The notes under the pieces were generated by a model. It saw only the letters and a list, made by a program, of their open reading frames with translations, was not told where the DNA came from and did no database searches. Below, piece after piece: positions 1-50,683 of a stretch of DNA of 50,683 bases (position 1 is the stretch's first letter; every line of letters begins with the position of its first letter). The position numbers were made by a program, and so were the translations under genes. Origin of the DNA: Candidatus Sordicultor fermentans (GTDB lineage Bacteria; Atribacterota; Atribacteria; Atribacterales; Caldatribacteriaceae); contig DGDO01000021.1 of the NCBI GenBank assembly GCA_002385475.1, positions 1 to 50,683 on the forward strand, read 5' to 3'.

Positions 1-62
1 GCATCTATATGGGCCATTATTCCTATGTTTCGTGTTTTCTCTAATTGTACTTTTCTAGGCAC
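1..62 (-). CDS. fusA: translation elongation factor G, first ~20 codons only (gene runs off the window start)
   Basis: Minus-strand translation from GTG at 62..60 gives VPRKVQLEKTRNIGIMAHIDA, the EF-G N-terminus leading into the G1 motif. GGAGG lies on the minus strand at 74..70, 7 nt upstream. The position directly after rpsG matches the canonical str operon order. Confidence 0.85.
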   Translation of the reverse strand, partial: MPRKVQLEKTRNIGIMAHID

Positions 63-124
63 AATATTTCCTCCTTCCTAAATATGTGTCCCCTCTTGCA
101 TCTTTTAGCATTCTACTTGTAGAA

Positions 125-595
125 CTACCATCTATAGTGAGCAAAAGCTTTGTTTGCCTCAGCCATTTTATGCGTTTCTTCTCTCTTTTTAACTGCTCCA
201 CCTGTTCCATTAGCTGCATCCATTATCTCTTGAGCTAATTTATCTACCATATCTCTTCCCGGTCGCCCCTGAGCATAGCTAACCAACCAGCGCAACCCCA
301 GACTTTTGCTCCTATCTGGCCTGACTTCCATAGGAACCTGGTAGTTCGCCCCTCCCACTCGACGGGGTCTTACTTCTATAAGGGGCATTACATTGTTTAA
401 AGCCTGGGACAAAACATCCATAGGGTCCCTTTTGGTTTTGTCTCTTATTGTTTCAAAAGCCCCGTAAACAATTTTTTCCGCCACACTTTTCTTTCCTGAC
501 CGCATAACTTTATTAATCAAACAAGCTACGTCTACATTATTGTAGACTGGATCAGGAGGTGTCTTTCTTTTAGGAACTGGACCTTTCCTGGGCAA
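125..595 (-). CDS. rpsG: 30S ribosomal protein S7
   Basis: The ORF-track protein contains [10 protein letters not shown]...PDPVYNN...[14 protein letters not shown]...[15 protein letters not shown], which is typical S7. The 189-aa ORF overlaps rpsL. A TTG at 595..593 preceded by GGAGGTG (8-nt spacing) gives the normal ~156-aa protein starting (M)PRKGP. Confidence 0.93.
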
Positions 596-608
596 CTTCT
601 TCACCTCC

Positions 609-983
609 TCAAGATTTGGGCTTTTTAGCTCCATACTTGGAGCGAGCTTGTTTTCTATTTTCCACTCCCGCAGTATCCATAGTCCCCCGGACAACGTGAT
701 ACCGAACCCCGGGCAAATCCTTTACTCTCCCTCCTCTAATGAGGACAATGGAATGCTCCTGCAGATTATGCCCGATACCAGGAATATAAGCGGTAACTTC
801 TATTCCATTGGTAAGCCTCACCCGGGCCACTTTACGTAAAGCCGAATTAGGCTTTTTAGGAGTGATAGTCCACACTCTGGTACAAACCCCTCTTTTTTGA
901 GGGGAGTTTTTCAAAGCTGGAGCACTACTTTTCTTTTTGGGTTGTTTTCTACCCTGCCTTACCAGTTGATTAACAGTTGGCAT
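609..983 (-). CDS. rpsL: 30S ribosomal protein S12
   Basis: [13 protein letters not shown]...[31 protein letters not shown]...[25 protein letters not shown] is a near-invariant S12 sequence. Confidence 0.97.
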
Positions 984-1001
984 TTTATTCCTCCCTTATT
1001 C

Positions 1002-1250
1002 TTAATCTTCAACAATAGCTGCACAAGAAGCCTCTATTTCTATACCACAGGCTAATCCTAAATCTTTAGCCAGAGGCACATATTCCCAGGGTATTTCTCT
1101 TTCTTTCAAAATACCGATTAATTCTTTTTGCACTTCTTCATCCACATCACGAGCCAAAAAAACTTTCTTCGCCATATTTTTCTTTATTGCTCTTTCGGTT
1201 TCTCGCTTCCCCACCACTATTTTTTTATTTCTCAACTCCTCTATACTCAA
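1002..1250 (-). CDS. ribosomal L7Ae/L30e family protein (YbxF/RplGB-like, 82 aa), TTG start
   Basis: The size (82 aa), the position between rpoC and rpsL as in Bacillus-type str operons, and the sequence pattern (KIVVGKRETERAIKK...VFLA.D.....ELI..........VP....LG.ACGIE..A..AAI) fit the L7Ae-fold YbxF family. The start codon is TTG (1250..1248), preceded by a GGGGGTG Shine-Dalgarno-like sequence. Confidence 0.8.
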   Translation of the reverse strand: MSIEELRNKKIVVGKRETERAIKKNMAKKVFLARDVDEEVQKELIGILKEREIPWEYVPLAKDLGLACGIEIEASCAAIVED

Positions 1251-1277
1251 AAATACACCCCCAAAAGCAACGGAGCA

Positions 1278-1306
1278 ATTTTAGCAACATTTGTAGAACC
1301 TGTCAA
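1278..1306 (-). promoter_or_regulatory. candidate sigma70-type promoter for L7Ae-rpsL-rpsG-fusA
   Basis: The minus strand reads TTGACA (1306..1301), a 17-nt spacer, then TAAAAT (1283..1278). This lies ~25 nt upstream of the TTG start at 1250. Confidence 0.5.
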
Positions 1307-1784
1307 CTGTTTCCAGGCTATGATTACAAACTATCGCAGGAGTATTTTTATTTTTCTCTTCTACGTAGAGCTTAAACCCCCTCCATATGGCCTCAGGTAG
1401 TATATCATCTCTAAATGAAAAATTCCAGCTCACCCAGGAAAAGTCTTTTAGTTAAACTCTCCGGGGAAATCGATAGCTGGCTTTTTATTGTCCCAGAGCA
1501 AAAGAGAAAATTTTGACCGCTTTGAGGAAAATCCTTCTTACAGAAGGTAATTCTTTTCCAAAAAGAAGATGCGGAACTCCTCTTCTTTCCCTCGCCCTTG
1601 CCAGCACCTCCGGTGTTTTTGAGGAGGATTTTCTCCCGAGGCCAGCTTACTAAAACATAATAATGCTTGGCTATTATTCAAAGGCGCTTCTATTAAACTA
1701 GAAGCCCTCTAAAGCAAAAAATAGAAAGAGTAATTTAATCAAATATCGGATTCAATAAACTTAGTAAAAACATAAAACCCTAAG

Positions 1785-2873
1785 TTAATCACTCCATTGG
1801 TGATAAAACCAGTTCCACTGCTCGGGATATTGGAGAATGAACTCTCCTAAAACCTGATTGCAGAGAGTCGTTCCCCGAACAATATTTTCCCGATGAGAAG
1901 GAGCAGAAGGCCACTCCAGGGGAGGAAGAAAAGTAATTCGATGCTTCATTTCTTCTTCCTCGCGGATGATGAAAGCCGGGATAATCGGACTCCCTAATCG
2001 AAGATGCAAAACAGCCGGGGTAGCAGGAGAAGGTGCTTCCCGACCTAAAAAGTTGCAAACCACTCCTCCTGAAGCACGCTGATCAGCCAGTACCCCCAAT
2101 ATTTTCCCCTGCCGCAAGATTGAGCGAACTGGAAGCATATTAGTCCGCTCTACTAACTCGATATTCATGGCCAGTCTCAGCTCTTCTGCAAATCTCCGAA
2201 GAGCTGGAACCGACGGAGAATTAACCAGAGCAGTAACAGGGTAACCCTGACTTCCCAACCAGGCTCCTAAAAGTTCCCAGTTTCCTAAATGAGCAGTTAG
2301 TAAAATTACTCCTCGCCCCCGGGATAGAGCTTCTTTTAAAAATTCTTCTCCCTCTACCTCTTCTATTAAAGAATCCAGCACCTCACTCCCTTTCTTTTTC
2401 AGGAGCATCACCTCCATAATAGATAGAGCAAAGTGGCGAAATACCTGCTGAATATGGCGATTAACCTCTAAATCATCTTCCTCCCCCATAACCTGCATCC
2501 ACTGGATTTTAGCCACCTGCGTGCCGGAGAAGCGATAACATAGATCCCCCAGAAAAAAAGCAAGCTTTTTGATAAGCGTCGGGGGAAGAACTGAAACCAG
2601 ACTCTCCAGCACCCCAAGGAGAAAGGGAGTCCCTACTCGCTCCAGTAACCACTTTCCCGGTTCAAATGATTTAGATTTTCTTTTCCGCTCAGGTGTTTCT
2701 AATTTTCTTCTTAATCCCCGGTTACTTTCCCCACCATTAATTTGCACCTCGCTGAAAGGATAAAAAGGCTCTTGTTTATATAAATTCTCCCCCACTGGAT
2801 TCGATGATTTCCTGGCAACAAGATTGAGCCGTTTCATTTTTCTAAATTCTAAAGATTCTTTATCCAGAACCAT
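1785..2873 (-). CDS. lysophospholipid / lipid A-type acyltransferase (LpxL/HtrB family); the true start may be downstream of the first Met
   Basis: LTAHLGNWELLGAW carries the H(X)4E/D acyltransferase catalytic motif typical of the LpxL/LpxM/PlsC-like superfamily. There is a hydrophobic stretch before the catalytic domain. The ~60-aa basic N-terminal extension (KRKSKS etc.) is atypical, so the start is uncertain. Confidence 0.65.
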   Translation of the reverse strand: MVLDKESLEFRKMKRLNLVARKSSNPVGENLYKQEPFYPFSEVQINGGESNRGLRRKLETPERKRKSKSFEPGKWLLERVGTPFLLGVLESLVSVLPPTLIKKLAFFLGDLCYRFSGTQVAKIQWMQVMGEEDDLEVNRHIQQVFRHFALSIMEVMLLKKKGSEVLDSLIEEVEGEEFLKEALSRGRGVILLTAHLGNWELLGAWLGSQGYPVTALVNSPSVPALRRFAEELRLAMNIELVERTNMLPVRSILRQGKILGVLADQRASGGVVCNFLGREAPSPATPAVLHLRLGSPIIPAFIIREEEEMKHRITFLPPLEWPSAPSHRENIVRGTTLCNQVLGEFILQYPEQWNWFYHQWSD

Positions 2874-3093
2874 AATAAACCGCTACCTCCTGGATATTCT
2901 TGCTTTACAAAGTACTATTGCCTCTTAAAGAGAGTTAAAAACGCAGGATTACCGCAGATTTTCCCCGGTGCTATCCTTTCAATTCTCTTTCTGTATTTTA
3001 CGTTTTTGATTTGTTTCCGTTTTCTTACCTTTTGTATCCGGGTTCTTTCTCAGTAGGCTCCAACAGAGTTAATCCCACAGTTATATATAAATT

Positions 3094-3121
3094 ATTATAT
3101 GAGGGCCACAGACCTTTGCAA
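3094..3121 (-). promoter_or_regulatory. candidate promoter downstream of rpoC, upstream of the acyltransferase gene
   Basis: The minus strand reads TTGCAA (3121..3116), a 16-nt spacer, then TATAAT (3099..3094). Confidence 0.35.
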
Positions 3122-3152
3122 ACCCCTGAAAACGTGATTTGCCGGGGAAACC

Positions 3153-6100
3153 CTAACTTTCCCCGGCATCGTCAAAGTAGCCTTGATCCAAATTGTATTC
3201 CACTTCTTCTTCTTCAAATGATTCTTTTGCTCCCATCAATTCCCACACATCCAGGCTTTCCTCATTCAATTTTTCTCCTCTTATTCTTTCTTTCTCTTCT
3301 GCCTCAGTAGAAAGACGGATGTGTCTGTATTTGCTAAAGCCAGTGCCAGCAGGGATAGCTTTTCCAATGATTACATTTTCTTTAAGACCAATCAGTTCAT
3401 CAACTTTGCCCTTGATGGCTGCATCCGCTAAAACGTGGGTAGTCTGCTGAAAAGAAGCGGCGGAAAGAAAACTATCTACTGCTAAAGAAGCTTTGGTGAT
3501 TCCCAAAACCACCGGCCTTCCAGTGGCTACCTGCTTCAACCCTGGTAAATACAATATTTCTTCTACCAGGCTTTTGATTTCTTTATCTTCATCCGGCTCT
3601 CGGATGAGAAGAAATCCTATATTATCTCCAGCAATTTTAACCACGTCATCTCGGTCGATTACCTGTCCGGCTTTCACCATTACCACTCCATCACTACCGG
3701 ATACAATATCTTGAGCTATCACTTTACCCACTATTTCCTTTTCCAAAAGCTCTATCAATCTACCTTCTATGGAGAAAAATCGACCATCAGAGAGAGGGAT
3801 TTCTTTTACCCCCTCACTAACTAATCGACGAGCTATGCCTCTGCTTATCGCCTGTCCAGCCTGAACAATAACTTCACCATTTTGAGGACTGATTACATCC
3901 TCAGCTACTTCCTTTCCCAGAATTTCTTCTCTTAAAGCCTTAACTAAACTTTCTTTGATAGGAAAAACTTTAACATCCTTCCACACTACTACCTTCTCAA
4001 CTCCATGTTCATCAAGTAGTTCAACAGTTTCATTATCTAATCGGGTATCAGCTGGAAGAAGTACTTCCCCGCTCTGGGGGTCGACAACTTCTTCAGCCAG
4101 TATTGATCCGCGAAGTTTCTCCCAGATAGATTTATCCCTTGCTTTTAATTTAATTGGCCCCATCTCCGCTATCCGGTCTATAGCTTCTGGCTTTAACGAT
4201 TCACCAGCTTTTAGTAAAACTTTACCTTCTGATGTTTTGACTTCTTCTACGTTAATCTTATCTGCCAGCTCCAACCCCAGATTACGATAACCCCGGACCA
4301 CTCGAAGCAAACTACCTTTTCTCTCCACCAAGAAAGGCTTGCAATCAGAAGAGAGAATTAGCCGGATATCATCTTCATTGAGAATTTTGCCCTGGGGCAA
4401 TATAACCTCACCGGTCATATCCACTACTTCTTCCACTAAAACAGCATCAGTTAAGAAATCTTGTGCTTTTTCTATTAAAAGCTTATTTTCCTCTCCGATT
4501 TTCTTGTTTTCCTCTTCAAAATCTTCCAGAAATACCAGCTCCCCGGACAGAAGAGTAGTATCACCAGCATTCTCCACCATAACTTTATTGAGGTTAGCAA
4601 TCTGGCGAATAATAACTTCGATATGTTTATCATTAATACTCACTCCTTGCGAGATATAAACTGATTGAATCTCGCTGAGGAGGTATTCCTGTACCGCTTT
4701 AATACCCTTGATTCTCAATATGTCTCGAGGGTCAATAGGCCCTAAGGTAAGCCGATCCCCCGCCTGCACTCTTTCGCCCTCAGTTACACAAATCTTTACG
4801 TCCTGAGGGATAAGATAAGTACGCACCGATTGGTCTTCTTCTTCATCATCAGGAATAACGTGGATCTTTTTCTTCATTCCTACCGTTTCTATTTTTTCCA
4901 CTGTTCCATATACATCGGAAAGGACGGCGGCTTTCTTGGGCTTTCTCACCTCAAAAAGCTGCTCCACCCGAGGCAAACCCTGAGTGATATCTTCACCGGT
5001 AACTCGAATACCACCAGTATGGAAAGTACGCATGGTGAGCTGAGTCCCCGGCTCTCCAATTGATTGAGCAGCTATTATCCCTACCGCTTCTCCTATATCC
5101 ACCAATCGCCCGGTAGCTAAATTTCTACCATAACACCTCTGGCATACCCCGTAGCGAGTCCGGCAGGTAAGAGGTGATCTCACCAGGGCTTCCTTTATCT
5201 CCCTTTCTTTAAACAAAGAGATTGCTTTTTCGTCAACTTCTTCTCCCGCGTGAACCAATATTTCTCCATTATTTTTATCTACTATATCTTTTAACGCTAC
5301 TCTTCCTAAAACTCTTTCTTCAAAAGATTCTATAAGGTGGTCATTTTCGTCTCGCAAATCAAAAAGCAGAACTCCTTCTTCCGTCCCACAATCCTCTTCC
5401 CTAACAATAACATCCTGAGCCACATCCACTAAACGGCGAGTAAGATAACCGGATTTAGAAGTCCGTAAAGCAGTATCAGCCAGACCTTTCCTTGCTCCGT
5501 GAGTAGAAATGAAATACTCCAGAACGCTCAACCCTTCTCGAAAATTGGCCTTTATGGGATATTCTATAATCCTTCCTGAGGGATCAGCCATCAATCCTCG
5601 CATACCAGATAGCTGGCTAACCTGGCGAATGCTTCCTCGAGCTCCCGACTTAGCCATCATGTTAACCGGGTTGAATTCATCCAGCTCTTCAAGGATAGCA
5701 TCAGCCACTTTATTAGAAGCATTAGTCCAGACGTCTATAACCTTCTGTTCTCTTTCTTCTTCGGTAATCAGCCCCTCAGCATAATGTTGATTGATTTCCT
5801 CCACCCGCCGGTTAGCTTCTTCAATGATACTCCACTTTTCAGGAGGAATTTCCAGATCTTGCACGCTGATGGTTGTTCCCGAACGGGTAGCAAAATGAAA
5901 ACCAGCCTTTTTAATCTTGTCTAACACGGTTACCGTAGCCTCGTTACCCAGCTTTCGATAACAGAGATCGGCAATTTCAGACAATTTCTTTTTAGTTACT
6001 GGTTCATTGTAATAAGGCATAGCATCGGGTAATAGCTCATTAAATATAGCTCTACCCAGAGTGGTTTCTTCTATTTCCGGGTATTTTTCACTAATTTCTC

Positions 6101-8108
6101 TAATTCTAATTGGTTCGTGTAAATCCAGGTTGCCAAGATTGTAAGTAATAAGAGCTTCATCTACATCTACAAAATATCTTCTACTTTCTCCGCCTCCCCA
6201 TAAAGTTAAATAGTAGCTACCCAACACCATATCCTGGGTAGGAACAGCAACGGGCTTACCGCTCGCTGGAGAAAGAACATTATGAGAAGAAAGCATGATA
6301 ATTTGCGATTCAGCCTGTGCTTCAGCAGAAAGAGGAACGTGTACCGCCATCTGGTCTCCATCAAAGTCAGCATTAAAAGCCGAACAGGCTAAGGGATGCA
6401 ATTGAATTGCATTACCTTCCACGAGAACAGGTTGAAAAGCCTGAATGCTCAATCGGTGAAGAGTAGGAGCTCTATTGAGTAGAACCGGATGTTCAGCTAT
6501 CACCTCTTCTAAAGCTGCCCATACTTCTTCATCCCTTGCTTTTTCTACCATCCTCTTGGCGCTTTTAATATTTTGGGCAAAGCCCCTATCCACTAACTTC
6601 TTCATAACAAAAGGCTTAAAAAGCTCCAGAGCCATTTTCTTGGGAATACCACACTGGTCAAAAGCCAGGCGAGGCCCGGAAACAATAACCGATCTTCCCG
6701 AATAGTCTACTCTTTTGCCCAGGAGGTTTTGTCTGAATCTTCCTTTTTTTCCTTTCAACATATCACTAAGTGACTTCAAAGGGCGATTGCCCGGCCCTAG
6801 AACCGGTCTACCTCTCCTACCATTATCAAAAAGGGCATCAACCGCTTCTTGCAACATCCTTTTTTCGTTCTTCACAATGATTTCTGGAGCACCCAACTGG
6901 AGAAGTCTCTTCAGGCGGTTATTTCGATTAATTACTCGTCTATAAAGGTCATTCAAGTCCGAGGTAGCGAACCTTCCTCCGTCCAGCTGCACCATAGGAC
7001 GCAAATCAGGAGGCAAAACGGGTATAGTCTCGAGAATCATCCATTCCGGACGATTACCCGATTTAGCAAAAGACTCCACTACCTGTAGTCTCTTGATAAG
7101 TTTTTTAGCCTTCTGGCCAGAAGCCTCCTTAAGTTCTTTGCGTAATTCTCGAGCTAACTGGTTTACATCAATATTGCTTAAAATTTCTCTTACCGCTTCT
7201 GCTCCTACCCCTGCTTTAAATGTGGAATCGTAGTGGGTGAACAACCGGGCCTCCGTTTCCAGTATTATCTGCGCTACCTTCAAACCCGTTTGCCCGGGAT
7301 CAATTACTATATAACAAGGTTCTTCCACTGTTTCGGATAAAGGAGTCTCCTCAAAGAGTCCACCAAAAATTTCTTGTAACTCTTTAACTTCCGACTCAGA
7401 AAGCTCATCTTCTCGCTGATAAGGAAATACTCGAATGTCTACTACCTCAAACTGGTCTTCTTCTACTTCTTCCACGGTGAAACTTTCCTTATATTTGGAG
7501 CGATAACGAGTATATTCTTTAACACTCAGCCGATCTCCAATGGTAAAAGGAAGGCTGTAAACTTCTGCAATCCGGTAAGCAGGTTCAGCTTTAAAATTGG
7601 GATCATAGTTAGAATAGATTTTATACTCTATATCCCGGATGGTAGACCCTGCTTCCAAATCAGTAGAGCCCGGCTCTACTACTTTATAACAATCTTCTCT
7701 TTTCCGGCCCGAGGCAAAGTACAGTACTTTTTCCAGATTTTTAGGTAAAATCCCTAAAATAAGAGCCATTTTACTGGGAATACTTTTAAAATACCAGATA
7801 TGGGAAACCGGAGCAGCTAATTCGATGTGTCCCAATCTCTCTCTTCTTACTGAAGAACGAGTTATTTCCACTCCACAGCGGTCACATACTACTCCTCTAT
7901 CTCTTACTCTTTTATACTTCCCACAATAGCATTCCCAATCTCTAGTAGGTCCAAATATTTTCTCACAGAAAAGTCCATCTCTTTCTGGTTTCAGAGTTCG
8001 ATAGTTTATAGTTTCAGGTTTTTTTACTTCTCCGTGAGACCATTTACGAATTTCTTCTGGAGAAGCCAATTTAATTTGGATAGCACCTAAATCATTAACG
8101 TCTATCAA
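3153..8108 (-). CDS. rpoC: DNA-directed RNA polymerase subunit beta-prime, unusually long (1651 aa) with lineage-specific insertions
   Basis: It has the zinc-binding N-terminus (CYCGKYKRV...CDRCGVE), the catalytic NADFDGDQM motif, the trigger-loop region [16 protein letters not shown] and the C-terminal region [12 protein letters not shown]. Extra sequence is described in the findings. Confidence 0.98.
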
Positions 8109-8126
8109 GGATTCTCCTCCTCTATT

Positions 8127-11100
8127 TTATTTTTCTCTTCTCTGGAGGTTAATATCCAGAATAGGAGTATCTTCTTCCTCTTCTACTTCCTCCAGAGAAA
8201 TTTCTCTCTTTTTAGAATCAAATACTCTCACGTCAAGACACAAGCTCTGTAACTCTTTCACCAGCACTTTGAAAGACTCAGGAAGAGAAGGTTTAAGAAT
8301 ATTCTTACCTTTAACAATAGCTTCATAAGCCTGTACTCTCCCTGCAATATCGTCAGATTTTACAGTTAGCATCTCTTGCAAAGTATAGGCTGCTCCATAC
8401 CCTTCCAGAGCCCATACTTCCATTTCGCCAAATCTTTGGCCACCAAACTGGGCTTTTCCTCCCAGAGGTTGTTGAGTTACCAAAGAGTAAGGACCGGTAG
8501 AGCGGGCATGAATTTTGGTTTCTACAAGATGAGCCAATTTGAGCATATATATATAACCTACAGTAATTTCGTTATCAAAAGGCTCTCCTGTTCTTCCATC
8601 ATAGAGAATAGTTTTGCCCTGAGGAAGAAGTTTAAAATCGGAAGAAATCCGTGAATCAAAAAAGTGATCGAAAAGACCTTGTTCTTCCGGAGCTTCAACC
8701 TTCCTCATAAGCTCCATAATTTCTTCCTCCCACGCTCCATCAAAGGGAGGGCTGGACAAAAACTGTCTTTCCTTGTTAGCTATCCACCCTAAGTGAGTTT
8801 CCAAAACCTGTCCCACATTCATCCGGGAAGGAACCCCCAGAGGATTGAGCACAATATCCACCGGTGTTCCATCGGGAAGGTAAGGCATGTCTTCCTCTCG
8901 GACTATTCGGGCTACTACTCCCTTGTTTCCATGCCTGCCAGCCATTTTATCTCCCACCGAGATTTTTCTCTTTTGAGCCACAAAAACTTTTACCAGCTTG
9001 TTCACTCCCGGAGCTAATTCATCACCATTTTCCCGGGAGAAAACTTTAATATCTATGACTTTGCCATACTCTCCATGAGGAATACGAAGTGAGGTATCTC
9101 TGACCTCTCGAGCTTTTTCTCCAAATATAGCTCGCAAGAGCTTTTCCTCAGGAGTAAGCTCGGTTTCTCCTTTGGGAGTCACTTTACCCACCAAAATGTC
9201 TCCCGGCTTCACATCCGAGCCTATTATCGCTATTCCTTCTTCGTCTAAGTTGCGTAGCATATCCTCTCCTAAGTTGGGAATGTCCCGGGTAATTTCTTCC
9301 GGACCCAATTTTGTATCCCGGGCTTCCACTTCGTATTCATCGATATGGATAGAAGTAAAAACATCTTCTTTAACCAATCTTTCACTAATCATGATGGCGT
9401 CTTCGAAGTTTTCTCCCTCCCAGGGCATGAAAGCCACAAGAACGTTCTTCCCCAGGGATAGCTCTCCCATGGAAGTACAAGGGCCATCAGCAATGATTTG
9501 CCCCTTTTCCACCTTATCTCCTTTTCTAACTATTGGTTTATGATTAATGCAGGTGCTCTGGTTGGATCTCTGAAATTTATTTAATTCATACACATCTATT
9601 CCGCCATCATTTGCTTCTATTTCAATTTGCAAAGCATCAGCTTTCTTCACCACTCCGCCTCTTTTAGCTATAACCGTGGCTCCTGAATCTTGCGCCACCT
9701 TGTATTCTATCCCTGTCCCAATGTAGGGAGGATGAGAAACTAAAAGAGGAACAGCCTGTCGCTGCATGTTAGTACCCATCAACGCCCGGTTAGCATCGTT
9801 ATGCTCTAAAAAAGGAATCAAAGCAGCGGAAGCGCTAATAATCTGCTGAGGAGAAACATCCATAAAATCAACCTTATCACGAGGCACTTCCACTATTTTT
9901 TCCCTGAACCGGGCTATTGTATTCTCCGTCTGAATATAGCCCTCCTCATCCAGGGGAACATCGGGAGGGGCAGTGTGATAAAGGTCTTCTTCATCGGCAG
10001 AAAGGTAAACTATTTCATCAGTAACTCTTCCATCTACCACTTTTCGATAAGGAGTTTCTATAAACCCATAATCATTAACCTTGGCGAACATGCACAGAGA
10101 AGTAATAAGACCAATATTAGGGCCTTCTGGAGTTTCAATAGGACATATTCTTCCGTAATGGGTATAATGCACGTCCCTGACTTCAAAACCTGCCCGCTCT
10201 CGACTCAAGCCCCCCGGCCCCAGGGCACTCAATCTTCGCTTATGAGTAATCTCAGAAAGAGGATTAACCTGATCCATGAATTGAGATAGTGGACTGCTGC
10301 CTAAGAACTCCCGCATAGCAGCAACAATAGGCCTCACATTAATGAGACTTTGAGGAGTGGCTGATTCCACATCAGGTTGAATAGTCATCCGTTCCCTGAT
10401 CACTTTCTCTACTCGCAAAAGACCGATGCGGAACTGGTTTTGTAAAAGTTCTCCCACCATACGAGCTCGTCGGTTGCCAAGGTGGTCAATATCATCTTCA
10501 TAACCAATACCATCAATAAGATTAAGGAAATAGCGAATACTGCCCACTACATCCTCGGGGGTGAGAGTTCGGTATTTTTTAACCCTCACTCTTTCTATTC
10601 CTAATCCTCGCAGATCCCGGATAAGACCCAGAGTTAAAGGTTTTCCTTTTTCTACCAGAACTTCTCCAGTTATCTCATCCACTACCGCTTCACTCAAAAT
10701 TCTTCCTTCCAGATCCTCAGAAAGAACCTCCCAGGTGTCCTCTCTTTCCACATAGATTTTCACCGGTAATTCTTCTTCGCTAAACACTTTTATGTATTCT
10801 ATGGGGTATTCTTCGTTAAGTTTTTCCAATTCCTGGGCCAGGCGACGGTTAATTCTTTCTCCCTTTTTTCCTGCTATTCGATAACGAGAAGTATCAATAT
10901 CTTCACCCAGTAAGCTGATATCTCGCAGGCATTTTTTATCCTGCAAGTCAATCACAATATCCTCAGCCAACACTGGTTCTTCTATCCGAATAACTCTTTC
11001 TTCCAACTTTAGCTTGTTATTTATTTTATAGCGACCAACTTCACCCAGATCATAACGACGAGGGTCAAAAAAGAGGTATCTCATGAAATCTCTAGTGTTC

Positions 11101-11858
11101 TCCTCCGTAGGAGGCTCGCTGGGACGAAGTCTACGAAAGATCTCTACCACTGCTTCTTTGTAATTAGTAGAAGGATCTTTCTCCAGAGTCTTCCGGATAA
11201 TCGGATGATAATCAAACATAGACAAAATTTCCTCGTTATCTTCATATCCCAGAGCTCTAACCAGAGTGACAGCGTTAATTTTTCTCCTTTTATCTACTCG
11301 TACGTAAATGATATCTCCTGTATCAATTCCAAATTCTAACCACGCCCCCCGATTGGGAATAATCTTAAAGCCGTAATCCACTTTCCCGGTGGTAGTAACT
11401 TCTCGAGAGAAAAATACCCCGGGAGAGCGAACTAACTGAGTAACTACCACTCGTTCGGCTCCATTAACTACAAAAGTACCCCATTCGGTCATGAGAGGTA
11501 TATCACCCATATACACATCCTGTTCCTTTATTTCATTGGTTTGCCGGTCAATTAATCTTATCCGCGCATGAAGAGGAACAGAATAAGTTCTCCCTTTTTC
11601 CTTAGCCTCTTTAACAGTAAAAACTGGCTCTTCCAATCGATAATTGACAAACTCGAGAACCATTCTTCCAGTAAAATCTTGAACCGGAAACACTTCCAGG
11701 AAAACTTCCTGCAATCCTTGCTTTTTACGGTTTTCAGGTGGGACATCTCCCTGCAAAAACCAATCAAAAGACTTTTTTTGAATCTCTATGAAATCAGGAA
11801 GTTCCAAGGAAGAAGGGATTTTGGCAAAACTTTGCCTCTCAATATAACTTACACTCAC
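8127..11858 (-). CDS. rpoB: DNA-directed RNA polymerase subunit beta (GTG start)
   Basis: It contains the conserved beta motifs ([59 protein letters not shown]). The start is GTG at 11858..11856, preceded by AAGGTGGTG. Confidence 0.98.
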
Positions 11859-11980
11859 TAATCACACCACCTTTTGAGGGAAAATCGAGTAGCAATTTTT
11901 GTTAGATAACACTTTGTTTGAAGAAAGAATAATAACTTTTCGTCCTCCCGTCTTAAATACACCTGAAAAGACAAATAGCT

Positions 11981-12009
11981 ATTATATAAGCTTTTTAATC
12001 AAATGTCAA
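11981..12009 (-). promoter_or_regulatory. consensus sigma70-type promoter for rpoB-rpoC
   Basis: The minus strand reads TTGACA (12009..12004), exactly 17 nt, then TATAAT (11986..11981). Both hexamers are perfect consensus. This predicts a ~115-nt 5' UTR before the rpoB GTG. Confidence 0.6.
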
Positions 12010-12724
12010 TAGCACAAAGGCCTGACTTGAGGCACTTTTGGAAGGTCTCTAAAAAACAACCTCCTGTGGGATATAAATGCAACTCACGAACGAATATAAA
12101 TAACCCCAAAGGGAATTTACGAATTAACATTCCTATATATTATGCAAAATTTTGTGAAATATTTCAAGTAACCTTGCAGATGAATTTAAAGAAACCAGCT
12201 TAAAGAAGACTGGTTCTTTTAATCTCAGGGCTATTGAGGCAAAAAGCTTTATTATTTCAGAGATAGCCAGACAGCTTCTATCTTCAAAAAGCTTCTCTCT
12301 TAAAAGAAGATGTTAAGCAGATTATTTGCCCAACCCTTAGAGACCTATAGAAAAATACTGGAAGTTTTTGTCCAAAAAGTGGTGGAAAAGCTTCAAGCTA
12401 TGGTCTTGAATTATACCAGAATACCAGATGTTTTATCTGCCTCTGTACCTTTAGAAAGAAAGAGCCATTCCCATTTGCTTTGAATTCCCTTTCCCCCGGA
12501 TAATAGAAAAGGGAAGTAAAAACTTATTTGAAATAAACCTGATTAAAAAAACTTAGAGATATATATTGCCTCCTTCATTTAATAATTATCACTATGAAGG
12601 TTTATAAAATTCCTTTTGCAGGAGAAAAAAACATCGTATACATGAAATGACTTTATTACTTTTTAACTATAGAAAGGGATTTTTCAAACAGCCTCAAAAT
12701 AACTACAAACGGCCTCATAAAAAT

Positions 12725-12753
12725 TTGACAAAAAATTAAACATTATGTATAAT
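12725..12753 (+). promoter_or_regulatory. consensus sigma70-type promoter for the Fur/PerR-peroxiredoxin operon
   Basis: TTGACA (12725-12730), exactly 17 nt, then TATAAT (12748-12753). Both hexamers are perfect consensus. Confidence 0.6.
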
Positions 12754-12760
12754 TCAAGTA

Positions 12761-12787
12761 AATAGTAATGAGAACTATTATTATAGT
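12761..12787 (+). promoter_or_regulatory. candidate Fur/PerR-family operator overlapping the predicted transcription start
   Basis: AT-rich inverted repeats lie immediately after the -10 hexamer: AATAGT-N7-ACTATT (12761-12779) and ACTAT-N4-ATAGT (12774-12787). Fur-family boxes are AT-rich palindromes of this kind. Confidence 0.35.
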
Positions 12788-12794
12788 GGAAGAA

Positions 12795-13223
12795 ATGAAT
12801 AAAATTAAGAAAACTAAACAAAGAGAAGCTATTTTAGAGATTCTAAAAAATACTAAATCTCATCCCACTGCTGATGAAGTTTACCAAAAAGTGCGGCAGA
12901 AAATTCCTCGCATTAGTAAGGGCACAGTATATCGTAATTTGAAACTCCTCACCGAAAACAAAGAAGTTATGAAAATTGATACAGGAGGAACAGAAGGTAG
13001 ATATGATGCCCGAGTGGAAAATCATTACCATTTTCGCTGTGAGAGTTGTGGAAAGGTGTTCGATGTAGATGTGCCAGTAGATACGGAACTGGATAAAAAG
13101 GTATCTCAAAAAACCGGGTTTAACATTACTCACCATGTTTTAGAGTTTCGGGGCTTTTGCTCTGATTGTCAGAAAAAAGCAATTATCTCCCCTAGCGGAG
13201 ATAAAAATAAAGAGGAGGTATAA
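12795..13223 (+). CDS. Fur-family metalloregulator, probably a peroxide-responsive PerR-type repressor (the ORF also has an upstream in-frame ATG at 12768)
   Basis: It has an N-terminal wHTH (TKQREAILEIL...HPTADEVY...ISKGTVYRNLKLL), an HYHFRCESCG motif and a C-terminal CSDCQ, i.e. the two CxxC pairs of the Fur-family structural Zn site. It sits directly upstream of a peroxiredoxin. The choice between 12768 and 12795 as the start is uncertain. Confidence 0.8.
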   Translation: MNKIKKTKQREAILEILKNTKSHPTADEVYQKVRQKIPRISKGTVYRNLKLLTENKEVMKIDTGGTEGRYDARVENHYHFRCESCGKVFDVDVPVDTELDKKVSQKTGFNITHHVLEFRGFCSDCQKKAIISPSGDKNKEEV

Positions 13224-13226
13224 ACG

Positions 13227-13877
13227 ATGGAAGAATTAAGAGAAGAAATTATCAGTTTTCCTCGAGTGGGAGAGATGGCACCCTCTTTTGAAGCTGTTAC
13301 TACTCATGGAACTTTAAGGCTGGAAGATTTCAAAGGGAGCTGGCTGGTGTTATTTTCTCATCCTGCCGACTTCACTCCGGTGTGCACTACCGAGTTTATT
13401 GCTTTTAGCCAGGCCTATCCTGAATTTCAAAAAAGAGGAGCAGAGCTCCTGGGACTCAGCGTGGATAGCGTGTCCTCTCACATTGCCTGGGCTCGCAACA
13501 TTCAGGAGAAAACCGGAGTCAAAGTTCCTTTCCCCATTATTGCCGACCTCAGTAAAGAAGTATCTATCAAATACGGCATGATTCACCCCGGAGAAAGCAA
13601 AACTGAAACTATTCGGTGTGTGTTTATCATCGACCCCGACCAGGTTATTCGCGCCATCCTCTATTACCCTCTAACTACTGGTAGAAATATCAGTGAAATA
13701 TTGAGAATAATCGATGCTTTACAAACCACCGATAAATACGGTGTGGCTACTCCTGCTAACTGGCAACCGGGAGAAAAAGTAATAGTTCCTGCCCCCACCA
13801 CCGTAGAAGGAGCAGAAGAGCGGTTAAAAGAGGGATATGAATGTGTAGATTGGTATCTATGTAAAAAAAGCGTCTAA
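13227..13877 (+). CDS. peroxiredoxin (Prx6-like / archaeal-type thioredoxin peroxidase)
   Basis: FSHPADFTPVCTTE contains the peroxidatic Cys motif PVCTTE. The 216-aa length and the C-terminal CVDWYLC Cys pair resemble the archaeal/thermophile Prx class. There is a strong RBS (GAGGAGG). Confidence 0.9.
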   Translation: MEELREEIISFPRVGEMAPSFEAVTTHGTLRLEDFKGSWLVLFSHPADFTPVCTTEFIAFSQAYPEFQKRGAELLGLSVDSVSSHIAWARNIQEKTGVKVPFPIIADLSKEVSIKYGMIHPGESKTETIRCVFIIDPDQVIRAILYYPLTTGRNISEILRIIDALQTTDKYGVATPANWQPGEKVIVPAPTTVEGAEERLKEGYECVDWYLCKKSV

Positions 13878-13892
13878 GAAAGGAGGGTTTTT

Positions 13893-14114
13893 ATGGCCTG
13901 CGTAACGCCAGAAGGAAAACCTACTGAATCGGGAAAGAAAATTCTCAACGCTCTAAAATCTGGAGCAGCGTCTCCTGAAGAAATAGCTAAAACCAGTGGT
14001 TTACCTCTATTCCGAGTAAGAAGTGGACTTCGAGACATGGTTCAAGCCGATTTAGTGAAAGAAGAAGAAGGAAAGTATAAACTTACTGAAAAAGGAGAAC
14101 AATTTATCGAATAA
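13893..14114 (+). CDS. small (73 aa) winged-helix-like protein of unknown function, co-transcribed with the peroxiredoxin
   Basis: AAGGAGGG RBS 5 nt upstream. The sequence GKKILNALKSGAASPEEIAKTSGLPLFRVRSGLRDMVQADLVKEE..GKYKLTEKG has the helix-turn-helix plus beta-wing pattern of small wHTH proteins. It lies 15 nt after the prx stop. Confidence 0.55.
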   Translation: MACVTPEGKPTESGKKILNALKSGAASPEEIAKTSGLPLFRVRSGLRDMVQADLVKEEEGKYKLTEKGEQFIE

Positions 14115-14132
14115 ACCGAGACGTCAATTTTA

Positions 14133-14168
14133 CCGGGAGAGGGTGGAAAATAGCCTGCTCTCTCCCGG
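14133..14168 (+). terminator. stem-loop terminator candidate after the PerR-Prx operon
   Basis: CCGGGAGAG (14133-14141) pairs with CTCTCCCGG (14160-14168), giving a GC-rich 9-bp stem. The U-tract afterwards is only short (GTTT). Confidence 0.45.
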
Positions 14169-14335
14169 GAGTTTACTGCAGTTATCAAATAGGTTAAAAC
14201 TTTAATTTTTTTCACCCTCAAATTCTCCCTATCTCAGGGAATGCTTGTGTCTCTCCAATCTTGTCTGCAAGGAATAGCCAAGGAAAAGTCTTACTTCTAA
14301 AAAACAAGGTTTTCAAAGAAAAAACTTGCGACCAG

Positions 14336-16129
14336 TTAGGAGTCTATCGTGTCATCTCCGCCGGATTCAGAAGCTATCGGTAGAGTAAAGGTAAAAACAG
14401 TCCCCTCCTGGAGCTGGCTTTCCACCTTTATTGTACCACCGTGGTTTTCTATAATTTGTTTGGCGATGGCCAGCCCGAGGCCTGTCCCCCCTTTTTCTCG
14501 AGAACGAGATTTTTCTACCCGGTAAAATCGCTCAAAGAGATGGGGGATATCTTTTTCGGGGATTCCTTCCCCCTGGTCTTTTATAGAAACAGCTACTTCT
14601 TTCTCCTCTTCCCAGACCTTTATTTCTACGGTGCTCTCCGGAGGAGAAAAAAGAAGAGCATTACTCAGTAAATTTATTAACACCTGCTCAATCCGATCCA
14701 TATTTCCCAGAACTAAAGGGAGCTGAGAAGGAAAATCTTTCTTTATCTGGATTTTTTTATCCTCTATCTGGGGCATTAACTTAAGCAATACCTGGTCTAT
14801 CATCTGGGGAAGGGATAAGGGATTTACTTCCCATTCTATTTTTTTTGATTCCATGAGAGAAAGGTCTAAAAGGTCATGAATAAGCCGAGAAAGGCGCAGC
14901 GTCTCTCGGTGAATAACTTCTAAGTATTTCTTTTTTAGCTCCTCATCACCGATTACCCCATCCATCATTGCTTCTACAAATCCCTGGATGGAGGTGAGAG
15001 GGGTGCGCAACTCGTGAGAAACGTTAGCTAAAAAATCACGACGCAGTTCTTCCAGTTGGCGAAGTTCGGTGATATCTTGAAAAACCCCTACCGCTCCATA
15101 TACTTTCTCCCCCTCTTTTAAGGGTGTTATGTGGACAACGAGATGGTCTCCATTTTCTATTTGAAATTCTTGAGCTTCTTCTTTTCCCTCTTTTAGCGCT
15201 CGGGAGAAAATTTCCTGTATCTGGACTTGAGTAAATAATTGGGCAACATGAAGTCCCAAAGGAGCTTCTCCCTCCCACTTCAATTTTTTAAGTAAGGATG
15301 GATTAATAGAAGTGATTTTCTCTTCTTCATCTATAGCTACTACACCTTCTGCCATATGAAGGAGTATGTTTTCGGTTTCCCGTTTTTCCTGATGAAGGTG
15401 ATTAATAGTTTCTTCTAAAGCGGAGGAAAGGTAATTAAAATCTTGCGCTAATTGTCCCAATTCATCTTCCGTGTGCACTTCTATTCTCCGCTGTAAATTG
15501 CCGGAAGCTAAATCTCGAGCTGCTTCGCTTATTTTCTGAAGAGGACGAGTGAGAGAGCGAGAGAAAAAATAGGAGAGAATGAGAGAGAAAACTAAAGAGA
15601 TGGCACTGGCTATAAGGATGATACGCCTTACCGCAGACACAGTAGCCTGAATATTAACTATAGGAGATAAAAGTAAAAGAACAGAAGAAACTTCTCCATT
15701 TTGCAAGACCGGGGAAGCGGCTATCAACATTGCCTGGTCAAAACGGGGGCTGAACCCTCTAAAAACTACAGTTTCTCCTTGAAAAACTTTTTCTAAAATT
15801 TCTCGGGGAAGCGGCTCTCTACCCATTCTACCCCAGGGGGGGCGAGGTGGCTCGGATAGAGGAAAATTAGGAGAGGATAGTTCCTGTCGGCTGAGAAGCA
15901 AAATCTGAGTTCCTTTTCTCAGGCGGGGTAAAATCTCCGGTATTTCTTCCCGAGGAGACTGGGAAATGAATTCGCTGATGGTTTTAGCCTGTTCCGCTAT
16001 TTCTTTTTCTTGGGAAGCAAGGTAGTGGCGAGAAAAAAATTGGGAACTTAAGATTCCGGAGACCAAAAAGGAAAGGGCCACCACTGCAAGATAAGAAAGG
16101 AGAAGTTTAGAAAATAGGGTTTTTTTCAT
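14336..16129 (-). CDS. sensor histidine kinase (TM - periplasmic loop - TM - HAMP - PAS - HisKA - HATPase)
   Basis: It has an H-box (SHELRTPLTSIQGF), an N-box (LINLLSNAL), a G1 box (IKDQGEGI) and a G2 box (GGTGLGLAIAKQI). Two hydrophobic segments flank a ~130-aa extracytoplasmic region. It overlaps the response regulator gene by 4 nt. Confidence 0.93.
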   Translation of the reverse strand: MKKTLFSKLLLSYLAVVALSFLVSGILSSQFFSRHYLASQEKEIAEQAKTISEFISQSPREEIPEILPRLRKGTQILLLSRQELSSPNFPLSEPPRPPWGRMGREPLPREILEKVFQGETVVFRGFSPRFDQAMLIAASPVLQNGEVSSVLLLLSPIVNIQATVSAVRRIILIASAISLVFSLILSYFFSRSLTRPLQKISEAARDLASGNLQRRIEVHTEDELGQLAQDFNYLSSALEETINHLHQEKRETENILLHMAEGVVAIDEEEKITSINPSLLKKLKWEGEAPLGLHVAQLFTQVQIQEIFSRALKEGKEEAQEFQIENGDHLVVHITPLKEGEKVYGAVGVFQDITELRQLEELRRDFLANVSHELRTPLTSIQGFVEAMMDGVIGDEELKKKYLEVIHRETLRLSRLIHDLLDLSLMESKKIEWEVNPLSLPQMIDQVLLKLMPQIEDKKIQIKKDFPSQLPLVLGNMDRIEQVLINLLSNALLFSPPESTVEIKVWEEEKEVAVSIKDQGEGIPEKDIPHLFERFYRVEKSRSREKGGTGLGLAIAKQIIENHGGTIKVESQLQEGTVFTFTLPIASESGGDDTIDS

Positions 16130-16806
16130 CGTTCGGGCTCAAATTTATAACCGTATCCCCATACCGTTTTTATTGAAGAAGAAATTCCTCCTTCGCTTAA
16201 TTTTTCTCGAAGACGTTTTATGTGGGTATCTACAGTTCGAGCATCTCCTGCAAAATCATACCCCCACACATATTCTAAAAGCTGTTCCCGGGTGTAAACC
16301 CTCTGGGGGTGGTTTACCAGAAACCAGAGTAGTTCGAATTCTTTGGGAGTAAGGTTGATTTCCTTCCCTTTTATTTCCACTTTTTTGGCTTCATAATCAA
16401 TCCGGAGACCAAGAGCTTCCCACGTTTTTCCTCCCCCCGAAGAGGCATTAAAGCGACGAAGGACAGCCTTAATCCTCGCTACCAACTCCCGAGGGCTGAA
16501 AGGTTTAGCCACGTAGTCATCAGCTCCCAGTTCCAACCCCAGCACCTTATCAAATTCTTCCCCTCGGGCGGTGAGCATAATTATGGGAACATAAGAAGTT
16601 TTCCTTATTTCCCGGCACACTTCCCATCCATCTTTTTTGGGAAGCATGAGGTCTAAAAGAACGAGATCAGGAGAAATCCTGGACATCTTTTTCAGTGCTT
16701 CCTCTCCATCGGAAGCCAATTCTACCTGAAATCCCTCCTTCTCAAGATACAAGCGGAGGAGCTCTCTCACACTTTCTTCATCTTCCACTACCAGGATAAT
16801 AGCCAT
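16126..16806 (-). CDS. OmpR/PhoB-family response regulator
   Basis: The receiver domain (ILVVEDEE...DLVLLDLMLPKKDG...MLTA...KPF) is followed by a C-terminal winged-helix domain (LTPKEFELLWFL...TVDTHIKRLREKL...TVWGYGYKF). Confidence 0.95.
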   Translation of the reverse strand: MAIILVVEDEESVRELLRLYLEKEGFQVELASDGEEALKKMSRISPDLVLLDLMLPKKDGWEVCREIRKTSYVPIIMLTARGEEFDKVLGLELGADDYVAKPFSPRELVARIKAVLRRFNASSGGGKTWEALGLRIDYEAKKVEIKGKEINLTPKEFELLWFLVNHPQRVYTREQLLEYVWGYDFAGDARTVDTHIKRLREKLSEGGISSSIKTVWGYGYKFEPER

Positions 16807-16935
16807 ACTCTATCCACCTTTAAATATAAGAAATTTAATAATGCTCGCCGACTATTTTCTCTCAAAACTCCTTTAACTGATTTTCCCAGGTTCTCTCCTC
16901 CTGGTATTCTTATGGCCAGGAACCGTGTTGTGCGT

Positions 16936-16970
16936 TATAGTAGCCCCGAAGTTACTTCGGGGCTACTATA
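16936..16970 (-). terminator. perfect 16-bp stem-loop between the Spy/CpxP-like gene and the response regulator gene (terminator, attenuator or RNA-stability element)
   Basis: TATAGTAGCCCCGAAG (16936-16951) and CTTCGGGGCTACTATA (16955-16970) are perfect reverse complements around a 3-nt loop. The element starts 6 nt after the stop of the upstream minus-strand gene. No U-tract follows on the minus strand. Confidence 0.5.
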
Positions 16971-16976
16971 ATTATC

Positions 16977-17489
16977 CTACCTGATGTTTGCCGGAAAGCC
17001 CATACCTGGAAAGCCCGTGTCTCTCTGAAAGGTAAAGCCTTTTCCTCTTCTTTGGGGATATTGCTTAGCCAATTGAGAAGTCTGTTCGGGAGTCAGAATA
17101 GAAAGCACTTCCTGAAACATAGCATTTCTGCTTTCCTGTATCTTTTGTTCCAAGGAGTTAATTTCTTCTATCTTAGTCCGTATCTCACTGGCTACTTCTT
17201 CAGAAGGAGTTTCAAAACTCAATTTCCAGAGACTAATTCGCGCTTCCTCCATCTGGTCTTGCAAATCCCGGATGTTCGGACGATATTTTTCCCAGACCTC
17301 CAGGATTTTGATTTTCTGTTCCTGACTCAGGTTAAGAGAATAGTTAATATTCTGGTGCAGCCTATCCTGTCTCATTTCCCTATCTCTTTCCTCACGGGGA
17401 GGGGAGCTTCTTTCCTGAGCAAAAATGGGGAAAGCTATACTTAAAACAAGCACGCTCACCAAAGCTACAAATAACCAGGTTTTTCTCAT
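16977..17489 (-). CDS. periplasmic Spy/CpxP-family (LTxxQ motif) stress protein with signal peptide
   Basis: The start was chosen at ATG 17489 (GGAGG 8 nt upstream), giving MRKTWLFVALVSVLVLSIAFPIFAQE as the signal peptide. Two LTxxQ-type motifs are present (LNLSQEQ, LTPEQTSQL). The sequence is helical and rich in E/R/Q. Confidence 0.7.
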   Translation of the reverse strand: MRKTWLFVALVSVLVLSIAFPIFAQERSSPPREERDREMRQDRLHQNINYSLNLSQEQKIKILEVWEKYRPNIRDLQDQMEEARISLWKLSFETPSEEVASEIRTKIEEINSLEQKIQESRNAMFQEVLSILTPEQTSQLAKQYPQRRGKGFTFQRDTGFPGMGFPANIR

Positions 17490-17559
17490 GTGTTTAACCT
17501 CCTTTTTAGCTTTTGAGAACATTTTAAGGGGTCTTTTTGGCTTTTTAGTGAGCGATTTG

Positions 17560-18657
17560 TTACCAATTTATGAAAGTTTGTAACGACTTCTCTTTTTCAC
17601 TTCTTTCTAACGCTAATTGAATTAGCTCATCTATGAGCTGAGGGTAAGGGATGCCACTTGCTTCCCAGAGCTTGGGATACATACTGATGGAAGTAAACCC
17701 GGGAATGGTGTTGAGTTCGTTTACAATAATTTCTTCTCCCCGGAGAAAAAAGTCCACCCTGGCCATCCCCTCACAAGAAAGAGCCCGAAAAGCTTGAATG
17801 GCTAAACATTGTATTTTCTCTGCTATATTTTCTGGAAGAGAAGCGGGGATCTGAAGAAGAGCTCCCTCCGGGTCAATGTATTTTGCCTCGTAAGAGTAAA
17901 ATTCATGACCGGGGATGATTTCTCCAGGGCAAGAGACACGAGGTTTTTCATTTCCCAGAACGGCACATTCAATTTCTCGCCCCTCGACATATTCCTCAAT
18001 TAAGATTTTACCATCGTAGCGAAAAGCTTCCTCTAAAGCAGAGAAAAACTCCTCCTCTTTTTTAACTTTGCTTATACCCACAGATGAGCCAAGAGTGGCC
18101 GGTTTTACAAAAAAAGGCAATCCTAATTGGCTAACCATTTCGGGGAATTTGATTTCCTTTTTTTCCTCACGAGCAAAAGATAAAAATTTAGCGGCAGGAA
18201 TTCCAGCTTCTTTCAGCAATCTTTTGCTTACCTCTTTATCCATAGCAATAGCTGAACCTAGCACTCCCGCCCCCACGAAAGGAACTTCTGCTATTTTCAG
18301 CAATCCCTGGATAGCACCATCTTCACCGAACGGTCCATGAAGAACAGGGAAAACAACATCTACCGGCTGCAACCTTTCTCCAGTAGAGAGATTAACCAGT
18401 TGTCCTGCGCCTCCGGGAATAAAAATCACCTCATCCCCTCGAGAGGTAAGGTGAGGCAGAAGAGAGCCTTCCATTTCTTCTTCAAAATCAGCTAAAGCTT
18501 TAAGGTGCCAGCGACCGTCTTTATCAATACCTATAAGGACAATATCATATTTCTCTCTATCCATAGCTTCTATAACGTTTTTTGCTGATTGGAGAGAAAT
18601 CTCGTGCTCTACCGATTTTCCACCACAGATGACAGCCACTCTTAATTTTCTTTTCAT
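17560..18657 (-). CDS. ddl: D-alanine--D-alanine ligase
   Basis: KLRVAVICGGKSVEHEISLQSA..., the ATP-grasp motifs (FVKPATLGSSVGISKV; EIECAVLGN; ARVDFFL...VNELNTIPGFT) and the 365-aa length fit the long DdlA-type enzyme. Confidence 0.95.
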   Translation of the reverse strand: MKRKLRVAVICGGKSVEHEISLQSAKNVIEAMDREKYDIVLIGIDKDGRWHLKALADFEEEMEGSLLPHLTSRGDEVIFIPGGAGQLVNLSTGERLQPVDVVFPVLHGPFGEDGAIQGLLKIAEVPFVGAGVLGSAIAMDKEVSKRLLKEAGIPAAKFLSFAREEKKEIKFPEMVSQLGLPFFVKPATLGSSVGISKVKKEEEFFSALEEAFRYDGKILIEEYVEGREIECAVLGNEKPRVSCPGEIIPGHEFYSYEAKYIDPEGALLQIPASLPENIAEKIQCLAIQAFRALSCEGMARVDFFLRGEEIIVNELNTIPGFTSISMYPKLWEASGIPYPQLIDELIQLALERSEKEKSLQTFINW

Positions 18658-19159
18658 AGCGCCAACCCCGATAAATTATTTCTGGAAGGAATTTAGCACA
18701 AAATCCATCCTTCTACAAGAGAGATTCAAAAAGCACAACTACAAATAAGTGGGATACTCTGTCATCCCGATATTACCACACAATTGATGTTATGAGCTTG
18801 CTTTGCCTCTGAGAGATTGCCCAGATGGCTTGTGGTATAAGACTAAGAGAGCACAAAAGATGAAAAAATTTGGAATAACAACGCTGAAGTAATAACATTC
18901 CAGCACTTAGAGAGAAGAAACATCTCTCGAACTATAGGACACAAATCCTCCTATGACTTCCGGAAGAGAAAAATCTGAAAACATAGAAAAACAAAACTGC
19001 TGAAGGAGTAAAAGCATCTCCCTCAGCGTGCGATTAATACCCCAAGGACACAGTGAAGAGGTGGAGTATTAAAAAGAAGAACATGCCAGGAATTTCACGA
19101 GATACTATAAAATTAGGAAAAAGATGAAATCTTTTCTTACCTGAAGAAAATTGACGAGA

Positions 19160-20185
19160 CTATACCTGTTTTTGAGTCTCCTCAATAAAAGCCAGCATGT
19201 TGGGAAGAGAAACATCCCCTTCCACATCGTGAGCGGGGCCAAAGATATATCCTCCTGGACGTCCCATATCTATAAGGCGCCTTGTTTCCCGCACTACATC
19301 TTGAGGGGTGCCATAGGGAAGAGTTTGCTGAGTGGAAAGCCCACCATGAAAACTCAAGCGATCCCGGTATTGTTCTATTAATTGAAAAATATCCATAACT
19401 TCCGGTTGAAAAGGATTGAAGCAGTCCACCCCTATTTCTATCAAATCATCGAACAGTTCATCTACATCTCCGCAAGAATGAATAAATACATATTTCCCCT
19501 CCTGTTTCGCACTTCCATACATTCGGCGTAACTCCGGATAGATAAACTCCTTCCATATTTTCGGCCCCATCTGCAAACCTCGCTGCTGTCCCCAATCATC
19601 GCCAAAATATACGGCATCTATATCGTACTTCATAGCCTCTTTTACTTGAGCAATATTATAGTCGGCTATAGTGTGTAACAGCTCGTGCACAAAATCAGGG
19701 TGGTCATAGAAATCCATCATAAGTTGCTCCATGCCTCTTAAGGTCCAAGCTCTCTCATATAGCGAAAAACCGATCTGGAATACCCGAAACCTATCGGGAT
19801 AGCGCTGAATTTTCTCGGGGATATCCTGAAAAAAACGGTGGTCTAAAGGGTTGGGAAACCGATATCCCTGTAGGCTGGGTTTAGATAACACTGGTTTCTG
19901 GACATTGCCGATATCCTTATCTATGCTCCGGTCCCAGACTACTCCAAAAACATCTTGCACTAAGTTTGGCCCCACCTCTTCGAAAAAACCGATATCGCTT
20001 CCCAACTTCAAAAGATGATTGCCAACAAAATCTTCCAGTTCCTCCCTGGAATTGATTTGCTGACCGGAATTATTATAATGAGCAATAAGTTTGTCCGCCG
20101 CTTCTTTGGTAAAACCAAAAGACCAGGGAACATAAGGCGGTTGTTTGTGGTCAAGTACAATTTTTATTACCTGGCGCTTGGTCAT
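19160..20185 (-). CDS. uroporphyrinogen decarboxylase (URO-D) family protein, MtaA/CmuA-like methyltransferase-type
   Basis: The 341-aa length fits a URO-D-fold TIM barrel (DDWGQQRGLQMGPKIWKEFIYPELRRMY...HSCGDV..LFDDLIEIGVDCFNPFQPE...GG). No heme or corrinoid partner genes are nearby, so the specific function is unknown. Confidence 0.7.
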   Translation of the reverse strand: MTKRQVIKIVLDHKQPPYVPWSFGFTKEAADKLIAHYNNSGQQINSREELEDFVGNHLLKLGSDIGFFEEVGPNLVQDVFGVVWDRSIDKDIGNVQKPVLSKPSLQGYRFPNPLDHRFFQDIPEKIQRYPDRFRVFQIGFSLYERAWTLRGMEQLMMDFYDHPDFVHELLHTIADYNIAQVKEAMKYDIDAVYFGDDWGQQRGLQMGPKIWKEFIYPELRRMYGSAKQEGKYVFIHSCGDVDELFDDLIEIGVDCFNPFQPEVMDIFQLIEQYRDRLSFHGGLSTQQTLPYGTPQDVVRETRRLIDMGRPGGYIFGPAHDVEGDVSLPNMLAFIEETQKQV

Positions 20186-20391
20186 AACGTACTCCCCCTT
20201 CCAATACCGAGCTCCTCACCTCTATTAAACTCGAACCTGATATATAATAACCTCTGACGTTCGATTATTCAAACCTCTTCTAAAGTTAGGAACCCACCAA
20301 TAGTATTACCCTCCCACTCAACTGGTTATTAATTTCAGTATCCTCCAAAACCTCTTAAACCACTCAAACTTTAAAAGCAAGTTATATTTTG

Positions 20392-20595
20392 CTAAAAAAT
20401 CGGGATCTCAAGAACGGAAGCTCTTAAATCTTTTTCTGAACGTAAAGTACGAGGAAAGCGCTTAAAGAACATTGAAACGTGGAGCTTATAATCGGAAATA
20501 GTGCGGGGAGCTCTTCCTTCAGCCTTCTTTTCAAACAGAAATAGCTCCAAAAAATTATTATAATCTTCTCGAGGAAATTTTACTGTTTCTCCCAT
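20392..20595 (-). pseudogene. truncated tyrosine recombinase (phage integrase) fragment, N-terminal SAM-like core-binding domain only
   Basis: DYNNFLELFLFEKKAEGRAPRTISDYKLHVSMFFKRF matches the integrase N-terminal SAM-like domain pattern. The ORF stops after ~67 aa, with no catalytic R..HxxR..Y domain in any frame downstream. It lies 61 nt from the 3' end of tRNA-Leu. Confidence 0.6.
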
Positions 20596-20656
20596 GAGAA
20601 ATGAGGTAGTCCATCGACTATAAAAGAGCTTTTTAGAAACAGAAGAGATGCACTTC

Positions 20657-20742
20657 TGGTGCGAGAGGCGGGAGTTGAACCCGCACGGGGTTTCACCCAC
20701 TGGATCCTAAGTCCAGCGCGTCTTCCATTCCGCCACTCTCGC
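20657..20742 (-). tRNA. tRNA-Leu (anticodon UAG), class II with long variable arm, CCA encoded
   Basis: The minus strand reads GCGAGAG-TG-GCGGAATGGAAGACGCG-CTGGA CTTAGGA TCCAG-TGGGTGAAACCCCGT-GCGGGTTCAACTCCCGC-CTCTCGC-A-CCA. It folds by hand into a cloverleaf with a 7-bp acceptor stem, a 5-bp anticodon stem with loop CUUAGGA, a long variable arm and a T-arm. Confidence 0.93.
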
Positions 20743-20816
20743 AACACTGAAATTTTAAGACAATTTATATTTTCTGACAACCCCCTGGTAACTTGGCTCT
20801 ATAGAGAGTAAATACT

Positions 20817-21833
20817 TCAAGAAATTTCTTGAGCTAAAAGTTCAGCAATTTGCACCGCGTTTAGCGCTGCTCCCTTTCTTAGTTGATCTCCCACCACCCA
20901 GAGACTTAAACCCGAAGGAGAGGAAATATCTTCCCTTATTCTTCCCACTAAACATTCATCTTTTCCTACCGCCATTAAAGGAGTAGGATAAAGAAGGTGT
21001 TCTGGATCATCTACTACCTTCACTCCCGGAAAAGAAGATAAAAGCTCTATAGCTTTGCCTCTGGTTATTTTTCTTTCCGTTTCTATATTAATAGCCACCG
21101 AATGGGCACGAAATACTGGAACCCGAACACAAGTAGCGCTGATTAAGAGGTTTTCCTCCTCCAGTATTTTTTGGCTCTCCCAGACCATTTTCATTTCTTC
21201 TTTAGTGTAGTAATTGTCCAGAAAGGTATCGATATGGGGTATCACATTAAAAGCAATTTGCTGGGGGAAAACACGAGGCACTATTTCTTCCTGATTCACA
21301 TAAGCTCTGACTTGCTCTTCTAACTCCGCCATGGCTTCCGCTCCTGCGCCTGAGGTAGCCTGGTAACTGGCAGCTATTATCCTTTTGATTTTCCCATAGT
21401 CGTGCAAAGGCTTCAAGGGCATAAGAGAAATGGTAGTGGTACAGTTGGGGTTGGCAATGATATTTCTTCGGCTGTAATCTTTAATCCGATGAGGATTAAT
21501 CTCCGGAATGATTAAGGGAATATCGGGGTCTTGCCGGAAAGCTGAGGAATTATCTATCACCACACAACCACTCTGTGCCGCCAGAGGGGCAAATTCTCGG
21601 CTTACGGAAGCACCGGCGCTAAAAAGAGCGATATCTACTCCCTGAAAGCTATTTTCACTTAAGGCTTCCACTGTCCACTCCTTACCCCGGAAAAGCACTT
21701 TCTTCCCTTGAGAGCGGGAAGAAGCCAGAGGCCGGAGCTCTGAAACTGGAAAGTTTCTCTCCTCTAAAACCTTGAGCATCTCCTGCCCCACTGCCCCAGT
21801 CACTCCTGCTACCGCCACCTTAAACTTCTTCAT
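20817..21833 (-). CDS. asd: aspartate-semialdehyde dehydrogenase
   Basis: The N-terminal Rossmann motif (VAVAGVTGAVGQEM), the active-site motif NPNCTTI and the 338-aa length fit Asd. Confidence 0.95.
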   Translation of the reverse strand: MKKFKVAVAGVTGAVGQEMLKVLEERNFPVSELRPLASSRSQGKKVLFRGKEWTVEALSENSFQGVDIALFSAGASVSREFAPLAAQSGCVVIDNSSAFRQDPDIPLIIPEINPHRIKDYSRRNIIANPNCTTTISLMPLKPLHDYGKIKRIIAASYQATSGAGAEAMAELEEQVRAYVNQEEIVPRVFPQQIAFNVIPHIDTFLDNYYTKEEMKMVWESQKILEEENLLISATCVRVPVFRAHSVAINIETERKITRGKAIELLSSFPGVKVVDDPEHLLYPTPLMAVGKDECLVGRIREDISSPSGLSLWVVGDQLRKGAALNAVQIAELLAQEIS

Positions 21834-23052
21834 TGAGCCTCACCTCCTGCATAATGAACTCTTCATGCAAAACTTTTACTGCTTCTTCCATCAAATCCCG
21901 GGGGATGAGACAAGAAATCCGAGAATTAGAAGTACTGATCATATCTATATTTATCCCTGCCCGAGCTAAAGCGTTAAACATCCGATAAGCAATATTAGGG
22001 CTGCTGGCTATCCCTGCTCCTACTAAAGATACCCGGCTCATTGTTTCATCAAACTTCATTCCCTGAAAAGACAATTCTTTCTCCAGGCAAGCGATGGCCT
22101 TTCTCACTTTTTCTTCATCTTCCCGAGAAGCTACAAAAGCCAAGTCTTTGTAGTCTTCCCTTCCTTCACTCTGAATAATCATATCAATGAAAACTGAAAA
22201 ATCGGACAAAGCTTTAAAAATCTGTGCTGCTACTCCCGGTTGATTAGGTACTCCTAATAACACTATTTTTAACATATCCCCGCTGTGAGTAATTGCCTTT
22301 ACTCTCACTTCTTCCATACTATTTATTTCTTCCACCCAGGTTCCCTCCCTTTCTGAAAAAGTAGAACGAACGTGCACCCTCACTCCATAGGCTTGAGAAA
22401 AGTCCACCGCTCGGGGTTGCAAAACTTTAGCCCCCAAAGTAGCCATCTCTGACATTTCTTCATAAGAGAGGCGGGCAATTTTTTTAGCCTGAGGAACAAG
22501 ATGAGGATCAGCAGTAAACACCCCTTGGACGTCAGTATAAATCTCACAGAAATCAGCGCTCAGTGCTGCAGCAAGAGCGCAGGCAGTAACATCGCTCCCT
22601 CCTCTTCCCAGGGTAGTGATATCTCCTTGAGGGGTTCTACCCTGAAAACCAGCTACTATCACCACCTGGTGTTTGAGAAGCAAATCTTTTATCCTCCGGG
22701 TATCTATATGGAAAATTTTAGCTTTGGTATAGGTATCAGTGGTAATGATTCCTGCTTGCCCTCCGGTCAAAGAAACAGAGCTCACCCCTAAAGAAGAAAG
22801 AGCAATGGATAAAAGAGATATGGAAACTTGCTCTCCGGTAGAAAGTAACATATCCAGCTCTCTTTCCGGGGGAAAAGGGTTTAAGCTTTTAGCCAGGGAA
22901 ATAAGCTGATCAGTGGTTTTTCCCATAGCAGAAACCACTACTACTAATTCATGCCCTTCATCCCTGCACTTTTTTACCCGGGAAGCTACCAGCCTGATTT
23001 TATCCAGATCGGCTAAAGAAGAGCCCCCGTATTTTTGCACTATGAGGCTCAT
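21820..23052 (-). CDS. lysC: aspartate kinase (with C-terminal ACT domains)
   Basis: It has [27 protein letters not shown] and GRGGSDVTA motifs, plus two ACT-like repeats at the C-terminus. It overlaps asd by 14 nt and thrB by 4 nt. Confidence 0.93.
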   Translation of the reverse strand: MSLIVQKYGGSSLADLDKIRLVASRVKKCRDEGHELVVVVSAMGKTTDQLISLAKSLNPFPPERELDMLLSTGEQVSISLLSIALSSLGVSSVSLTGGQAGIITTDTYTKAKIFHIDTRRIKDLLLKHQVVIVAGFQGRTPQGDITTLGRGGSDVTACALAAALSADFCEIYTDVQGVFTADPHLVPQAKKIARLSYEEMSEMATLGAKVLQPRAVDFSQAYGVRVHVRSTFSEREGTWVEEINSMEEVRVKAITHSGDMLKIVLLGVPNQPGVAAQIFKALSDFSVFIDMIIQSEGREDYKDLAFVASREDEEKVRKAIACLEKELSFQGMKFDETMSRVSLVGAGIASSPNIAYRMFNALARAGINIDMISTSNSRISCLIPRDLMEEAVKVLHEEFIMQEVRLNEEV

Positions 23053-23948
23053 AGCTTTCTCACCCTTGCTCCATCTTCTACCGCTTCTACTTTTTTTATT
23101 TCTACGCTTACTCCCCAGGATTGAAAAATTTTTCCCAGATCCTCTTCTTCTTCCTCTCTCAAAGGTCGAGATAAAAAAAGAATTAAAGCAGGTCCTGAGC
23201 CACTAATAGCCACATTCCCCAGATTTCTTTTCTGGATATATTCTTTAACCTCGCTAAACCCTTTAATTTTAGCCCCCCGATAGGGCTGATGAATCTCATC
23301 TTCTAAAGATAAAAAGAATCCTTCTTTATCTCCGGTAAAAATACTCCCTAAAAGATAGGCAAGAGATGATAGAGTAAAAACTACTTTGTCCCGGGGATAA
23401 GAAGAAGGAAGAACTTTTCTCATTTCCTCGGTAGATAGAGTATAATCAGGGATGCAAACTACCATCTCCACTTCTCGTAAAAAGGGAAGTTGATGATAAA
23501 AAATTCTTCCTTCTCGGAGAAGAGCTATGGTGAACCCTCCCAAAAAAGCAGGTAAAACATTGTCAGAGTGTCCTTCTATTTGCGAAGCTACTTCTATCAT
23601 CTGGGATAAATTCAACACCCTCCCCATTACCTCATTGGCAGATAGCACTCCCGCTACAATACAGGCGGCACTGCTTCCCAGACCCCGGGAAATGGGTATC
23701 TCATTAAAAGCCTTTACTCTCATCCCCTGTCCGGGAAAACTCGCCTTCTCCCAGGTTTTTCTGACTGCATGAAAGAAAAGGTTATCTTCTTCCTTTATTT
23801 TCCCCTCTCCCTCTCCCTGATGGTACAAATGGAATCCCTCTCCCTCGCTACTTACCTCTACCCGATAAAAAAGGTTAAGAGCCAGACCTAAAACGTCAAA
23901 CCCACAAGCCAAATTGGCTGAGGTAGCTGGAACACACACTTCAAACAT
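23049..23948 (-). CDS. thrB: homoserine kinase
   Basis: It has [19 protein letters not shown] and the GHMP kinase motif [11 protein letters not shown]. The length is 299 aa. Confidence 0.93.
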
Positions 23949-25011
23949 GTTCTCTCTCCAATCCCAAAATTTCTACCACTTCTTCTGCGGATGCTCCTAC
24001 TTCTTCAATTCTTCCCTCACCTTGTTTTATGGCAATGTCGGGGTCTTTGAGCCCGTGTCCGGTTAAAACGCAAACTATGGTTTCCCTGCCGGTAAAAAAG
24101 CCCTCTTCAGATTTTTTCAACACTCCGGCAAAAGAAGCTGCAGAAGCTGGCTCTACAAATATCCCCTCTTCTTCAGCCAGCATCCTTTGCGCCTGTAAAA
24201 TTTCTTCATCACTCACTGCTTCAATCAAGCCTCCTGACTCATCCCGAGCAGCGATAGCTCCCTTCCAGCTGGCAGGGTTTCCAATCCGGATAGCAGTAGC
24301 CACCGTTTGAGGATTAGAAACAGGTTTTCCGGAAACTAAAGGAGCCGCTCCTTCGGCTTGAAAGCCTAACATTCGGGGAAGAGAGGTAATTTTCCCCTTC
24401 TCTTTTAGCTCTTTAAACCCTTTCCAGTAAGCAGTGATGTTTCCCGCGTTACCCACGGGTAGCGCAAGATAGTCAGGACTTTCCCCCAGCCACTCTACCA
24501 CTTCAAACGCCGCAGTTTTTTGCCCCTCAATACGATAAGGATTAAGGGAGTTAACCAGAGCCACCGGATAGTGAGAAGTTATATATCTCACTATAGAAAG
24601 AGCATCGTCAAAGTTTCCTTGCACTGCCAGAACTCGTGCTCCGTGCATAAGAGCCTGGGAGAGTTTTCCCAGCGCGATTTTCCCCTGAGGGATAAGAACA
24701 ATGCAGGAAAGACCGGCTCTTTGCGCATAAGCTGCAGCTGATGCGGAAGTGTTACCAGTAGAAGCACACATCACCACAGCTCTACCTTCTTCTTTGGCTT
24801 TAGCCACTGCTACCACCATCCCCCGGTCTTTAAATGAGCCGGTGGGGTTCATGCCTTCAAATTTAAAATAAAGTTTTCCTGCTCCTAACTTCTCTACCAG
24901 CTGATAAGACTCCACAAGAGGAGTGTTTCCCTCATTTAGAGTAATAAGAGGAGTATGAGATGTTACAGGAAGGTAATCGGCAAAATACTCCAACACTCCA
25001 GGCCAGCGCAA
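23941..25011 (-). CDS. thrC: threonine synthase (the ORF is open to 25074; the likely start is TTG at 25011)
   Basis: The sequence is strongly similar in pattern to Bacillus-type ThrC (EGNTPL...[22 protein letters not shown]...[15 protein letters not shown]...[14 protein letters not shown]...[14 protein letters not shown]). AAAGGAGG lies 7 nt before the TTG at 25011..25009. That start gives (M)[15 protein letters not shown], matching the usual short N-terminus. Confidence 0.9.
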
Positions 25012-25372
25012 AGTCAAACCTCCTTTACCAAAACAGATTTTCATTAGCATACCACAACTATTCTTCTGAATCATCAGTTTTCAATACTAAATTTAAAAAG
25101 TAAAGGAGATTTAAACCCCTTATGGCATCTCTCTACTCAGTGCTCTCTAATCTTTATTTGGTGCTGGGTGTTTAACCGACTCAGAATGTCCAATATAGTC
25201 ATAGTCTTTAGGAGAATACTGAGAAAATACTTGAAGAAAGGAGAAGGACCCCGGGAATGGATAACTGAATTCCCGAGGCCCCCCAAAAGGTACGATTATT
25301 GTATCACACTACACTAGTAAATGGGGTAGCATATTGCCCGAGACTTAGTGAAAGAATTTCAAAAGCCTTCCT

Positions 25373-27403
25373 CTAACAAGCCTCACAATACTTCTCTGCT
25401 CCCAGATATAGTACCTGTTGAGGTCGGCTACCGTAGCGATAAACAGTAATCCCTTTGCACTTTAGCTCATGAGCCAGAAGATATGCTTCTTCCACATCTT
25501 GAGGAGTAGCACTTTCCGGGAGATTGATGGTTTTAGAAACGGCGTTATCCACATATTTCTGAAAAGCGGCCTGCATCCGAATGTGGAAGGAAGGAGGAAT
25601 TTCTAAAGCAGTAATAAAGAGACGGTGAAGCTCCTCCGGAACATCAACTCCTTCCAGGTTCCCTTTTTCCAAAATTACCTTCCAGATTTCTTCCGGAATT
25701 TGATAACTTTTCAATTTTTCTTCTAAAAGAGGATTAACCTCCAGGAGTTCTGTATTATCCAGAACATAGCGGCGAAAAGCCAAAGCAAAAAAGGGCTCTA
25801 TACCACTGGATACAGAAGCAATCAAACTTATACTTCCGGTGGGGGCAATAGAGGTAAGAGTGGCATTGCGAAGGGGTAAATTCTTGTCTTTCCAGATACT
25901 TTCAGGATAATTGGGAAAAGTGCCTCGCTCCTCGGCCAGCTCTTGAGAAGCACACCGAGCTTGCAAAGAAATAAAGTTCATCACTTCTTCAGCAATTTTT
26001 AAGGCTTCCTCACTATAATAGGAAACTCCGATTTTAGCTAACATATCAGCAAAACCCATCACTCCTAAGCCTATTTTCCGGTTTCCCTCTACCATTTTTT
26101 GTACTTGAGGAAGGGGATAGCGATTAGCATCGATAACATTATCCAGAAAATGTACCGCCCTTTTAACTGTTTCTTTTATTCTCTGGTAGTCAATTTTCCC
26201 TCCTTCTACCATCCGAGCTAAGTTGATAGAACCCAGATTACAGGATTCATAAGGTAAAAGAGGGACTTCCCCACAAGGATTAGTGGCTTCAATTATACCC
26301 TGGGAAGGGGTAGGATTATGGCGATTTATTTCATCTAAAAATATAAGACCTGGCTCTCCACTTCTCCAGGCGCTCTGGGCCAGCATCTTAAAAAGCTCCC
26401 GAGCGTTTATTTTCTCCCACACTTTTCCATCCTTGGGATTACAGAGTTCCAGTTCTTCCCCTTTCCGCACTTTTTCCATTTCTTCATCAGTTATGGCCAC
26501 AGAAAGATTGAAATTTTCCAGAAAGCCAGTTTTTTCTTTGGCATGGATAAATTCTCGAATATCAGGATGATTAAAGCGCAAAATACCCATATTAGCTCCC
26601 CGGCGTTTTCCACCCTGTTTCACTACTTCGGTAGCGGTATCAAAAATTCGCATAAAAGAAACCGGACCCGAGGCTCTGCCACCGGTTGTGGAAACCCGAT
26701 CCCCTCGAGGGCGAAGATGAGTAAAAGTGAAGCCAGTACCTCCCCCTGATTTATGGATGAGAGCCATCTCCCGGAGGGCATCAAATATGGATTCTATGGA
26801 ATCTTCTACTGGTAAAACAAAGCAAGCCGAAAGCTGCCCCAGAGGAGTTCCGGCATTCATCAAAGTAGGGGAATTGGGCAAAAAGTAGAGAGAGGTCAGC
26901 ATTTCGTAGAATTCAGAGTAAGCTTTATCTACATCCTTCCCGTAGCGAGCGTCCACCTCAGCTACAGCTCTGGCTACTCGCTTCATCATCTTGCGAGGAG
27001 TCTCTATTATTCTTCCCTCTTCATCCCTCAAGAGGTAGCGCTCCTGTAACACTTGCACAGCATTTAGAGAAAGTTTAAGGTCGTCTTTCACTCCAAAAAG
27101 CTTCTGTTTCGCTTCTCGCAGCTCTCTTCTTTTTTCCCGGTAGAGAATATAGGCTCGAGCTACCTCCGGAAACCCCTCCCTCATTAATACCTCTTCTACA
27201 GTATCCTGGATTTCTTCTACCTCAGGTATAGATGATTTGACCCGCTCCGGTAAAAGTTTTAAAACTTCGCCAGTGAGTTTTTCTGCCTCTTCCTCGCTTT
27301 CCTTCCCACAAGCAGCAAGAGCTTTGTAAATGGCTTTAGTAATTTTCGCTGGAGAGAAATCTTCTAATTCTCCATTTCTTTTTCTCACCTTTTCCCAGGA
27401 CAA
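25373..27403 (-). CDS. nrdJ: adenosylcobalamin-dependent (class II) ribonucleotide reductase with N-terminal ATP-cone
   Basis: The N-terminal ATP-cone (KVRKRNGELEDFSPAKITKAI), SPTLMNAG, the catalytic-site motif TNPCGE...ESCNLGSINL, the 676-aa monomeric class II architecture and a C-terminal Cys pair (CEAC) fit NrdJ. Confidence 0.9.
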   Translation of the reverse strand: MSWEKVRKRNGELEDFSPAKITKAIYKALAACGKESEEEAEKLTGEVLKLLPERVKSSIPEVEEIQDTVEEVLMREGFPEVARAYILYREKRRELREAKQKLFGVKDDLKLSLNAVQVLQERYLLRDEEGRIIETPRKMMKRVARAVAEVDARYGKDVDKAYSEFYEMLTSLYFLPNSPTLMNAGTPLGQLSACFVLPVEDSIESIFDALREMALIHKSGGGTGFTFTHLRPRGDRVSTTGGRASGPVSFMRIFDTATEVVKQGGKRRGANMGILRFNHPDIREFIHAKEKTGFLENFNLSVAITDEEMEKVRKGEELELCNPKDGKVWEKINARELFKMLAQSAWRSGEPGLIFLDEINRHNPTPSQGIIEATNPCGEVPLLPYESCNLGSINLARMVEGGKIDYQRIKETVKRAVHFLDNVIDANRYPLPQVQKMVEGNRKIGLGVMGFADMLAKIGVSYYSEEALKIAEEVMNFISLQARCASQELAEERGTFPNYPESIWKDKNLPLRNATLTSIAPTGSISLIASVSSGIEPFFALAFRRYVLDNTELLEVNPLLEEKLKSYQIPEEIWKVILEKGNLEGVDVPEELHRLFITALEIPPSFHIRMQAAFQKYVDNAVSKTINLPESATPQDVEEAYLLAHELKCKGITVYRYGSRPQQVLYLGAEKYCEAC

Positions 27404-27415
27404 AGCTATCCCTCC

Positions 27416-28063
27416 TCAATTATAAACTTTTTGCACCCACTCCCAGAACTCTTCCGGAGAGTGGAATACCCATTCTACCTCTTTTTCTTCTTCCTCTTCT
27501 CGAGGGAGAGAGTCCCAGAGAGTAAGAGCAAAGCGCACTCCTGCACTTTTCGCGGCTTCTGCATCCAAAGGAGAATCTCCCAGATATAGAGCCTCCTCCG
27601 GCTTAATCAGCAAAGTCTCCAGAATTTTTATCACCCCATCAGGATAAGGTTTGGGACGAGCAACTTCGTCTCCACACACCACCAGGTCAAACAAATCCTT
27701 TATATTTAATTTTTGTAACGTGATTTCAGCGCTTTTTCTTCCCTTGGAGGTAAAAAGAGCTTGTTTTACCCCATGCCCTCGAAGGTAGTTTATTATCTCC
27801 AACAAAAGAGGAAAAACTCCAACCAGCTCGTCGTGCTTTTCCTGGTAAAAACGGTAAAATTCCCGAAGAGCTTCGTCTTTCTTCTCTTTTCCTACTATTC
27901 TCTCTATTACCACATCTTCAGGTGGGCCATAAAGACTGACTATTTCGGAGGGAGTCATTTTCTTGTTTCCGTACTTTTCTGCCACCCAGGAAAAAGCTCC
28001 CCACAGAAGAGGAGAACTGGCTATTAGAGTGTTATCTAAATCCCAGATAAAAAGTTTAAACAT
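27416..28063 (-). CDS. HAD-superfamily hydrolase (phosphoglycolate phosphatase-like, subfamily IA)
   Basis: It has motif I (IWDLDNTL), motif II (LFTSK) and motif III/IV (K...YLGDSPLD). Confidence 0.8.
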   Translation of the reverse strand: MFKLFIWDLDNTLIASSPLLWGAFSWVAEKYGNKKMTPSEIVSLYGPPEDVVIERIVGKEKKDEALREFYRFYQEKHDELVGVFPLLLEIINYLRGHGVKQALFTSKGRKSAEITLQKLNIKDLFDLVVCGDEVARPKPYPDGVIKILETLLIKPEEALYLGDSPLDAEAAKSAGVRFALTLWDSLPREEEEEKEVEWVFHSPEEFWEWVQKVYN

Positions 28064-29108
28064 TTACCCTCCCTATTATTTCTTGTATCGCATCAAGGAG
28101 AGTTTTCATTTCTTCTTCTTTTCCTATGGTAATACGCAGAGAATCCGGCCATTGGGGAAAATAACGAACCAGTATCTTTCTTTTCTTTAACTCTTCATAG
28201 AGAAACTTTAAATCTCTTCCCTCTTTCCTGGCCATGATAAAATTAGCCTGGGAAGGATAAACCAGAAAACCCAGTTTTTCCATCTCTGCGGAGAACCATT
28301 CCCGGGTAGACTTGATTTTTTCTACATTTTTTCTCATGTGTTCCATGTCTTCTAAAGCTGCTGCTCCTCCTGCTTGAGACAAAATTCCCACATTGTAGGA
28401 ATCTTTGATTTTTAAAACCCCCCTCACTATGTCAGGATGAGCAAAAAGAAGCCCCACTCTAAGACCAGCCAGGGAAAAAGATTTGGAAAAGGTTCTTACT
28501 ATTATGAGATTGGGAAACTTTTGAAGAAGAGGAAGAGCACTACAGGGGGCAAAATCAACATATGCTTCATCTACTATTACAGGACAAGAAGAAAGAGAAA
28601 GTAATTTTTCTATTTGTGATAGAGGAAGGAAGGTTCCAGTGGGGGAGTTAGGGTTGCAAACTACTTTTAATTTAGCTGGAGAGGTCAAAAAACTCTCCGG
28701 AAGAGAAAAATCTGGAGGAAAAGGAATCTCCTCTCTCTCTGCTTCTTGAAGAAAAGCTAATGTCCGATAAAGGGTATAAGTGGGGAAAGGATAGGCCACC
28801 CGATCTCCTTTATCTAAAAAAAGACGAAAAAGGAGGTTTAGAAGCTCGTCCGAGCCATTTCCTACTACTATCCAGTCAAGAGGAAGTCCATAAACTTCCT
28901 GAGCTCTTTCCCTCAGTTCTCCTCCTAAAGGATGAGGATAGAGAGAAATCTTGCCCAGGCCGAGAGCTTCTTTAATTTTTTTCTCTACGAGAGGTGAAGG
29001 AGGATAGGGATTTTCGTTGGTATTGAGTTTTATGTACCCTTCTTTTTCCGGTTGCTCACCAGGAATATATTCTTCCATAAAATTGATTGCCTCTCGAAAA
29101 TAGCTCAT
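28056..29108 (-). CDS. hisC: histidinol-phosphate aminotransferase
   Basis: It has LNTNENPYPPSP, the PLP-lysine region (RTFSKSFSLAGLRVG) and a 350-aa length, fitting a class II aminotransferase. Confidence 0.88.
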   Translation of the reverse strand: MSYFREAINFMEEYIPGEQPEKEGYIKLNTNENPYPPSPLVEKKIKEALGLGKISLYPHPLGGELRERAQEVYGLPLDWIVVGNGSDELLNLLFRLFLDKGDRVAYPFPTYTLYRTLAFLQEAEREEIPFPPDFSLPESFLTSPAKLKVVCNPNSPTGTFLPLSQIEKLLSLSSCPVIVDEAYVDFAPCSALPLLQKFPNLIIVRTFSKSFSLAGLRVGLLFAHPDIVRGVLKIKDSYNVGILSQAGGAAALEDMEHMRKNVEKIKSTREWFSAEMEKLGFLVYPSQANFIMARKEGRDLKFLYEELKKRKILVRYFPQWPDSLRITIGKEEEMKTLLDAIQEIIGRVNV

Positions 29109-29677
29109 TTCTTACCTCCCTTTCCCATCTGTTTCAAAATCTGGGTGCTTCTACCGCTGGGGTCATACAAAGTATAAACTTCAAGTAAGTTACGGAAATC
29201 CCCCTGAAAATCCAGACCGTAGCCTACCACATAGACATCAGGTATTTCAAAACAACAGTAATGTACAGGAACTTCTACAATCCTTCTTGCTGGACAATTC
29301 AGGAAAGTACAAACCTTAACGCCTTTAGGAAACCTCTTTTCCAGTTCTCGGGTCAAGAAATTGAGAGTCAAACCAGTGTCCACGATATCTTCTACAATCA
29401 AAACCTCTCTTTCTTTGAGGTCTATATCCGTGTCTTTTTCTATTTCCACTCGCAACAAACCTGGTTTAAATCCCGAAAGAGCCAAAAAATCCAGGTCAAA
29501 AGGTATTTCTAAGTTTCGAGTTAAATCTACTGCGAAATAAACCGCTCCTTTCAGAATTGCCACGAGTACCGGTCGTTTATTCTCATATTCCAGGGAAATA
29601 TTTTTTGCTACTTCTTCAACCCTCTCCTCAATTTCTTCTCTTCCGAAAAGCAGATTCCCTAAACGCCTCTCATTCAT
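29105..29677 (-). CDS. hpt: hypoxanthine(-guanine) phosphoribosyltransferase
   Basis: The PRPP-binding motif VLIVEDIVDTGLTL, the flanking pattern (LKGA..F..DL; YVVGYGLD) and the 190-aa length fit Hpt. Confidence 0.88.
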   Translation of the reverse strand: MNERRLGNLLFGREEIEERVEEVAKNISLEYENKRPVLVAILKGAVYFAVDLTRNLEIPFDLDFLALSGFKPGLLRVEIEKDTDIDLKEREVLIVEDIVDTGLTLNFLTRELEKRFPKGVKVCTFLNCPARRIVEVPVHYCCFEIPDVYVVGYGLDFQGDFRNLLEVYTLYDPSGRSTQILKQMGKGGKK

Positions 29678-30593
29678 TACTTTCTCCTTTTAAATGATTT
29701 AAAATATACTCATAATCCCGAGCGTAGACTACCCGGATTTTTACCTGGGGATAAAGCTCCCTCAGCCTTCTCACCTTACGATTTTTCTTCCGAGTTAATT
29801 TTTGCTTTTGGGTGGTTAGCTCAATAAAAAGGTCAAAGTCGGGAAGATAAAAGTCAGGAGCAAAAGCTTCACTGAGGTTACCCTCCTCATCCCACTCCAG
29901 GGGAAAGGTGCGTGGCTCATAAAGCCAGCGAACACCGTAAAAATCTAACACCCGGGCAAACTCTTCCTCTGAAGGATGAGAAAAAGTTATTCTCTGTCCT
30001 AAATCCTCCCGGGGAAAAAGAGGTTGTTCCTCCACCTTTTTAGGCTGAGGAGGGGTCACCACTTTATCCTGAGCTTCCAGAATTAAATCGGTAGCCTCAT
30101 TTACACCATAGAAATCAGTGTTAACCACTAAATGATAATAAACCGGATCTCTCCAGTCTATCCCGAAGGTTTGCCTTAAAAATCTTTCTCTTTGCTGGTC
30201 TTGTTCAGCGAGAATTCGACTGGCGGTTACCTCATCTTGCTGGTATTTCTCCATCGTCCGGCGCAAACGGGTAACCTGGGAGGCTACCACTAGAATATGA
30301 AAAGCAAAAGGACAATTCTCCAGAATCTTCTGCCCCCCTCTTCCCACCAGAATAAAGGGTTTCTTCGCCGCCCTCCGGGAAAGGAAAGAGCCCACTTCTA
30401 TAATCCAGCGATCTCGTTCTTTCTCATCCTCTGGAGGATCAGTGGGAAATTGAGAAGAAATATCTCTCAAGAGAGAAACAAATTTTTCTTTACCCAGCAA
30501 TTCCATTTTCAGTTTCTGAGAAAGCTTCTCGGCAATTTCATCTCCATAGCTTTCCACTTCTCGAGAAACGGTAATAATAGAAAAATTAGCCAC
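29670..30593 (-). CDS. cytidylate-kinase-like family protein (degenerate P-loop) fused to a C-terminal PD-(D/E)xK-like domain
   Basis: The N-terminal ~170 aa follow the Cytidylate_kin2 pattern (IITVSRE...; ILVGRGG..IL....FAFHILVVAS...R.RR........A...........R..F.....G.DW.D...YHLVVNT). However, VESYGD replaces the usual GSGG P-loop. The C-terminal ~100 aa contain FAPDFYLPDFDLFIELT..KQK, which resembles a restriction-endonuclease-fold core. Confidence 0.6.
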   Translation of the reverse strand: MANFSIITVSREVESYGDEIAEKLSQKLKMELLGKEKFVSLLRDISSQFPTDPPEDEKERDRWIIEVGSFLSRRAAKKPFILVGRGGQKILENCPFAFHILVVASQVTRLRRTMEKYQQDEVTASRILAEQDQQRERFLRQTFGIDWRDPVYYHLVVNTDFYGVNEATDLILEAQDKVVTPPQPKKVEEQPLFPREDLGQRITFSHPSEEEFARVLDFYGVRWLYEPRTFPLEWDEEGNLSEAFAPDFYLPDFDLFIELTTQKQKLTRKKNRKVRRLRELYPQVKIRVVYARDYEYILNHLKGESNE

Positions 30594-30656
30594 TTTCTTT
30601 TCACCAGTTTTCTATTATACTATCAAATAAGAGAATTAGAAAAAAGGGGCAATGAA

Positions 30657-31850
30657 ATGAAAAAAGTAAAAATAATAGTAATAATTGTATTGATGGTCCT
30701 CTTTATTTCGGTATCGGAAGGGAAAGAAAGGGCTCTGTTTATTGATTCTACTTCTTCTCAGGTCTTCACACCTCTTCGCTTGTTCTTAGAAAGAGGTGAA
30801 AGATGGGAATGGATAGAAATATCTCCTGCTTTGCAGGGGGCAGAAGGTCTTGATTTCTCTGAGCTTCAAGAGAAATGTGACTTTTTATTCCGGGGTTATG
30901 AAAGAGACGATCTGCTATTTTTTGAGGTTGTAGATTTAAAGACCTCCTCCAAAATCCTGGCTTTAGTGAGAAAAAAAGAAGACGAGGATTATATGTTAGA
31001 AGAGCTAAAAGAGAAACTGGCCAGGGAGTTTACCTTTCATCGAGAAATCAAAATCATCTTTGTGAGGGAAGAATACGGGAAAAGTTCTATTATTTTCTCC
31101 GACATAGAAGGAAGAAGGCAAATTCCTGTCTATACCACCGAAGAAGCCTATATAGAAAGTCCCCTCTTGTCTCCTGATACTCGCTACCTGATATTTGTTT
31201 TAGACAGGGGCTGGGGGAAAGGGATTTATCGGCTCAACTTAGAAAATGGAAAAGTGGGAACATTGAGCGTGACTGATTTTAAGGATTACTCTCCGGCTCT
31301 TTCTTCTCGAGGCCATAAAATAGCCTTTGTCTCCGAACGAAAAAATAAACAGAGTATTTTCCAGATGAATATAGATGGCTCTTCCCAGGAGCCGCTGATA
31401 GAAAAAGACAATCTCCTCCAGTGGCCAGCTTTTTCCCCTGACGATCGATACCTGGCTTATTGTGAGCTAATTAATGGGCAGTGGTCATTAAAATTGCATG
31501 ACCTTCTAACTCAGGAGGAAAAAGATTTTGATTTTCCTTTAAACGTAAAACAACCTGTTTTTGCTTCAGGAGGCAAGAGAATCATTTTTGTGGGAGAAGA
31601 AGGGGGAAATTCAGACATATATTTATTAGATTTAGTAAACCAGAACTTAACCCGTCTCACCTACGATAATTCCCCCAAAGAAAATCCCTTTCCCTCTCCT
31701 GACAACAATTGGGTGGCTTTTTCTTCCCAGAAAGAGGGTAATAACTGGGATATATTTCTATTAGATATGATGAAGGGAACAACAAAACGTCTCACTTCTT
31801 CCTGGGGTCGAGAAACTCATCCCAGTTTTTCTCCCTTCCCGGTTTACTAA
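30657..31850 (+). CDS. TolB-like periplasmic beta-propeller protein (PD40/WD40-like repeats) with signal peptide
   Basis: The start was taken at ATG 30657 (MKKVKIIVIIVLMVLFISVSEG is the signal peptide). The upstream part of the 517-aa ORF is antisense to the neighbouring gene. There are five or six PD40-type repeats (SPDTRYLIFV, SPALSSRGHKIAFVSER, PAFSPDDRYLAY, PVFASGGKRIIFVGE, PSPDNNWVAFSS, HPSFSP). Confidence 0.8.
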   Translation: MKKVKIIVIIVLMVLFISVSEGKERALFIDSTSSQVFTPLRLFLERGERWEWIEISPALQGAEGLDFSELQEKCDFLFRGYERDDLLFFEVVDLKTSSKILALVRKKEDEDYMLEELKEKLAREFTFHREIKIIFVREEYGKSSIIFSDIEGRRQIPVYTTEEAYIESPLLSPDTRYLIFVLDRGWGKGIYRLNLENGKVGTLSVTDFKDYSPALSSRGHKIAFVSERKNKQSIFQMNIDGSSQEPLIEKDNLLQWPAFSPDDRYLAYCELINGQWSLKLHDLLTQEEKDFDFPLNVKQPVFASGGKRIIFVGEEGGNSDIYLLDLVNQNLTRLTYDNSPKENPFPSPDNNWVAFSSQKEGNNWDIFLLDMMKGTTKRLTSSWGRETHPSFSPFPVY

Positions 31851-32032
31851 AAAACAGATTACCATTATAATTGTAGGGAGTTATGTTTAATCGGGGAGAA
31901 GAGATAGAACTCTGCCCTTCCAATATTGCTTTTTTGCATTTTTTGTCCCCGACTGTAAGGAGTTTGCTCTTTATCAAAAGTTAAAAGAAAGCAAAAGAGC
32001 CATAGAAATAGCTCTTTTAATTATATGTACTG

Positions 32033-32058
32033 ATTGCAACTGGCGATTGCAACTGGCG
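32033..32058. repeat. perfect tandem duplication of a 13-mer (GATTGCAACTGGC x2) in an intergenic region
   Basis: Read directly from the sequence: 32033-32045 and 32046-32058 are identical. Confidence 0.9.
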
Positions 32059-32331
32059 GGAGGTCAAAACTTTAAAGTATACATTACCCCGAGAGTTAGA
32101 AGTCTGTTCTGGTAATTATTTGAAAGCTTTGTGGGGAGTCCGGGAAATGCCTTCCCTGTTTTTAGTCAACTCTCAAATATGGTAATAGGAAAAAGAGAAG
32201 GGAACCTCACCAAAAAGACTCTGGCTGGCCTCCCCAAAACGAATAATAATAAAACAATCAGAGAAAAAAACAGCTCTTCCTGCATCTCGGGATTCTGTTA
32301 CTGACTTATAAAAAGAAAAGGAGAAAATACC

Positions 32332-33087
32332 ATTCCTGAAAAATGGGAAGAAACACTAAAAGACCTCTGGGAAAGGAAAATAACTCCTGAGGAAGCCAAG
32401 CAAAAACTGCGAAATTACCCCTTTGAAGACTTAGGGTTTGCTAAAATTGATTATCATCGAGGTATTCGCAAGGGATTTCCCGAGGTAATTTTCTGTCCGG
32501 GAAAAACTAAAGAAGAAATCCTAACCATAATGCAAAAATTAGCTACGGAATATCCCAATATTTTAGCTACCAGAGCTAATGAAGAGATTTATGAGGTGGT
32601 TAAATCGTCCCTGCCTGATGCTCGTTATCATCCCGAAGCCCGGGCCATATTTTTGGAGCGAGAGCCTCGAGAGAAAAAGGGAAAAATCGCTTTAGTGAGT
32701 GCTGGGACTTCTGATCTACCCATAGCCGAAGAAGCTGCTCTTACTGCTGAGATTGCGGGAAGCAAAGTAGAAAGAATCTTTGATGTAGGCATTGCCGGCC
32801 TGCATCGCCTGTTACCCTATCTTCCCAAACTGTGGGAAGCCAACGTCATCATCGCTGTGGCAGGTATGGAAGGAGCCCTGCCCGGGCTTCTTGCCGGGTT
32901 GGTAAATAGGCCTATTATTGCTGTCCCTACCAGCACTGGATATGGAGCCAATTTAAGAGGAATTACTCCTCTTCTTACCATGCTCAATAGCTGCTCTCCG
33001 GGGGTAGCGGTGGTAAACATAGACAATGGGTTTGGAGCTGGCTTTTTAGCCCATATGATAAATCAATTAGCTGAAGGGGTGAGATAA
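32332..33087 (+). CDS. larB: LarB, pyridinium-3,5-biscarboxylic acid mononucleotide synthase (PurE-like), apparently with a non-canonical ATT start
   Basis: The ORF track starts at ATG 32530, but the frame is open back to 32305. The upstream segment encodes ...ITPEEAKQKLRNYPFEDLGFAKIDYHRGIRKGFPEVIFCPGKT, the conserved LarB N-terminal region. No ATG, GTG or TTG lies in frame upstream. ATT at 32332 is preceded by AGGAG with 8-nt spacing. The C-terminal part has the PurE-like AGMEGALPGLLAGL...IAVPTS.GYG pattern. Confidence 0.75.
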   Translation: MPEKWEETLKDLWERKITPEEAKQKLRNYPFEDLGFAKIDYHRGIRKGFPEVIFCPGKTKEEILTIMQKLATEYPNILATRANEEIYEVVKSSLPDARYHPEARAIFLEREPREKKGKIALVSAGTSDLPIAEEAALTAEIAGSKVERIFDVGIAGLHRLLPYLPKLWEANVIIAVAGMEGALPGLLAGLVNRPIIAVPTSTGYGANLRGITPLLTMLNSCSPGVAVVNIDNGFGAGFLAHMINQLAEGVR

Positions 33088-34266
33088 TTGGGTAATTTTC
33101 TTTATCTGGATTGCTTTTCAGGAGTGAGTGGAGATATGTTTTTGAGCTCTCTTTTAGATCTGGGAATTTCCCCTTCTCTTTTTATTTCCGAAATTAAAAA
33201 GATATCAATCCCTTTTGAAATAGAAATAGAAAAAGTCCAGAAACAGAACATCTCCGCCACTCAAGTAAAAATAAGAGAAGAAGAACACTACCATCATCGC
33301 CCGGCAAGAGAGCTAATTCGCATCATCCAGGAAAGCCCTTTTCCCCCTTCTATAAAAGAAAAAGCTCAGGAAATCGTCTGGAAAATTGCTGAAGTAGAAG
33401 CCAAAATTCATGGAGCCGACCCCCAGGAAATTTACCTTCATGAAGTAGGAGGAGCAGATACTTTGGTAGATGTAATAGGAGTGTTAATGGCGCTCCATAT
33501 GTTAGGAATAGAGGAAATTCGCTCTTCCCCCATTCCCACAGGTCACGGCTGGGTCGAAACTGCTCACGGTCGACTTCCTATACCCGCTCCTGCTACTTTA
33601 GAGCTTTTGCGAGGAATACCTGTTTATTCAGGAGAAATAGAGGGAGAGCTAACCACTCCCACTGGAGCAGCTCTTGTATCTTCCCTGAGTGAATCTTTTG
33701 GTGATTTACCCCCTTGCCAGATAGAAAAAGTAGGCTATGGAGCAGGAGAAAAAGACTATCCTCACCCCAACGTTTTGCGAGCTATAATGGGGAAAAGAGA
33801 AAGTCGCCTCAAAGAAGAAAAAAACCTGATGATAGAAACCAATATCGACGATATGTCTCCTCAGGTTGTAGAATACCTCACCGAAAAGCTTTTTCAAGCA
33901 GGAGCTCTGGATGTTTTCATTACTCCCATTTTTATGAAGAAACAAAGACCGGCTTTTCAGCTCTCGGTAATTGCCCCTCCTTTCCTGAAAAGTAAAATAG
34001 AAGAAATAATTTTAAAGGAAACTACCACTCTGGGAGTGAGAGAATACCAGGTAGATAAATACTTCCTCCCTCGAGAGGAGATAGAAATACTCACTCCCTG
34101 GGGTAAAGTGAGAGGTAAACTGTCTTACTGGGGAGAAATGGTTAAAATTACTCCGGAATACGAAGATTGCAAAAAAATAGCCGCCCAGGAAAAAATACCC
34201 CTTCTTCAGGTAATACAGGAAGCCCAGAGAGAAGGAGAAAAAATCGCCGAAGGAAAATGTTTTTAG
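33088..34266 (+). CDS. larC: LarC, nickel-pincer cofactor nickel insertion protein (DUF111 family), TTG start
   Basis: The N-terminus LYLDCFSGVSGDMFLSSLLDLG and HEVGGADTLVDVIG are characteristic LarC/DUF111 motifs. The length is 392 aa. It starts 1 nt after the larB stop. Confidence 0.9.
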   Translation: MGNFLYLDCFSGVSGDMFLSSLLDLGISPSLFISEIKKISIPFEIEIEKVQKQNISATQVKIREEEHYHHRPARELIRIIQESPFPPSIKEKAQEIVWKIAEVEAKIHGADPQEIYLHEVGGADTLVDVIGVLMALHMLGIEEIRSSPIPTGHGWVETAHGRLPIPAPATLELLRGIPVYSGEIEGELTTPTGAALVSSLSESFGDLPPCQIEKVGYGAGEKDYPHPNVLRAIMGKRESRLKEEKNLMIETNIDDMSPQVVEYLTEKLFQAGALDVFITPIFMKKQRPAFQLSVIAPPFLKSKIEEIILKETTTLGVREYQVDKYFLPREEIEILTPWGKVRGKLSYWGEMVKITPEYEDCKKIAAQEKIPLLQVIQEAQREGEKIAEGKCF

Positions 34267-34610
34267 CCTGACTTGCTATTTCCTCTATAATAATTCTCAT
34301 TTACCTACACCGGCTATTACAAAAATCTAATACTCCCGAGAGCTTTTATCAGCTGAACACAGGGTAAATTCTGATGTTATTATTTAGCTTCCCTTCCCGG
34401 TTATAGTATCCTGCAAAACCTGTCGTAATTGCTACCCTTAGTGGAATAGAAAACTATGATGGAAATTTGCCGTTTTACCCCAGATCATTGATTCTCCTTT
34501 CGACGATTAGACATGTTGACTGTATTTTACACCTCAAAGATACAAAACCAGTAGCCTAATTTGATAAACAGGGTATCACCGAATCTGGAGTAATTTAATT
34601 CCTCATATTT

Positions 34611-34623
34611 TTTCACAATGAAA
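34611..34623 (+). promoter_or_regulatory. candidate operator copy 1 (TTTCACAATGAAA) upstream of the ROK regulator promoter
   Basis: This is a 13-nt palindromic element (TTTCA-N3-TGAAA), identical to the copy at 34678-34690. It is nested inside an 8-bp inverted repeat, TAATTCCT (34596-34603) / AGGAATTA (34623-34630). Confidence 0.45.
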
Positions 34624-34634
34624 GGAATTAGGTA

Positions 34635-34664
34635 TTGACTTTTTCCGTTGTTTTGAACTATACT
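34635..34664 (+). promoter_or_regulatory. candidate sigma70-type promoter of the ROK regulator / sugar uptake locus
   Basis: TTGACT (34635-34640), an 18-nt spacer, then TATACT (34659-34664). Confidence 0.45.
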
Positions 34665-34677
34665 CATAGCAAGATTA

Positions 34678-34690
34678 TTTCACAATGAAA
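34678..34690 (+). promoter_or_regulatory. candidate operator copy 2 (TTTCACAATGAAA) just downstream of the -10 element
   Basis: It is an exact repeat of 34611-34623. It lies between the predicted transcription start and the start codon at 34709. Confidence 0.45.
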
Positions 34691-34708
34691 AAATTAGGGT
34701 GTTACTAA

Positions 34709-35887
34709 ATGTCGAGAAGCCAAAAATCTTTAAACAGCACCCGTGTGGTTCGTTTATTCAATGTTAATTCCCTCTTAAGAACCCTCTACCGTGAGGGGGG
34801 TTGCTCACGAACTAAATTGGCCAAAGTTACTCACATGAGTCCTGCCACGGTAAGCAGAATAATATCAGAATTGGTAGACCAACAAATAATTATCGAAAAA
34901 GGAACAGGTAAATCCAGTGCGGGACGTAAGCCGACGATCCTTCAGCTTAACTATGAAAAGATTTATATAGCCGGTGCATGTATATCCCGAGACCAGGTGG
35001 GTTTGGCCATCGCTGACCTCAAGGGGAAAATACTCTCTAAGAGATATTTCCAGCCCTACTCTTTAGAGCCTGAATCCCTGATTAAGGAGCTGGTGCATGA
35101 ACTTAATCTGTTGGTCCAGGAGACTAGTATCAACCAGGAATATATCCTGGGGCTGGGACTGGCAATCTCGGGTATCGTAGATAGCGAACAAAAGACTCTG
35201 GTGCGTTCAGTTAACTTAGGCTGGCGGGAAGTGAAAATTGGAGAAATTTTGGAAAAGGAGCTGGAACTCCCGGTATTAGTAGAAAACGATGCTAACGCAG
35301 CAGCACTGGCAGAATTGTGGTTTGGTGGAGCTACTGAAGTAAGAAATTTTTTATACATTAAAACTGATACCGGTGTGGGGTCGGGCATAATTTCTGAACG
35401 CAACTTGTTGACCGGTCCCCGAGGAATAGCAGGAGAAATTGGCCATCTGTGCTTTATACCAGATGGTAGAAAATGTCGGTGCGGCTTACACGGGTGTTTA
35501 GAAACGTATCTGTATGCTCCTGATATTACGAGAAGATATGAAGAGAAAACAGGTAAACATTTAGAAAGTATTTTTCATCTGAAGGAAAAAGTTCAGGAAG
35601 GTGACTCAGTAGCAAATAAAATAGTGGATGAGGCCGCAGAAGCACTATCTATTGCCGTTTTATTCGCTGCTGGCCTGCTTGACCTGGATTTAGTAGTCAT
35701 TGGAGGTGCATGGGGAGCGCTGGGCGATGACTTTTTAAACCTCATCAGAGAAAAAACTATGGATAGATGGGAAAGGTCTGGTATCGGTAGGATAGTTCCG
35801 GTAACCGGATCCCAGCTGGGGGAGTCGAGCGACCTCCTAGGCGCGGTGGGTCTTGTCATTCACCGCTGGTTAGCCTCTCCCATATAA
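34709..35887 (+). CDS. ROK-family transcriptional regulator (NagC/XylR-like)
   Basis: The N-terminal wHTH (RTKLAKVTHMSPATVSRIISELVDQQII) is followed by a ROK sugar-kinase-like fold (ENDANAAALAE) and the ROK zinc motif GHLCFIPDGRKCRCGLHGCLE. Confidence 0.9.
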   Translation: MSRSQKSLNSTRVVRLFNVNSLLRTLYREGGCSRTKLAKVTHMSPATVSRIISELVDQQIIIEKGTGKSSAGRKPTILQLNYEKIYIAGACISRDQVGLAIADLKGKILSKRYFQPYSLEPESLIKELVHELNLLVQETSINQEYILGLGLAISGIVDSEQKTLVRSVNLGWREVKIGEILEKELELPVLVENDANAAALAELWFGGATEVRNFLYIKTDTGVGSGIISERNLLTGPRGIAGEIGHLCFIPDGRKCRCGLHGCLETYLYAPDITRRYEEKTGKHLESIFHLKEKVQEGDSVANKIVDEAAEALSIAVLFAAGLLDLDLVVIGGAWGALGDDFLNLIREKTMDRWERSGIGRIVPVTGSQLGESSDLLGAVGLVIHRWLASPI

Positions 35888-36066
35888 TCGAGTTGCCCGG
35901 ATAGAGATAGTGGATTTATCAGCCTTTGCTGATTATCTAAAAAAACAACGGAGGTGATGTTAGAAATCAGGAAAGCATCTAAAAGGATAGTGGAGTTAGG
36001 CAAATCGTGTTAGTTTCGTTAGAAGACAAAGGTGCCTGATTTTAGAGTTTAAAAGGAGGTGTACAT

Positions 36067-37389
36067 ATGTTCAAGAAATCTCGAATGATTTCGATTTTAC
36101 TGGCTGCTTTTCTGGTGGTTGCGGTTGTGAGCGGGCTATCAGCTCAGGAACAGATTACCCTGAAGGTTCTCAACTATCTAGACCTTACCTCACCCGGCAC
36201 AGAAAGAGAAATTAAAGAAATCTGGGAAGCTTTTGAGAAAAATAACCCTGATATCAAGATTGAGCGCGAAGATCTGTTCGGAGAACCTTTCCATCAAAAA
36301 CTGGAAGCCTATGCTGCAGCAGGTAACCTTCCCGATGTCATTTATATGTGGCCTGGTGCGCGTTCTGCAACACTGCATGATAAAAAACTGGTAAAAGACC
36401 TCGCTCCCTTCTTAGGTGATATGGCCGATGAGTTTGTCCCCGCTGCAGTAGACCCTAATAACCAGCGTGGTAAGTATTTAGCTATGATTCCGATAGGAAT
36501 AACCGCCACTCATATGCTTTATGTAAACCAGGAAATGTTGAATGATTTAGGCCTTAATATGCCTGAAACCTATGATGAACTAAAAACCATGGTTCCCAAG
36601 TTACAGGAGGCAGGTAAGGATGTAGTTATTATGGGCGCCCAGGACGACTGGGTAATACAGTCTGTTCTTTTCAGCATGATTGTCGGGCGCTTAGCGGGTG
36701 ATGCGTTTATAGATAAGATTCTCGCTGGAGAGGCCAAATTCACTGATGAACCATTTGTATCTACCCTTAAATTCTACCAGCAACTTTTTGATGATGGTGT
36801 GCTCACCCCAGACATTGTTATGACTCCCTATGGAACATCACCTGCACTGTTTGCAGCTGGCGAAGCACCATTCACAATCGATGGTGACTGGAGAGTGGGA
36901 GCATTTCTCACTGACCCTGCGACAGGTGAAGCACTTATTCCACCTGAAAAACAAGATAACATCCTCCTCACCATTTTTCCCGCCATTCCCGATGAGGTAA
37001 CTCCCAATAGTACTTCTATGGTATTAGCCACCGGATTCGGCATGAGCGCTGCTATACCAGATAACTCTCCTAAGGAAGAAGCAGCTTGGAGGCTTATCTC
37101 CTGGCTCGTATCTCCTGAAGTGCAAAAGATTCGTCTGGAAACTGGTGCTGCTATTCCCTCCAGAAAGGGAATAACCGCCGAGGGCTTAGAACCTCTCGTC
37201 GAGCAGCGACTTCGCTTCTATGAAAAATATGTGGGAACTTATGTGCTCGATGATGTTCTACCACCTGAGGCATATATGCCAATTAATGTCGGACTCCAGG
37301 AAATCGCACTGGGAATGTCCACCCCGGAAGATGTAGCTGCCAAAGTTCAGAAAGGTTATGAAGAGTGGATAGCAGGGTTAGAGGAATAA
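36067..37389 (+). CDS. ABC transporter extracellular solute-binding protein (family 1, carbohydrate type)
   Basis: It has an N-terminal signal peptide (ISILLAAFLVVAVVSGLSAQE), a 440-aa length, an overall family-1 sugar SBP pattern and a strong RBS (AAGGAGGTG). Two MalF/MalG-type permease genes follow. Confidence 0.85.
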   Translation: MFKKSRMISILLAAFLVVAVVSGLSAQEQITLKVLNYLDLTSPGTEREIKEIWEAFEKNNPDIKIEREDLFGEPFHQKLEAYAAAGNLPDVIYMWPGARSATLHDKKLVKDLAPFLGDMADEFVPAAVDPNNQRGKYLAMIPIGITATHMLYVNQEMLNDLGLNMPETYDELKTMVPKLQEAGKDVVIMGAQDDWVIQSVLFSMIVGRLAGDAFIDKILAGEAKFTDEPFVSTLKFYQQLFDDGVLTPDIVMTPYGTSPALFAAGEAPFTIDGDWRVGAFLTDPATGEALIPPEKQDNILLTIFPAIPDEVTPNSTSMVLATGFGMSAAIPDNSPKEEAAWRLISWLVSPEVQKIRLETGAAIPSRKGITAEGLEPLVEQRLRFYEKYVGTYVLDDVLPPEAYMPINVGLQEIALGMSTPEDVAAKVQKGYEEWIAGLEE

Positions 37390-37422
37390 CACAAAAGTAA
37401 AGAGGTAAGCAAACAACACCCT

Positions 37423-37474
37423 GAAGCGATCCTGCACCATAAGAAGAGACAACCATGCAGGGTCGCTTCTTTTC
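37423..37474 (+). terminator. intra-operon Rho-independent terminator/attenuator after the solute-binding protein gene
   Basis: GAAGCGATCCTGCA (37423-37436) pairs with TGCAGGGTCGCTTC (37456-37469), a 14-bp stem with one G-U pair. It is followed by CTTTTCC. Confidence 0.6.
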
Positions 37475-37538
37475 CATCAATCTTGAAACACTGACCTTTC
37501 GTTTTCAGGTGGAATAGCTGAACAGACACTCTACGGAG

Positions 37539-38456
37539 GTGAAGGTGGTGAAACCATCACGTCATAGCACAAAGAGTGAAGAACGCCGGGCATACTGGCT
37601 ATTAGTTTTGCCCGCCGTAGTTATATACTGGGCAGTTACGGCTTTCCCGCTTTTCTTTTCCATTATCTTAAGTCTGACCAACTACAGTGGTGGACCAATA
37701 TTTGCTTTTGATTTTAAATTCGTAGGCCTCAACAACTATATCCGTATGTTCAAAGATCCCTATTTCTGGATTTCCCTCAAGAACAACGCCTATATAATAC
37801 TAGTTTCGGTTTTCGGACAAATACCCCTGGGTTTTATTTTTGCTTATGCAATTTTTAGAAAGCTGGTCCGTTTCGGAGACTTCTTCCAAACTATGATTTA
37901 CCTGCCAGCTGTGATTTCACCCATCGTAGTTGGCATTTTGTGGCAGACATTTTTCTCCCCTTATGGTCCGCTTACCAAAATAGTGCAGCATTTCAAGCCC
38001 GGATGGCGAAGCACTTTCCTTCTCGATCCCAAGCGGGCTATCATACCGGTCCTTTTTGTAATATTGTGGATGTATACTGGAACTTACCTGATTATTTTTT
38101 TAGCTAACTTACAAAAATTTGAACCCTCCATTCTGGAAGCAGCCAAAATTGACGGAGCTACCGAATTCCAGACTCTCTGGTACGTCATACTTCCCGCTCT
38201 CTCAGGGGTGATTGTAACTACCGTTATTCTTGCCATTTCTGGCTCTCTGAAAAGCTTCAACCTTATTTTCGCCATGACTGGAGGCAACCCTGCTCGGAGA
38301 ACATCAGTATTAGCTCTCTACATGTATGACACCGCGTTCCGAGGTGCGCCAAACTATCCTATGGCCAGTGCGATTTCCATGTTCATCGTCATGTTGAGCA
38401 TCATATTGATTATTTTTACCAAGGCAGTAGAAAATCGGTATGGAGGCAGGGAATAA
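37539..38456 (+). CDS. carbohydrate ABC transporter permease (MalF/UgpA-like); the true start is probably GTG at 37545 or 37548
   Basis: It has six predicted hydrophobic segments and an EAA loop (EAAKIDGATEFQTLWYVILP). GGAGG at 37535-37539 overlaps the first GTG, so a downstream GTG fits better. Confidence 0.88.
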   Translation: MKVVKPSRHSTKSEERRAYWLLVLPAVVIYWAVTAFPLFFSIILSLTNYSGGPIFAFDFKFVGLNNYIRMFKDPYFWISLKNNAYIILVSVFGQIPLGFIFAYAIFRKLVRFGDFFQTMIYLPAVISPIVVGILWQTFFSPYGPLTKIVQHFKPGWRSTFLLDPKRAIIPVLFVILWMYTGTYLIIFLANLQKFEPSILEAAKIDGATEFQTLWYVILPALSGVIVTTVILAISGSLKSFNLIFAMTGGNPARRTSVLALYMYDTAFRGAPNYPMASAISMFIVMLSIILIIFTKAVENRYGGRE

Positions 38457-39322
38457 TGAACAATACAGCAACACCTCAAGTAAAGAAAAGACCAGAAGAG
38501 ATTGGTATTTTACCCCAGACAATCATGTATTTAATACTTTTTGGTTTTACCATATTAACCTTATACCCCCTTATATGGATGGTTATAAATTCTTTTAAAA
38601 CCACTCAGGAGTTTCTCATGAACCCCCTGGGGCTACCCAACAGATGGTTTTTTAAAAACTATCCCCTGGCCTGGCGTTTAGCCAATTTTTCTACTCTGTT
38701 TCTCAACAGTATCCTGTATACCGGCATATCGACTATCGGCATAATCTTTTTTTCGCTAGCAGCTGCCTTCGCCTTTGCTAAAATCAAATCAAAGGCTACC
38801 TCCTTCCTGTATGGAGGCTTTCTGATAGGAATTCTGTTCACTATCGAATCACTTATGATTCCCTTGTACCTGATGTCTTTCACTCTTGGCCTGACTGATA
38901 CGCGCATTGGCGTCCTAATCCCCTACATCGGGTTAGGCCTTCCCATTGGTATCTATCTTTGTACTGAGTTTATAAAAAGCTTACCTGATTCGGTAGTAGA
39001 GGCAGCCAGAATTGATGGAGCAAGCTATTTCAAGATATTTCTCTATATCATCATACCCATGGCCAAACCAGTGATTGCCACAGTGGCCATAATGAATGCT
39101 CTGGGAATCTGGAACGAATTCATGCTCATAAATATTCTTGTCTCCCGCAGCGACCTCTTATCGTTGCCGGTAGGAATTATGAAATTTTCAGGAGCGTTAG
39201 CTTCTGACTATGGTAAACAATTTGCTGCTCTGGTTATTGGAACAGTACCCACCGTTAGCTTTTACCTTGTTCTCCGTAATCGTATTACTCAAGGTGTAGC
39301 AGCCGGAGCAACCAAAGGCTAA
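38456..39322 (+). CDS. carbohydrate ABC transporter permease (MalG/UgpE-like)
   Basis: It has an EAA loop (EAARIDGASYFKIFLYIIIP) and six hydrophobic segments. Its ATG overlaps the preceding stop (TAATG). Confidence 0.9.
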   Translation: MNNTATPQVKKRPEEIGILPQTIMYLILFGFTILTLYPLIWMVINSFKTTQEFLMNPLGLPNRWFFKNYPLAWRLANFSTLFLNSILYTGISTIGIIFFSLAAAFAFAKIKSKATSFLYGGFLIGILFTIESLMIPLYLMSFTLGLTDTRIGVLIPYIGLGLPIGIYLCTEFIKSLPDSVVEAARIDGASYFKIFLYIIIPMAKPVIATVAIMNALGIWNEFMLINILVSRSDLLSLPVGIMKFSGALASDYGKQFAALVIGTVPTVSFYLVLRNRITQGVAAGATKG

Positions 39323-39372
39323 AAATTTCCGGGTCACCCCCATTCATTACTGTTTAAAAAGGAGGAAAAAAG

Positions 39373-41328
39373 ATGAACCACAAAGAAGCAGATATTACAA
39401 GAACCTCTCTACCCTCTTTTAGAATTTACCAGTTAGGTAGCGAAAAAGCGGTAGAGTTCGCTGCAGATGAACTTAAAAAATATCTTCAGCGCATCCTGGG
39501 TAAAGATACATCAGTAGTTCTGGAAAAAAAAGAGAATTTTAATCAGACAGTAAAGGATGTCATCTGGGTGGGAACAAGCGAAAAATTCCATTCCGACCTG
39601 GGTCTCGAAGTCCAGAACCCGGAGTTAGATGATGCCATTGCCATCGAGGTAGAAGGTGGTAGCGGTATAATCTCCGGAGTGAATCCCCGTAGCGTACTAC
39701 TGGGAGTATATCGGTTTTTAACCGAGATTGGTTGTCGATGGGTCCGACCTGGACTCGATGGAGAAATACTCCCCTCCCGGGAAAGCCCCGATTTTACAGT
39801 TCAGATAAAGGAAAGGGCCTCTCACCGCCACCGGGGAATCTGTATCGAGGGAGCAGTAAGTTTAGAAAACGTCCGCCAGATAATTGACTGGGCTCCCAAA
39901 GTGGGATTCAATGCTTACTTTATCCAGTTCCGGGAAGCTTATACTTTTTTCGAACGGTGGTATACTCATCGACATAACCCCTTCAAACAGCCTGAACCTT
40001 TCTCAGTAGAGAAAGCCCGGGAATACACCCGGGAACTGGAAGAGGAAATAAAAAAACGAGGGTTACTCTATCACGCCGTAGGGCATGGCTGGACCTGTGA
40101 GCCACTGGGTATCCCGGGCTTGAGCTGGGAGTCCGGCGATTATCATGTCCCTCCTCAATATGTGGGCTACTTAGCAGAAGTAAATGGAAAACGCGCTCTC
40201 TGGGAAGGAATTCCTCTCAACACCAACCTTTGCTATTCCCAGCCAGAAGTGAGAAAATTAATAGTAAATGAAGTTGTCGCCTACCTCCAGGAACACCCGG
40301 AGGTTGATTTCCTCCATTTGTGGCTGGCTGATGAGTCTAACAATAATTGTGAATGCGACGACTGCCAGAGGGCTCTTCCTTCTGATTTTTATCTCCAGAT
40401 TCTCAATGAGCTGGATGAAGTCCTCACCAGAGAGAAATTAAATAATAAAATAGTGTTCCTCGTGTATTTCGACCTTTTATGGCCTCCCAGAGAGACTCGC
40501 TTAAAAAACGAGGAGCGCTTCGTGATGATGTTTGCTCCCATCACCAGGACTTATCAACATCCCTACCCTGCCACTATGCCTGCTCTGCCTCTTCCGCCCT
40601 ATAATCGGAATCATTTACAGTTTCCCACAACTGTAGAGGGAAATCTCGCTTTTCTAAGAGAGTGGCAGAATATTTTTTCTGGAGATAGCTTTACTTTCGA
40701 GTATTACCTTATGTGGGAGCATTATACTGACCCGGGGTATTATAAAATCGCCCGGCTAATCAGTGAGGATATAAAAAGTTTGAAGAGCCTGGGCTTAAAT
40801 GGCCTGGTTACCTGTCAGGTGCAGAGAGCCTTTTTCCCCACTGGACTCCCCTTCTACCTTATGGGAAAGTTATTGTGGAATGACAGGCTCATCTTTGAGG
40901 AGGTGGCAGAAGACTATTTCTTGAGCGCTTTTGGTTATGAGGGTAAAAAATGCTATGAATATCTCAAAAACCTCTCCCGGCTTTTCACCCCCCTGTTTCA
41001 AGAAGAAAATCTTGAAGAAAAAGAGATATACGAATATGGAGAAAAGATTGAAAAGCTCATCAAAGAATTCCATCCGGTTATCGAAAAAAATGCCCGGGGA
41101 GACTGCATGACCAGAGCTCAATCATGGCAATATTTAGAATACCATGCCGAGCTTTGCTCTCAACTGGCTAAAATATTGATAGAAAAGCAAAAAGGAGATA
41201 AAGAAAAAGGTAGAGAGCGGTGGGAAGAGCTTAAAACATTTCTCCAGAAAGAAGAAGATCAGATGCAGCCGGTATTCGACCTTTTTGAATATATCGAGAC
41301 CATGGAGCGAAAGATATTGCCAAGATAA
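39373..41328 (+). CDS. putative glycoside hydrolase-like protein (DUF4838-like; N-terminal GH20/GH67-N-like domain plus TIM-barrel-like core)
   Basis: The N-terminal pattern (AVEFAADELKKYLQRILG...; RSVLLGVYRFLTEIGCRWVRPG) is what I associate with DUF4838/hexosaminidase-like proteins. It has no signal peptide, it is the last gene of a sugar ABC locus, and it contains a CECDDC cysteine cluster. The family assignment is from memory only. Confidence 0.5.
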   Translation: MNHKEADITRTSLPSFRIYQLGSEKAVEFAADELKKYLQRILGKDTSVVLEKKENFNQTVKDVIWVGTSEKFHSDLGLEVQNPELDDAIAIEVEGGSGIISGVNPRSVLLGVYRFLTEIGCRWVRPGLDGEILPSRESPDFTVQIKERASHRHRGICIEGAVSLENVRQIIDWAPKVGFNAYFIQFREAYTFFERWYTHRHNPFKQPEPFSVEKAREYTRELEEEIKKRGLLYHAVGHGWTCEPLGIPGLSWESGDYHVPPQYVGYLAEVNGKRALWEGIPLNTNLCYSQPEVRKLIVNEVVAYLQEHPEVDFLHLWLADESNNNCECDDCQRALPSDFYLQILNELDEVLTREKLNNKIVFLVYFDLLWPPRETRLKNEERFVMMFAPITRTYQHPYPATMPALPLPPYNRNHLQFPTTVEGNLAFLREWQNIFSGDSFTFEYYLMWEHYTDPGYYKIARLISEDIKSLKSLGLNGLVTCQVQRAFFPTGLPFYLMGKLLWNDRLIFEEVAEDYFLSAFGYEGKKCYEYLKNLSRLFTPLFQEENLEEKEIYEYGEKIEKLIKEFHPVIEKNARGDCMTRAQSWQYLEYHAELCSQLAKILIEKQKGDKEKGRERWEELKTFLQKEEDQMQPVFDLFEYIETMERKILPR

Positions 41329-41818
41329 GGTAGCAAGCTTTTTTTATAATTTCGACAGGAAGCCATATTATAGCAAACCGCAAAATCCACAGTATACTCT
41401 TTCCTCCGTGCTCTACTCATCTTTCACAATTAAGACATTGTTTCGGATAATTACACCCCGGGATGTCTTTGCGAGCACTTTGCATCAACTTTTCTTTCCA
41501 TTCGGAGAGAAATTACAACAGGTTTTGTGAGGCTACTATTTTCGCAAAGACAATACTAGATTAAGGTCAGGTTAAATGGTAAAATCCAGGTTGCAAAGTA
41601 TTGATGTAAAACGTAATATAAGTTATATAAAAAAGTAAAGGTCTAAAGATAGATACGCATTTTTTCAGCAGCTTTCTAATGGTTTTATGAGAATACTGAA
41701 ATCAAAAAGCAGATATTGAGGCACACCACCCAGAAATTTACATCCCCCGTTAGCAGTAAAATCAGGCGGACCAAAAGTCTTTAGGCTCTGGAAATAAATA
41801 AGAGCAAAAAGTTGCAGC

Positions 41819-41847
41819 TTGAGGCTTCATATAGAATTGTGTATAAA
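41819..41847 (+). promoter_or_regulatory. weak candidate promoter upstream of the methyltransferase-HerA-NurA cassette
   Basis: TTGAGG (41819-41824), a 17-nt spacer, then TATAAA (41842-41847). This is ~70 nt upstream of the ATG at 41917. Confidence 0.3.
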
Positions 41848-41916
41848 CGAAAAGATTCAGATAGTTTAAGTCATAAGCAATGCTCTTCCAAATGGAACTT
41901 TGAGGGGGGGATTAAA

Positions 41917-42744
41917 ATGAACCAAAAAAAACTAGTAATACGTTACCCTGGTGGAAAACAGAGGATTTTAAACTTTATAATGCCATTTTTGCTCTCAAGA
42001 GAAGAGATAACAGAGAGATATATAGAGCCGTTTTTTGGAAGTGGTGCAGTATTTTTTGCATTAAATCCCGCTCGTGCTTTGTTAGCAGATATTAACCCAG
42101 AACTTATTGATTTGTACCGTGGAATACGATTTGCTCCGCTGAAAGTCTGGGAAATATATGAAAGTTTCCCCGCGACTAAAAAGGCATATTACGAAATCCG
42201 AGCAATTAAGCCCGATGGAAGAGATCTAGCGTTCAAAGCAGCTAGAACTCTTTATCTAAATAGAACTTGTTTTAAAGGTATGTGGAGACACAACTCAAAA
42301 GGAGAATTTAATGTCGGGTATGGAGGACAAGGTAGACGATGGGTAATTAATCAAGAAATTTTGAAAGAGGTTGCTAGCAAATTAAAGAAAATGATTCTAA
42401 AATGTAGTGATTTTGAAGAAGTCATAAATAAGAGTATAGAAGGAGACTTCATTTTTGTTGATCCACCATACAGACCTGGAGAACGTGAAATGATTCATGC
42501 TCATTATATATACCTCAAATTCAGTTATTCAGAATATCAAAGGCTGGCAAAAGCGCTGAGAGGAGCATCAGATAGAGGAGTAAAATGGGCGATGACTATT
42601 TCCTCCCATCCTGATATTTTAGAACTGTTTTCCGGAAATTATATTGTCCCTATTCCAAAAGGCACAGGGAGAAAACCCGGAATTTTAACAAACGATTCTG
42701 GTGAAGTTTTAGTCTTAAATTATAGGAAGGAGGAACCGCTATGA
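41917..42744 (+). CDS. D12-class (Dam-like) N6-adenine DNA methyltransferase
   Basis: The start was taken at ATG 41917 (GAGGGGGGG RBS 6 nt upstream). It has RYPGGKQRIL, the AdoMet motif EPFFGSGAVF, ADINPELIDLY, LYLNRTCFKGMWRHNSKGEFNVGYG and the catalytic motif DPPY (FIFVDPPY). Confidence 0.9.
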   Translation: MNQKKLVIRYPGGKQRILNFIMPFLLSREEITERYIEPFFGSGAVFFALNPARALLADINPELIDLYRGIRFAPLKVWEIYESFPATKKAYYEIRAIKPDGRDLAFKAARTLYLNRTCFKGMWRHNSKGEFNVGYGGQGRRWVINQEILKEVASKLKKMILKCSDFEEVINKSIEGDFIFVDPPYRPGEREMIHAHYIYLKFSYSEYQRLAKALRGASDRGVKWAMTISSHPDILELFSGNYIVPIPKGTGRKPGILTNDSGEVLVLNYRKEEPL

Positions 42745-44723
42745 AAAAATTTTTTGATAAGGCTGCGATGCAAAACCATCCACTCAGAGTTTTGCAAAAA
42801 TTTCTTGAAGAAGAAAAAGCAAAAGAACAGGCAAAAAAATATAATGAAATGTGTTTTGTCGGATATGTTCTTGATATTAGTTACGATACCGTTACTATTA
42901 TTACTTCCGATCCCTTCAAAATCGCTGTAGGTGGAGTGCCCAGAAACTCACTGCTCATAATGGTGCCGTCTAACTATGATACCTTACCTCCACACTTTAC
43001 ATTGTTACGGGTTTTAGAAGCAGCACCGACACCTCTTTCAAAAGAAGTTCAGCAAACATACTTTGAATTGCAGAAAAAATCTATGCCAGAACTTGACATT
43101 TTTACTCAGAGTGAGCTTCAATGGGGTGCTCTTAAGACAGCTGTCCTTGGAATGTTTTACCCTCATCCCGAAAAAATGGATACTGTGGAATTTTCAGGAG
43201 ATTTAAATAATTTTGTTAGTGCTCATAAATATCGGGTTTATTCTCCTGATGATGATTTATTGGATCTCATAATTAATTCTATGGTTTCCGACGAAGGCCG
43301 TTTTCCTATAGGCGATTTACGATTGACGGAATGTAGGCTAGCTCTGTCAGGTAAAGCTCAGCCAAAAGTTCCCGTTTATGTTTCTACGAAGGATTTTATG
43401 GGTACACGTACAGCAATGTTTGGCAAAACACGACTTGGCAAAAGTAATGTGGTCAAGCTCATTGCACAGAGTTTGATTGAGACAACAAAGGATACGAAAA
43501 GTGTTGGGCAGCTAATATTTGACATTAACGGTGAGTACGCAAATGATAATCCTCAGGATGGTAGTGTTTCCTTAAGAAGTGCATATCAAGATCGGTGCAT
43601 TGTTTACGCCCTGACAAAAAAGCCCACAACAGAATCAAAACCCTTAAAACTTAATTTTTATGAACATCCTGATCGCTCACATCGTGTATTGGCAAATCTC
43701 TTAGAGACGGAAGGACGAACATCTATTTATGTGAAGGCATTTATCGGAGCAGAAATCCCTTCTCTTGAATTATTAAATACTATTACTGACTATGGGGAAA
43801 GAAAAAGAGCGGAGCGGAGGATTTTGATGTACTGGGCTATTCTTAAGAAAGCAGGTTTTGATGTTGATGAAAATACTCTAGCAAAAAAATTAAAATTCGA
43901 CCCAAGTTATAATCAAAAATTGCGTTCTGCTATTTGGCAAGGTACCACACCACCACCTATCGATTCTTTAGACAGTCTTGTATCGGAGTTTGAAAAGATA
44001 GCAGAATTTATGAGAAATAAACCAGACGATAGTGTCTTAAAATCTTCGGGGAGTGATGAAACTTTATTTAAACCTGATGACCAAGCAATTCTCAATTTTC
44101 TCAAGCCCTCCGTTGGTGCAGGCCCAATGATGATCCAACGATTTCGCATTTACCATGATAAGGAAGCTGGCGATTTTGTCAAAGAAATAAATCGATTATT
44201 AGATGACGGACAAACGGTGATTTTGGATCTCAGTAACGCGAATCCTGAAGTAATGAAGTATTTCTCTGAAGAATTATCAGCGGCTGTTTTTATGTATCAG
44301 GTTGAGAAATTTAGCAATAATCAGTTAGGTGACCATTTTGTACAGCTATATTTTGAAGAAGCACATAATCTATTCCCATATTCTGGAGATGTTACTACAA
44401 TCTACAGCCGTTTAGCAAAAGAAGGAGCAAAATATCACATTGGAATGGTATATTCCACTCAGTCACCAACAACCATCAACAAAGATCTATTAGCACAAAC
44501 TGAGAACTTTTTTATTGTTCATCTGGCATCTCAGGACGATGTTAATATGCTTGCCAAGGTAAACATTGCCTATGAAAGTTTAAAGGATGATATTCTTCGA
44601 GCAAAAACAGTGGGATACGTAAGAATGTTGACTCGTTCACATCGTTTTGTTGTACCTGTACAAGCAAGAAAATTTGAACCACTTAATTCAGAACAAAAAG
44701 GAGAGAGCCAAAATGCCTTATAA
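42741..44723 (+). CDS. HerA-like (FtsK/HerA superfamily, DUF87-type) ATPase with N-terminal HAS-barrel-like domain
   Basis: It has a Walker A motif (GKTRLGKSN), a Walker B / HerA signature (VQLYFEEAHNLFP) and the downstream motif YSTQSPTTINKDLLAQTENFFIVHLASQDD. The N-terminal CFVGYVLDISYDTVTIITSD...VPRNSLLIMVP resembles the HAS barrel. Its ATG overlaps the methyltransferase stop (ATGA). Confidence 0.8.
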   Translation: MKKFFDKAAMQNHPLRVLQKFLEEEKAKEQAKKYNEMCFVGYVLDISYDTVTIITSDPFKIAVGGVPRNSLLIMVPSNYDTLPPHFTLLRVLEAAPTPLSKEVQQTYFELQKKSMPELDIFTQSELQWGALKTAVLGMFYPHPEKMDTVEFSGDLNNFVSAHKYRVYSPDDDLLDLIINSMVSDEGRFPIGDLRLTECRLALSGKAQPKVPVYVSTKDFMGTRTAMFGKTRLGKSNVVKLIAQSLIETTKDTKSVGQLIFDINGEYANDNPQDGSVSLRSAYQDRCIVYALTKKPTTESKPLKLNFYEHPDRSHRVLANLLETEGRTSIYVKAFIGAEIPSLELLNTITDYGERKRAERRILMYWAILKKAGFDVDENTLAKKLKFDPSYNQKLRSAIWQGTTPPPIDSLDSLVSEFEKIAEFMRNKPDDSVLKSSGSDETLFKPDDQAILNFLKPSVGAGPMMIQRFRIYHDKEAGDFVKEINRLLDDGQTVILDLSNANPEVMKYFSEELSAAVFMYQVEKFSNNQLGDHFVQLYFEEAHNLFPYSGDVTTIYSRLAKEGAKYHIGMVYSTQSPTTINKDLLAQTENFFIVHLASQDDVNMLAKVNIAYESLKDDILRAKTVGYVRMLTRSHRFVVPVQARKFEPLNSEQKGESQNAL

Positions 44724-46017
44724 ACCTGGAGAACGATTACCTGGAGAAAGAGCCAGTCGTCTGGGGCACCTTGAGGTTCTTAAAAGCGAACTTGTAAATA
44801 AATTGGTTAAAAATTTTGAAGAAGGTAACGCTAATGTAGCTATCGCAAATTTAAAGTGGGAACCTATACCCTCAGGAGGGGAATTGTTGCCAATAGTTTT
44901 TGGTATTGATGGTTCAATGCAAGTAATTGATTCTGAAACTCCACCTTATAAAAGCCTTGCATTCGTAAAAACTGCTCTCTTAAGAATTGATCAATTCGCG
45001 CTTTCTAGAATAGATAAAGACTCACCCCATCCGCTTGCATTACGTGACATACTTGCTGATTCAGCGTTATATCATGCGACAGTTTTCCCGCTAAGACACG
45101 TGTCTATCCCTGGTCAAACCACATATCATGCCATAAGAGGAATCATCTTTGAATCTTTGAGGGATAAATCATTAGATGGTGAACCGATGGAAACACTTAA
45201 ATGGCTTGCTTATGAGAAATGGAGTGGTAACCATAAACAATTGCCTCTTTTCGAATGTCCTCATTGTGAAGAAACTGTAGCTACGCTTCCATATGATGCA
45301 GAGACAGGTAAATGCCACAAATGTAATGGTGATTTATTTCTAACAGACATGCTGGGATTCCATCAGGAAATGACTACAGATTCAGCACCGAATACTATTG
45401 CAACAAATTATATGAGCATTCATGAGGTTTTATTACTATTCACGGGCATTCGATACTATTGGGAGAAAAGAAAGGAAATTCTTTCTAAATGTCTTTTTGT
45501 AAAGGATGGGCCTCTTGCAATTCGTGCTCAGTATTCAAAACTTGTAGCTCCCATCCGCCGATTTTTATCATTTGCAAGAGATCAGGGTTATCCAATCCAT
45601 ATAATTGGCCAAGAAAAATCAGGAAGATTCTTTGATCATTTGGAACTCATAGGAAAAAATGTGCCTGAAGGACATATCTTTATACCAGGCGATGAATATA
45701 TAAAAGAAGAAATCCAGCACAGACCCACCTCGGGAGCACCATATGGCAAAGACACAAATTATGGGGCAAAAGTTTTTGTTAAAATCAACAATTATCATAA
45801 AATGGTATTGAATATTCCCACAGGTGAATTCGTTGAAAATCCAACATTATCTAATTTGATTGGTGCTAGTAACATTTTTGCTACACTACCAAGTATCTTG
45901 AGCAATCGATATGAAGGAGCTCTTTTACCTGTTGAACTTGCAAATGGCATAGCTTCTCTTTCTACTTATCCCTCAGCACAAATTCTTAAAATTTTTACAG
46001 ATGCAAGGGGTATTTAG
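44713..46017 (+). CDS. NurA-domain nuclease-like protein with an inserted CxxC...CxxC zinc ribbon
   Basis: The start was taken at ATG 44713 (AAAGGAGAG RBS), overlapping the HerA-like gene by 11 nt. It has NurA-type motifs: IVFGIDGS near the N-terminus, VKDGPLA and IIGQEKSG later. CPHCEETVATLPYDAETGKCHKCNG (nt 45256-45324) is inserted between them. Confidence 0.7.
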   Translation: MPYKPGERLPGERASRLGHLEVLKSELVNKLVKNFEEGNANVAIANLKWEPIPSGGELLPIVFGIDGSMQVIDSETPPYKSLAFVKTALLRIDQFALSRIDKDSPHPLALRDILADSALYHATVFPLRHVSIPGQTTYHAIRGIIFESLRDKSLDGEPMETLKWLAYEKWSGNHKQLPLFECPHCEETVATLPYDAETGKCHKCNGDLFLTDMLGFHQEMTTDSAPNTIATNYMSIHEVLLLFTGIRYYWEKRKEILSKCLFVKDGPLAIRAQYSKLVAPIRRFLSFARDQGYPIHIIGQEKSGRFFDHLELIGKNVPEGHIFIPGDEYIKEEIQHRPTSGAPYGKDTNYGAKVFVKINNYHKMVLNIPTGEFVENPTLSNLIGASNIFATLPSILSNRYEGALLPVELANGIASLSTYPSAQILKIFTDARGI

Positions 46018-46199
46018 ACATGGAGGATATATGGTTTTTACTGGAAAACATTACTCGGCATAATAAGTGTGCCATAGTATGAAAGTTTCGCACTTTGGCT
46101 TTCGTCTAAATTCTTTGTGGTCCATTACTTCTTCACATCCGTGGAATGTTGAATGTTACATGAAATTGCAGCTTTTAAAAAAGCTGGAGGTGTTAAGAA

Positions 46200-46883
46200 A
46201 TGAATTATAAATTGAGTCCGTCCGATTTTACATTTCTATACGAGGGCTGTAAACGATGTTATTATTTAAAAGTGGTTCATAACATCTCTCAACCATCTAT
46301 TCCTCTGCCTTCTATCTTTAGCACAATCGCAGACCTCTTGAAAAACCATTACGATGACAAACACACAAAAGAATTGTACCCCGAGCTACCACCCGGCCGG
46401 GTGGTGTACAGTGAAAGATATGTAAAATCGGAACCTATCCAGCTGGCAGGCCATAATGCCACATGTTTCATTAGTGGGAGATTTGACATTGTTGTTGAGT
46501 TTGATGACAATACTTATGGCGTCATAGATTTCAAAACTGGCAATCCAAATGAGGAACATCAAACTCTTTATAGTCGTCAGCTACACGCATATGCCTATGC
46601 TCTCGAGCATCCCGCCCCGGGTTCACTGGGTTTATCTCCTGTTTCAAAAATGGGTTTATTATATTTCCATCCCTCAAAGACCAGTCAATCAACCATTGAC
46701 TGGCTTTCCTATGACGCTAAAATAAACTGGATTGAAACAAATAAGGATGAACAGGGATTTTTAGATTTCATAGAAGAAGTATTGAGTGTACTTGAATCTG
46801 ACAGGGCTCCTGACCCCTCACCAGACTGCCAGTGGTGCAACTATATCAGCAAATTAGAAAGTTACTCCAGAGTTGTAGAATGA
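46200..46883 (+). CDS. PD-(D/E)xK nuclease, Cas4/RecB-like, with four cysteines (CxxC...CxxC)
   Basis: It has N-terminal SPSDFTFLYEGCKRCYYLK, motif II (GRFDIV), motif III (GVIDFKTG, i.e. D-x-K), the QxxxY motif (YSRQLHAYAYAL) and C-terminal PDCQWCNY. GGAGGTG RBS lies upstream. Confidence 0.75.
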   Translation: MNYKLSPSDFTFLYEGCKRCYYLKVVHNISQPSIPLPSIFSTIADLLKNHYDDKHTKELYPELPPGRVVYSERYVKSEPIQLAGHNATCFISGRFDIVVEFDDNTYGVIDFKTGNPNEEHQTLYSRQLHAYAYALEHPAPGSLGLSPVSKMGLLYFHPSKTSQSTIDWLSYDAKINWIETNKDEQGFLDFIEEVLSVLESDRAPDPSPDCQWCNYISKLESYSRVVE

Positions 46884-47158
46884 AGAAAGAGAATGCCACT
46901 TAATGCAACAAGTGGGTATATGGTTCGCTACGCTCAAGGCTTCTCGCATCTACGAACTGCTATACCCACAACCATAACCCACTGGAGGCGATAAGGCGAC
47001 CTAGGTTAAGTCTAGTAATATTCTTAAAGGTTCATTCTGGCCGGGAAAATAATTAAAAGCTTGAGAGCAAGCTGTGAGGGTAGAAAACAGTAAGCTTTCT
47101 TGGCCTATTTGCTACCATAACTCCTTTTAGTATTTTCCACCCATATAAACCCCCCTCC

Positions 47159-47186
47159 TTGACAATAATAAAACAAACAGTATAAT
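47159..47186 (+). promoter_or_regulatory. consensus-like sigma70 promoter for the MarR-ABC exporter operon
   Basis: TTGACA (47159-47164), a 16-nt spacer, then TATAAT (47181-47186). Confidence 0.55.
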
Positions 47187-47205
47187 AGTATTTCGTTTGC
47201 TAGCT

Positions 47206-47242
47206 ATCAATTTGCTTGCTAACTATTAATTAGCAAATTGAT
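47206..47242 (+). promoter_or_regulatory. candidate MarR operator: perfect 11-bp inverted repeat in the leader
   Basis: ATCAATTTGCT (47206-47216) and AGCAAATTGAT (47232-47242) are perfect reverse complements separated by 15 nt. Additional TTGCTA/TAGCAA half-sites surround it (47196-47236). It lies between the -10 element and the start codon. Confidence 0.55.
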
Positions 47243-47267
47243 ATTCTTACGAAAGGAGGTTTATTGG

Positions 47268-47747
47268 TTGGTCACCCGAGAGTCAGATAATGCGTCGCCT
47301 TCAGACTTAGAAAAAATAGACTCTGTTTCTTTCCAGGTATTTCAGTCTCTCTTTAAATTCATGCGCCTCCACAGCCAGCTTTTATTCAAGCTAACCTCTG
47401 AGAAAGGATTTTATCCCGGGCAGGCTGTTTGTCTGTGGTTTATCCATCAAAATTCAGGAATAAGTCAGCGGGAGCTGGCGGAGAAAATGCATGTAGCGCC
47501 CCCCACTGTCACTCACATGCTTAAGCGGTTAGAAAAAGCAGGGCTGGTGGTGCGTAAAGGAAGCGAAGGAGACCGGCGCTTGAGCCATACCTATCTAACT
47601 GATGCCGGTATAGATACATTAAACGTATTAAATGATATTTTAGCCGAGATAATAGACACTAGTTTAGAGGGTTTGAATTGCGAGGAGCAACGTAACCTCG
47701 CGCGCTTACTGGATATTATAAGCTCTAATATATTACGTAAACTTTGA
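47268..47747 (+). CDS. MarR-family transcriptional regulator (TTG start; the ORF is open from 47238)
   Basis: The wHTH core (GISQRELAEKMHVAPPTVTHMLKRLEKAGLVVRKGSEGDRRLSHTYLTDAG) is typical MarR. AGGAGG at 47254-47259 lies 8 nt before the TTG at 47268. Confidence 0.88.
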   Translation: MVTRESDNASPSDLEKIDSVSFQVFQSLFKFMRLHSQLLFKLTSEKGFYPGQAVCLWFIHQNSGISQRELAEKMHVAPPTVTHMLKRLEKAGLVVRKGSEGDRRLSHTYLTDAGIDTLNVLNDILAEIIDTSLEGLNCEEQRNLARLLDIISSNILRKL

Positions 47748-47768
47748 AATGGAAGGGAATGCATTTAT

Positions 47769-49502
47769 ATGAAAGATTTGTTGACAAAATTTTTAAAGCC
47801 GTATTGGAAGCTGATTATTCTCGCTATAGTATTATTACTGGCGCAGGCCATGTCTAATCTGTATCTGCCCAGCTTGAATGCTGATATCATCAACAACGGA
47901 GTGGCTAAAAGCGATATCAGATACATCATAAAGACTGGTGGCTTTATGCTGGTTGTAACGCTGCTCCTCGCGGCCTGCACCATAGCCTCCTCGTATTTGA
48001 GCTCTAAAATATCTATGAGTTTTGGGCGAGATATGAGAAGAGCCATATTCTACAAAGTAGAAAGCTTCTCCCAGGCTGACCTCGATAAATTCGGCACGCC
48101 ATCGTTGATTACCCGCAACACCAATGATGTGCACCAGATGCAGATGCTGGTGCATCTAGGTTTAAATCTCATGGTTATGGCTCCCATTATGTGCATAGGT
48201 GGCGTTATAATGGCCCTGCGGCAAGATGTGGTGTTATCTTTTTCTATAGTTATCATAGCACCTCTCATGGCTGCGGTGGTGGGAATTCTTCTGGCCAAAG
48301 CTACCCCGCTATTTCGCTCTATCCAGGTCAAAATAGACCGGGTAAATCAAATTATGCGCGAAAAACTGATGGGAGTGAGAGTCATAAGGGCGTTTGTGAG
48401 GAATGATTACGAAGTCCGGCGTTTTGATGAAGCCAACCGGGACCTCACCACCACCGCATTAAGAGTAAATCGAATGATAGCCCTCGCCATACCGTTGCTT
48501 ATAATCATCATGGATATCTCCACCATCGGTATAATATGGTTTGGAGGCCACCGAATAGAAAGCGGAGCTATGCCCATAGGTAATTTAACTGCTTTTCTGT
48601 CCTACATTATGGAGATAATGATATCAGTAACAATCGCCATGAGCATGTTCATAATGGTGCCCAGAGCCGAGGCATCAGCTGAGCGAATATTAGAAGTACT
48701 CAATACCAAACCATCTATACAAGATCCTCCCAAACCTGTTGTACCTCGCAATATAAAGGGTCATGTGGAGTTTTGTGATGTAGAATTTTGCTATCCCGGA
48801 GCAGAAGAGCCGGTACTCCGGGACATATCATTTATAGCAACACCAGGCAAGACCACCGCCATCATAGGGAGCACCGGATGCGGAAAGAGTACTTTAGTAA
48901 ACCTGATACCTCGTTTTTACGATGTAACTGGCGGTAGCATAAAAATAGATGGAACAGATATCCGTGATATGCTCTTGCGAGACTTGAGAGCCCGGATAGG
49001 ACTGGTGCCTCAGAAAGCTTTTCTTTTCAGCGGAACCATAGCTGATAACCTGCGCTACGGCAACGAGAACGCTACTGATGAAGAGCTCTGGCACGCACTG
49101 GAGATAGCCCAGGCCAAGGATTTCGTAATGGAGTTACCCGGTAAATTGTATGCTCCGGTGGAACAAGGAGGGGTTAACTTCTCCGGAGGCCAACGTCAGA
49201 GGCTAGCTATTGCTCGAGCACTGGTTAAAAAACCAGAGATATATGTGTTTGACGACAGCTTTTCGGCCCTGGATTTCCAAACTGATGCCCAGCTCCGATT
49301 AGCACTTAAAGATGAAACTGTCAATTCTACAGTCATCATTGTTGCTCAACGAGTAAGCACCATCATGGATGCCCATCAGATCGTTACTTTAAACGATGAT
49401 GGTACTATAGCGGGAATTGGTACTCACACTGAGCTTATGGAGACCTGTGAGGTATATCGCGATATAGTATACTCACAGCTTTCTGAGGAGGAAGTAGCAT
49501 GA
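47769..49502 (+). CDS. ABC exporter, fused transmembrane + ATP-binding half-transporter (multidrug/lipid exporter type, partner 1)
   Basis: The N-terminal six-helix TMD is followed by an NBD with Walker A (GSTGCGKST), a signature motif (FSGGQRQRLAIARAL) and Walker B (IYVFDDSFSALD). Confidence 0.93.
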   Translation: MKDLLTKFLKPYWKLIILAIVLLLAQAMSNLYLPSLNADIINNGVAKSDIRYIIKTGGFMLVVTLLLAACTIASSYLSSKISMSFGRDMRRAIFYKVESFSQADLDKFGTPSLITRNTNDVHQMQMLVHLGLNLMVMAPIMCIGGVIMALRQDVVLSFSIVIIAPLMAAVVGILLAKATPLFRSIQVKIDRVNQIMREKLMGVRVIRAFVRNDYEVRRFDEANRDLTTTALRVNRMIALAIPLLIIIMDISTIGIIWFGGHRIESGAMPIGNLTAFLSYIMEIMISVTIAMSMFIMVPRAEASAERILEVLNTKPSIQDPPKPVVPRNIKGHVEFCDVEFCYPGAEEPVLRDISFIATPGKTTAIIGSTGCGKSTLVNLIPRFYDVTGGSIKIDGTDIRDMLLRDLRARIGLVPQKAFLFSGTIADNLRYGNENATDEELWHALEIAQAKDFVMELPGKLYAPVEQGGVNFSGGQRQRLAIARALVKKPEIYVFDDSFSALDFQTDAQLRLALKDETVNSTVIIVAQRVSTIMDAHQIVTLNDDGTIAGIGTHTELMETCEVYRDIVYSQLSEEEVA

Positions 49503-50683
49503 GTATAAATAACAATCAAAATAATAATAATCTGGAAACCAAGCCACAAAGACGACGCGGCGGAGGGGGTGGTCGCCGTGCCATGCCAGTTGAAAAAGCC
49601 AAAGACTTCAAAGGAACTCTCAAGCGTCTCATAGCCTACCTCAAGCCTCAGGCTGTGCTGCTACTAATGGTGATAATATTTACCGCTCTTAGCGTGATAT
49701 TTACCATATTTGCACCCCGGATAATGGGTGAGGCTACCAATGAGCTATTTGAGGGAGTAATGAGTAAATATTTACCCGCTGACATGACCAAAGAGCAGGC
49801 TATAGCCGAGCTAAAGGCTAAAGGACAGGACCAGTTAGCCGAGATGTTGTCGGCAATGGATGTAACCCCGGGGAAAGGGGTAGACTTCAACGCCTTGCTG
49901 CGTATACTGCTTATCCTTTTAACTGTATATCTTCTGGCTGCTTTCTTTCAATGGTTGCAGCAATATACCATGGCCGGCGTAGCCCAGAATACTGTATACC
50001 GACTGCGGCGGGACATAGATACCAAACTTGCCCGGTTGCCTTTAAAATATTACGACAACCATCCTCACGGCGATATCTTAAGCCGCGTAACCAATGATGT
50101 AGATAATATAGCTCATACTCTCCAGCAGAGTATCACCCAGGTGATACACGCTGTGGTAACAGTCATAGGGGTACTGATTATGATGTTTTCCATAAGTCCA
50201 CTTCTATCATGGATATCGCTGGCCATTATACCTCTGTCACTTCTGGTAACCATGTTTGTGGTCAGGCGGTCTCAGAAATACTTTATAGCCCAGTGGGACA
50301 GCACCGGTGCTTTAAATGGTCATATAGAAGAGACATTTACCGGTCATAACATCATTGAAGCATTCAACCAGCAAGATAAAACCATAGAGCGCTTTGACGA
50401 AGAGAATGAGAGAGTTTATGAAGCCAGTTTTAAAGCTCAATTTATATCCGGCATCATACGTCCGGCTATAAATTTCCTGAACAACGTAAATTATGTGGTA
50501 ATATGTGTGGTAGGCGGAATACGTGTAGCCACCGGCCTTATCACTCTGGGTGGTGTGCAAGCTTTCATCCAGTATTCCCGACGGTTTACCCAACCGGTGA
50601 TTCAGGTTGCCAGCATCACAAACGTTTTGCAATCTACTGTTGCTTCTGCAGAGCGAGTGTTTGAACTGCTGGATGAAGAGGAA
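49499..50683 (+). CDS. ABC exporter half-transporter (partner 2), TMD portion only; the gene runs off the window end
   Basis: The ATG at 49499 overlaps the preceding stop (ATGA). I read the frame as open to the window end. It encodes MSINNNQNNNN...RRRGGGGGRRAMPVEKAKDFKGTLKRLIAYLKP, then typical type-I exporter TM helices up to the ...AERVFELLDEE linker that precedes the NBD. Confidence 0.85.
   Translation, partial: MSINNNQNNNNLETKPQRRRGGGGGRRAMPVEKAKDFKGTLKRLIAYLKPQAVLLLMVIIFTALSVIFTIFAPRIMGEATNELFEGVMSKYLPADMTKEQAIAELKAKGQDQLAEMLSAMDVTPGKGVDFNALLRILLILLTVYLLAAFFQWLQQYTMAGVAQNTVYRLRRDIDTKLARLPLKYYDNHPHGDILSRVTNDVDNIAHTLQQSITQVIHAVVTVIGVLIMMFSISPLLSWISLAIIPLSLLVTMFVVRRSQKYFIAQWDSTGALNGHIEETFTGHNIIEAFNQQDKTIERFDEENERVYEASFKAQFISGIIRPAINFLNNVNYVVICVVGGIRVATGLITLGGVQAFIQYSRRFTQPVIQVASITNVLQSTVASAERVFELLDEEE

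Follow-up and report, generated by a model that had tools for sequence, protein, structure and literature searches.

We analysed a window consisting of the whole stretch of 50,683 nucleotides, and positions 41812-46183 of it probably constitute a horizontally mobile three-gene defence module resembling a restriction-modification system, an assignment made by analogy with characterised systems. In our reading, the engine of this module would be a TdpAB-like translocase-nuclease that is restrained by base methylation, not by phosphorothioate. The features concerned are as follows.

41806-41811 and 46178-46183: 6-bp AAAAAG repeat at the insertion boundaries, which makes the boundary ambiguous by 6 bp
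41812-41820 and 46166-46174: 9-bp TTGCAGCTT repeat
41812-46183, plus strand: 4.37-kb insertion carrying the methylase, ATPase and nuclease genes
41917-42744, plus strand: ORF1, predicted Dam-family (D12, alpha-class) N6-adenine DNA methyltransferase, 275 aa (Pfam, NCBIfam, PADLOC)
42031-42045 and 42460-42471, plus strand: FFGSG and DPPY motifs of ORF1, read from the translation
42741-44723, plus strand: ORF2, predicted TdpA-like HerA/FtsK-superfamily ATPase, 660 aa (DUF87, PDB sequence and profile searches, Foldseek)
43422-43445 and 44349-44369, plus strand: Walker A motif GKTRLGKS and Walker B region YFEEAHN of ORF2 (the translation reads YFEEAHNLFP)
44713-46017, plus strand: ORF3, predicted TdpB-like NurA-fold nuclease with an inserted zinc ribbon, 434 aa (AF2 model, Foldseek)
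44902-44916, 45256-45324, 45502-45516 and 45607-45624, plus strand: GIDGS motif, four-Cys ribbon (CxxC...CxxC), KDGPL and GQEKSG motifs of ORF3
46200-46883, plus strand: ORF4, predicted generic PDDEXK_1 nuclease (Cas4-like; Pfam PDDEXK_1 2e-13)

The extent of the module is seen in strains whose flanks are 99.8% identical to those of the window. In their contigs, L079 and L081, window position 41811 is fused straight to position 46184; the methylase, ATPase and nuclease genes are absent as a single block, and the Cas4-like gene is kept. The GC content is about 0.37 within the insertion versus 0.42-0.46 in the flanks. The functional unit is the three genes for methylase, ATPase and nuclease, which are gained and lost as one. 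The four co-directional ORFs reported in the initial annotation are present, as are the ATGA overlap between methylase and ATPase genes (42741-42744) and the 11-nt overlap between ATPase and nuclease genes (44713-44723), each with a Shine-Dalgarno-like purine run ahead of it. The motifs quoted for all four ORFs can also be read in the translations, the HAS-barrel claim apart. From the overlaps, a fixed stoichiometry can only be inferred. On the other hand, the claim that all four ORFs form the cassette did not hold: ORF4 persists in the trio-less strains and is missing within 7 kb in 62 of 62 foreign loci.

The Cas4-like PD-(D/E)XK nuclease had been thought to make or process DNA ends together with the trio. 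ORF4 is co-directional with the trio and lies 182 nt downstream of it, and UvrD-fused PD-(D/E)XK or Cas4-type nuclease domains occur beside related ATPase-nuclease pairs (9 of 80 distant loci, 3 of 62 close loci). Nevertheless, besides being kept without the trio and not conserved beside it elsewhere, ORF4 has its own ribosome-binding site beyond the 182-nt gap and no detectable similarity to the UvrD-fused domains. A second variable slot on its other side holds a Druantia DruE gene; in a sister strain, the DruE gene is inserted 3 bp past the neighbouring gene. The translation of ORF4 carries D...DFK, Q...Y and four Cys, but its score against the Cas4 model TIGR00372 (32.6 bits, under the cut-off of 65) places it outside Cas4. 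No CRISPR-like tandem-repeat array was found in the window. The four-gene reading is largely refuted and we consider it highly improbable; ORF4 is a resident neighbour outside the module.

The same three genes travel together elsewhere. Among 49 informative loci of the close family, defined as those whose upstream sequence extends over 2.9 kb or more, 41 carried an intact methylase, ATPase and nuclease in identical order. These loci represent over 20 bacterial and archaeal phyla, including Deinococcota, Bacillota, Cyanobacteriota, Chloroflexota, Acidobacteriota, Bacteroidota and archaeal methanogens. The others were fragmented copies and one solitary nuclease gene, and an intact ATPase and nuclease without the methylase was seen in none of the close-family loci. 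No conserved fourth gene or neighbour was found, the largest similarity cluster among the 165 neighbouring ORFs having 2 members. Percent identities to the methylase, ATPase and nuclease of the window co-varied across loci (r = 0.74-0.83). The homologue check proposed in the initial annotation thus found the synteny of methylase, HerA-like ATPase and NurA-like nuclease conserved, with the Cas4-like gene excluded. Between phyla and domains, the module proteins are 72-86% identical, which is unusually high for defence genes and counts against the defence reading. Decayed or IS-disrupted copies are common. Genes for integrase, transposase, AbiTii and HipA were observed among the neighbours of the module in other genomes; with the DruE gene of the sister strain, they give it a mobile or defence setting, in favour of the defence reading.

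This distribution bears on whether the pair is a housekeeping HerA-NurA machine for resecting double-strand-break ends, standing beside an orphan Dam with a role in regulation or repair. A NurA fold combined with a HerA-family ATPase would suit such a role, RefSeq labels distant relatives 'DNA double-strand break repair nuclease NurA', and Deinococcus has a bacterial HerA-NurA repair complex (7f6d, a fold match). However, presence and absence differ between near-identical strains, the high identity across bacteria and archaea misfits vertical descent, and broken copies are frequent. The methylase is always co-transferred, a second, unrelated methylase family takes its part in another branch, and mre11/rad50 were not found nearby. 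The strain-level indel and the cross-domain horizontal spread therefore disfavour this alternative, which had been raised earlier and which we regard as very unlikely.

A remnant of a viral or plasmid replication or packaging module, with an FtsK/HerA-type packaging ATPase and a nuclease, was likewise offered at the outset. The C-terminus of ORF2 gives a weak partial match to the PHROG terminase large subunit (5e-9), and one distant relative lies inside a Vibrio temperate phage. That copy, however, occupies an integrase-proximal accessory position and has its own methylase. The close family had no relative among the 2.9 million viral contigs of IMG/VR, and the ORF3 nuclease matched none of the PHROG phage families. 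With rpoB, rpoC, fur, ribonucleotide reductase and ddl, the window is a chromosomal setting, and phage genes are absent around the insert. With these negatives, a viral origin of this kind is exceedingly unlikely.

The methylase was the most readily assigned of the three proteins. ORF1 scored far above chance against Pfam PF02086 (D12 methyltransferase, 6.7e-43) and NCBIfam TIGR00571 'dam' (174.6 bits, cut-off 114.85), in agreement with the Dam-like identity first given to it. In PADLOC, checked for a named system, the methylase matched the type II methyltransferase model (2.9e-58), and the nuclease was unmatched by any model. With its D12/Dam assignment, DPPY and a SAM-binding FxGxG, ORF1 qualifies, from its translation, as the sequence-specific DNA methyltransferase of a type II system; NRTCFKG is also present. 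The closest solved structure is the GATC methylase DpnM (2dpm, 1.3e-34), with E. coli Dam second, and ORF1 is probably specific for GATC. When six E. coli Dam contact residues were compared by eye in the alignment, only R124 was strictly kept in ORF1, which weakens this assignment.

For ORF2, a DUF87/HerA match far above chance (Pfam, 2.4e-14) supported the proposed HerA-like identity. By sequence, TdpA (8wet) was the best PDB match at 4.4e-29, followed by HerA at 3e-11; by profile, TdpA reached 9.2e-35 and the next entry 2.7e-14. The top six Foldseek matches were all TdpA chains, for a weak model (pLDDT 61.8, and below 50 for the N-terminal residues 37-168, too low to judge the HAS-barrel claim). 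On these sequence and model comparisons, no other solved structure is nearly as close to ORF2 as TdpA. The C-terminal ATPase core of ORF2 also matches HerA models in PADLOC and NCBIfam, and the 'HerA_antiphage' equivalog models gave 59 and 48 bits, far under their cut-offs of 800 and 850.

ORF3 gave zero matches in Pfam, NCBIfam and PADLOC searches, and its link to TdpB rests on the fold. The AF2 model (pLDDT 94.3) had as top Foldseek matches TdpB 8wfd_G (E 4.7e-10, TM 0.50/0.58), D. radiodurans NurA (4e-6), NurA 3tai and TM1739; at the sequence level, the similarity to TdpB was not significant (E = 2.4). Pfam NurA (PF09376) matched 13 of 63 family members, the best at 1.1e-9, which together with the fold supported the initial identification of a zinc-ribbon NurA-like nuclease. 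Across the 63 diverse relatives, D212, D265 and G266 are invariant, and D66, E238, E301 and C182/C185/C201/C204 are kept in at least 90%. The catalytic motifs of the module proteins are intact. At 50% identity, the nuclease family falls into 627 clusters, and its members occur in over 20 bacterial and archaeal phyla. Because Pfam, NCBIfam and PADLOC 2.0 do not detect the nuclease, such loci are now annotated as an orphan methylase with hypothetical proteins.

In a distant branch of the ATPase-nuclease pair, about 27% identical to the window nuclease, 34 of 42 loci have a PF01555 N6/N4 methylase gene directly upstream of the ATPase gene. One further locus has a D12 methylase in the same slot, and 4 more methylases lie downstream. 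Since PF01555 is unrelated to D12, the tie to methylation arose more than once. Annotated examples are found on Deferribacter pDF308, a Halorarius plasmid and a Vibrio prophage. Some relatives have a UvrD-PD-(D/E)XK helicase-nuclease or HTH gene instead of an adjacent methylase, so the pair does not always require methylation. The earlier idea of a methylation-guarded HerA/NurA system gains from the indel, the conserved synteny, the co-varying identities and the second methylase family; its fourth gene has to be dropped.

By sequence and modelled fold, the closest characterised relative of the module is TdpAB, the restriction half of Tdp, and not the archaeal HerA-NurA or SIR2/DUF4297-HerA systems named in the initial annotation, which had overlooked it. 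The architecture therefore has a published precedent with a different modification. TdpABC, as far as the citing article relates it, is a phosphorothioate-based defence system of thermophiles that modifies GpsATC, with TdpAB structures 8wet/8wfd (An et al., Nat Chem Biol 2025, cited in PMC12914056). In both systems, one DNA-modification gene accompanies the genes of a HerA-like ATPase and a NurA-fold nuclease; ORF2 finds its top PDB match in TdpA by sequence, profile and (weakly modelled) fold, ORF3 is closest in fold to TdpB, and the GpsATC mark is paralleled by a methylase closest to a GATC enzyme. By contrast, the only modification gene of the module is a D12 adenine methylase, with no sulfur-inserting TdpC, and its mark would be a base methyl instead of a backbone sulfur. 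With 434 aa against 375, ORF3 exceeds TdpB by about 60 residues and lacks significant sequence similarity to it; the lengths and the profile offset suggest that the extra sequence is N-terminal and may include the zinc ribbon. Neither the gene order nor the thermophile restriction of Tdp applies to the module.

The other candidates resemble it less. Archaeal and Deinococcus HerA-NurA share both folds and presumably the hexamer-plus-dimer translocase-nuclease design, but they are chromosomal repair genes (mre11/rad50-linked in archaea), whereas the module pair is a mobile indel tied to a methylase and not a stable repair locus; its scores against them are far weaker than against TdpA and TdpB. 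In SIR2-HerA and DUF4297-HerA, a HerA-family ATPase also partners an effector in a small defence operon; these have no modification gene, and in the module the effector is a NurA-fold nuclease, with no SIR2 or DUF4297 domain in the unit. Classical type II GATC systems such as DpnII share the Dam-family methylase near DpnM and the compact mobile cassette with short repeats. However, the module has no classical restriction endonuclease and matched no PADLOC restriction-enzyme model; restriction would presumably be the work of an ATP-driven ring translocase with an RNase H-like nuclease.

In the mechanism that we propose, the Dam-family methylase would place N6-methyladenine on host DNA, with GATC as the probable site. 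Together, ATPase and NurA-fold nuclease would form a TdpAB-like machine, in which a hexameric ring pumps duplex DNA into a nuclease dimer and unmarked DNA is degraded processively. Methylated DNA would block its loading, translocation or cutting, so that methylation may serve as the protective mark. Complex formation and stoichiometry are assumed by analogy with the TdpAB and HerA-NurA structures, and defence and self-protection likewise rest on analogy. The TdpAB ring senses backbone sulfur. How a backbone-tracking ring could sense base methylation, a methyl group in the major groove, is a mechanistic question that this proposal raises; the route is not obvious, which counts against it. No reader domain for the methyl mark was identified in the module proteins, and the zinc ribbon inserted in the nuclease is a candidate.

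Restriction-modification is the oldest known bacterial immunity, and its classes are set by the restriction enzyme. We found no paper describing the three-gene module. The chances seem to us evenly balanced that it is the first example of an unnamed, widespread class of methylation-based restriction-modification, with a TdpAB-like HerA-NurA translocase-nuclease as the restriction enzyme and an engine coupled at least three times to distinct self-marks (Dam-type methylases, beta-class N6/N4 methylases and Tdp phosphorothioation). If true, restriction by a NurA nuclease that is fed by a processive ring translocase would make up a type of its own, and the ring-nuclease would need a new way of reading a base methyl, possibly via the inserted zinc ribbon. 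The TdpAB engine would then be independent of phosphorothioate, a general 'modification-gated shredder' adaptable to other self-marks.

The mobility of the module also fits a selfish or DNA-transfer unit, which pumps or processes the DNA of the host or of an element itself, or mainly a post-segregational addiction cassette with the methylase as antidote; phage defence would then be at most a side effect. A bare 4.37-kb insertion that is highly mobile and very conserved across phyla is what such a unit would look like. In Thermus, DNA donation, or 'transjugation', depends on a NurA-like nuclease and the HerA-like TdtA, whose genes lie beside those of a restriction enzyme and a methylase on the mobile element ICEth1 (PMC5365140). 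ICEth1 differs in gene order and partners: it is a 14-kb ICE that carries an integrase and a type IIG enzyme. By contrast, integrase, relaxase and transfer genes do not travel with the module and its neighbours are unconserved. Its best-scoring solved relative by far, TdpA, comes from a defence system, and addiction and defence are compatible in restriction-modification systems. We therefore consider a selfish or transfer role unlikely and retain the defence reading. Hosts of the module include mesophilic digester, soil and freshwater genomes, and cultured carriers include Meiothermus hypogaeus DSM 23238, Deinococcus pimensis DSM 21231 and Aeribacillus pallidus.

The four open reading frames of the cassette are co-directional, as first described.

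Genes of the cassette and its downstream neighbour (window coordinates)
ORF1, 41917-42744, co-directional: D12/Dam-family methylase, 275 aa, counted from the ATG after the GAGGGGGGG ribosome-binding site
ORF2, 42741-44723, co-directional: HerA-like ATPase, 660 aa
ORF3, 44713-46017, co-directional: NurA-fold nuclease, 434 aa
ORF4, 46200-46883, co-directional: PD-(D/E)XK gene, 227 aa, with its own GGAGGTG site

Both reported overlaps are real: ORF1 and ORF2 share an ATGA at 42741-42744, ORF2 and ORF3 share 11 nt (44713-44723), and a purine-rich ribosome-binding site precedes the start in each case. A gap of 182 nt then separates ORF3 from ORF4. The GC content is about 0.37 over 41-46 kb, compared with 0.42-0.46 in the flanks, and the remaining window is ordinary chromosome (rpoB, rpoC, lipid A acyltransferase, fur, peroxiredoxin, ribonucleotide reductase and ddl). 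The single tRNA in the window is distant, and no CRISPR-like repeat array was found in the window.

We recovered near-identical strain contigs through the gene flanking the first three genes (the trio) upstream, and compared them with the window by BLAST. Two of them, L079 (GCA_046128175.1) and L081, matched at 99.8% identity up to position 41811 and resumed at 46184, where the junction leads directly to the start of ORF4 and its ribosome-binding site. The edges of this 4.37-kb indel carry a 6-bp AAAAAG repeat, with TTGCAGCTT close to both ends. Since these strains miss only the trio and keep ORF4, the methylase, ATPase and nuclease genes are a single indel, and ORF4 belongs to the resident chromosome. 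The initial annotation had counted all four genes as the cassette; at this locus the four-gene unit is refuted and the unit is three genes, the ORF4 gene also being absent from all 62 foreign loci. Strain L008 matches the window exactly through 46886, and then contains an extra 8.3 kb (L008:12175-20450), absent from the window strain, which begins 3 bp past the ORF4 stop codon and rejoins at window position 46932. This insert encodes a 1092-aa protein without a family match and a 1597-aa Druantia DruE helicase (PADLOC DruE1, 2.9e-191). Taken with the trio indel, it shows that ORF4 is a constant gene between two variable defence slots, one upstream for the trio and one downstream for DruE. ORF4 may anchor a defence hot spot or be what remains of a Druantia-like component; it weakly resembles the PADLOC 'DruK' models (E 0.003-0.02). 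By its profile matches it is a generic PD-(D/E)XK protein: of the original label, Cas4-like nuclease, the nuclease part stands (PDDEXK_1, 2e-13) and the Cas4 part does not (32.6 against a cut-off of 65 bits). No relative was found among the plasmid collection, and a PDB search was uninformative.

Scanning one genome per GTDB species yielded 62 loci of the close family, which were analysed with three further loci (L001, L002 and L004). The carriers include several archaea and the cultured Deinococcus pimensis, Meiothermus hypogaeus, Aeribacillus pallidus and Thermovorax subterraneus. Where at least 2.9 kb of upstream sequence was available, methylase, ATPase and nuclease were intact and in the same order at 41 of 49 loci, so the synteny is conserved; the eight remaining loci have broken-up copies, largely from long-read metagenome bins, or just a nuclease gene on its own. 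None of the close-family loci analysed combined an intact ATPase and nuclease with a missing methylase. There was no conserved fourth gene, the biggest cluster among 165 flanking ORFs having two members. The identities of the three proteins to those of the window co-vary (r = 0.74-0.83), which points to their inheritance as a block.

Two alternatives had been raised for the cassette. A HerA/NurA repair module beside an orphan Dam is contradicted by three findings: an indel at strain level, a spread across domains of life, and a methylase linkage that recurs. A remnant of a viral replication or packaging module is contradicted as well, the close family not being found in IMG/VR and the nuclease not in PHROGs. 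A role in transfer or addiction has a precedent in the Thermus NurA-TdtA pair (PMC5365140), but the trio comes without transfer genes, and we consider such a role improbable.

Between unrelated bacterial phyla and archaea (Methanophagales, Methanoperedens, Nitrososphaeraceae; for example L001, L002, L013 and L043), nuclease and ATPase keep 70-86% identity. This is unusually tight for a putative defence gene, and implies a recent and very wide horizontal spread. Decayed copies are frequent, and several genomes (for example L026, L039, L066 and L067) hold nuclease fragments only, with neither methylase nor ATPase. At two loci (L049 and L058), divergent methylases of 39% and 31% identity adjoin well conserved ATPase and nuclease genes. 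In an Anaerolineaceae locus (L056:2-1930), a D12 methylase only remotely related to ORF1 (phmmer 2e-39) follows the nuclease instead of preceding the ATPase, suggesting methylase replacement or rearrangement inside the close family.

The protein assignments of the initial annotation held up for the whole trio. Matches in Pfam (PF02086, D12, 6.7e-43), NCBIfam (TIGR00571, 174.6 bits, above the cut-off of 114.85) and PADLOC (type II methyltransferase, 2.9e-58) agree that ORF1 is a predicted Dam-family D12 adenine methylase. Among solved structures the GATC methylase DpnM is nearest (1.3e-34), followed by E. coli Dam. Inspection of the alignment by eye shows R124 retained among the contact residues of E. 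coli Dam, with five others (K9, Y119, N120, L122 and P134) replaced by R, F, K, M and G, so GATC is a plausible target and is put no higher. In the host sequence GATC occurs about 3-fold less often than a Markov model predicts (57 observed, 160.8 expected), but its number in the insert (41812-46177) is close to expectation (12 observed, 16.0 expected), a hint only, which we did not count for methylase specificity. Counts of CTAG and GTAC over the whole window are low too.

ORF2 matched DUF87 of the HerA/FtsK superfamily (2.4e-14) and carries a Walker A motif (GKTRLGKS) and a Walker B region (YFEEAHN). The curated 'anti-phage HerA' and repair HerA models aligned with its C-terminal core only, with scores far under the cut-offs. 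Against all PDB sequences the best match was TdpA (8wet, 4.4e-29), the ATPase of the phosphorothioate-based Tdp system, with HerA following at 3e-11; with the family profile the gap became larger (9.2e-35 versus 2.7e-14). The AF2 model of ORF2, built on database homologues of at least 69% identity, was poor (pLDDT 61.8; below 50 over residues 37-168, with a disordered N-terminus), and the top six Foldseek matches of this poor model were all TdpA chains.

ORF3 had no match in Pfam, NCBIfam, PADLOC or PHROGs. Its close relatives at 72-86% identity number more than 1,900 and reach Ignavibacteriota, WOR-3, Spirochaetota, Methanophagales and Nitrososphaeraceae, and its family comprises 627 clusters at 50% identity. 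Among 63 diverse members, D212, D265 and G266 are invariant, D66, E238, E301, C182, C185, C201 and C204 are at least 90% conserved, and 13 members reach Pfam NurA. The AF2 model was confident (pLDDT 94.3, pTM 0.92), and its significant PDB fold matches were five: TdpB (two entries), D. radiodurans NurA, NurA 3tai and TM1739, TdpB 8wfd_G being the best (E 4.7e-10, TM 0.50/0.58). The model thus presents ORF3 as a divergent NurA-fold nuclease nearest TdpB, with a four-Cys zinc ribbon. The link between ORF3 and TdpB rests on fold. Searching with a piece of TdpA from the PDB alignment gave no TdpA among plasmids, and in the protein database gave truncated proteins at contig ends only.

In the TdpABC defence system, as described in PMC12914056, TdpC introduces phosphorothioate at GpsATC, and DNA restriction is the task of TdpAB. 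The trio is like Tdp in that the nearest characterised relatives of its ATPase-nuclease pair are TdpA and TdpB; unlike Tdp, it has no TdpC and therefore falls outside that system.

Look-ups of distant representatives gave contigs of 1.6-2 kb only. A metagenome scan with a distant branch, in which the nuclease shares about 27% identity with ORF3, returned 80 loci. Directly upstream of the ATPase, 34 of 42 non-redundant cases had a PF01555 N6/N4 methylase, of a fold class unrelated to D12, and one further case had a D12 methylase; four additional PF01555 genes lay just downstream. The other downstream genes are a mixed set of the kind typical for defence islands (UvrD-type and Schlafen-type helicases, McrB-N, recombinases). 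With D12 in the close family and PF01555 in the distant branch, the same ATPase-nuclease pair is joined to two unrelated DNA methylase families. This double linkage, along with the phosphorothioate-forming enzyme that works with the pair's closest characterised relatives in Tdp, argues most strongly for a functional coupling of modification to the ATPase-nuclease pair, of the kind seen in restriction-modification.

By analogy, we class the trio as a putative methylation-based sibling of Tdp. TdpA hexamers reportedly encircle DNA, sulfur blocking ATP-driven translocation and cutting on self DNA (a finding credited to An et al. 2025). We infer complex formation, the mark, its site and its reader alike: following the Tdp analogy, an ORF2 hexamer with an ORF3 dimer would translocate and shred DNA, and m6A placed by ORF1 would halt or exclude this complex. 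A ring that tracks the backbone lacks an evident means of sensing a major-groove methyl group, and the ORF3 zinc ribbon is a candidate reader of the mark. The initial annotation recognised no named system, and PADLOC-DB 2.0 has no model for the nuclease; database names of trio-type proteins are 'hypothetical', 'DUF87' or 'ATP-binding'. No description of a methylase-HerA-NurA system was found in the literature that is open without subscription.

One caveat applies to the four-gene version including ORF4, refuted for this locus: a UvrD helicase fused to a PD-(D/E)XK/Cas4-type nuclease recurs beside related pairs (9/80 distant and 3/62 close loci), often without a methylase. ORF4 has no similarity to these fused nuclease domains. 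The fusion might serve as an alternative or accessory partner and thereby define a variant that has no methylase.

Fused UvrD-PD-(D/E)XK/Cas4-type genes (920-990 aa)
L141:872-3850
L143:911-3808
L144:8456-11338
L137:3333-6086
L032:8320-11220

Relatives at 23-25% identity occur on plasmids and in a prophage, where the DUF87 and NurA-like genes are accompanied by different methylases that are also placed differently. A Halorarius plasmid carries a distant pair with another methylase, and on Deferribacter pDF308 (L074:3126-6924) the ATPase gene is split by an IS200/IS605 (TnpB/TnpA) element. In the temperate Vibrio phage 10N.286.55.C4_PE001 (L076:1-5750), a distant HerA and NurA-like pair adjoins the integrase, with a convergent type II methylase; phages may use such a module against competitors. 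The Nostoc plasmid pANSO36C (L073:4634-9442) has an HTH regulator, DUF87 and NurA with no annotated methylase, followed by an AbiTii-domain protein (Pfam, 2e-42) and surrounded by nuclease, nuclease-inhibitor and RecD-like genes.
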